Assembly (NCBI GenBank): GCA_048939015.1
Contig: JBHLPW010000069.1
Span: 1 to 22,625 of the forward strand
DNA: 22,625 bases
Source of the DNA: Promethearchaeota archaeon
GTDB taxonomy: Archaea > Asgardarchaeota > Lokiarchaeia > Sigyniarchaeales > SOKP01
Reading direction: 5' to 3'
Below the pieces are notes generated by a model, which had not been told where the DNA came from, made no database searches, and saw only the letters and a list, made by a program, of their open reading frames with translations. Position 1 is the first letter of the stretch. Each line of letters opens with the position of its first letter. The position numbers and the translations under genes were made by a program. This document shows positions 1 through 22,625 of this stretch, piece after piece.

Positions 1-25
1 ATTTATTTGCTAAGATAGTTTGAAT

Positions 26-685
26 TTAAAGATAATCATTAATTTTTTTATTTCGAAAACGTTTTTCTACACCACCTTTCATCCCAGGTAATTCATAACA
101 CTTATCTGGAATCATTTTTTTATAGAATTTACTATTCTCTCTTTCAGGAATAAATTGAGAACCATATAATGTTTCGAAAATTTTTTCGCCCGAAAATTGA
201 ATATCCTGGAAATACGGAACTATTGGGCGATTCTTGCTCAAATTTTTGACTACTTCATTTAAAGACATCTCATTTTCTTGTATTTTTCCTCTTTCATTGA
301 TAAAGCTTGTTTTTTTATCATATACATTGTATAGACATATAATACACTGAGGCCATCTTTCATGAAAGTAGTTTAAAACTCTGTCCATAACTTTATGTTT
401 AAGTAAAACAACTCCATATAACACACCACGATTGTTAATCTCAGTTCGTGTAAATTGTTTTGCTCGATATGCTTCAGTTCCGATTTCTCGCATCATTTGA
501 TTAATTTTTTTCGCAAATGGAGATCCACAATTGCGAAAAATTACTTCTGGTATTTTTTTTATTTGAGAAATTAGATATGGAGAAAAATTGTTATGACGTG
601 ATAGATTTTGAATTATTTCTTCATGAGAAAATCCTTTAGATCTTCCTATTACTTCCATAGGATCTTTATGACAATTATTATTCAT
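26..685 (-). CDS. DUF4130 / TIGR03915-like DNA metabolism protein, partner of the upstream radical SAM
   Basis: EAYRAKQFTR, HKVMDRVLNYFHER and YGSQFIPERENSKFYKKMIP resemble the DUF4130 blocks (E.HR.K.F.RF; H.....HF..R; I..R.N......MP). Lies 28 bp downstream of its usual radical SAM partner. Confidence 0.75.
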   Translation of the reverse strand: MNNNCHKDPMEVIGRSKGFSHEEIIQNLSRHNNFSPYLISQIKKIPEVIFRNCGSPFAKKINQMMREIGTEAYRAKQFTRTEINNRGVLYGVVLLKHKVMDRVLNYFHERWPQCIICLYNVYDKKTSFINERGKIQENEMSLNEVVKNLSKNRPIVPYFQDIQFSGEKIFETLYGSQFIPERENSKFYKKMIPDKCYELPGMKGGVEKRFRNKKINDYL

Positions 686-713
686 GATGTTCTGGCTTTT
701 TAATTAGCTTAAA

Positions 714-2003
714 TTAAATAAAATTGTGAATTGTTGTCTGAGAATTACCATTAATTATAAGAAAGGGATCTGCTCTTTTTAATACCACTCCTACAGATTG
801 AAGATCCTTTCTTTTACTAAAAATGAAATTTTTGGCCCTTAAGTTTATTATTCTTTTCGCGGAAATTGGACCAATACCAGGAACTTTTAATAATTCTTGA
901 TAAGATGCTTCATTAGGATTTACAAGGCTATGCTCCTCAAAATATTTGCGTGCTAAGTGTATTTTTGGATCTCCGATAGGTAGATTTCCTACTTCATTAA
1001 TGATCTCTTTTATATCCTGTAATTTGTAATGATAGATTCGCAATAACCAATCACTTTGATATAGGCGATGTTCTCTTGCTAATGGGGCTGCTTGTTTACC
1101 ACTAAAAGGTGTACCTTCGATAGGTATAAATGATGAGAAATAAGCTCTCCTTAGATCAATTTGTTTATACCCCCAATCAATTCTATTCAATAATTCCAGA
1201 TCAGTTTCATTTTCAGCTGCTCCTATTACAAATTGAGTTGTTTGACCACTATTGAGAATTGGAGCACCATCCCACCGAAATTTCTTATATCCATTTTCTC
1301 GGCGAGCTTTAATCATCTCTTCTTGAAATTTTAATTGATTATCTTGTTTTAAATCTTTCATTTCTTTAATGGTCTCTTCATTACGCGTATTTCGTAATTG
1401 CTTTAACCAACGCTGTCGAGTTATAATATCATTGTTGAAATCTTTTTGATCTGCAATCTCTGCAAGATGTGCTTTAGAAGAGGCTTCCATGTTTATTGAA
1501 ATACGATCAGAAAGAGATATTGCTTCTTTAAGAAGATATTGACTCACGCCAGGTAAACATTTAAAATGTACATATCCTTGAAATTTATATTTAAATCGTA
1601 GTAAACGAATTGCTGCTAACATATCTTCAGTTGTAGCATCTGCACTACCACATACTCCAGATGAAATGAACACACCCTCAGCCACATTCATAGAATAGAG
1701 TTTCATGAATGTTCGAGCATATTCTTCTGGAGTGAAACTCATCTTTTTCTTACAATTGTGAGAAAAACAGTATTTACAATTATAAATACATCTATTTGTA
1801 TAAAGAGTTTTGAAAAGACTCATACACCGTCCATCGGGTGTATAGGAATGACAAATACCTCCACTTTCCGTTGCTCCGATCCACTTTTCTGAATCTCCAA
1901 AGAGTTTTGGATATTTTGCTGTACGACTGGAAGCAGTACTGGCGCAAATATCATATTTTGAATTTTCTCCTAAAACACGAATCTTTTCTAAAACAGAAGG
2001 CAC
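714..2003 (-). CDS. Putative DNA modification/repair radical SAM protein with C-terminal helix-hairpin-helix (TIGR03916-like)
   Basis: KYDIC, GICHSYTPDGRCMSLFK, CIYNCKYC (CxxxCxxC), GQTTQFVIG, REHRLYQSDWLLRIY and HhH ELLKVPGIGPISAKRI. GTG start. Confidence 0.9.
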   Translation of the reverse strand: MPSVLEKIRVLGENSKYDICASTASSRTAKYPKLFGDSEKWIGATESGGICHSYTPDGRCMSLFKTLYTNRCIYNCKYCFSHNCKKKMSFTPEEYARTFMKLYSMNVAEGVFISSGVCGSADATTEDMLAAIRLLRFKYKFQGYVHFKCLPGVSQYLLKEAISLSDRISINMEASSKAHLAEIADQKDFNNDIITRQRWLKQLRNTRNEETIKEMKDLKQDNQLKFQEEMIKARRENGYKKFRWDGAPILNSGQTTQFVIGAAENETDLELLNRIDWGYKQIDLRRAYFSSFIPIEGTPFSGKQAAPLAREHRLYQSDWLLRIYHYKLQDIKEIINEVGNLPIGDPKIHLARKYFEEHSLVNPNEASYQELLKVPGIGPISAKRIINLRAKNFIFSKRKDLQSVGVVLKRADPFLIINGNSQTTIHNFI

Positions 2004-2125
2004 TTTACATTACAACTATGTTGAATAAGTTACCTTTAAAGGGGTATATACGATCAATCTTGAAATCCAACTTATAAAAAGAGGGGGGATATTGAATTTT
2101 CAATCTTTGCATGAAAAAATTTTCA

Positions 2126-2401
2126 TTAAGGTAAGTATAAATTATCAATTTCTTGATATAATTTTCTTTCCTCTATTAAATAAGAATTGTGAGATAAATC
2201 CTCTGAAGAATGGTTTTGAATCCACATCTTATTTTCTAGTGCGTTTATTACCTCAAGAATCCGTTTTGCTTCATTTTTCGATTCTACATTATTAAGACAT
2301 TTAATTAAAAAATTAATATAATTGATAAGCAATTTTCTTAATTTTTCTCGTTTTGTTTGCACAAGATTTATTCTATTTTTTAAATAATTCGAGGTTTGCA
2401 T
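2126..2401 (-). CDS. Small hypothetical helical/coiled-coil protein (91 aa)
   Basis: ATG start, fills an otherwise empty gap, amphipathic K/E/L/I-rich sequence. No family recognised. Confidence 0.55.
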   Translation of the reverse strand: MQTSNYLKNRINLVQTKREKLRKLLINYINFLIKCLNNVESKNEAKRILEVINALENKMWIQNHSSEDLSHNSYLIEERKLYQEIDNLYLP

Positions 2402-2585
2402 TTTTCTAATCCAAGAGAGATCTCAAATTATGAGACAATTTAAATAAGAATAATATGTAGATATTATCGTATCATATCAAAATTTTAAATTAATTCAGTA
2501 AAAAGAGTCCGATAACCAAACTAAAACCTATTTTTAATTTAGCAAATTATATTTAATAGAAACTAATTATATAAATAGAATTAAA

Positions 2586-4403
2586 ATGCCTAAGTATACT
2601 GGTGGAGAGATAATCTCCAAATATTTAATAAAAGAGGGAGTAAAATACGTTGTTGGAATTCCTGGTCATGGAAATCTTCCTCTTGTAGATGCGTTCTTCA
2701 AAGATAAGGATAAAATCCAATTAATTCAACCCAAACAAGAAATGTCAGGAGTTCATCTTGCTGTGGGTTATTATCGAATTACAGGAAATCCTCTTTGCGT
2801 ATTCACTTCAATTGGACCTGGAGCAATTAATACTGCCATCGGAATTGCTGATGCTTTTGTTGATTCCTTTCCCTGCCTTGTTATAACTGGGGATACTCAT
2901 GTTCATATGAGAGGGAAAGGTGTTCTCCAAGAAATTGAAAGAAAAAAAGATTCTAGTATGCCTAAAATTTTAGAACCTATAGTAAAACGTAGCTTCGAGG
3001 TCGATACAGTTGGTCAAATAGCATCAATAATGCAAAGAGCGTTTAATATAATGTTAACAGGAAGAAGAGGTCCAGTCCATATTGATCTACCCATGGATGT
3101 ACAAGCTAATTCTGTCGATGTTGAAATTCCTGAACCTCTTGAACGAAGATCCTTTGGACGAGTTAGAAGTGATCCTGCGCTTATAAAGAAAGCTGTGCAA
3201 TTAATTAAAAATTCAAAAAGACCTGTGTTATTTATAGGTGGAGGTGCAATCACATCAGAAACCAGTGAAGAAATAAGAAACTTAGCAGAAAAAATTGGTG
3301 CAGCAGTAGTGGTAACTATGATGGGTAAAGACATTATAGATAATTCTCATCCACTTTATTGTTGGTCAGCTGGTTCAAAAGGTACCACAATTGGATTAAA
3401 AATGACCTCCAATGCTGATGTTATTCTCGCAATAGGCTGCAGGTTTGCAGATGAAACTGCAAGCTCATATAAAGAGGGTGTTAGTTTTTCCATTCCACCA
3501 ACAAAATTAATTCAAATTGATATTGATCCTCATGAAATTGGAAAGAATTATCCAGTAACTATTGGTATAGTTGGTGATGCTAAAGCATGTTTGAATCAGA
3601 TTTTGGAGGAATTAGGAAATTATTCAATTAATTATCTCAATACTGAATATTTTAAAGAAATTCAAGAGGAAAAAAGTAAATGGTTTAAATTTCTTGAGGA
3701 AAATCGAGATGATTCAAAAGTACCGGTTATGATTTCTACGGTTTTAAAAGAAGTTAGAGAGTTTTTTGACCGAGATGCCGTAATAGTTACTAGTTCTGGA
3801 AATGTACAAGCTCAGATGCTACAAGAATTAATATTTTATGAACCTAAAACATGTCTTACTGCGGGAGGTTTCTCTACAATGGGTTATAGTGTTCCGGCTG
3901 CAATTGGAGCAAAATTAGGATCGATGGATATTGGAAAACCGGATCGTCAAGTTGTTGCTCTAGTGGGTGATGGTGATTTTATGATGACTTTATCTGAAAT
4001 CTCTATAGCAGTTCAACTTGAATTAGAAAATATTTTCTTTATAGTTCTCAATAATCATGGTTGGATTGCAATTAAGGATTTACAACAAGCTGCATTCGGT
4101 GAAGATCGGGGATATGGTACTGCTTTTGAATACAAAAATGGAGAAACATATTCTCCTGATTTTGCTAAAATCGGTGAAGCATTTGGGTGTTATTCTGAAA
4201 AAATTTCTCGAAAGAAAGAGATAATTCCTACATTAGAAAGAGCTGCTAAATCAGGAAAACCAGCAGTAATAGATATTGAAGTTCAAAGGGAATATCCCTA
4301 TACTGGATCTCCAGCAGTAGGTTGGTGGGATGTACCTCGGCCTGTCTACTTGACTGAACGAAGAAAAGAATATGAAGAAGAAATTAAGGGAGAAAGACTC
4401 TAA
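2586..4403 (+). CDS. ThDP-dependent enzyme of the acetolactate synthase superfamily, IolD (trihydroxycyclohexanedione acylhydrolase)-like
   Basis: GIPGHGN, catalytic Glu in PKQE, TSIGPG, GPVHIDLPMDVQ, GFSTMGY, ThDP motif GDGDF...NNHG, C-terminal WWDVP. Confidence 0.85.
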   Translation: MPKYTGGEIISKYLIKEGVKYVVGIPGHGNLPLVDAFFKDKDKIQLIQPKQEMSGVHLAVGYYRITGNPLCVFTSIGPGAINTAIGIADAFVDSFPCLVITGDTHVHMRGKGVLQEIERKKDSSMPKILEPIVKRSFEVDTVGQIASIMQRAFNIMLTGRRGPVHIDLPMDVQANSVDVEIPEPLERRSFGRVRSDPALIKKAVQLIKNSKRPVLFIGGGAITSETSEEIRNLAEKIGAAVVVTMMGKDIIDNSHPLYCWSAGSKGTTIGLKMTSNADVILAIGCRFADETASSYKEGVSFSIPPTKLIQIDIDPHEIGKNYPVTIGIVGDAKACLNQILEELGNYSINYLNTEYFKEIQEEKSKWFKFLEENRDDSKVPVMISTVLKEVREFFDRDAVIVTSSGNVQAQMLQELIFYEPKTCLTAGGFSTMGYSVPAAIGAKLGSMDIGKPDRQVVALVGDGDFMMTLSEISIAVQLELENIFFIVLNNHGWIAIKDLQQAAFGEDRGYGTAFEYKNGETYSPDFAKIGEAFGCYSEKISRKKEIIPTLERAAKSGKPAVIDIEVQREYPYTGSPAVGWWDVPRPVYLTERRKEYEEEIKGERL

Positions 4404-5953
4404 TTCGAATAAATTGAATATTTTCTGTCTAAATCGTTTTTTAATTTGTTAGGAAAATTGAATTTTTTAGCATAAAAGTCAAATAATGCATCATCTATTA
4501 TTTTTTGCTCTTTAATATAATCATATTCTAAATTTTTTCTTTTATTTTTCAAAATAATATTTACAAGATTTTCTACCTTTTCTTTAATGTTATTATCAGG
4601 TTCTATAAAGGGTATGGCATGGATTCCTGTTATTTGGATACTATTAGTGTTATTAATAATTCCCTTAGCAAAGTAATTATACAACGAACTATTAAGTAAT
4701 CCTAACATATAATTAATTGAAACTGCTTTATTTCTGACGATAAAACCAATTGCTTTATTAGAATCCCAGTAACATCCCTTTGGCATATAACGTGCTGCCA
4801 ACCTTGAACTTACACCACTGATTACAATGCCCTCATTTTCAAATGGTACATTATTAGGAATATCGTAAATTTTTTGAGCTTCTACGCTCCAATCCAAGGC
4901 TTCCATTATCGGGCGATAATACTGGTCCGCTCCACCACGTTTCAAATAAGGCTTCCATTTACCAGATTCAAAATCTGTCCTTTTAATAATCTTAAATATT
5001 TTATTTGAATCATTGTTCTTTAGATTTCTGTTTTGAAAAACATTTGCTAATTCTGTACCTTCAATAGCAGCAATATAATTTCTATTATTATGGGTGTGCA
5101 TACCAATAAAACCCTTTAAGTATTCTTCTAACTTATGGGCTTTCTCAAATAATTTAATTACTTCTTCATAAATATTGGTATAAAAGATGTTAAAGGGTAA
5201 GGAGTCGTACTTAATTTGCTCTATTTTATTAACATGAGACGGAGATTGATATTCTTCTTCCTTCCTCAATCGAGGAATTATCCTCATTAAATTATTTTCT
5301 CTAATCTTTTTGTTTTTATATCCAGAGCATTTAGTTAAAATAATAATTACAGGACTAGTACTTACATTTTGATCCGAAAATAAATTTTTTGGAGCTAAAA
5401 GAATTTCATTAATTTTACAGTTATTAAGGATAAATTTTCTTAGCTTTTTATGTGTGCTTAAAGTTAAGAACGAATCACTTGTAATAAAACCTAATTTTCC
5501 TCCTTCTTTTAAACGCCAAATGCTATTAACAATAAACATTGCATAGGTTTCATGAGCATTTATTTTTCCATAAATTTTGTTTAATTTTGATCGATTTCTT
5601 CGCACATAAGTACTAGCTTTGTTTAAATAGGGTGGATTGCCCACAATAAAGTCAAATTGATTATAAGAATCCGGGTATAAAGTTAGTAAAGTATCTCGGG
5701 TTTTAAAGGAAATATTTAATTGTTTTATTTCAGTATCAAAACTCGAATCAATATCAAAAGCATAAATTTGACTTTTTTTAATTCCTGATTCTAATAATTT
5801 CTTAACAAAGATACCGGGTCCAACACACGGATCCAAAATTTTCTGATCTTCTTTAATTTCTCCTAATCGTGATAAAATATATTCTACTGTTTGAGGGGGT
5901 GTGGTAACAATTCCTAAATCTTTCCTATTTAGCTGGATTAACAACCAACTCAA
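4400..5953 (-). CDS. Orphan N6-adenine DNA methyltransferase (gamma class, Eco57I/TaqI-like) with C-terminal target recognition domain
   Basis: TTPPQTV (motif X), ILDPCVGPGIF (motif I), GNPPY (motif IV), LKEGGKLGFITSDSFL, LLNSSLYNYF. The TTG start is uncertain. Confidence 0.88.
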   Translation of the reverse strand: MSWLLIQLNRKDLGIVTTPPQTVEYILSRLGEIKEDQKILDPCVGPGIFVKKLLESGIKKSQIYAFDIDSSFDTEIKQLNISFKTRDTLLTLYPDSYNQFDFIVGNPPYLNKASTYVRRNRSKLNKIYGKINAHETYAMFIVNSIWRLKEGGKLGFITSDSFLTLSTHKKLRKFILNNCKINEILLAPKNLFSDQNVSTSPVIIILTKCSGYKNKKIRENNLMRIIPRLRKEEEYQSPSHVNKIEQIKYDSLPFNIFYTNIYEEVIKLFEKAHKLEEYLKGFIGMHTHNNRNYIAAIEGTELANVFQNRNLKNNDSNKIFKIIKRTDFESGKWKPYLKRGGADQYYRPIMEALDWSVEAQKIYDIPNNVPFENEGIVISGVSSRLAARYMPKGCYWDSNKAIGFIVRNKAVSINYMLGLLNSSLYNYFAKGIINNTNSIQITGIHAIPFIEPDNNIKEKVENLVNIILKNKRKNLEYDYIKEQKIIDDALFDFYAKKFNFPNKLKNDLDRKYSIYSN

Positions 5954-5958
5954 TTTTA

Positions 5959-7113
5959 TTAGTTTTTCTTATTATTATCAACTTCGTTTAAAAGGATTGT
6001 AAAAAATTGACAGAGTTTTTTTAATACTGATGTTTCAATTTTATCGAGATCATCCTTTTTTGAATGGACATAAGTATAGATGCTCCTATCTCCAATACCA
6101 AGACCTTTAAATTTCTTATTTAATAGAAATAATCCGTCGCTATATGTCCCAATGTAGAATCTATATGTTTTTTTCTCTAAAGTTATAATATCTTTGTTTT
6201 CTAAAATATAATTAAAAGATTTAAAATATTTATTATTAAGGAGACCATGATCCCATAGATTTATGTTTTTAGCTATTGAGTCAAAATTTATTGTGTAAGT
6301 CTTATCTCTATCAAAATATTTAATAATATTATAAAAATTCCTTACGCCCATGGTCCCAGATTCTTCTGCACCTGTAAATACAAACCATAAATTATAATTT
6401 TCAGGTCTATTTGTTGGATTTGTATAATATTGTAGTAGTTCCAAAACACATGATACACCGGAAGCATTATCTATAGCTCCTTTGGATATATTATTAGTTT
6501 TATTTACCCAAAGTATTACCATAGACAAGAAATTAAAACATAGGATAAATATAGAAAAAGTTCTTAATAAAAAGTAAATTTCAATTGATAAAGCGAAATT
6601 TAGAGTAATCATCACAAGACCTAAGGAAAAAGTGATTATCCAGATAAAATACAATTGGATACGAATTTTTATTGATATTACTTGTCCTTTTGAATCTAAA
6701 TGTGAAAGTAAGAAAATATTATAATCTGAACTTTCATTCTCAACTTGAGGTATTTTTACATATAAATTCTGAGACCGGTAATCATGCCCCAATTTAATTT
6801 TTTCTGGATTTCGAGTATATAGAATTAAAATTAAATTCAGAATGATGATAATGGATATATTAATTATATTAAAAACTAAATTAAAATTTAGAAATAAGAC
6901 CAAAAGAAGCCAGCTTAATATCGTTAAAGCAACTTTTGGATAAATTCTTGAAAAAAAAATACTGAATGAGAAATCTTGTTCTATTGACTCAAGATTGAGT
7001 TCTCCTATTTTATTTTTGGTAATATTGAAAGCCTTCTTCTCAAAGTCAGTTCCAGATAGTCTTGGAAAAGAAAAATCTTTAATATTATTAAATATACGCT
7101 CTTCATTAATCAT
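5959..7113 (-). CDS. Membrane-embedded M28 family metallopeptidase
   Basis: Zn ligand motifs SHLDS, GAIDNASG, GAEESG, NFDS and YVHSKKD. Two pairs of hydrophobic helices are inserted in the catalytic domain. Confidence 0.85.
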   Translation of the reverse strand: MINEERIFNNIKDFSFPRLSGTDFEKKAFNITKNKIGELNLESIEQDFSFSIFFSRIYPKVALTILSWLLLVLFLNFNLVFNIINISIIIILNLILILYTRNPEKIKLGHDYRSQNLYVKIPQVENESSDYNIFLLSHLDSKGQVISIKIRIQLYFIWIITFSLGLVMITLNFALSIEIYFLLRTFSIFILCFNFLSMVILWVNKTNNISKGAIDNASGVSCVLELLQYYTNPTNRPENYNLWFVFTGAEESGTMGVRNFYNIIKYFDRDKTYTINFDSIAKNINLWDHGLLNNKYFKSFNYILENKDIITLEKKTYRFYIGTYSDGLFLLNKKFKGLGIGDRSIYTYVHSKKDDLDKIETSVLKKLCQFFTILLNEVDNNKKN

Positions 7114-7124
7114 AATTTAACAAT

Positions 7125-8792
7125 TCATTGTAAATATGCTCCATACTTCGCAGAACTTACGATTTTACTATAAATACTCAAATAACCAGTCTTAATATTT
7201 ATTTCAGGTTTTTTCCACTTTTTTAACCTGTTTTCTATTTCTGCTTGGGGGATTAATAAGTCCAATTTTCGTTTATCAATATCAATTTCTATCATATCAC
7301 CATCTTGAACTATTGCTATAGGACCACCTTCAATTGCTTCAGGACAAACATGCCCAATACAAGGACCTTTTGTAGCTCCAGAATATCTTCCGTCTGTTAT
7401 CATTGCTACGGAATCTCCTAATCCCATCCCTATTAAAATTGCCGCTGGAATTGATAATTCTCTCATTCCTGGAGAACCTTTAGGCCCTTCATTTCGAATT
7501 ACTAAAATATCACCTTGTTTAATTTTATTTGACAATAATGCATCTTTTATTTCTTCTTCACATTCAAAAACTTTCGCTAGACCTTTAAAATGTCTCATTT
7601 TTGAATCAATAGCACTTTGTTTTATTATAGCTCCTTCTGGTGCTAAACTTCCTTTTAATACTGCGATTCCACCTTCGCTTGTGATTGGATCTTCTAAATT
7701 TCTTATAATTTGGTAATCTTTAAATTCAATATTTTCAAGATACTCTTTAAGAATTAACCCATTGACCATTTTTGTTGATAAATTTAACAACGTTGATAAC
7801 TTTTTCATTAATACTTTAATACTACCTGCTTCATGAAACTCTGAGAGATTATATTCTGATGCTGGTTTAAATTTAGCTAATAGAGGAATCGATTTACAAA
7901 TCCTATCAAAATCAAAATGGGTTAGATTACCTCCTATCTCATGTGATAATGCACATAAATGCAATATCATATTAGAGGATCCGCCAAATGATAATGCTAC
8001 CTTAATCGAATTTTCTATTGAATCATGATTAATCAAATCTAAAGCCTTAATTCCTTTCTCAATTAAACTCATTATCGTTCTTCCCGTATCTCTAGATAGT
8101 TTTACTCTTTCATCACTAATTGCACTCATTGTTGCACAATCTGGTAAAGAAAGTCCCATTGCCTCTACAACACACGCCATAGTATTAGCAGTACCCATCA
8201 TGTTACAAGCTCCAGGAGAACAACAGGTTTCCGACTCAATGAGAAAAAATTCTTCCTTAGTAATAAATCCTGCATTGAATTTCCCAATTGCTTCCTTAAT
8301 ATCAGACGTTACAAATGTTTTTCCCTTAAGTGGTCCATCTTGAAAAGTTTTAGGTAGCATAATACCTCCAGTTAGAAAAATTGTGGGAATATTACATCTA
8401 GCTGCTGCTAAAAGCATTCCAGGTATTATCTTATCACAAGAACATAGCATTACCATTCCATCAAAATTATAAGATTTTATTGTACATTCTATAGATGAGG
8501 CAATAATCTCTCGAGAAGGTAAAACGTATTTAGAAAAATTTCCAGAATTAGCAATACCGTCACAAATCGCTATAGTATTAAATTCCATAGGAGTGCCACC
8601 AGCTTCATCAATACCTTCTTTAACGAAATCAGCTAATTTTCTTAAGTGAATATGTCCAGGATTAATATTATTCCATGAATTTACTATAGCCACTTTTGGT
8701 TTCTTTAAATCTTCGTAAGAATAACCACAGCCATGATATAAGGCTCTTTCATATGCCTTACTTGGATCTAATTCTTTTCTGTTGGATGACAT
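7125..8792 (-). CDS. ilvD: Dihydroxy-acid dehydratase (IlvD/Edd family, Fe-S)
   Basis: [68 protein letters not shown]. Family is certain; substrate (branched-chain versus sugar acid) is not. Confidence 0.9.
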
Positions 8793-8820
8793 TTTGATAT
8801 CTTTCTTAAAAATTTTATTT

Positions 8821-9738
8821 TTAAATATTTCTTTTCATTGGATTTTTATCCATACATGGAACTCCAAATTGACAGAAAGCACATCCTACTGGATAGGAAG
8901 GGTGCCTTAACCTCCAATCTACACGACGCCTATGAGGTTTTAAAATTGAACCAATACGTTCAATATTTATTTTTGCTACTTTTCGTAAATATTCACGACA
9001 TTTATCTTTATCATGTCCATTTTCATTAATAGCATTAGCTGGACACATCTCTTCACATTTTCTACAAGTACCTTCTGCATAAAATAAACAATTTCCATAA
9101 GGATCATTATTCTCTCTTTTTGTGATATTGAGAGGAGCATTGGTTAAGACAGAAGCTAACCTAATATTACAACCTACATCAGTAATTAATGCTTCGTGTA
9201 AACTAAACGTGCCTAATCCCGCAGCAAAAGCAATATGGCGTTCTGACCAATTGGAATAAATTTTTTGTGATACAATAATGCTGACGAACTCGGATAACAT
9301 TCCTGCTATTGCTATATAACCGTTTTTATGAAAAAAATCAATTATTTCTTTACATACAGCTTTTTTAAAAGGATTAGCATAATTTCTACCTACAGCATAA
9401 ATTTCAGCAGGGACAACTAGTTCTGATGTTCTTTTTATTTTTATACTTTCATTTCGAATTTTGTTAACATAAGGAAAAACTATAGAAACAACTCGTAATT
9501 TTGAAGGCTCTATTTCTCTCTGGCCTTCTTTTAACCAAAACTTAAGAGGAGTTAAATGTTCTGGTCCAACAACCTTCTTGAATTCCTGAAATATTGGATC
9601 ATCTCCTCGAGCTACTCCAATTATGGGATCATCGAAAATTCTACCTGCTCCATAATTCTCATGTAGCCGGTTAAGCTCACTTGTTTCAAAAAATGATTCA
9701 AGACGTTCAATTAATCTATTATTCAATAGAAGTTTCAC
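8821..9738 (-). CDS. Epoxyqueuosine reductase (QueG)/reductive dehalogenase-like protein, 2x[4Fe-4S], probably cobalamin-binding
   Basis: [27 protein letters not shown]-x7-CxxCxxxCP and C-x38-CxxC-x5-C. GTG start. Confidence 0.8.
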
Positions 9739-9816
9739 TTGACTCTTCTTTTAATAAAAATTTTTACCAATGGAGATTTTTTAAATTTAATTAATTATTT
9801 TATACTTGAATATTTT

Positions 9817-10917
9817 ATGTTAAAAGTCGGTATTATTGGCACTGGTGTTATCTTTGATCTTAATATATTAGGTTATTTAAATCGAGATGATACTCAAATC
9901 AAGTGTCTATGCAATAGAACTGTTGAAAAGGCTAAGCAAAAAATCGAAATTTTTAATTTAGATAAGTCTATTTCAATTTATTCTAATTATAAGGAAATGT
10001 TAGACAAAGAGGATATAGATATTGTTGAGATATTACTACCTCATCATCTTCACGCTGAAGCAACTATTTATGCAGCTCAAAAAGGAATAAAGGGAATTTC
10101 TGTTCAAAAACCGATGGCTTTAAGTCTAAAAGAAGCAGATACTATGATTAATGCTTGTAAGAATTCAGGCTCAATTCTTTCTATTTATGAGAATTTTGTA
10201 TTTGCACCTCATATTATGAAAGCAAAAGAATTATTAGATGATGATTATATTGGTGATCCATCATCACTGCGGATTAAAACAGCAATTGGTACAAAGGGTG
10301 GTTGGAAAATCCCAGAAAGTGCAGAAATATGGAGAAAAGATCCAAAAAAAATTGGAGGTGGACGTGATGGTTCACCAATTCTTTTCGATAATGGGTGGCA
10401 CGCTTTTTCTTTAGCCTGGTGGTTTTTCAATGAAGAAATTGAAAAAGTTTTCAGTTGGACAGATAATTATAGAGGTCTTGATGCTCCCGCATATGTAATG
10501 TTCAAATATAAGCAAAGTAAAGAACATGTTATCCCCCAATATGGTAATATGGAATTTACATTAATGCCAGAAATGAATTTCTCAGATTCAAAATACTATC
10601 CTATTGATGAATTTATTGAAATTATAGGTAGTCGTGGAATAATGAAGATAAACCAGGGAACATCAATAGGAAATAAGATGTCCGACTCTGAAGTCTTTCC
10701 TCCTCTCGTAATTATAAGAGATGGAAAAGTAGAAACTTACAAAGACTTTGATAAAGACTGGAAATATAGTTTTATTAATGCAACTAATTATTTCATAGAT
10801 GTTGTAAAAAATAATAAAAAACCAATACTTTCTGGCGAACAAGCACGATCTATATTAAGATTTAATCTAGCAGCAATTAAATCTGTTGAACAAGGAAAAG
10901 AGATATTTGTTGAATAA
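9817..10917 (+). CDS. Gfo/Idh/MocA family NAD(P)-dependent oxidoreductase
   Basis: MLKVGIIGTG, PHHLH, QKPMA, DNGWH. I moved the start from TTG 9739 to ATG 9817, which matches the paralog N-terminus MLRVGIIGCG and leaves room for a promoter. Confidence 0.9.
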   Translation: MLKVGIIGTGVIFDLNILGYLNRDDTQIKCLCNRTVEKAKQKIEIFNLDKSISIYSNYKEMLDKEDIDIVEILLPHHLHAEATIYAAQKGIKGISVQKPMALSLKEADTMINACKNSGSILSIYENFVFAPHIMKAKELLDDDYIGDPSSLRIKTAIGTKGGWKIPESAEIWRKDPKKIGGGRDGSPILFDNGWHAFSLAWWFFNEEIEKVFSWTDNYRGLDAPAYVMFKYKQSKEHVIPQYGNMEFTLMPEMNFSDSKYYPIDEFIEIIGSRGIMKINQGTSIGNKMSDSEVFPPLVIIRDGKVETYKDFDKDWKYSFINATNYFIDVVKNNKKPILSGEQARSILRFNLAAIKSVEQGKEIFVE

Positions 10918-10921
10918 AAAA

Positions 10922-12187
10922 TTAATCCACTAAAAGATCTTTATCATATTTCAATTCCTTTTGAATTAAACCTTCTTTCATACCTTTTTTAAAATCTTTT
11001 CTTATCCTCATAAAATATTTATGCAATCCTGCTCCATTAATATCATTAGGCCGTTCGACTGAGCAGGATCTATCTTTCTCATTTTCAGGTGTCATTTCTT
11101 CCCAAAAAATAGCTCTTTTTTGTTGATCTGAAATGTATGGCATTTTAGCAAATATTGTCAAGTTTTTTCCTTGCACTCCATCATAAATGGGCTTTCCATC
11201 ATTCTTCATAACTTCAATAAAATGTTCAGTGGAATTAATAAAAGAATATCTCCAATCTCTTGGAAGATCATTCCCATAAGAGTTTACTTCACCATTAGCA
11301 TATACTATAATTGGAGGGAATTGAGGACTATTTGATATAAAATTACCTCCAGCTGTACATTGGTTTATCCACATCAATCCTTTTGTTCCCGATAGTTCGA
11401 TATACTCATCGCAAGCATAGTAGTTGCTGGGGTAATATATATTTGGAGAGAGAGTAATCTCCATAACACCGAATTTAGGATAATTATCAACTTTTCCACT
11501 TGGATATTTCCAAAATATATAACTCGGTCCATCAAAAATTGCTGCAAAATATTCAATCCAACTATATACGTGTTCAACTCTTTCTTGACCCATTAACCAA
11601 AGACCCATTGAAAATTTATGAATTCCATCATCATAAATCCATGGTCCTCCACCACAAACATCAAAATTTTGTCGCCATCCTGTTGATTTAAGATCTCGAG
11701 GCATACTTGGTCCTGTAAACATAATAGTATTAATTCTAAAATTCAACAATTCTCCAATAATTCCATTATCTAATAATTCTTTTGCTCTTAAATATACAGG
11801 ATGAAATCGAAAATTTTCATAAACTTTCAACTTTACCCTCTCTTCTTCACAAACTTTTATCATTTTTTCACAATCGGTTATAGTATGAGCCATTGGTTTT
11901 TGTACTGAAATACCTTTGATTCCCGCTTTAGCACAGTATTCTGTCATTGGTCTATGAAGATGATGTGGAGTTAAAATTTCTACAATATCTAAATCTTCCC
12001 GATCAACCATTTCTCGATAGTCTAGGTATATCTTTATAGTTCTTAAGCCCCATTTTTCTAATTTATCTCTAGCTTTATTAATTTCACTATCAGATACAGC
12101 AACAATTTCTGTGTCTGGTGAATGGAGATAACCTAAAACATTTAGATTGGCGATATCCCCACAACCAATAATACCTACTCTCAACAT
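10922..12187 (-). CDS. Gfo/Idh/MocA family NAD(P)-dependent oxidoreductase (paralog of 9817-10917)
   Basis: MLRVGIIGCG, TPHHLH, QKPMA, YENFRF, DDGIH. Confidence 0.9.
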   Translation of the reverse strand: MLRVGIIGCGDIANLNVLGYLHSPDTEIVAVSDSEINKARDKLEKWGLRTIKIYLDYREMVDREDLDIVEILTPHHLHRPMTEYCAKAGIKGISVQKPMAHTITDCEKMIKVCEEERVKLKVYENFRFHPVYLRAKELLDNGIIGELLNFRINTIMFTGPSMPRDLKSTGWRQNFDVCGGGPWIYDDGIHKFSMGLWLMGQERVEHVYSWIEYFAAIFDGPSYIFWKYPSGKVDNYPKFGVMEITLSPNIYYPSNYYACDEYIELSGTKGLMWINQCTAGGNFISNSPQFPPIIVYANGEVNSYGNDLPRDWRYSFINSTEHFIEVMKNDGKPIYDGVQGKNLTIFAKMPYISDQQKRAIFWEEMTPENEKDRSCSVERPNDINGAGLHKYFMRIRKDFKKGMKEGLIQKELKYDKDLLVD

Positions 12188-12244
12188 AATCTTAAAAGTT
12201 CAAATTAATATTTATCATTTATTAAATTTATCTATAAAAAGAAA

Positions 12245-13678
12245 TTAATTTCCTTTTTCCTTCATTTCATACCAATCTTTCATTTCAAATAATTGTGTAT
12301 CATCTTCTATGAGAAGGTCTCCCTTCGCATCTTTTCTAATTATTTCAAAAATTTTATCGCAAATATCTGGATTATCTTCAGCTATATTTTCATTCCATTC
12401 TGGATCTTTTGATAAATCGAATAATCTTTGGTATGACCTGTTATTAGAAGTAATAAAAGAAAAATTATCATCCTTATATAACGTACACGCATGAAAACCA
12501 CATGTAATATAATTACGTCCTTCTAAAACTTGATCATCTTCTTCAATGAAAAGTGAAAGATCAATTCCATCAAATACATTAGGCTTATCTTTTTCTAAAA
12601 ATCCAAAGATTGTAGGTAATATATCAAAATCATAAACATATGGCTTTTTTATTCTTATAGGTCCATGTACACTATTAGGTGGCTTTATCATAAAAGGAAT
12701 ATCAACTAACTCAGGATACATATAATAAGGGATCTTTCCTGTTGCGTTATGTTCTCCGATGGAATGTCCATGATCACTAATAAAAATTATTAATGAATCA
12801 TCATACAACTTCATATTTTTTAATTCATTTATAAAGTATCCAAACCACGCATCGCATAATGATACTTCTCCAGCATAACAAGCTCTCATATACTTTAACT
12901 CTCCTTCGGTGAGATAATCAATATCATGACGATATGCAGGTGTAATTACCTTCCTGCCATTATAATTCTTATCTACATATAGATCAAGGTATTTTTGAGG
13001 AGGATCCCAGGGTTCATGAGGATCAAATTCATCAATCAAACAAAATGTCTTTTTAATTACTTGAGTATCTTTAGTAAATTCAATAGCTTTCTTAAAAGTT
13101 TTAGCTGGAAAATAATTTTTCTCTGATTTTCTATTTTGAATATTGGGAAAATATTTATTTAATATAAGTTTTTGATACCCTCTACCAGCAAGATCTCCAC
13201 TAACAGTATGTTCTTTCATCATTTGATTAAGTTCAGACTTACCATCCCTTAAAAAAGCTCTAAATTTATCGTTTTCATGACCTCTGATCCAATTCCATTG
13301 ATCATAACCTAAATGAAAATTCATATTAGGTTTAAATTGATGATACGTGCTTGTTATAAATGATGTCTTGTATCCAAAGCTATTTAAATATTCAGATAAA
13401 TGTTTCTGTTGAGGAGGTATTGGATCCCATCCTGGAGCCTTAACTATATCATCAGTTCGAAGTTTTGGTCTCTGATGATTAAACGGAAAAGTACGAATTC
13501 CAGTATGAATAGCCCTCCGTACCGGTATTGTTGGTAATGATTCAGGATAAGCTTTATCGAATACAATACAATCTTTGGCAAATTCATCAAAATTTGGTGT
13601 TTTTATCCAGTCATTTCTATAAGTCGATCCAGTATGATCTTTCCTCAAGGTATCGAATATTATTAAAAAAATCTTCAT
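12245..13678 (-). CDS. Sulfatase-like hydrolase (alkaline phosphatase superfamily) with Thr at the formylglycine position
   Basis: IIFDTLRKD, KTPNFD, TIPVRRAIHTG (aligned to C/SxPxRxxxxTG), DPHEPW, YAGEVSLCD, SDHG, IPFMIK, DILPT, LFDLSKDPE. Confidence 0.9.
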   Translation of the reverse strand: MKIFLIIFDTLRKDHTGSTYRNDWIKTPNFDEFAKDCIVFDKAYPESLPTIPVRRAIHTGIRTFPFNHQRPKLRTDDIVKAPGWDPIPPQQKHLSEYLNSFGYKTSFITSTYHQFKPNMNFHLGYDQWNWIRGHENDKFRAFLRDGKSELNQMMKEHTVSGDLAGRGYQKLILNKYFPNIQNRKSEKNYFPAKTFKKAIEFTKDTQVIKKTFCLIDEFDPHEPWDPPQKYLDLYVDKNYNGRKVITPAYRHDIDYLTEGELKYMRACYAGEVSLCDAWFGYFINELKNMKLYDDSLIIFISDHGHSIGEHNATGKIPYYMYPELVDIPFMIKPPNSVHGPIRIKKPYVYDFDILPTIFGFLEKDKPNVFDGIDLSLFIEEDDQVLEGRNYITCGFHACTLYKDDNFSFITSNNRSYQRLFDLSKDPEWNENIAEDNPDICDKIFEIIRKDAKGDLLIEDDTQLFEMKDWYEMKEKGN

Positions 13679-13842
13679 GTCAACGGCACTTCTGGTTAAT
13701 ATATTTATTAATATTAAATCATGTAAAATAATTATAAGAATTATACTTAATTTGCATTGATTATTATAATTAAAAATTAATTACAGATAATAGCTATTTT
13801 GATAAGTTTTGTACAAAAAAATAAAAACTTTTATTTAGAAAA

Positions 13843-15051
13843 ATGAAGACTTTTTCGTTATTAATAAAGCCAGCATCAGCAGATTGTAATCTAAGATGTG
13901 ATTACTGTTTTTATATAGATCACCTTGAAAAGATTAAAGGAACTCCTCGAATGTCCGATGAGGTCCTAGAAAAAATGATCTCAAGTTATATGGAGTCAAA
14001 TCAAAATAATAATTATATGTTTGGATGGCAAGGAGGAGAACCAATGATTATGGGATTAAAATTCTTTCAAAAGGTGGTAGAATTTCAAAAGTTTTACGCT
14101 CCTCCTGGCGCAGTTATAAGTAATGGACTACAAACAAACGGTACTCTTATTACTAATGATTTTGCACGCTTTCTTGGAGATTATAGATTTTTACTTGGAG
14201 TAAGTCTTGATGGTCCCGCGTATATACATGATCACTATAGAAAAACTATTGGTAAAAAACCCTCTTATAATTTGGTTATAAATGGTATTGAACATTTGAG
14301 ACAAAATAAGGTAGAATTCAATATATTAACTCTTGTAAACAATGAAAATGTAAGAAAAGCGAAAGAAATTTATCAATATCTAAAACAACAAGGTTTTTTT
14401 TATCATCAGTATATTCCCTGTGTTGAAGTTGATGAAGATTTTAATCTACAATCCTTTTCAATAACAGGTGAAGAATGGGGAAATTTTCTCTGTGATCTAT
14501 TTGATCAATGGATAAAAGAAGATATAAATAAAGTTTCTATTCGACTTTTTGATTCCATCCTTGAATATTTGGTGTATGGACGCTATAATGTATGCCATAT
14601 GGGCAAAAATTGTTGCCAATATTTTGTAATTGAATACGATGGGAGTGTTTATCCATGTGATTTTTTTGTTCGGGATGATCTATTATTAGGAAATGTTCTT
14701 TTTGATGAATGGGACACTATTCTAAAATCTCCGATTTATCGTAAATTTGGACAGGAAAAATCCAAGTGGCATCAAATTTGCAATTCATGTCCTTTTATAA
14801 ATTTATGCCATGGAGGTTGTCAGAAATTCCGTATAGGGAACCCTCAAGCTTCGAATAAATTGAGTGTTTTATGTAAGGGATGGAAAAAATTTTATACACA
14901 TACTTTGCCACGGTTTAGGATCATTGCTGATAGAATAAAAAAGGGAAATGAAATTAATTCATTATCTCAAATTAAATCCAAGAATGTTGGACGTAATTCC
15001 CCTTGTCCGTGCGGAAGTGGAAAAAAATACAAAAATTGTTGTATGAGATAA
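13843..15051 (+). CDS. Anaerobic sulfatase-maturating enzyme (radical SAM/SPASM, anSME/AtsB/ChuR-like) with C-terminal SEC-C motif
   Basis: IKPASADCNLRCDYCFY, WQGGEP, QTNG, SLDGP, QYIP, SPASM cysteines (CHMGKNC, YPCDF, CNSC, CHGGC, LC) and GRNSPCPCGSGKKYKNCC. Confidence 0.93.
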   Translation: MKTFSLLIKPASADCNLRCDYCFYIDHLEKIKGTPRMSDEVLEKMISSYMESNQNNNYMFGWQGGEPMIMGLKFFQKVVEFQKFYAPPGAVISNGLQTNGTLITNDFARFLGDYRFLLGVSLDGPAYIHDHYRKTIGKKPSYNLVINGIEHLRQNKVEFNILTLVNNENVRKAKEIYQYLKQQGFFYHQYIPCVEVDEDFNLQSFSITGEEWGNFLCDLFDQWIKEDINKVSIRLFDSILEYLVYGRYNVCHMGKNCCQYFVIEYDGSVYPCDFFVRDDLLLGNVLFDEWDTILKSPIYRKFGQEKSKWHQICNSCPFINLCHGGCQKFRIGNPQASNKLSVLCKGWKKFYTHTLPRFRIIADRIKKGNEINSLSQIKSKNVGRNSPCPCGSGKKYKNCCMR

Positions 15052-15055
15052 TATT

Positions 15056-17725
15056 TTAAGACTTTCTTAATTTCCACCTTAGTGGTTTTTCTAGTTCACT
15101 TTTACCATAAAAAACTATTTGTTCTCCTTCAATGTTAATCTCATTTTCTAAATCATTTACTTCTAATTTTACAAATTGATTTAATTCATCATATTCGAGT
15201 TTCAATGAAACCTTCCAATTACCTTCAACATGAGGATCGTACCATCCAGAATATCCATCTTCAGATTTTTTAAAACCCAATAACGGAGAAGAGAAATCAT
15301 ATATCTCCTCTGGTAAAGATGGAGAAAATTCTAAGCCTTCTTCAGTGAATTTCGCTCCTATCAAATGTATAATGTTATATAATGGCCAAGCATGTGGATG
15401 TAAATTCATAACAGGAAAATCTGTCCAATTTAAACCAAATGGATCTTCTAACATAATTTTTTTATCTTTTGAATCTCCTGTAAATAAGTATTCAAAAAAA
15501 TGAGTTTGTCCAGGATATTTTGAGAGATCAGAGTTATATGTATCAGGACCACTCCAGATTCCGTACCATATATCAGGAAAAGCCTTTGCGTGAAATGCAA
15601 GAGTATTTTTTTTCCATTCATCCCACGCCATCTCAGCATTTAACTGAGATAAAGCCCATATTAATGTACCGTTAATTGATGGCCAGATTCCCCCATTCAC
15701 TCGCATACCAACTTCTCTTTTAATATCATCAATATCTTTACTTAATATCCTTGCTCCAATCTTAGACGGGTTTCGTAATAACTTGTCTATATTATTTGTT
15801 ATAACTGGAATCCAATTACTTTCAACAGCATCTCCTAAAATAGCCCATGGTTGAGGTTCTAACCATAGGATATCGTCTCCAATCCAACCTAATTCGTCCG
15901 TAAACCACGCTCGCTTAAACCATTTTTCATTCCATTGAGCTTTAACAGCCTTTTTCAAAGATTCGGCATAATTAATGACTTTATCCACCATATCAAAATT
16001 TTCAACGAAACTCAATAACTCCGCAAATTTATTAAGAACATAAATCGCCATAGTAGTATTTAGAATACTTTCTCCATGAGTTCTGACCTCCTCTTGTTTT
16101 TCTTTTGGCACAAATCCCATTACAGCACCATCATTCCAATCACCCGTAGAAATTCTTTGAAGACCATGTTTTCCAGTTCCAGTAATTTCTGTAAAGTGGT
16201 CATAAAAAACTATTAGCATTTTTAAAATTGTTGATGTTTTAATTTCTTTACCATAAAGAGGATACAATGGAATTACTTCCTTTAAAAATTCTTTATCTCT
16301 TGTAGCTATAATGTATTCACTAGTAACCCATATTACCCATAATTCAAGATCACTAGGAAAAATTGGTAAAGGTATAATCATTCCATTACCGGTAACTCCA
16401 TATGGAATTTCCCCATCTTCTTTAACTGTTTTTAAAATGTATCTTATAATTTCTTTAACAATTTTGGGCTCGCAAAAAATAAAAGGTAATGCATGCTGTA
16501 GTGGATCTCGTGCTGCTATCTGAGTTCCCATTATATATTGATAAACATGACCTTGAGAAAGAATGTGCTCTTTGAAATAATCATCAAACGTCATAGCACT
16601 ACGTAAATAATAATTGTGCCATATAATTTCACGTTCTACCCAAGCTTCTTTAGGAATAGTCAATTTAACTATATTTCTTTTCCAACTTTTAACAGAATAC
16701 TCCCATTGATTGGAAATTTCTTTCTTATAGCATTCTAAAATGTGATCAAAAGAAAAGCCATTAGGCAAATAACCATAAGCAAAATATAAAGTTCGACTTT
16801 CATTGGGTTTTAAATGTAATTTTTTTTCTACTATCATAGCACTTTTATCATCTTTAGTATCTAAATTGGAAGGAAGATTTCTTTTAACTCCATCAGGAAA
16901 CTCAACTCCTCCTTTTCCGAAAAATTCAAATCCATCTGTACTAAAATTTTCAATAGGACCATTTAATGAAATCAAGAAGGTCTGAATTGAATTTATGCTT
17001 TCATACACAGGTTTGGGGTTTTCATTCTTATTCTTTTCCTTTCGGCCTTGAAAATATTTAGCTTCTAATAACCCAGAATTACCTATTAATTTAAATTCAT
17101 GAGAAAATTGTGAGCTAAATTCTCTTCGTTTTATATTCATTGACGATAGATCTTTTTTCCCCCAAGCTTTCCAATATGCAACTGCTGAAAATTGAATCAT
17201 TTTACATCCCCAATATTCTATCCACCGTAAATCTTTAGATTGCTCGGTATTATTTGAAATTGTAACTTGAGAAATAAGTAAAGGATCATCTCCATAGGGA
17301 GCAAAAATAACTTGATCCACTGATAGATTATGCGATTTAACAATTTTACGGAAATACCCAATCCCAAAAATTCGATCGAATGATTCTTCATTTCCTGAAT
17401 AAAATGTACTTAGTATATTTACTCCATCAACTAAATATCCAAACCCTCCTGCGAACTGATTATGCTCGGGATCATAATCATTAAGAAATTTAGGACACCC
17501 TTCATCTTGACGAACTTGAATATAACCAAAATTTGAAGCAACTCCAACTAAGCGATCATTTCCAACCTGGTGCAGATGTTCTCTATTAGAGCGTAATTTT
17601 TCATTTAAAGGAGTAATTGCTTTAGGATCATTGATTTGGTTGCATGTATAATGATAAGCAGGTAATCCAAATTCATCTTCAATCCATTCACCAAAATAAC
17701 CAGAACCAAATGCTTTTTTTGACAT
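15056..17725 (-). CDS. Divergent GH94-like glycoside phosphorylase/hydrolase with (alpha/alpha)6 barrel
   Basis: RDPLQ, SDLELW, GDWNDG (16127-16144), GES, WNEKWFKRA, LEPQPWAIL and NGGIW occur in GH94 order. Confidence 0.7.
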   Translation of the reverse strand: MSKKAFGSGYFGEWIEDEFGLPAYHYTCNQINDPKAITPLNEKLRSNREHLHQVGNDRLVGVASNFGYIQVRQDEGCPKFLNDYDPEHNQFAGGFGYLVDGVNILSTFYSGNEESFDRIFGIGYFRKIVKSHNLSVDQVIFAPYGDDPLLISQVTISNNTEQSKDLRWIEYWGCKMIQFSAVAYWKAWGKKDLSSMNIKRREFSSQFSHEFKLIGNSGLLEAKYFQGRKEKNKNENPKPVYESINSIQTFLISLNGPIENFSTDGFEFFGKGGVEFPDGVKRNLPSNLDTKDDKSAMIVEKKLHLKPNESRTLYFAYGYLPNGFSFDHILECYKKEISNQWEYSVKSWKRNIVKLTIPKEAWVEREIIWHNYYLRSAMTFDDYFKEHILSQGHVYQYIMGTQIAARDPLQHALPFIFCEPKIVKEIIRYILKTVKEDGEIPYGVTGNGMIIPLPIFPSDLELWVIWVTSEYIIATRDKEFLKEVIPLYPLYGKEIKTSTILKMLIVFYDHFTEITGTGKHGLQRISTGDWNDGAVMGFVPKEKQEEVRTHGESILNTTMAIYVLNKFAELLSFVENFDMVDKVINYAESLKKAVKAQWNEKWFKRAWFTDELGWIGDDILWLEPQPWAILGDAVESNWIPVITNNIDKLLRNPSKIGARILSKDIDDIKREVGMRVNGGIWPSINGTLIWALSQLNAEMAWDEWKKNTLAFHAKAFPDIWYGIWSGPDTYNSDLSKYPGQTHFFEYLFTGDSKDKKIMLEDPFGLNWTDFPVMNLHPHAWPLYNIIHLIGAKFTEEGLEFSPSLPEEIYDFSSPLLGFKKSEDGYSGWYDPHVEGNWKVSLKLEYDELNQFVKLEVNDLENEINIEGEQIVFYGKSELEKPLRWKLRKS

Positions 17726-17775
17726 TTTTAAAGGAATAATGCTTATAAGATGTTTTTTATTAATTTTTTGCTATT

Positions 17776-17797
17776 ATAAGAATTCTCATATTCTTAT
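17776..17797. promoter_or_regulatory. 8-6-8 inverted repeat (ATAAGAAT-tctcat-ATTCTTAT) in a divergent promoter region; candidate regulator site
   Basis: Perfect 8-bp arms between the GH94-like gene and the lipid cluster, overlapping a TTATAA TATA-like box. The AT-rich background lowers significance. Confidence 0.35.
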
Positions 17798-17880
17798 TTG
17801 TAATAAAAACTCATCTGTTAATAAAGTCTTTAAAGTAACAATACTTTTTTGGTTTATTAATTAAACTAATTGATACTAAA

Positions 17881-18630
17881 ATGACTGATATTTTCACTGA
17901 CTTTGGAATTGTCGGACTTACGTTCTTTTACATCCTTTTAACAATTTTTATTCCCCTAATATTATATAAAAAGGAAAAAATAACGAAATTTGCAGCACGA
18001 AAATCAGTACATATGTTCGCGGGATTAGCAGTTTTAAGCTCTCCTTTTTATTTTTGGCCATTTTGGCCAACGATTATTGCAGGTACCTTGACTATATTAG
18101 TATATTTCAGCTCAAAAGAATCAAAAGTAAAGCAGTTAAAAGATTTATATGATGCAATATCTGAAGAACAAGAGGAAGGACTAAAGAGAGCTTTTCTTCA
18201 AGGTCCATTTTTCTACTGCCTTTCAATTACTTCTTTAGTACTAATTTTTGGAATTTTTGCTCGAGACCGATTCTATTTTCCGATCGCTGGAGTATTAATA
18301 ATGATAGTCGCTGATACTTTAGCTTCAGTTATAGGAAAACGATGGGGAAAGATAAGTATAAGTTTACCTTGGACAAATTCAAAGAGAACTCTTGAAGGGT
18401 CATTAACTTTCTTTATTTCAGCTTTTCTGTTATGTTTTCTTTCTTTTTTTCTCTTTGGTTTGTTAATTCCTACTTTTCAAGAGCCTTTAGCGTTACCCAC
18501 GATTTTAATATATTCTTTAATCACCAGTGCTATAGCAACTATAATCGAATTGATTTCTCCAAGCACATTTGATGATTTGACTGTACCAATAGGCAGTACT
18601 TTGATAATTTATCTCCTAACTTTAATTTAA
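17881..18630 (+). CDS. CTP-dependent lipid/isoprenoid-alcohol kinase (SEC59/DGK1/VTE5 family), integral membrane
   Basis: RKSVHMFAG, DTLASVIGKRWGK, KRTLEGS, DDLTVP; multiple TM helices. Confidence 0.85.
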   Translation: MTDIFTDFGIVGLTFFYILLTIFIPLILYKKEKITKFAARKSVHMFAGLAVLSSPFYFWPFWPTIIAGTLTILVYFSSKESKVKQLKDLYDAISEEQEEGLKRAFLQGPFFYCLSITSLVLIFGIFARDRFYFPIAGVLIMIVADTLASVIGKRWGKISISLPWTNSKRTLEGSLTFFISAFLLCFLSFFLFGLLIPTFQEPLALPTILIYSLITSAIATIIELISPSTFDDLTVPIGSTLIIYLLTLI

Positions 18631-18676
18631 TAATTTTCAATTTTTTATTCTTAATATTTATATAAGATATCTTAAT

Positions 18677-20068
18677 ATGGAAAATATAGTAAAATCCTTT
18701 GATGTAATAGTTGTAGGTGCTGGCACAGGAGGAGCTACTGCGGCCAGATTTACTGCAAGGAAAGGTTTAGATGTCTGTTTAATAGATAGAAAACCTAAAT
18801 TGAAGATTGGAGAAAAAATATGTGGCGATGCGGTAGGAAATGAAATTTTTGATTTCTTAAAGATTAACCATCCAAAAAATGAAGAACTTTCATGTTATAT
18901 AAAAGGGGCAAAATTATACTCACCAAACCTTAAGAAATGTATCACATTAGTGGATCCGAAACAAGCGGGATACATTGTAAATAGATTAGAATTCGGTCAA
19001 AGATTGTTAAATGAATCTTTAGATGCGGGTGTGAAGCAATTCTTAGATAATACAATGGCTTTAGACTTATTATATAAAAATGGAATTGTTAATGGGCTTC
19101 AAGTTAAATTAGAAAATAAAGAAAAAATAGACCTAAAAGCCAAAATCGTTATTGATGCAAGTGGGTTTTATTCTCCATTGAGAAAAAAAGTGAAAAGTGC
19201 CCTAATTGAAAAAAATGTACCGAAAAATGATAGTATTTTATGTTATCGCGAGATTGTGAAATTTTCGCCCTCTGAACAACAAGTAAATGATCCTGAATAC
19301 ATTACAATTATTTTAGATCAAGAAAAGGCTCCTGGAGGATACATCTGGTATTTTCCGAAAAATGAATCTACTATTAATATTGGAATTGGAACCTTTATGG
19401 ATTATCGAGGGAAAGTCAAGGATTTCTATAATAAAAATGTATTTCAAGAATTTGTTATTAGCTCCAATGTTGATATTCTCTCATCAGGGGGAGGTGTAGT
19501 TCCAGTAAGAAGACCACTATGGTCTTGTGCTGATAATGGATTTATGTTAGTAGGAGATGCAGCTTGTCAAGTTAATCCTCTTCATGGTGGAGGAATAGAT
19601 CCATCTATGAGGGCTGGATTTCATGCTGCTAATTCAGCTATTCACGCTATAGAAAATAATGATACTTCTATAAACAACCTATGGGATTATAATTATAATG
19701 TAATGACAAGCTTTGGAGCTGAATTTGCTTCATTAGATTTATTAAGAATAGTTTTACAAAATCTCTCAAATGAGGAATTGAATTTTGGTTTAGAACGAGA
19801 TTTGTTAAGTGGAGAAGAAATTTTAGAAATTTCCTCAACAGGAGGATTAAATTTATCTTTAATTAATATGGCAGTTAAAGCCTTTAAAGGGCTTTCCCAA
19901 CCTGATTTATTATTAGATCTTAATTATCTCAGAATTAGAATGAATGAAATTGCTAAACTTTATAAAAATTTTCCTAAAACTCTAGACCAATTTTCTAATT
20001 GGAAAGAAAAAGTTATCCAAATATATAATAAAATTGAAAAAATGATTGTGAATACAAAAAAAAAATAA
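18677..20068 (+). CDS. Digeranylgeranylglycerophospholipid reductase (geranylgeranyl reductase family, FAD)
   Basis: GAGTGG, KICGDA, signature PGGYIWYFP, GDAACQVNPLHGGGI; context next to GGGPS and DGGGPS. Confidence 0.92.
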   Translation: MENIVKSFDVIVVGAGTGGATAARFTARKGLDVCLIDRKPKLKIGEKICGDAVGNEIFDFLKINHPKNEELSCYIKGAKLYSPNLKKCITLVDPKQAGYIVNRLEFGQRLLNESLDAGVKQFLDNTMALDLLYKNGIVNGLQVKLENKEKIDLKAKIVIDASGFYSPLRKKVKSALIEKNVPKNDSILCYREIVKFSPSEQQVNDPEYITIILDQEKAPGGYIWYFPKNESTINIGIGTFMDYRGKVKDFYNKNVFQEFVISSNVDILSSGGGVVPVRRPLWSCADNGFMLVGDAACQVNPLHGGGIDPSMRAGFHAANSAIHAIENNDTSINNLWDYNYNVMTSFGAEFASLDLLRIVLQNLSNEELNFGLERDLLSGEEILEISSTGGLNLSLINMAVKAFKGLSQPDLLLDLNYLRIRMNEIAKLYKNFPKTLDQFSNWKEKVIQIYNKIEKMIVNTKKK

Positions 20069-20081
20069 AAATCTAATAGAT

Positions 20082-20909
20082 GTGAATTTTGTGGTTGATA
20101 TTATAATTGATGAGTTTATTGAAAATAGTACTTATGAGTTTTTAATAAAAAAAATCAATACTGAAGGAGCTTTACATTTTTCTCTAATTGATCCTGATCC
20201 ATTAAGGCAAGGACCTTCCAAAGCGGGAAAGATGGCTAAGTATGCTGCTGACGCTGGTACAGATGCTATTTTAATAGGGGGAAGTACAGTGTTTGATCAA
20301 ACTTTTGTTGATAAAACAATAATTGCAATAAAGGAAAAAGTTTCAGTACCAATTATCATATTTCCAGGAGGTATTAGTAATGTTTCCAAGCATGCTGACG
20401 CGATTTTTTTTATGTCATTACTGAACTCATCAGATCCTTATTCTATTATAGGGCAACAAGCCCTTGCTTCATATACTATTAAATCTTATAACTTAGAATA
20501 TATTTCAATGGCATATTTAATAATTGAACCTGGAGGCAGTGCAGGATGGATAGGTAATGCAAAATTACTGCCTAGAAAGAAACCAAAATTAACTGCTGCT
20601 TACGCATTAGCAGCAGAAATGTATGGTTTTAAAATTATCTATTTAGAAGCTGGTTCAGGAAGCGAAAAAATTCCTGTTGAACATATAAAAACATGTTCCT
20701 CAATTCTAAATATACCTATAATTGCAGGAGGAGGTGTTGATAACAAAGAAGATGCAAAGACCTTTGTAGACGCAGGAGCAGACATCATAGTGATGGGTAC
20801 ATACATCGAAAATCATATACTCAAGGATAATGGAAACTCGTTAAAAGTTATAATTGATGAAATTAAAAATGCTGGAAAATCTCAGAAAAAAAATTTTCCA
20901 ATAAGATAG
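20082..20909 (+). CDS. Geranylgeranylglyceryl phosphate synthase (group II GGGPS)
   Basis: HFSLIDPD, IGGST, FPG, SLLNS, YLIIEPG, AGWIG, YLEAGSG, AGGGV. The GTG start is uncertain (alternative at 20091). Confidence 0.93.
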   Translation: MNFVVDIIIDEFIENSTYEFLIKKINTEGALHFSLIDPDPLRQGPSKAGKMAKYAADAGTDAILIGGSTVFDQTFVDKTIIAIKEKVSVPIIIFPGGISNVSKHADAIFFMSLLNSSDPYSIIGQQALASYTIKSYNLEYISMAYLIIEPGGSAGWIGNAKLLPRKKPKLTAAYALAAEMYGFKIIYLEAGSGSEKIPVEHIKTCSSILNIPIIAGGGVDNKEDAKTFVDAGADIIVMGTYIENHILKDNGNSLKVIIDEIKNAGKSQKKNFPIR

Positions 20910-20922
20910 AGTGTATTTTCTC

Positions 20923-21795
20923 ATGAAATTAAAAGATACCATTGAAATTCTTCGACCTGTTAATGATCTAATGGGAAGTCTAACTGTTATTATAGGAATT
21001 TTAAATACAAGATTAGGAATTGACCCTATTAAGCTAATTATAAATCTAATTTTAGGTGTCCTTACTTATTTCTTTATTGCAGGTTCTGGGATGGTTATTA
21101 ATGATTATTACGACATTGAAATTGATAAAATTAATCGTCCTGAAAGACCTATTCCTAGAGGATCAATAACATTGAAACAAGCAAAGGTCTTATGGATAGT
21201 AACTTCTCTTATAGGCATCTTTATAGCTATTTTCAATAGTCTTTTGTTCAATATCGGATATTTGAATATTGTTATAGCTGTTTTTTTTGCATTTATAGGA
21301 TGGTTATATGCAGCTTGGGGTAAAAAAAGTGGATTCTTTGGAAATATTATTGTTAGTACATCCTTTTCGATAGGACTCATTTACGGAGCAGTTTTAAACA
21401 ATTCTATTATTCCTCCATATATCTATTTCTTCTTTTTAACCGCATTTTTTCTTTTATTATCTCGAGAAATTATTAAAGGATGTGAAGATATTGAAGGAGA
21501 TAAAAATGAAGGTGTAAAAACATTAGCTATTAGGATAGGGATCAAAAAATCGACGATAATTTCTTTAGTTTTTGCGATATTGGCTATAGTTTTCTTTATA
21601 TTACCTTATTTTACTAATATTCTAAATCCCTTGTTGTTTTTGATTTCTATGTTTTTTGGATTGGTATTAGTAATTTATACTATCATATTAATGCTTAAAT
21701 CTGACTTATTGAGAAAAGATTTTAAAAAAATTAGTTTATTGTTAAAAGTATCTATGTTTCTGGGATTAGTTGCTTTTATCTTTGCAAGCTTTTAA
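20923..21795 (+). CDS. Digeranylgeranylglyceryl phosphate synthase (UbiA prenyltransferase family)
   Basis: LRPVN, INDYYDIEIDKINRPERPIPRG, REIIKGCEDIEGD, multiple TM helices; follows GGGPS. ATG 20923 preferred over GTG 20911. Confidence 0.9.
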   Translation: MKLKDTIEILRPVNDLMGSLTVIIGILNTRLGIDPIKLIINLILGVLTYFFIAGSGMVINDYYDIEIDKINRPERPIPRGSITLKQAKVLWIVTSLIGIFIAIFNSLLFNIGYLNIVIAVFFAFIGWLYAAWGKKSGFFGNIIVSTSFSIGLIYGAVLNNSIIPPYIYFFFLTAFFLLLSREIIKGCEDIEGDKNEGVKTLAIRIGIKKSTIISLVFAILAIVFFILPYFTNILNPLLFLISMFFGLVLVIYTIILMLKSDLLRKDFKKISLLLKVSMFLGLVAFIFASF

Positions 21796-22623
21796 TAATT
21801 CCAAAATCCTATTAAAATCCTTTTTACTAATTAAATAATTTAATCTTTCCTTTATACTTTCATTTATATTGTAATAAGGAAAAGTTTGAATTAGTTTTCT
21901 AACTTGGGTTAAACCTAGATATTTTCTCGTATAATCTGCATCAGAATATTTATAAGTCGTGAGAAAATCGCTGTCTAATTTCTCTCTAAAAACTTCTAAA
22001 ATGAAATTGAAATATTTTCTTAACAAATATTGATCATTTGGTGTAAATTTTGACTCAAAGAATATTTGTATCGGATGAGTTCTGTATGTATTTCCTGATA
22101 CTAGAATTCCGTTAACTTTAAAATCTTCTGAGATAATTCCTAATCCTACTCTTCCTTCATAAGATCCTGTATCAACTGTTCTCACGTATAAAATGTTTGA
22201 CTTGATTCTCTTCTTTAAACTATTATTAACGTGCAAAATCAATGTTTTATATTTGTTATTTTGATATTTATTAGCATCAATAACAGAAATATCATTGTTA
22301 CCTTGATTTTGCTGTATATCTTTTTTTAATAAGTAATAATGCACGTTCAAAGGTTTCTGAACATAATATGTCTCCAGAAATTCATCAAATTCAGAACCAG
22401 CACGATATTTGAATTTTGGTTTAAGAATATACTTCTTTTCGAATAGATGATTATTGCTTTTTATCTTTATTCCATTAAATTCCACATTTTCAACTTTAGA
22501 TTCTTTTTTCTTAATAAAAAAAGCAATACATATATTCGTTCCTGTATATTCAAATATTTTAGTTTCAAAAATTACCATTCTTTTAATTTCATAACATTTT
22601 AGGAAATCTGTACGAAATTTATT
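21766..22623 (-). CDS. C-terminal part of a probable N6-adenine DNA methyltransferase / RM protein (5' end outside the window)
   Basis: The frame stays open to the window edge (NKFRTDFLKCYEIKRMVIFETKIFEYTGTNICIAFFIKK), resembling motifs VII-VIII of gamma-class MTases. Motifs I and IV are not visible. Confidence 0.6.
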   Translation of the reverse strand, partial: NKFRTDFLKCYEIKRMVIFETKIFEYTGTNICIAFFIKKKESKVENVEFNGIKIKSNNHLFEKKYILKPKFKYRAGSEFDEFLETYYVQKPLNVHYYLLKKDIQQNQGNNDISVIDANKYQNNKYKTLILHVNNSLKKRIKSNILYVRTVDTGSYEGRVGLGIISEDFKVNGILVSGNTYRTHPIQIFFESKFTPNDQYLLRKYFNFILEVFREKLDSDFLTTYKYSDADYTRKYLGLTQVRKLIQTFPYYNINESIKERLNYLISKKDFNRILELLKACKDKSN

Positions 22624-22625
22624 AG

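Follow-up and report, generated by a model that had tools for sequence, protein, structure and literature searches.

S1 sulfatases require a Cys or Ser in the signature C/S-x-P-x-R, and the S1 set described in PMC5066984 consists of 78.9% Cys and 21.1% Ser members. Thr proteins were left out of S1 in that work, and the Thr group discussed there is a different one (T-x-N-x-E). PMHs and phosphodiesterases of the same fold (2VQR, 2W8S and 4UPH; S1_0 in SulfAtlas) carry formylglycine formed from Cys. LtaS, EptA and NPP use an unmodified Thr as nucleophile. Here we analyzed a 22,625-nucleotide contig of a Promethearchaeota archaeon (JBHLPW010000069.1; the whole stretch is called the window below) in which a gene for an S1-sulfatase-fold enzyme with Thr at the nucleophile site lies head-to-head with a gene for an anaerobic sulfatase maturase (anSME). 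A previous sequence-only reading had placed Thr50 at the formylglycine site, within T50-I-P-V-R-R-A-I-H-T-G, and had described the 164-bp spacing and an intact maturase; all three observations proved exact (Table 1).

The AlphaFold model of the Thr enzyme (pLDDT 94.6) found its top structural matches among S1 sulfatases (Z 34), followed by YejM (Z 30), EptA and LtaS (25-27) and NPP (21-22). The S1 structures (6HR5 S1_25, 4UPL SpAS2, 7OZ8 BT1918 S1_46, 6PT4 and 9KOQ) match it in fold along their full length (Z 32-34, rmsd 2.8-3.8 Å) and have the metal ligands, x-P-x-R-x4-T-G, HisB and LysB in common with the Thr enzyme, so that both the sulfatase fold and the single-metal site (D9, D302, H303) are present. 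However, the identity is 19-25%, Thr50 aligns with the C/S site of the solved sulfatases and with Cys51 of the Cys-type profile, and by alignment LysA is replaced by Asp/Ser and HisA by Tyr/Pro. The LysA column of the profile alignment is Ser in the window enzyme and Asp in most family members, and the conserved His113 falls one residue beyond the HisA column. Around these positions, the Loki subclade combines Ser110 with His134, the wider family Asp110 with Gln134, and the bathyarchaeial members Ser with Gln. PMHs share the Asp-His second ligand pair and, going by the alignment, the loss of LysA and HisA, but carry Tyr in the LysA and Thr/Asp in the HisA position; a PMH identity found no support in the window enzyme, which lacks this Cys/Tyr/Thr-Asp pattern and scored 105 bits for PehA against a cut-off of 900. 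LtaS, EptA/MCR-1, YejM/PbgA and NPP share the Thr at the nucleophile site, a metal site and the core fold, but they are structurally less similar than S1, lack x-P-x-R and are membrane-anchored transferases or two-zinc enzymes. The N-terminal membrane domain of the LtaS/EptA type was absent from the Thr enzyme (~24 bits against cut-offs above 560), whose catalytic domain begins at residue 1, which points to a cytoplasmic enzyme.

Table 1. Features of the window and, in the last two lines, related genes at other loci
Feature	Position	Strand	Remarks
DNA methyltransferase-like ORFs	4400-5953; 21766-22578		at both block ends
QueG/reductive-dehalogenase-like iron-sulfur protein	8821-9738		block-conserved; far under both family cut-offs
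Second Gfo/Idh/MocA oxidoreductase	9739-10917	+	belongs to resident block
Gfo/Idh/MocA oxidoreductase	10922-12187	-	same strand, 57 bp downstream of Thr gene, probably in one operon with it
Thr-type S1-sulfatase-fold enzyme, 477 aa	12245-13678	-	Pfam PF00884, 102.7 bits
Lys315	12734-12736	-	role predicted from S1 sulfatases
Asp302/His303, remaining metal ligands	12770-12775	-	roles predicted from S1 sulfatases
His221	13016-13018	-	role predicted from S1 sulfatases
Residues 110-134	13306-13351	-	Ser110 and His134 in Loki subclade
S110-T-Y112-H113, LysA/HisA region	13340-13351	-	profile alignment, column counts
Signature T50-x-P-x-R54-x4-T-G60	13499-13531	-	Thr50 codon ACA at 13529-13531
Asp9, first metal ligand	13652-13654	-	role predicted from S1 sulfatases
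Divergent intergenic region, 164 bp, AT-rich	13679-13842		conserved only in 8 linked relatives
anSME, 402 aa, radical SAM, SPASM, SEC-C tail	13843-15051	+	TIGR03942, 412 bits (cut-off 349)
GH94-like glycoside phosphorylase/hydrolase, 889 aa	15056-17725	-	profile scan, locus comparison
Archaeal lipid synthesis cluster	17881-21795		fixed flank of variable slot
Cys-type sister clade members	L251:8545-10320; L241:8944-10713; L242:5734-7506		same unusual active-site motifs as Thr clade
Bathyarchaeial anSME subtype	L189:6459-7598; L190:7158-8294; L191:2134-3285; L192:14481-15608		Gln64 replaced by His, further differences in the pocket

Thr was found at the nucleophile site in 115/115 of the close homologues whose motif could be read and in 125 of 129 distant cluster representatives, down to ~30% identity, the remaining four having Cys; conservation across homologues, which the earlier reading had proposed to check, is thereby borne out. 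As Thr is family-wide and each of the four Thr codons occurs at this position, the ACA codon is neither a point mutation nor a sequencing error, and both were ruled out. Pro52 and Arg54, which are recognized by anSME, are retained in the family, Arg54 being nearly invariant in column counts; D9 and H221 are invariant, and D302, H303 and K315 are at least 98% conserved. The closest homologues belong to Promethearchaeia (Loki) and related Asgard genomes, and related clusters occur in Poribacteria and Chloroflexota. This Thr-type clade is real and large, and no description of it was found in the literature searched. Deep-node support in the protein tree was too low to decide on a single origin of Thr. 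Thr-type groups of the same fold without the motif Arg (T-x-P-x-F/Y/H) were also seen, often in multiple copies per genome (G050, G039, G040 and G169; L129-L188 and L342-L360).

The enzyme most likely acts in the manner of LtaS, EptA and NPP, with attack by the Thr hydroxyl followed by water, and the conserved unmodified Thr nucleophile that the earlier reading had kept as a fallback is supported. An alternative is that Thr50 is unmodified and not a nucleophile at all, and positions a metal-bound water, or that the protein descends from a Cys sulfatase and is now slow or merely binds its ligand. A Thr-sulfate adduct would have no gem-diol elimination route, which speaks for this view, as does the replacement of LysA and HisA, the latter being conserved in known arylsulfatases (PMC5488252). 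Yet Thr, Arg, both metal Asp, His221 and Lys315 are near-invariant to ~30% identity, as fits active catalysis, and a Cys-type sister group shows the same LysA/HisA replacements, which are thus not peculiar to Thr enzymes. A non-nucleophilic Thr50 is quite improbable. The sister group also has the motifs R-G-Q/H-E-x-D and F-D-P-H-E-P in common with the Thr clade; its proteins (~590 aa, C-x-P-A-R-R-E-L-H-T-G) are encoded immediately upstream of anSME.

The earlier reading had gone further, proposing that a dedicated anSME may oxidize Thr50 in vivo to 2-amino-3-ketobutyrate, the hydrated ketone serving as a formylglycine analogue. The retention of Pro52 and Arg54 is in keeping with this idea, and anSMEs have reportedly oxidized Thr-containing peptides in vitro. 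The maturase of the window aligned along its length with the Clostridium perfringens anSME 4K36 (E 8.5e-79) and has all the checked cluster and active-site residues of anSMEcpe (4K36-4K39; TIGR03942), including C15/C19/C22, the SPASM cysteines, Tyr24 and Asp273; it differs in its archaeal host and its C-terminal SEC-C tail. A specialised anSME was ruled out: around the active site, none of the 20 positions compared distinguishes the window copy from unlinked anSMEs, and linked copies group within the unlinked ones of Loki genomes. The source genome (4.86 Mb, 94.9% complete, 6.5% contaminated) contains one anSME and five Cys-x-P-x-R sulfatases, and FGE, as another maturase, was found in none of five genomes checked, this one included. 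As part of our best explanation, the anSME is most likely the general maturase of these five enzymes. In the intergenic region, a sigma-70 promoter scan, not suited to archaea, stayed at chance level.

Co-location of the Thr gene with anSME, which the earlier reading had also proposed to check, turned out to be confined to close relatives. Of 79 genome loci, eight have the two genes side by side; these relatives are 86-92% identical, and the entire block, DGGGP synthase to methyltransferase, is common to all eight. Among 80 metagenome loci, many of them on short contigs, anSME lay within 5 kb of the Thr gene in three, each also with a Cys sulfatase, and no maturase was in view near four distant Thr homologues, a weak indication given their short contigs. 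A conserved linkage was thus absent over both sets of loci. The Thr gene occurs in the same block without anSME at L009, L010 and L024; in relatives of this kind, a GH94-like gene lies directly upstream on the same strand at ~60 bp (60 bp at L009 and L010, which are 84% and 81% identical). The anSME in turn occurs in the block with no adjoining sulfatase in G024, G027, G214, G254, G258, G266, G193 and others. Six same-genus genomes have a Cys-type sulfatase in the slot, on the anSME strand and 34-94 bp upstream of it, in what looks like a true operon, and the sulfatases adjoining anSME in G020, G043 and G047 are Cys-type too. That anSME adjoins Cys sisters whose active site is the same can be counted in favor of the ketone. 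Within the genus, the slot beside the resident anSME is empty or holds either a co-oriented Cys sulfatase or the Thr gene; the head-to-head pairing reflects local gene order and is not evidence of a ketone cofactor.

Several neighboring genes deserve mention. The GH94-like enzyme of the window gave weak Pfam scores, and two subtypes alternate at this place among close relatives. The lipid cluster comprises membrane kinase/cytidylyltransferase-like, geranylgeranyl reductase, and GGGP and DGGGP synthase genes, named by sequence reading and not by family scans.

Co-occurrence was tabulated for 101 genomes of the class with a completeness of 85% or more, with Cys sulfatases called by profile search plus motif reading and motifs read in borderline cases. 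An anSME was present together with Thr and Cys types in 42 genomes, with Cys types in 31, with Thr types but no Cys types in none, and alone in one; where it was not found, three genomes had both types, seven Cys alone, two Thr alone and 15 none. It occurred in 73 of 83 Cys-positive against 1 of 18 Cys-negative genomes, and within the former the Thr gene added no significant association (p 0.17; as related genomes are not independent, the p-values of the co-occurrence overstate). The anSME tracks Cys-type, not Thr-type, sulfatases. An anSME was present in 42 of the 47 Thr-positive Loki genomes, which can be read in favor of the ketone since both proteins usually share one cytoplasm; Cys sulfatases were present in 45 of the 47. 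The two Thr-only Loki genomes (G007 and G008, carrying L009 and L010) are 95% complete, have an intact Thr gene and yielded no anSME, FGE or Cys/Ser-x-P-x-R sulfatase; they are sisters of the same genus and count as one event. Absence from a MAG is imperfect evidence, as 10 of the 83 Cys-positive genomes also lacked an anSME match. G218 (= G009, the L011 genome; 10 contigs, 92% complete) has ~20 Cys-type sulfatases and no anSME or FGE match, and G188 (100% complete) and G242 have Cys types and no anSME match, owing either to gaps in the assemblies or to a different route of maturation. The small MAGs G039, G040 and G050 had several Thr paralogues, no Cys type and no anSME match. Within 121 Bathyarchaeia genomes, the Thr clade was found in 14, anSME in nine and both in three, leaving 11 of the 14 Thr-positive genomes in which anSME was not found.

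The best case for the ketone is G049. In this single 2.3-Mb chromosome, 4.1 kb separate the Thr gene from a gene of the anSME family, and no Cys/Ser client sulfatase was found in it or in G048 and G044, where the anSME-family gene is unlinked to the Thr gene. But the G049-type maturases form a separate subtype with several pocket positions changed, and bathyarchaeial matches of similar score were obtained in three genomes (G095, G100 and G138) in which no sulfatase was found; the presence of the subtype is therefore no sign of a Thr substrate. The bathyarchaeial subtype of Table 1 adjoins a conserved 237-aa hydrolase-like gene. The G049-type case keeps the ketone idea above zero. Hydration of a methyl ketone is far poorer than that of an aldehyde, so that the ketone would make a weak gem-diol nucleophile. 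According to PMC5066984, Thr oxidation would yield a ketone and formylglycine from Thr has never been shown. The linkage is not conserved and the maturase has Cys clients elsewhere, an outcome that the earlier reading had itself named as refuting its proposal, and the Thr gene persists in genomes missing both anSME and Cys sulfatases. Oxidation of Thr50 by anSME in vivo is quite improbable, and the prospect that Thr50 in anSME-bearing cells becomes a methyl ketone active in catalysis, and so a new cofactor derived from protein in a large, overlooked sulfatase-fold clade, is correspondingly slim. Accidental oxidation of some Thr50 by the co-resident anSME, with no selected function, would fit the shared cytoplasm of most Loki genomes and the intact x-P-x-R determinant, but it predicts no linkage either way and is very improbable.

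The residues, fold, conservation and linkage pattern are established by the comparisons above, whereas the lack of modification at Thr50, the chemistry and the substrate are inferred. The Thr enzyme is most likely a maturase-independent cytoplasmic ester hydrolase that uses an unmodified Thr, with the anSME serving Cys sulfatases. Since the adjoining maturase appears to serve other sulfatases, Thr would most likely be used as it is. A single metal held by Asp9, Thr50, Asp302 and His303 would activate the Thr hydroxyl, which would attack the sulfur or phosphorus of the ester substrate (sulfate or phosphate); departure of the leaving group would be assisted by His221 and Lys315, and water would release the Thr-ester. 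Across nine AS/PMH enzymes, the average cost of having an unmodified Ser in place of formylglycine is about tenfold (PMC5488252), which makes a plain hydroxyl workable in the sulfatase scaffold. The adjacency to anSME would arise because the Thr gene occupies a variable sugar/sulfatase slot beside it. Neighbors at 51 Asgard loci include MFS_2 sugar transporters (14), Gfo/Idh/MocA oxidoreductases (14), GH94-like (12) and GH2 (4) genes, the Gfo/Idh/MocA and GH94-like counts coming largely from one shared block. These transporters, glycoside hydrolases and oxidoreductases point to sugars, and an imported sugar carrying a sulfate or phosphate ester is the probable substrate. In our judgement a sulfate ester has about an even chance, a phosphate or phosphonate ester a somewhat smaller one, and another substrate class is unlikely.

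A large archaeal and bacterial clade labelled 'sulfatase' cannot make formylglycine. If its members cleave sulfate esters with a plain Thr, they would represent a maturase-free sulfatase mechanism; if phosphate esters are the substrate, sulfatase counts in sediment metagenomes would be inflated. The genus offers a natural comparison, as a single slot next to one anSME is taken by either a Cys or a Thr sister enzyme, and the two share their active-site motifs.
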